Shown here one piece after another: positions 1-15,630 of a stretch of 15,630 nucleotides of DNA. Made by a program: the position numbers and the translations under genes. The stretch's first letter is position 1. Each line of letters opens with the position of its first letter. The notes below the pieces were generated by a model. It ran no database searches. It was not told the origin of the DNA and saw only the letters and a list, made by a program, of their open reading frames with translations. The DNA is from Octopus sinensis (Eukaryota), in contig NW_021825390.1 of assembly GCF_006345805.1 (NCBI RefSeq), positions 1 to 15,630 of the forward strand, given 5' to 3'.

Positions 1-499
1 ATGGTGGTAAAAAGGAATCGGTTAGGGCATGAGTAGAAGTGGTACGTTACCAGTGAGCTCTTCTTGTAATAATAGCATTGATTTCTTATCGATCTGTTAC
101 TATTGATTCAGCAAATCATCGCTGGATGCTGAAACTTCAGTATTTTGTGAGATAAAGAAGTGGTTATTAACACAGTGAATCGATAACGCAAACGTACGGG
201 ACAAAATGACATCCTCTCCTTGCGAGTGCTCTTTTGGCTTTTTTGATGTATTTATTTCTATATTGTTGTTATTGTAGTTATTTAACGAGAGATGTTGCTG
301 AAAGAATGCGAGCTGGTGTTGGTGGTGGAGTTGGCGTTGGTGGTGCGGTTGCAGTTCTCGAGCCCAGGTATGAATCAGCGTGATATTTATTACTTCTGGC
401 CTGTCCTGTCCGTTAATTAAGGTTGGTCGCCCAAAAGTGATTTTCTTCTCCCCACTTGGACACTAAACAAAAGATCCTTCGCCGTTGTCTTTTCACACA

Positions 500-830
500 A
501 TTAATCTTTGATTTGATGAAGAGTTTTATATTTGACATGGAACTGTCATATTTTAATCAGGGTTGACGTGCGACTATGCAATAGTTACTATAGCCATTTG
601 AACAACGGGGACGCTTCTATGTAGTCGTTCGATGTGCGAGAAAGAGTCGGGGGATCTTCCTTAAATCCCAACAGGCAATTAAAAAAAAAAAGATAAATTG
701 ATTAACGAATTTCTAGAAACATTTAATTCGAGAGGACCCCCCCACCCCCACCAAACTCCCCGGAAAACTGAAAACGGAAGAGCTGGTTATCCCTTTGATC
801 ATTGACTTGCTGTTTCAGTAAACAGGTCTG
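500..830. promoter_or_regulatory. Possible cis-regulatory region (complex, CpG-containing, non-repetitive)
   Basis: CTTTGAT at 506-512 and CCTTTGATC at 792-800 (TCF/LEF-like), TGACGTG at 564-570, a CACCC tract at ~737-752, GTAAACA at 818-824 (Fox-like). These are short motifs that can occur by chance. Confidence 0.2.
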
Positions 831-873
831 ATCTAAGACTAAACAATTACAGTTGTATTAATAAATCCGCCAA

Positions 874-1495
874 GGCGGCGAGTTGGCAGAATCGTTGACA
901 CGCCGGGCGAAATGCTTAGCAGAATTTCGTCTGTTCAAATTCCGCTCAGGTGGATTTTGCCTTTCATCCCTTTCGGGGTCGATAAATTAAGTACCAGTTA
1001 CGCACTGGGGTTGATGTAAATCGACTTAATCCCTTTGTCTGTCTTTGTTTGTCCCATCTATGTTTAGCTCCTTGTGGGCAATAAAGAAATAAGAATCGTT
1101 AACACGCCGGGCGAAATACTTAGCGGTATTTCGTCTGCCGTTACGTTCTGAGTTCAAATTCCGCCGAGGTCGACTTTGCCTTTCATCATTTTGGGGTCGA
1201 TAAATTAAGTACCAGTTACGCACTGGGGTCGATATAATCGATTATTTCCGTTTGTCGTCCTTGTTTGTCCCTCTCTGTATTTAGCCCCTTGTGAGTAGAG
1301 TAAAGAAAGGGTAGTAAAGAAATAGGTATTTCATCTGCCGCTAGGTTCTGGGTTCAAATTCTGTTGAGGTAGACTTTACCTCTCATCCTTTCAGGGTCGA
1401 TAAATTAACTACCAATCAAGTACTGGGTCGATGTAATCAACTATCACGCTTCCCACAAATTCCAGACCTTGTTGCCTATCGTTGAAAGGATTATT
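874..1495 (+). mobile_element. Compound/nested cluster of tRNA-derived SINE family A (octopus OR/OK-like), three pieces
   Basis: Head GGCGGCGAGTTGGCAGAATCGTT at 874. B-box-like GTTCAAATTCC occurs three times. The central block CCTTTCATC..GGGGTCGATAAATTAAGTACCAGTTACGCACTGGGGTCGAT occurs in all three pieces (~960, ~1180, ~1380) and again at 3874-4505. Tails end in AAAGAAATA at 1091 and 1324. The family name is from memory. Confidence 0.9.
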
Positions 1496-1507
1496 CAAGC
1501 CCACCAA

Positions 1508-1719
1508 GGCTGCAAGCTGGCAGAGTTGTCTGTACACGCGACAAAACAATAGCGGCATTTCGTCCGTTTTCATGTTCTGGGCTCAAATACAGCCGTTCTT
1601 GAGCCTTTTGTGTCCTTGTCTCTAGGGATCGACCAAGTACAGTGGATTACTGGGGTACGTGTAATCGACTAGCTCCCTCCTTCATATGCTGCCTTGCACC
1701 AAAAATAGAATTACCAATA
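1508..1719 (+). mobile_element. Older, diverged copy of SINE family A with GCCTTG..CCAAAA-type tail
   Basis: GGCTGCAAGCTGGCAGAG head, ATTTCGTCCGTTTTCATGTTCTGGGCTCAAAT, TACTGGGGTACGTGTAATCGACT and tail GCCTTGCACCAAAAATAGAA all align by eye to the copies at 4108-4278 and 4290-4505. Confidence 0.75.
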
Positions 1720-2004
1720 ATTTATATTTGTATTTTGCTGTTTGTTAATTTTTTTGATGAGTTTCTATGTTAAGTGGTAAGAAACTGGTATTGCTCTAGG
1801 TAAATAGCCGTGTCAAAGAAATCCTGTATAAAGTGTATCACGTAATTGGTTTGCTCCTTTCTTTCTGTCTTTCTTTCTCTCCTTCTCTCGCTCTCCCTCT
1901 CTCTTGATCCATTCATTGAGATGATCCGCTCTAATACTAATGTGTTCACTGAACCATGATTGCAAGATTTGAACGATCGCTCAAGCGATTGTACTACGTT
2001 TTAG

Positions 2005-2245
2005 TGATGGTGGTGGTGGTGGTGGTCGTCGTCGTGGTAGTGGGTTCTACTGTTGATGTTGTTGGCGGTGGTAATTATGGTGATGCAGATGGTGGTGATG
2101 AAAGTGGTGGAGGGCCGTGGTATTGGTGGTGTCGGCAGTGGTAGTTGTCGGAATTATAGTAGTGATGGCGGTTGGAGTGTGAGGGGGGGGGGCTGTAGTT
2201 ATTTTTCTTGATAGTGGTGGTGGTGGTGGGTGTTGTTGTTTCATG
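2005..2245. repeat. (GGT/GAT/GTT)-rich low-complexity tract
   Basis: Degenerate trinucleotide repeats, directly visible. Confidence 0.9.
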
Positions 2246-2455
2246 TATTATTGTACCAAGCAGTAAATATATCACCGATATTTCATTAGATGCCGGTGAT
2301 CGTTTGTGTTGTTGTTGTAGATGATGATGATGATGATGTCGAAAAGATTTTTAAAATATATAATTGTGAATTGCGCGTGTAATTTGGGTTGTATATGTGT
2401 ATGCAGTGTTGTGCTTGTGCTTTGAATCCTTTTAACAATGTAATACTACTCTCAA

Positions 2456-2490
2456 TATATATATATATACTATATATATATCTATATATA

Positions 2491-2538
<48 letters not shown>

Positions 2539-2760
2539 AATACTTTTACTTTACAAGAAAGACAGGAAACACAGCATAAACACACGAAGTACATGTACGC
2601 ACACACATTCATACATACATACATACATACATACTCACACACACACGCACACACGCACACACACACACACACACTCAGACACACACACATACATATATAA
2701 ACAACGATACATGTATTTACTTTAAATAATAAACATTTACCTTTGTGGATATTCACACAC
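2456..2760. repeat. (TA)n followed by (CA)n/(TACA)n microsatellites
   Basis: Directly visible. Confidence 0.95.
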
Positions 2761-2821
2761 ACATCCTCTGCTAAACTCATGCTACTAAGCCCCAAATTTG
2801 CTTTTATTAAGGTGATCTATG

Positions 2822-2852
<31 letters not shown>
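2822..2852. repeat. (ACT)n microsatellite
   Basis: Directly visible. Confidence 0.95.
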
Positions 2853-3089
2853 TGTTTCTCATTCTATTTCTGTCGCTCTTTAAGTGTTGGCTATAGACGA
2901 CATGATGATGCCTTGTAAGTAACAACGGAAAGGAACAGAAGAGGGCATGTGAAAAGCGTATAGGGACTCGTAGAAGCCGTCACCAGGAATTCTTAAACAT
3001 AACAGCTCATGGAAGGAAGGATGTGATGGACTCTTGGGCTGTTATTTGAAGCAAGTCGAGTAAACGTTACCATTGCTTTTATGTAAGGC

Positions 3090-3290
3090 TTTTGTGTAAC
3101 CTCATACCAGCTCAAATTTTGCAGACTTTTGGTCAAAGAAGGATCTAGCTAAGACCACCTCATCATTTTTTTTTTCTTCTGGCAGTATATCTGAGACTAC
3201 TGTCTTCTATGTCCTTTCCTTTTACTGATATGATTAGGCGAGGTTAAAGGGCGATTTAGTAGTTATGTCTAGCAGATCGAGAGACTATTT
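3090..3290 (+). mobile_element. Probable degraded interspersed repeat
   Basis: GGGCGATTTAGTAGTTATGTCTAGCAGATCGAGAGACT resembles the 3' end of an octopus repeat recalled from memory. There is no second copy in the window to confirm it. Confidence 0.3.
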
Positions 3291-3396
3291 AGAAATTTCA
3301 TCATTGCCCACGCAGTTGTGTGTATATTTTAAGTGTGTAGATGCGTGCATGCAAAATGTTCAGTGGTAGAAACCATTTTTTACTACTCGTTATGTA

Positions 3397-3407
3397 AACA
3401 CACACAC

Positions 3408-3464
<57 letters not shown>

Positions 3465-3500
3465 CACATACACACACACACACACATGCATACACATACA
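3397..3500. repeat. (CA)n microsatellite
   Basis: Directly visible. Confidence 0.95.
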
Positions 3501-3811
3501 CAAACTCACGGACAGAAGCACACAAATCCATACATGTTAATATACACCCGCACACATGCTTATACGTATGCCTATTCATAGACCACGTGTTGATCAATTA
3601 GGTACCATTTAAGGTACTTTTATGCTAATGTAATTTTTCATTGAAAAGGAAATGTAAATGTAAAACAAACACGACATGTGAAAGGTAACAAAGAAAATTT
3701 ACAGATAATAAATATTTATTAAAAATAAAATGCGATCAAACAACTATAAATAGATAAAAACAACTATAAAAATCTAAAAAGGTATTTATAATCAATATTC
3801 AGGCGACATAA

Positions 3812-4278
3812 GGTGTCGAGCTGACACAGTCATTAACACGTTGGACAAATGCTTAGTGGTATTTCGTCTGTCTAAAGGCGATGAGCTGGCAGAATCGTTA
3901 GCAAGCCGGGCGAAATGCGTAGCCGTATTTCGTCTGCCGTTACGTTCTGAGTTCAAATTCCGTCGAGGTCGACTTTGCATTTCATCCTTTCGGGTTCGAT
4001 AAATTAAGTACCAGTTACGCACTGGTGTCGATATAATCGACTTAATCCGTTTGTCTGTCCTTGTTTGTCCTCTCTGTGTTTAGAGCCTTGTGGGTAGTAA
4101 AGAAATAGGTATTTCGTCTGTCTTTACATTCTGAGTTCAAATTCTGCCAAGATTGACATTACCTTTTATTGTTTCGAGGGCGATAAAATAGGTACCAGTT
4201 GATCACTGGGGTCGATGCAATCGACTTAACCCCTCCTTCGAAATTGCCGGTATTGTGCCAAAATTTGAAATCAGTATT
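3812..4278 (+). mobile_element. Old family-A SINE (3812-3873 + 4108-4278) interrupted by a younger family-A SINE (3874-4107) with a 16-bp TSD
   Basis: GGTATTTCGTCTGTCT occurs at 3858-3873 and 4108-4123, flanking a complete, well-preserved copy (head GGCGATGAGCTGGCAGAATCG, tail GTAGTAAAGAAATA). Removing the insert restores a collinear older copy. Confidence 0.88.
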
Positions 4279-4289
4279 TGTCTCTTTAA

Positions 4290-4505
4290 GGAGGCGAGCA
4301 GGCAGAATTATTAATATGCCGGGAAAAATGTTTAGCCGCATTTCGTCCGTCTTTACGTTCTGAGTTCAAGTTTCGCCGAGGTCAGCTTTATCTTTTATCC
4401 TTTCGGGGTCGATAAAATAAGTACCAGTTGTGTACATGGGTCGATGTAATCGACTTATCTCCTCCCGCTAAGTCGCTGGCCTTATGCCAAAATTTGAAGC
4501 CAATA
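4290..4505 (+). mobile_element. Family-A SINE, older subfamily (tail GCCTTATGCCAAAATTTGAAGCCAATA)
   Basis: Head GGAGGCGAGCAGGCAGAAT, GTTCTGAGTTCAAG and TTTCGGGGTCGATAAAATAAGTACCAGTT are collinear with the other copies. Confidence 0.88.
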
Positions 4506-4531
4506 TCCAGGAGGCAAGTCTGTATGATTGT

Positions 4532-4782
4532 GGAGGCGTGTGGCTTAATGGTTAGGGTTATGGACTCATGATCGTAAGATTGTTGTTTCAATTGCTGGAA
4601 CGAACGTGGCGCGTTGTGGTCTTGAGCAAAGCACTTTCTTTCACATTGCTCCAGTCCACTCAGCTGGCAAAAATGGGTCATCCTGCGACGGACCAGCGTT
4701 CTGTCCAGGCGAGGTGTATACACGTGATGGAAACCGGGAAACCGGCCCTTATGAGTCGACATGACTCGGCAAGATAACTTTA
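4532..4782 (+). mobile_element. tRNA-derived CORE-type SINE (family B)
   Basis: A-box TGGCTTAATGG at 4541-4551 and degenerate B-box GTTTCAATTGC at 4585-4595. CORE-like GCGTTGTGGTCTTGAGCAAAGCACTTT from 4611, followed by CTCAGCTGGCAAAAATGGG and CCTGCGACGGACCAGCG. Confidence 0.8.
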
Positions 4783-4789
4783 TAGCTGT

Positions 4790-4920
4790 ATAGTTCTGAA
4801 ATTCATCTTGCAAACATGCGGTTTCGGGTTCAGTCGCACTGCGGGGAACCTTTGGCTAGTGTCTTCTATAACCTCATCTCAACAATAGCCTTCTGAGTGA
4901 ACTTCGTAGACAGAAAGTAT
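4790..4920 (+). mobile_element. 5' half of a tRNA/CORE SINE (family C) running into a (TG)/(TA) microsatellite
   Basis: B-box-like GGTTCAGTCGC at 4827-4837, CORE-like ACCTTTGGCTAGTGTCTTCTA, then GCCTTCTGAGTGAACTTCGTAGACAGAAAG followed by (TG)n. This matches the layout of an abundant octopus SINE with an internal microsatellite (from memory). Confidence 0.65.
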
Positions 4921-5044
4921 GTGTGTGTGTGTGAATGAACGTGTGTGTGCGTATGTGTGATTGTGTGTGTATACATATATTACATACGTATATATATATA
5001 TGTATTTATATATATGTATATTATATATATATAGATATATATAT

Positions 5045-5077
<33 letters not shown>

Positions 5078-5094
5078 GATATATATATATATAT
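4920..5094. repeat. (TG)n/(TA)n microsatellite
   Basis: Directly visible. Confidence 0.95.
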
Positions 5095-5170
5095 GGCATT
5101 ACTACACGTAAATGCCACACACTAGGACCGACTTTTAAAGCCATAACTGACCACTGAGCCATGCGCCTTG
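5095..5170 (-). mobile_element. Short SINE head fragment
   Basis: The minus strand reads GGCGCATGGCTCAGTGGTCAG, containing the A-box TGGCTCAGTGG. No recognisable B-box or body follows. Confidence 0.4.
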
Positions 5171-5173
5171 ACT

Positions 5174-5424
5174 TACTACTACTACTACTATTACTACTAC
5201 TACTACTACTACTACTACTAACTACTACTACTACTGCTACTACTATCCTACTACTACTACTACTACTACTAATACTACTAATACTAATAAAATAATAATA
5301 TAATAATAATAATAATGATAATAGATAATAATAACGATAATAAAATAATAATAATAATAATAATAATGATAATAATAATAATAATAATAATAATATAATA
5401 ATGATAATAATAATAATAATAATA
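5174..5424. repeat. (ACT)n then (AAT)n microsatellites
   Basis: Directly visible. Confidence 0.95.
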
Positions 5425-5699
5425 CCTTCGTCATTGCAACAATATCAAGACATCATTAAAACCAAAGCTCCGTACCACCACAGCCACTACCAACACCACC
5501 AACAACAATAACACTATCACCACCACCACCACTATCACCACTACCAGCATCACCGCCACTATTTCATCTCTCCACAGCCACGCCACCGCCATATTCTATC
5601 TGTCATAAACAATCCATATTACAATTCATAATAATGAATTAATGATCGCTCCCTCAGATTTTCACAACTTTATCTCAGGATGTCTACTGAGATAGATGA

Positions 5700-6770
5700 T
5701 ACAGTCCCTTGATGGTGGTGGTAGTAAGAATGGTAGTGGTGGTGGTGGTGATGATGATGACAGTACTGATGGTAATGGTGGTGGTGGTGGTGGTAGTAGT
5801 GGTGGTAATGGTTTTGGTAACGGTGGTGGCGAAGGTAGTGGTGATAGTTATGGTGATGGTTGTGGTGGTGATGGTAGTAGTGATGGTGGTGTGATGGTGG
5901 TGGCGAGTTGTGGTGATGGCTGTGGTGATGGTTGTGGTGAATGGTGGTGGTGATGGTTGTGGTGATGGTGATGGTGGTAGTAATGATGGTAGTGGTAGTT
6001 GTGCTGATGGTTGTGGTGCTGGTGCTGGTGGTAGTAATGATGGTGGTGGTGATGGCGATGGTGGTGGTGATAGTTGTGGTGATGTTTGTGGTGGTGGTGG
6101 TAGTAGTGATGATGGTGGTGATGGCGGTGATGATGGTGGTAGCGATGGTTGTGGTGACAGTGGTGGTGCTGGTGGTAGTAATGATGGTGGAGGTGATGGC
6201 GATGGTGGTGATGATAGTTGTGGTGATGTTTGTGGTGGTGGTGGTAGTAGTGATGATGGTGGTAATGATGGTGTTAGCGATGGTTGTGGTGATAGTGGTT
6301 GTGATAGGGGTTATGACGGTGGTGGCGGCGATGGTAGTGATGGTGTTGGAAGTAGGGATGATGGTGGTGATGTTGTTAGAGATGGTAGTAGTGGTGATGG
6401 TAGTGCTGGTGTGTTGGTGGTGGTGATAGTTGTCGTGGTTGTGGTGGTGGTGGTGGTGATATTATTGGCAATGATGATGGCTGTAATGGTTGGTGAAGGG
6501 AATGATGGAGGAAGTGGTAATGGTAATGGTAGCGATGGTAGTGAACACGGTAGTAGGTGTAATGAAGGTAGTGGTGGTGTTGGTGATGGTGATGATGCTG
6601 GCGGTGATGATGATTTTTTTGTAGTAGTGATGGCAGAGGTGTTGGTCATGGTGTTGCTTGAAGTGGTAGTAGTAGTAGTAGTAGTATTAGTAGTAGTAGC
6701 AGCAGCAGTAGTATTAGTAGTAGAATGGTGGTGATGGTGGTGACAGACGTTGAGTTGGTATTGATGATGG
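5700..6770. repeat. (GGT/GAT/AGT)-rich low-complexity tract containing a 144-bp tandem duplication (6021-6164, 6165-6299)
   Basis: GGTGCTGGTGGTAGTAATGATGG...GATAGTTGTGGTGATGTTTGTGGTGGTGGTGGTAGTAGTGATGATGG...AGCGATGGTTGTGGTGA recurs 144 bp apart. Confidence 0.9.
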
Positions 6771-6902
6771 AGATGAAACCACCTTCAGCCAGTCTTGCAA
6801 GTATTAGAGCTGGGATACAAGGAGTCTCTGTAATATTTTTTCTGAAAAGAAAAAAAATACAGAATTTACGGTCTGTTGGTAGCTTTGACTGAGGAGACAT
6901 AA

Positions 6903-7910
6903 AAGAAGTTCGAAACACCGCAGTATTTTAAATGTGACCTATATGAGGAAGCTTTAAAAAGTTTATTTGATATAATCCACCGCACAAAACGTGTGTAAAA
7001 ATGAGTAGTAAAAAACGCTTCTAATTCATATCGAAAAGTAGTTTCTAAACGACGGTTTATTCCATCTGCTGCTTCACAGAAACGACGCCAAAGTGAGTGA
7101 GAGTTCCATGGGCAAAATTCTATATAGCCATTAAAATCCATAACGCAAAGATATTTCGAAAAATCCCAGCAAAAAGCTATCTGAATGTAAAACTTTAATC
7201 CTTTAATAGTAAATACATTGCGAAAGACTTTGTAACTTTTGTTGATGTCTTTTGTGTAATACAACAAGCTACACATATCTTATTAAGTCCTCTTGCAACA
7301 GCTCGTTCGAGTAATCACCACAACACTTTCACAGTATATCTGGATGTTGAAACCAAAATCAAAATTAACAAAAAATACCAGTAACAGCACACTAAAGAAG
7401 TAACAAAAAAAAGTCATGAATAATCTTTATATATAAAGTAAGGTTTGTGTTCTGTCTGATTTAGATTCCTACTACTTTTAGATTCCTAACTACTCACTCA
7501 CACATTTTGCGGTGCAGTTAACCAAAACCGGGTATCTTATAGTCGTGATTCATATCGAGCCCTTCTGGGATTAGTGCGCGTCTACGATGAGTCTACGATT
7601 AAAAAAAAAAATTACCATCATTTTTTTCCATTTTAATGCATTTTTTTGCTATTTTTGGGCTATAACTCTCTAAATATGGAAGTAACTCTCTAAAAATGTC
7701 TACGATGAGTCAACGATTTAAAAAAAATTTACCATAATTTTTTTTTCCATTTTTAATGCATTTTTTTGCTATTTTTTGGCTATAACTCTCTAAAAATGCT
7801 TATATAGTTATTTCCCTTACAAACCCGACCAACGCCGGGCGATACTGCTAGTATATACTAAGACTTTTGTACAACGGAGAGATTCCACATCACCCGGCAT
7901 CCAAACGCGA
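6903..7910 (+). pseudogene. Possible highly decayed Gypsy/GIN-type (KRBA2/SCAND3-like) integrase, split by the Helitron
   Basis: Peptide fragments in shifting frames, in the expected order: SLFDIIHRT (6960-6986), FNSKYIAKDFVTFVDVFCVIQQATHILLS (7202-7288), FVQRRDSTSPGI (7866-7901). They resemble LFDIIH.AH, LKSKRAEEVA..LLDIF..FGAP.ILQSDNG and FVQ..KN..HHSGIKRSPY as recalled. The catalytic motifs themselves are not preserved. Confidence 0.35.
7424..7851 (+). mobile_element. Non-autonomous Helitron, copy 1 (with internal 118-bp-period duplication)
   Basis: 5' TC (TCTTTATATATAAA), subterminal hairpin CCCGACCAACGCCGGG at 7824-7839, 3' CTAG at 7848-7851. Inserted between A7423 and T7852 with no TSD. 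A close homologue lies at 14519-14804. Confidence 0.9.
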
Positions 7911-8156
7911 TCTTCGAATATAGAAAGCGAACATATTTCAACTTACCGAGCATATTTTCATTTGGACGTGTGACAATATGTAAACATCGAAAACTTAAAG
8001 CATTAAGTTGATGTCCTCAGAAAGTTTTAAGACAACTAACCTTAATAAAAATGTATACAAGTAAATCAAAATAAAATCAAAATAAGGGCACACACACACA
8101 TACACACACACACACATATATGCATACATATACAAACATACATACATACTTATATG

Positions 8157-8529
8157 GCCCAGTGGTTAGGGCAGCGGACTCGCGGTCGTAGGATCGCAGT
8201 TTCCATTCCCAGACCGGGCGTTGTGAGTGTTTATTGAGCGAAAACACCTAAAGCTCCACGAGGCTCCGGCAGGGGGTGGTGGTGATCCCTGCTGTATTCT
8301 TTCACCACAACTTTCTCTCACTCTTACTTCCTGTTTCTGTTGTACCTGTATTTCAAAGGGCCGGCCTTGTCACTCTCTGTGTCACGCTGAATATCCCCGA
8401 GAACTACGTTAAGGGTACACGTGTCTGTGTAGTGCTCAGCCACTTGCACGTTAATTCCACGAGCAGGCTGTTCCGTTGATCGGATCAACCGGAACCCTCG
8501 TCGTCGAAACTGACGGAGTGCTTCCATCC
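8157..8529 (+). mobile_element. tRNA-derived SINE (family D) with 13-bp TSD
   Basis: ACATACTTATATG at 8144-8156 and 8530-8542. A-box (TG)GCCCAGTGG, degenerate B-box GTTTCCATTCC, CORE-like GCGTTGTGAGTGTTTATTGAGCGAAAACACCT, and a TCCA-repeat tail. Confidence 0.88.
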
Positions 8530-8859
8530 ACATACTTATATGCCGTACTTATCAAACGCAAACTAGTATATAATATATCCATTTCGGTGTGTGAGAGTTA
8601 TGTTGTGCATACAATATATATAGCTGTTATGCTATTCTAAGATAATAAAACTAAATGCGGGCATAGAATTCTATTGCCCTTCGGTCTCAATATGTCTTTC
8701 TTTGTGCATAGCTATGCGTGTATGCAAGTGTATGTACGTGTATAATTGTATGGATACGTTGATTAGTATCTATGTGGTGTATGATCTTGTACGATTGTAA
8801 CTATACTTATATATGGTTAATCTATTCATCTCTCTATCAATTTTCTCTTCCATATAACC

Positions 8860-8936
<77 letters not shown>

Positions 8937-8937
8937 C

Positions 8938-9034
<97 letters not shown>

Positions 9035-9060
9035 CGTCCGTCCGTCCGTCCGACTGTCTG
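8860..9060. repeat. Compound tetranucleotide microsatellite (TATC)n-(TGTC)n-(CGTC)n
   Basis: Directly visible. Confidence 0.95.
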
Positions 9061-9245
9061 CCTGTCTGTCTGTATGTCTGCCAGTCTGCCATTCCGTGTG
9101 TATCTGTCACTTTCAATAAATCAATCAACTAGTCTTTCTCTCTTCCTGTCGATATCTGTTTATTTGTGTCTGTTTTTCTGTTAGCTTGCCTGCATGTCTG
9201 TCTGTCTTCTGTATATATATATATACACACATACAATCATCTTCC

Positions 9246-9344
<99 letters not shown>

Positions 9345-9399
9345 CCTATCGACCTATCTATCTATCTATCTACCTATCTATGTATACATACATAATACA

Positions 9400-9431
<32 letters not shown>

Positions 9432-9589
9432 CATATATATATATACTATATATATTTACATACATATAAAATAAATATATACATATACATATGTATGAGA
9501 GACTTAGAAATATTAATATTTCTACATATGTATATATATACATACCTACATACATCATATATATATATATAATATATATACATATATAT

Positions 9590-9672
<83 letters not shown>

Positions 9673-9715
9673 GTATATATATATCTATCATATATATATA
9701 CATATATACATATAT
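9246..9715. repeat. (TATC)n then long (TA)n microsatellites
   Basis: Directly visible. Confidence 0.95.
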
Positions 9716-9927
9716 GCATGTCTATCTGAACGCATTTGTATGAATATGTATGCGTATGTGCCTGAATGTGTATGTGATTGTCACTAACTATTTCTGCAGA
9801 AATTTGACAGTATGTGCCGTAGCGTTTGTGTATCGATCTGTGAAGTATGATTGCTTGTATCTACGCCTGTTTCTGTGTGCAGAGGTGCATATGTATATGT
9901 GTAAATACATATATGCGTGAATGCATG

Positions 9928-9975
9928 CATACATACATACATACATACATACATACATACATACATACATACATG
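9928..9975. repeat. (TACA)n microsatellite
   Basis: Directly visible. Confidence 0.95.
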
Positions 9976-10078
9976 CATGCATACGTACTCACATGCATAA
10001 ATGCATACACACACTAATAAAGCACTTCTTTAGATCTTGATGGAATAAAAACAAGTCAAACAACGAAATATTTGGCAA

Positions 10079-10079
10079 T

Positions 10080-10140
<61 letters not shown>

Positions 10141-10160
10141 CCACCATCACCACCACCACC

Positions 10161-10194
<34 letters not shown>

Positions 10195-10200
10195 TCATCA
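10079..10200. repeat. (CAT)n-(CAC)n-(CAT)n microsatellite
   Basis: Directly visible. Confidence 0.95.
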
Positions 10201-10779
10201 TTAACAACAAAAACAAAAACTTCTGCCATCTTCTTTATTATTTATCTAATTATCATCAACGGAAGCATATATTTATAAATACATACAGACCCACAGACAC
10301 ACGCATATATACACAAACGCATGTACACACACACACACACACACACACACATATTTATATATACGCATGTGTATATATTTCCTTGTATACATCTGCCTTT
10401 AAGAAGGTTCTATAATAACTTGCTTCTGTGTGTGTCTGTATGTGCATCTGACGTTATTGCCTATCTGACTGTGTGTATGTATGTGTGTGTGTGTGTGTAG
10501 GTGTGTATGCGTGCGTGTGCGAGTGTGTGTGTGCTTGTCTGTAATGAGGGGGCCATCTGGAATATTGCAGACCAAATAAATTAAAAGCGAATTTGTCACA
10601 TGCAACTTCAGAACGAGGCTTTATTGACCTCTTGTGTCCCGGATTGCAAAAGGCAAAACGAGACATCTGGGACAGTTCCTTTTGCTTTGTTTTTTTTTCT
10701 CTTTTCTTTTAACTATTTCCTATTTTCTAATTCTTCTTTAGATCTTGATGAAACAGAAACAACAACGATATAATTCTGT

Positions 10780-10893
10780 ATCATCATCATCATCATTACC
10801 AACACCAACGCCGTCACTATCTTCTCCATTATCATCATATTGATCATTGCCGTCGTCGTTGGCGCCGTTATCATCATCATCATCATCATCATC

Positions 10894-10928
<35 letters not shown>

Positions 10929-11206
10929 TATCATCGTCAGCGTCATTATCGCCATCATCATGGTCGTCATCATCATCATCATCATCATCATCACCATAAT
11001 CATCATCATATAGTACCGCTACCACGACCACCACGACCTCTATCACATCATCATCATCATCATCACCATCATCTCTGTCATTACTAACGCCGTCTTTTTT
11101 ATGGAGTAGAATATTATCATTTGTAAAATCACAAATTATCATCATCAACATCATTTTTGTCATCATCATCATCACAATTAGCATTCTTATAAAATCAATT
11201 TTCATG

Positions 11207-11273
<67 letters not shown>

Positions 11274-11662
11274 TCAGGCATCAATCATGTTTATTATCAT
11301 CACCATCATCACCATCATCAACAGAATAACAATAGTATTATCGTCATCACTATCCTCATAGTCGTAACATTCACCTCATCATTATCATCTCCGTCATCGT
11401 TTTCCTCCTCCTGGTCTTGCTGCTCCTCCTGTTCCTCCTGCTGCCTCTCCTCCTCGTCATCATAACCACTATCCCCGCAGCCACCCACCACCACCACCGT
11501 CAGCACCACAACAAACACTATCATTGCAAACATCACCACCATCTCACTGCTACCACCGCAACCACAAAAACAACAACTACAACTACCATCAGCATCACAT
11601 GCACCAGAACCAGCATCATGACCATCACCACCACCACCACCACCACCACCATCACCACCACC

Positions 11663-11708
<46 letters not shown>

Positions 11709-12060
11709 CCATCGCCACCACCATTGTACTTGCATCATACCACCACCATCTCAACAATATCAATAACAGCACCATCAACAATCACACCACAAACTACCAT
11801 CACTACCACCACAGCCACAACAACAACTACCACCAGCACTACGACCGGTACCACCTCTGTACCAGACCAGCACCAATGCCACACCAGTACCAGCGCCGCC
11901 GCCACCGCCACCACCGCCTCCACCACCGCCTCCACCATCGCCGCCACCACCGCCACCGACGTTGCCAATCGTACTAGTATCATACCACCATCACCACCAC
12001 CTTAACAACCTCAATAACTACACAAACTACAGCCACCAACACAACCAGCACCATCACCTT
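10780..12060. repeat. (CAT)n, (AAT)n and (CAC/AAC)-rich low-complexity tracts
   Basis: Directly visible; (AAT)n lies at about 11207-11270. Confidence 0.92.
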
Positions 12061-12808
12061 CTCCGTTTTCTTTTCTCGTCCTTATATTTTATCTCCTATG
12101 CTTTTAGTTTTATCTTAGTTACGTCCCTTGCCATGGTAGCTCTTCAGAAGTTTACACATCCAAATAATATTTTGCCATCATTTCCTATCTTTATGGGATT
12201 ATTTGCTTCACTATATTTTACTATTCTACTGTATTTTCTTACGTATTTGTTAACACAGTCTGATACAATTAATTCATTTATTTGTTAGGTTATCCAAACT
12301 AGTTCTTCTACTCTGAGATAATCCAAAGAAATTTAATAATTCACTCCAGACATCCGAAAATCTCCACCCACTCAACGTTAAATAGATATTAATTCAGACG
12401 CTTGTTCTATTTTTTCTTTCTCCGCAAATTAATTTAATAATATTTCGCGAACATCTAAAGGCTTTTCTACTTTTCGTATAATTTTTCCTTTGCTTAGACA
12501 ATATTCTAATAATTTCAATTAAATGAACGCAGTTATTATATATAAACATTTAACCAACTTTGCTCTCTTTACAAAGTATATTATGGTAAGATAAACAAAG
12601 CTAATAAAATTATAATTCTATCATCTATAGCTTCGTTTCTTAGTACTAGTTTAATAATATTCTGTATGATCATTCACTACTATAATGGCCTCTGTTTCTC
12701 TGAGCTGGATGGTTTTTGTATTTACCTCTACGTGGTAACTTGATTTGCTAGACATAGGAATCATATGTCCCTCAAGTTGCAAATACCTGTCATATATTTG
12801 ATCCTTTG

Positions 12809-13145
12809 TCTTTTATTTGTTTCTGTTTCAGTCATAAGACTGCGGCCAAGTGCGAGCAATGTTTTGTAGGGTTTAATCGAATAAATTGACACCGGTACCT
12901 ATTTGTTAGTCTGGTACTTACTATATCACACTCTGTTGCGGAATCGTGATGTTACGAGGACGTAAACTAAACAACACCGGAGGTCAAAGCGGTGGTGAAG
13001 GTTATATACAAAGGCACACACATAGACATATACTTACAAACACACACACACACACACACAAACTCACACGTACACACGCATAAATACATACATACATACA
13101 TACATACATACATACATACATACATACATACATACATACATACAC
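12809..13145 (-). mobile_element. 3' half of family-C SINE plus its internal (CA)/(TACA) microsatellite
   Basis: The + strand reads TGTTTCAGTCATAAGACTGCGGCCA..., the reverse-strand tail motif seen again at 13320-13360. The minus strand contains TAAGTACCAG and GGTGTCAATTTATTCGATT, related to the family-A central block. Confidence 0.75.
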
Positions 13146-13314
13146 ATATCTATATGAAATGTATTGTAGAATATACATCTTAATAAACATACAATTTTAA
13201 CCTCGGTATCTACCAAGCTGAATCAAGAGTTTTTTCGTATTTCAAACAAATTACATAGGAAAAGTGTTTATCCATCAAAGCGCATTCTATTATCTGTTTA
13301 TGTTTATGTTTATG

Positions 13315-13360
13315 TTTTCCAGTTTCAGCTCTTGAGCTGTGGCCATGCTGGGGCACCGCC
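13315..13360 (-). mobile_element. Short 3' SINE tail fragment
   Basis: GTTTCAGCTCTTGAGCTGTGGCCATGCTGGGGCACCGCC is similar to GTTTCAGTCATAAGACTGCGGCCA at about 12825-12850. Confidence 0.65.
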
Positions 13361-14478
13361 ATTTATGTTGCCATTACTACGTAAGAAGTTCAGTTCCACG
13401 CTCATACCGTTTGCTTGGTATATAGGCAAAGATCTCCCGGCACCCGTTTTCAACCAATCCACATTATTAAATCTCTGTCAATGCAGGAAACAATATCTGT
13501 CTATGGCTTGGAAAAGAAGGTAATCTGAAGGTGTGACGTCTGGTCACATTGGCAGTGCGTGCTAGGCCATTGTAATGCTGTAGAAGTGCACGTCTTCAAG
13601 TGACCATTGCCGGGTAGCGTGGTTTCAATGCATCGTATACTTACTGCAGTTGTTGACCATAAAGGTTAGCGTTCACAACATGATCATTTGGGACAAAGTG
13701 CAACACACCCTTGAAATTTCACACAAGACACAACATGACATTCTGTGCATGCCGCTCTTGTTTGGACAAGGTTCTGATATCTAACCGGAATAGATTTCTC
13801 TTGTTAAGATTACGAAAATAGATCCAGTTTTCGATGCTCAAATCTCGAAGATTTGCCAGCAGTTGTTTACAAATGTTCTCACCTCACTGAGTTTGGTCAT
13901 TGATCAGTTTATGAGGAACTTCACGACAGTCTTCGTTCGCAAGGCCGAACTTTGAGCGGTGCCGAATGATGGTGCTTTGTGAAGGATCAAGTTCTGCCGA
14001 TAATATACGAGTGCTTGAGCGAAAAGCTCAATTCCCAGCCCATACGATTTGGCTTGATTTAAGGCAAAAATCTCCCTGCACCCATTTTCATCCTTACCCA
14101 CATTGTTGAATGTCTGTCTATACAAGAAATAAGCCATGGCTGAAAAAGTAGTCTGAACATGTAAGGTCAGGTTACATTGGCAGTGCATCCTGGGCCATTG
14201 TAATACTGTAGAAGTGCACCCCTTCAATTGATCTTTGCCGGGTAGCGGAATTTCAGGCTAAGCCTCATCTTCCATGACAGACAGTCTCCTTGACTGCGGA
14301 TTGTCCTCGAGGGTAGCATTACCTACCTTGAACCGGCAAACTAGTTTTGTGCTACACGTTCGTTGACAGCTCCTAGGCCGTTTACATCATTAATTTCTTT
14401 TCCCGATGCCTTTGCAGTCAGTCCTTTTATCCGCAGGTAGCGTAAAATGGATCCGTTTGATATTTTTTCACTACTCAT
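13361..14478 (-). pseudogene. Decayed, rearranged mariner (Tc1/mariner, DD34D-type) transposase
   Basis: Manual translation with stops and frameshifts. ATG at 14478 gives MSSEKISNGSILRYLRIKGLTAKASGKEINDVNGLGAVNERVAQN*FA/RFKVGNATLEDNPQSRRLS (first HTH). Then PSQSTIIRH, EVPHKL, ENWIYFRN, VMLCLV*NFKGVLHF, NANLYGQQL, RYPA, LLQHYNGLARTANVT (cf. HDNARPH), PSDYLLF, ENGCREIFA, GTELL. No TIRs found. Confidence 0.92.
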
Positions 14479-14518
14479 TATCAAAGCTGTAAAATAGAGA
14501 ACATACAATTAATGATTA

Positions 14519-14804
14519 TCTTTATATATAAAAGTCAAGTTGTATGTCTGTCTCCTACGATTTAGATTCCTAACTACTCCACATTTGCGGTGCAGTAGTT
14601 TAACCAAAACGGGTATCTTATAGTCGTGATTCATATCGAACCCTTCTGGGTATTAGTGCGCGTCTACGATGAGTCTACGATTAAAAAAAAAATTTTTTTT
14701 CCATTTTTAATGAATTTTTTGCTATTTTTTGGCTATAACTCTCTAAAAATGCTTATATAGTTATTTCCCTTACAAACCCGAGCAACGCCGGGCGATACTG
14801 CTAG
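14519..14804 (+). mobile_element. Non-autonomous Helitron, copy 2
   Basis: A|TCTTTATATATAAAAG ... CCCGAGCAACGCCGGG hairpin ... CTAG|T. Collinear with 7424-7851 but lacks the internal duplication. Confidence 0.9.
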
Positions 14805-14954
14805 TATGTTATATACGAAAATAAAGAATAACACAATTGTGCAACGACTCGGTTACAAGTTGTATCAACAGTTCTATATTTAAGAGATGAGGAATTATGT
14901 ACACTATTTACATTATTTACATTATTTACATTTGTTCTCATCTTGTTTGTTGTT

Positions 14955-14998
14955 AATACAACGTTTCGGCTGATACCCTCCAGCCTTCATCAAGTGTC
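14955..14998 (-). ncRNA. Degenerate minimal type-I hammerhead ribozyme-like motif (left arm)
   Basis: Minus strand: GACAC-TTGATGA-A-GGCTG(GAGGGTAT)CAGCC-GAA-ACGT-T-GTATT. This shows the core UGAUGA, a 5-bp stem II, GAAA, a palindromic ACGU in place of stem III, and stem I GACAC/GUAUU with one mismatch. Position 3 is U rather than C. Confidence 0.6.
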
Positions 14999-15238
14999 TT
15001 GGGGAAATTTCGAACCTGCCTTCTCATTCCTAAGGTATTTTTCGATGTTGTTGTTGTTGTTGTTGTTGTTATTATTATTATTATTATTCAAGTCACTGCC
15101 TTGAATCGAAATCGGAATCTTGGGGTTAGTAGCCCGCGCTCTTAACCACAGTGGGCATATGGCGTAGTATTTAAGATCGCGGGCTACTAACCCCAAGATT
15201 CCGAGTTCGATTCAAGGCAGTGACCTGAATAATAATAA

Positions 15239-15286
<48 letters not shown>

Positions 15287-15338
15287 AATCAACAACAATA
15301 ACAACAACAACAACAACAACAACAACAACGACGACGAC

Positions 15339-15380
<42 letters not shown>

Positions 15381-15427
15381 TCGAAAAATACCTTAAGAAT
15401 GAGAACCGAGGTTCGAAATTTCCCCAA

Positions 15428-15483
15428 GACACTTGATGGTGGGTATATCAGGCTGGTGGGTATATCAGCCGAAACATTGTGTT
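15428..15483 (+). ncRNA. Disrupted hammerhead-like motif (right arm)
   Basis: GACAC-TTGATG-[GTGGGTATATCA, duplicate of 15456-15467]-GGCTG(GTGGGTATAT)CAGCC-GAAACATT-GTGTT. Stem I GACAC/GUGUU and stem II are intact; the core is broken. Confidence 0.45.
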
Positions 15484-15630
15484 AACAACAAACAACAAAC
15501 AAGATGTGCACAATGTTTGTCAATAGTAAATTAAAGTTGTATCAAATTAATGAAATGACATGGAGAAAGAAGTTGCCAAAAGTCATCAGTGAAAATATGA
15601 AATCAACTTTTGACGAAACTTGGAATACAT

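What the first reader, a model, noticed from the sequence alone, without database searches (positions are those of the whole stretch)
14869..15533. Palindromic head-to-head retroposon dimer inserted as a single event (12-bp TSD)
Two arms of the same element point outwards from a centre CCAC-A-GTGG (15146-15154). The right arm starts GTGGGCATATGGCGTAGT. The left arm starts at the internal GTGG of the A-box (GTGGTTAAGAGC), a 4-nt microhomology suggesting fold-back or template switching. One direct repeat, AAGTTGTATCAA (14857-14868, 15534-15545), brackets the whole 665 bp, so the dimer presents a 3' tail at both ends. Ordinary SINEs insert as head-to-tail monomers, whereas inverted terminal arrangements are known for Penelope-like elements. 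A transcript crossing this region would fold into a long dsRNA hairpin, a potential ADAR/siRNA substrate in an animal group known for heavy A-to-I editing (inference).
Basis: partly seen in the sequence, partly recalled or inferred. Interest (0 to 1): 0.75.

Follow-up and report, generated by a model that had tools for sequence, protein, structure and literature searches.

The report
Head-to-head retroposon pair, Penelope-style insertion
Two copies of one short retroposon sit head-to-head between a single 12-bp target duplication, and a hammerhead-ribozyme-like motif plus a one-sided extension suggest this is the usual insertion footprint of Penelope-like retroelements, not a new way for SINEs to insert.

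Summary
Two arms of one element (14869-15149 on the minus strand, 15151-15533 on the plus strand) meet at CCAC-A-GTGG. A 12-mer found nowhere else in the window brackets them (about 0.3% of shuffles give a 12-mer).

Each arm has four parts: a tRNA-promoter-like head, an (AAT)n(AAC)n tract, a unique body and a 9-nt-repeat tail. The unique parts are about 92% identical between arms.

New here:
- The body carries a minimal hammerhead-like motif of the kind published for Penelope-like elements (PLEs). It is complete in the left arm and broken by a duplication in the right arm.
- The left arm is 5'-truncated and has a 26-34-nt outer extension that the right arm lacks.

An inverted 5'-truncated copy abutting a full copy, one TSD around both, a one-sided 30-40-bp tail and a link with (AAT)n/(AAC)n are all published PLE insertion features.

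Best reading: a SINE-like, PLE-dependent non-autonomous retroposon inserted in the standard PLE manner, so a new member of a known kind.

Caveats:
- Rfam hammerhead and tRNA models do not hit.
- Core position 3 is U in both arms.
- The 4-nt junction palindrome is weak (p about 0.09).
- A 5-nt ACAGT repeat flanking the left arm leaves sequential insertion open.
- No other copy could be reached, and the host organism is unknown.

The parts
14857..14868 (+). Left copy of the 12-bp target-site duplication, AAGTTGTATCAA
   Evidence: (D7): only two occurrences in the window. An exact repeat of 12 nt or more arose in 9 of 3000 shuffles.
14869..14894 (-). One-sided 3' extension ('tail') of the left arm, TTCCTCATCTCTTAAATATAGAACTG in the sense orientation. 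The right arm has no counterpart. It may reach about 14902.
   Evidence: It matches the 30-40-bp tail found at only one end of PLE inserts (PMC8557442, PMC3846280). It pairs with AAGATGAG upstream to form a 3' hairpin in the fold.
14894..14932 (-). Left-arm 3' tail made of about 4.3 copies of a 9-nt tandem unit (ATTATTTAC on the plus strand)
   Evidence: TRF; D2.
14933..15046 (-). Left-arm unique 3' body
   Evidence: 89% identical to the right-arm body.
14955..14998 (-). Minimal hammerhead-like motif: GACAC / U3-UGAUGA / A / GGCUGG-AGGGUA-UCAGCC / GAAA / CG / U-U | GUAUU
   Evidence: Own descriptor: the only hit in the window and 0 hits in 400 random 15.6-kb sequences. Features as described in PMC4209133. 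Not detected by the Rfam models. Position 3 is U, not C.
15047..15088 (-). Left-arm internal microsatellite, (AAT)6(AAC)8 in the sense orientation
15089..15149 (-). Left-arm tRNA-promoter-like head, 5'-truncated by 16 nt. It starts at GTGG of the A box. B-box-like ATTTCGATTCA lies at 15112-15102.
15146..15154 (.). Head-to-head junction, a 4+1+4 palindrome CCAC-A-GTGG
   Evidence: arm length 4; chance about 0.09.
15151..15227 (+). Right-arm full-length head. A-box-like TGGCGTAGTAT at 15160-15170 and B-box-like GAGTTCGATTCA at 15203-15214.
   Evidence: The A+B box pair occurs once in the window and in 4 of 1000 random sequences. ARAGORN and Rfam tRNA searches were negative.
15228..15379 (+). Right-arm internal microsatellite, expanded and interrupted: (AAT)3(AAC)n..(GAC)3(ATA)14
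15380..15533 (+). Right-arm unique 3' body and short tail, ending ..CAATAGTAAATTA directly at the TSD
15428..15483 (+). Right-arm relic of the hammerhead-like motif. The core is broken by an 11-17-nt duplication (15437-15470), and CpG has decayed to CpA at positions 15.2/16.2. It keeps the better helix I (GACAC/GUGUU).
   Evidence: (D5). Not found by the descriptor.
15534..15545 (+). Right copy of the 12-bp target-site duplication

Best explanation
Each arm is a copy of a short non-autonomous retroposon. It has a tRNA-type Pol III promoter head, an internal (AAT)n(AAC)n tract, a 3' body with a Penelope-type minimal hammerhead-like motif, and a short tandem-repeat tail.

The 665-bp unit is the product of one integration by Penelope-like-element (PLE) type target-primed reverse transcription. 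That process characteristically leaves an inverted, 5'-truncated copy abutting the 5' end of a full copy, one target-site duplication around both, and an optional extension of about 30 bp at one outer end.

Inferred mechanism: both 3'-OH ends of the staggered 12-bp break prime cDNA synthesis on element 3' ends. The top-strand cDNA (left arm) stops at position 16 of its template. The bottom-strand cDNA (right arm) reaches the RNA 5' end and continues by an end-to-end template jump onto the other cDNA. The published alternative of self-priming is also possible.

Shown: the anatomy, the TSD, the motif and the extension. Inferred: the single event, the PLE machinery, the order of steps and Pol III transcription.

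Sub-confidences: real inverted pair of one retroposon 0.97, single event about 0.65-0.7, PLE-type machinery about 0.5-0.55.
For: - Collinear arms, 92% identical in unique sequence.
- A unique 12-bp direct repeat sits exactly at both outer ends (9 of 3000 shuffles). Neither arm has a comparable repeat of its own.
- The left arm is truncated by 16 nt, whereas the right arm starts 2 nt upstream of GGGC, the start of the tRNA-like region.
- The left arm matches a min-HHR descriptor built from the published description. It is the only hit in the window, and 400 random windows gave none.
- That match has an unpaired nucleotide between A9 and G10.1, a G10.1-C11.1 pair, a 6-bp helix II, a palindromic ACGU at positions 15.1-16.1, and a 5-bp helix I preserved in the right arm. 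The authors list these as emergent features of PLE hammerheads (PMC4209133). They also note pairs of motifs 100-700 bp apart on opposite strands.
- A one-sided extension of 26-34 nt corresponds to the PLE 'tail'.
- PLE pLTRs alone can be mobilised in trans with a TSD. PLEs are associated with (AAT)n/(AAC)n and microsatellites, and palindromes occur at inverted head-to-head junctions (PMC3846280, PMC8557442).
- Non-autonomous hammerhead-bearing relatives of PLEs, and Pol III SINE-like hammerhead elements, are known.
- An intact 12/12 TSD is compatible with the divergence between the arms (P = 0.38).
Against: - No Rfam hammerhead model reports either arm, even at E <= 10.
- Core position 3 is U with G8 in both arms. 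The published variant is U3-A8, so the motif is probably catalytically weak or a relic.
- My descriptor was written after I had seen the sequence.
- The tRNA origin of the head is not confirmed by ARAGORN or Rfam.
- The tail of 9-nt tandem repeats looks like the 3' ends of some LINE/SINE pairs.
- The arms differ by about 8%, by a threefold difference in microsatellite length and by a 17-nt duplication. They may therefore come from different templates or different times.
- A 5-nt ACAGT repeat flanks the left arm alone.
- No PLE coding sequence lies in the window.
- No other copy of the element could be retrieved anywhere.
Confidence: 0.5

Rival explanations
1. An ordinary LINE-dependent tRNA-SINE inserted as an inverted pair in one event. 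Both nicked strands primed on SINE 3' tails, a twin-priming variant that uses full templates, with no Penelope involvement. The hammerhead-like motif would be coincidental or irrelevant.
For: - A/B-box head.
- Tail of 9-nt tandem repeats of the sort seen at stringent LINE/SINE 3' ends.
- Single 12-bp TSD.
- Rfam finds no hammerhead.
Against: - The min-HHR-like motif is very unlikely by chance.
- The 26-34-nt non-repeat extension between the left arm's tail repeats and the TSD has no explanation in LINE-type TPRT.
- Classical twin priming gives an inverted internal segment adjacent to the direct one, not two overlapping full copies each ending in a 3' tail.
Confidence: 0.2
2. Two sequential insertions. 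The right copy inserted first and made the 12-bp TSD. Later a second, 5'-truncated copy inserted in the opposite orientation exactly at its 5' boundary, making a 5-bp ACAGT duplication.
For: - ACAGT sits at 14868-14872 and 15148-15152, exactly at both ends of the left arm.
- The arms differ by about 8%, by microsatellite length and by a 17-nt duplication.
- PLEs are said to insert into or next to pre-existing copies (PMC6765202).
Against: - It requires an insertion within 0-4 bp of the older copy's 5' end.
- A 5-mer match is expected by chance in zones of this size. It is notable only for its position.
- The published PLE cases with this anatomy, including one with a verified empty site, are single events.
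Confidence: 0.2
3. A foldback or MITE-type DNA transposon whose long terminal inverted repeats happen to contain tRNA-like sequence.
For: Long inverted arms and a flanking direct repeat.
Against: - The termini are not inverted repeats of each other. The outer 26-34 nt on the left has no partner on the right.
- The arms have retroposon polarity: promoter head, then body, then repeat tail.
- One arm is 5'-truncated.
- From general knowledge, a 12-bp TSD is atypical for DNA transposon superfamilies.
Confidence: 0.05
4. A post-insertion inverted duplication of a monomer, or an assembly artefact.
For: Palindromes can arise from replication fold-back or from chimeric long reads.
Against: - The flanking 12-mers are direct repeats. 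A palindromic duplication would give an inverted flank.
- The arms differ by about 8% plus several indels, so this is not a read-level artefact.
Confidence: 0.03

Closest known systems
Penelope-like element insertion units (direct pLTR plus adjacent inverted 5'-truncated pLTR; Arkhipova et al. 2013, PMC3846280; Craig et al. 2021, PMC8557442)
   Same: - Head-to-head inverted, 5'-truncated copy abutting a full copy.
- One TSD around the whole unit (8-10 bp in the cited cases).
- Short palindrome at the junction.
- An optional extension of about 30 bp at one outer end.
- A hammerhead motif in the repeated part.
- Association with (AAT)n/(AAC)n tracts.
   Different: - There is no ORF, and no RT or GIY-YIG coding sequence. 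The whole unit is 665 bp.
- The repeated unit begins with a tRNA-type Pol III promoter, not a pLTR promoter.
- The junction palindrome is only 4+1+4 nt, against 15-38 bp in the cited cases.
- The TSD is 12 bp.
[quoted passage not shown]
   Same: A short non-autonomous retroposon with A/B-box promoter elements upstream of a type-I hammerhead-like motif.
   Different: - Sm-alpha carries a canonical, active hammerhead that Rfam-type models detect, and it is often tandemly repeated.
- Here the motif is the minimal PLE type with U3, and Rfam does not detect it.
- The copies are inverted, not tandem.
- No sequence homology was tested.
Metazoan non-LTR retrozymes (non-autonomous hammerhead-bearing derivatives of PLE pLTRs; bioRxiv 10.64898/2026.07.22.740005; PMC8969392 calls them a possible new type of SINE)
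   Same: Small, non-coding, hammerhead-bearing and thought to depend on PLE enzymes. Monomeric dispersed copies exist.
   Different: Retrozymes are defined by tandem repeats and circular RNAs, and they have no tRNA-like promoter head. This locus is an inverted pair with a TSD.
L1 twin priming (inversion with 5' truncation; recalled from general knowledge, not tested against a paper here)
   Same: Both strands of the staggered break serve as primers in one event. The product has an inverted 5' part and is flanked by one TSD.
   Different: Twin priming copies adjacent, non-overlapping parts of one RNA. Here both arms cover the same sequence, including the 3' end.

Membership tests
PLE-type insertion unit | An inverted, 5'-truncated copy immediately adjacent to the 5' end of a direct copy (head-to-head) | tested here: met
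   The left arm lacks the first 16 nt, and the arms are 1 nt apart.
PLE-type insertion unit | A single target-site duplication flanking the whole unit | tested here: met
   A 12-bp exact repeat, unique in the window, seen in 9 of 3000 shuffles. Neither arm has a comparable repeat of its own, only a 5-mer around the left arm.
PLE-type insertion unit | A 30-40-bp extension ('tail') at only one outer end | tested here: inconclusive
   The left arm has 26-34 extra nt that the right arm lacks. Without a family consensus, it cannot be shown to be an extension of the left arm as opposed to a deletion in the right arm.
PLE-type insertion unit | A palindrome at the inverted junction | tested here: inconclusive
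   Only a 4+1+4 palindrome. About 9% of random positions match this.
PLE-type insertion unit | Sequence relationship to an autonomous PLE (pLTR or 3' end), or presence of RT/GIY-YIG elements in the genome | not testable with these tools
   No eukaryotic genome collection is available. The window has no coding remnant, and all motif and protein look-ups came back empty.
Hammerhead ribozyme, PLE minimal type I (min-HHR) | Catalytic core C3-U4-G5-A6-N7-G8-A9 and G12-A13-A14 | tested here: not met
   Both arms have U3 with G8. All other core positions are present in the left arm. The published covariant is U3-A8.
Hammerhead ribozyme, PLE minimal type I (min-HHR) | [quoted passage not shown] | tested here: met
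   - Left arm: A bulge, GGCUGG/UCAGCC (6 bp) and ACGU-U.
- Helix I is 5 of 5 pairs in the right arm and 4 of 5 in the left.
- 0 hits in 400 random windows.
Hammerhead ribozyme, PLE minimal type I (min-HHR) | Recognised by a curated covariance model | tested here: not met
   No Rfam hammerhead family reported at E <= 10 on either arm.
Hammerhead ribozyme, PLE minimal type I (min-HHR) | Self-cleavage | not testable with these tools
   Needs in vitro transcription of monomeric and dimeric constructs.
tRNA-derived SINE | Internal Pol III A and B boxes at tRNA-like spacing | tested here: met
   TRGCNNAGT, then 25-50 nt, then GTTCGANNC occurs once in the window (right arm) and in 4 of 1000 random sequences. 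The full A box TGGCGTAGTGG is seen only when the two arms are combined.
tRNA-derived SINE | A recognisable tRNA-like sequence or cloverleaf | tested here: not met
   - ARAGORN found nothing even at relaxed thresholds, including on a hybrid of the two arms.
- There was no Rfam tRNA hit.
- A resemblance to tRNA-Arg is my recollection only.
tRNA-derived SINE | Many dispersed copies, and a 3' end shared with a partner LINE | not testable with these tools
   No further copy in the window or in any reachable collection.
L1-type twin priming product | The inverted and direct segments are adjacent, non-overlapping parts of one template | tested here: not met
   Both arms cover the same sequence from head to 3' tail.
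MITE / foldback DNA transposon | Terminal inverted repeats reaching the element ends | tested here: not met
   The outer 26-34 nt of the left end has no inverted partner at the right end.

The most novel reading that the evidence does not exclude
This is one copy of an undescribed family of Pol III (tRNA-promoter) SINEs that use Penelope-like-element reverse transcriptase/endonuclease instead of a LINE. On this reading the PLE-specific integration footprint (inverted truncated partner, one-sided tail) can be read in a 665-bp non-coding insert.
Probability: 0.3. Interest if true: 0.6.

Novelty: new member of a known kind. Interest (0 to 1): 0.4.

Why it matters
The PLE integration mechanism is still described as undefined (PMC8557442). 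Short non-autonomous inserts that carry the whole footprint, meaning the TSD, the tail, the inverted truncated partner and the junction, are convenient natural material for working it out.

A SINE-PLE partnership outside flatworms would also change how 'unclassified SINEs' are annotated in mollusc genomes.

At this locus, the practical consequence is a 280-bp imperfect hairpin that any read-through transcript would form. As a single locus it is otherwise ordinary repeat biology.

Tried and rejected
1. Other copies in the window: blastn with both arms found only microsatellite matches.
2. Exact-motif scans with a 22-mer from the head and a 23-mer from the body: no hits in viral, metagenome or prokaryotic genome collections.
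3. Protein back door: antisense and sense peptides translated from the arms found no candidates.
4. Exact look-up of two window ORFs next to or inside the dimer: not on record.
5. Literature search for diagnostic sequence strings: no papers.
6. tRNA detection: ARAGORN default and relaxed, also on a hybrid head, and Rfam all found nothing. The Rfam miRNA hits over the centre are generic hairpin matches.
7. Rfam hammerhead models on each arm: nothing.
8. Paralogous empty site: the neighbouring repeat family's homology stops about 60 bp before the insertion point.
9. Pfam on the non-repetitive ORFs: nothing, so there is no PLE or LINE coding remnant.
10. Simple microhomology annealing of the two cDNA ends at GTGG/CCAC: rejected on logic. 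Both 3' ends would read CCAC and are not complementary.
11. An editing-like A/G bias between the arms: none (4 A/G changes among 13 mismatches).
12. Three papers (PMC5785218, PMC108972, PMC522041) are not held in the library.

Full report
**Observation.** The repeat finder reports two long inverted repeats:
- 15039-15145 against 15171-15277 (107 nt, 90% complementary);
- 14988-15087 against 15339-15438 (100 nt, 88% complementary).

It also reports the exact 12-mer AAGTTGTATCAA at 14857-14868 and 15534-15545. That 12-mer occurs nowhere else in the window on either strand. An exact repeat of 12 nt or more between generous 120-nt zones around the two ends arose in 9 of 3000 shuffles. The centre CCAC-A-GTGG lies at 15146-15154, and its perfect palindrome arms are 4 nt long. 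The 665-nt unit folds into one long hairpin (-317 kcal/mol, z = -32), which follows trivially from the inverted repeat.

**Anatomy of one arm.** Gapped alignment of the right arm with the reverse complement of the left arm shows the same order of parts in both:
- A head of about 75 nt. It has A-box-like and B-box-like motifs (TGGCGTAGT.. at 15160 and GAGTTCGATTCA at 15203 in the right arm).
- An internal (AAT)n(AAC)n tract, 42 nt in the left arm and about 150 nt, with interruptions, in the right.
- A unique body of about 115 nt.
- A tail built from a 9-nt unit (TRF).

Identity is 91.8% in the head, 89.4% in the body, and 92.4% (K2P 0.081) over 170 confidently aligned unique positions. The A+B box pair at tRNA-like spacing occurs once in the window and in 4 of 1000 random sequences.

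ARAGORN, even relaxed and run on a hybrid of the two arms, and Rfam do not recognise a tRNA. 'tRNA-derived' therefore remains an inference from the promoter boxes and from my own recollection of a resemblance to tRNA-Arg. The right arm begins at GTGGGCAT, 2 nt before the start of the tRNA-like region. The left arm begins 16 nt further in, at the GTGG of the A box.

**The hammerhead-like motif.** The body of the left arm reads, in the sense orientation (14998 down to 14955):

GACAC-UUGAUGA-A-GGCUGG[AGGGUA]UCAGCC-GAAA-CG-U-U|GUAUU

[quoted passage not shown] It includes features those authors stress were not part of their search descriptor:
- a G10.1-C11.1 pair;
- a longer helix II;
- palindromic positions 15.2-16.2;
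- a short helix I.

A descriptor I wrote from that text, allowing C or U at position 3, hits the window exactly once, at this spot. It hit none of 400 random 15.6-kb sequences. The right arm carries the same motif, broken by a duplication of 11-17 nt (15437-15470; D5) and by a CpG-to-CpA change. It preserves the better helix I (GACAC/GUGUU). With that strand restored, the region folds into helices I and II.

There are three points against:
- No Rfam hammerhead model reports either arm, even at E <= 10.
- Position 3 is U in both arms with G8 retained, whereas the published covariant is U3-A8.
- The descriptor was written after I had seen the motif.

I read it as a genuine, probably weak or relic, PLE-type hammerhead.

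**Asymmetry at the outer ends.** The right arm ends in tail repeats that abut the TSD directly. The left arm continues for 26 nt (14869-14894, possibly to about 14902) of non-repeat sequence before its TSD copy. In the fold this extension pairs with AAGATGAG upstream of the tail repeats.

**Comparison with documented PLE insertions.** Arkhipova et al. 2013 (PMC3846280) describe the 'typical Penelope structure' with these features:
- direct pLTRs plus an adjacent inverted pLTR that is shorter than the full ones;
- the whole insert flanked by a 9-bp TSD (8 and 10 bp in other cases, one with a verified empty site);
- palindromes at the inverted junction, with head-to-head the most frequent arrangement;
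- pLTRs alone sufficient for mobilisation in trans;
- involvement of (AAT)n/(AAC)n tracts.

Craig et al. 2021 (PMC8557442) repeat these points. [quoted passage not shown] They also describe a microsatellite bias and a mechanism 'still undefined'. Cervera and de la Pena note pairs of min-HHRs 100-700 bp apart on opposite strands.

Non-autonomous hammerhead-bearing relatives of PLEs (retrozymes) and Pol III SINE-like hammerhead elements (Sm-alpha) are also known. The present locus shows each of these anatomical features in miniature.

**Mechanism (inferred).** In a 12-bp staggered break, the bottom-strand 3'-OH to the right of the target and the top-strand 3'-OH to the left can each prime on an element 3' end. 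That places an antisense copy on the top strand (the left arm) and a sense copy on the right, each with its 3' end next to a TSD copy. This is the observed geometry.

The two cDNA 3' ends would both read ...CCAC, so they cannot anneal to each other. The GTGG/CCAC symmetry is thus not a usable microhomology, and statistically it is weak (p about 0.09). An end-to-end template jump from the RNA 5' end onto the other cDNA fits the 1-nt spacer better. So does the self-priming route proposed by Arkhipova et al.

A simple palindromic duplication of a monomer with its flank is excluded, because the flanking 12-mers are direct and not inverted. An assembly artefact is excluded by the 8% divergence and the indels between the arms.

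**Rivals.**
- Sequential insertion is the main rival. A 5-nt ACAGT repeat sits exactly at both ends of the left arm, the arms differ appreciably, and PLEs are said to insert next to existing copies. It needs a hit within a few bp of the older copy's 5' end.
- A LINE-driven single event is the other. It is favoured by the tandem-repeat tail and the Rfam negatives, and disfavoured by the hammerhead-like motif and the unexplained extension.
- A foldback or MITE element fails because the termini are not inverted repeats of each other.

An intact 12/12 TSD is compatible with the divergence between the arms (P = 0.38), so age does not discriminate between these.

**What could not be done.** No eukaryotic genome collection is available, and every indirect route to other copies or to the orthologous locus failed. 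As a result:
- the family consensus, the copy-number census and the partner element are all untested;
- the empty site and the host taxon are untested;
- the ADAR/siRNA suggestion is untested, and the arm-to-arm substitution spectrum shows no A/G excess.

If the host is an octopus, the published context is SINEs at about 11.6% of the genome, mostly unclassified families, alongside active Penelope families (PMC13282606). In the passages I searched, none of the cephalopod repeat papers mentions PLE-linked SINEs or inverted SINE pairs.

**Verdict.** The mechanism claim and the novelty claim are weakened. I rate it a new member of a known kind, of moderate interest.

Noticed in passing
window 7425-7852 and 14512-14813 (+): A second repeat family with two copies, 82-97% identical. 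Copy 1 has an internal tandem duplication of about 120 bp (7580-7798). Both copies begin A|TC.. and end ..CCCGA(C/G)CAACGCCGGGCGATACTGCTAG|T, with a GC-rich near-hairpin about 8 nt before CTAG. This looks like a short non-autonomous Helitron. It ends about 55 bp upstream of the dimer.
   Followed up: partly
window 14868-14872 and 15148-15152: A 5-nt direct repeat, ACAGT, sits exactly at both ends of the left arm. It is either chance or the TSD of a separate insertion of that arm.
   Followed up: partly
window 15437-15470 (+): A 17-nt tandem duplication, TGGTGGGTATATCAG(G/C)C, inside the right arm. It interrupts the hammerhead-like core there (D5).
   Followed up: yes
window 5731-6458 (+) and 11485-12064: A strongly GC-skewed TGG/TGA-rich minisatellite (144-bp period) and a 64%-similar inverted counterpart about 5 kb away. 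GC skew flips from +0.71 to -0.66 between the two regions.
   Followed up: no
window 2455-13146 (many sites): Very dense di-, tri- and tetranucleotide microsatellites, including other (AAT)n/(AAC)n/(ATC)n tracts at 5270-5424, 10080-10201, 10870-11009 and 11207-11271. None of them is flanked by the dimer's head or body. The Rfam mir-297/mir-466 hits are artefacts of (TGTA)n/(CA)n.
   Followed up: partly
window 14884-14944 (-): An inverted repeat (AAGATGAG.. / ..CTCATCTCTT) encloses the left arm's 9-nt tail repeats and forms a 10-bp stem. The right arm has only the 5' half. This may be a 3' stem-loop of the full-length element.
   Followed up: no
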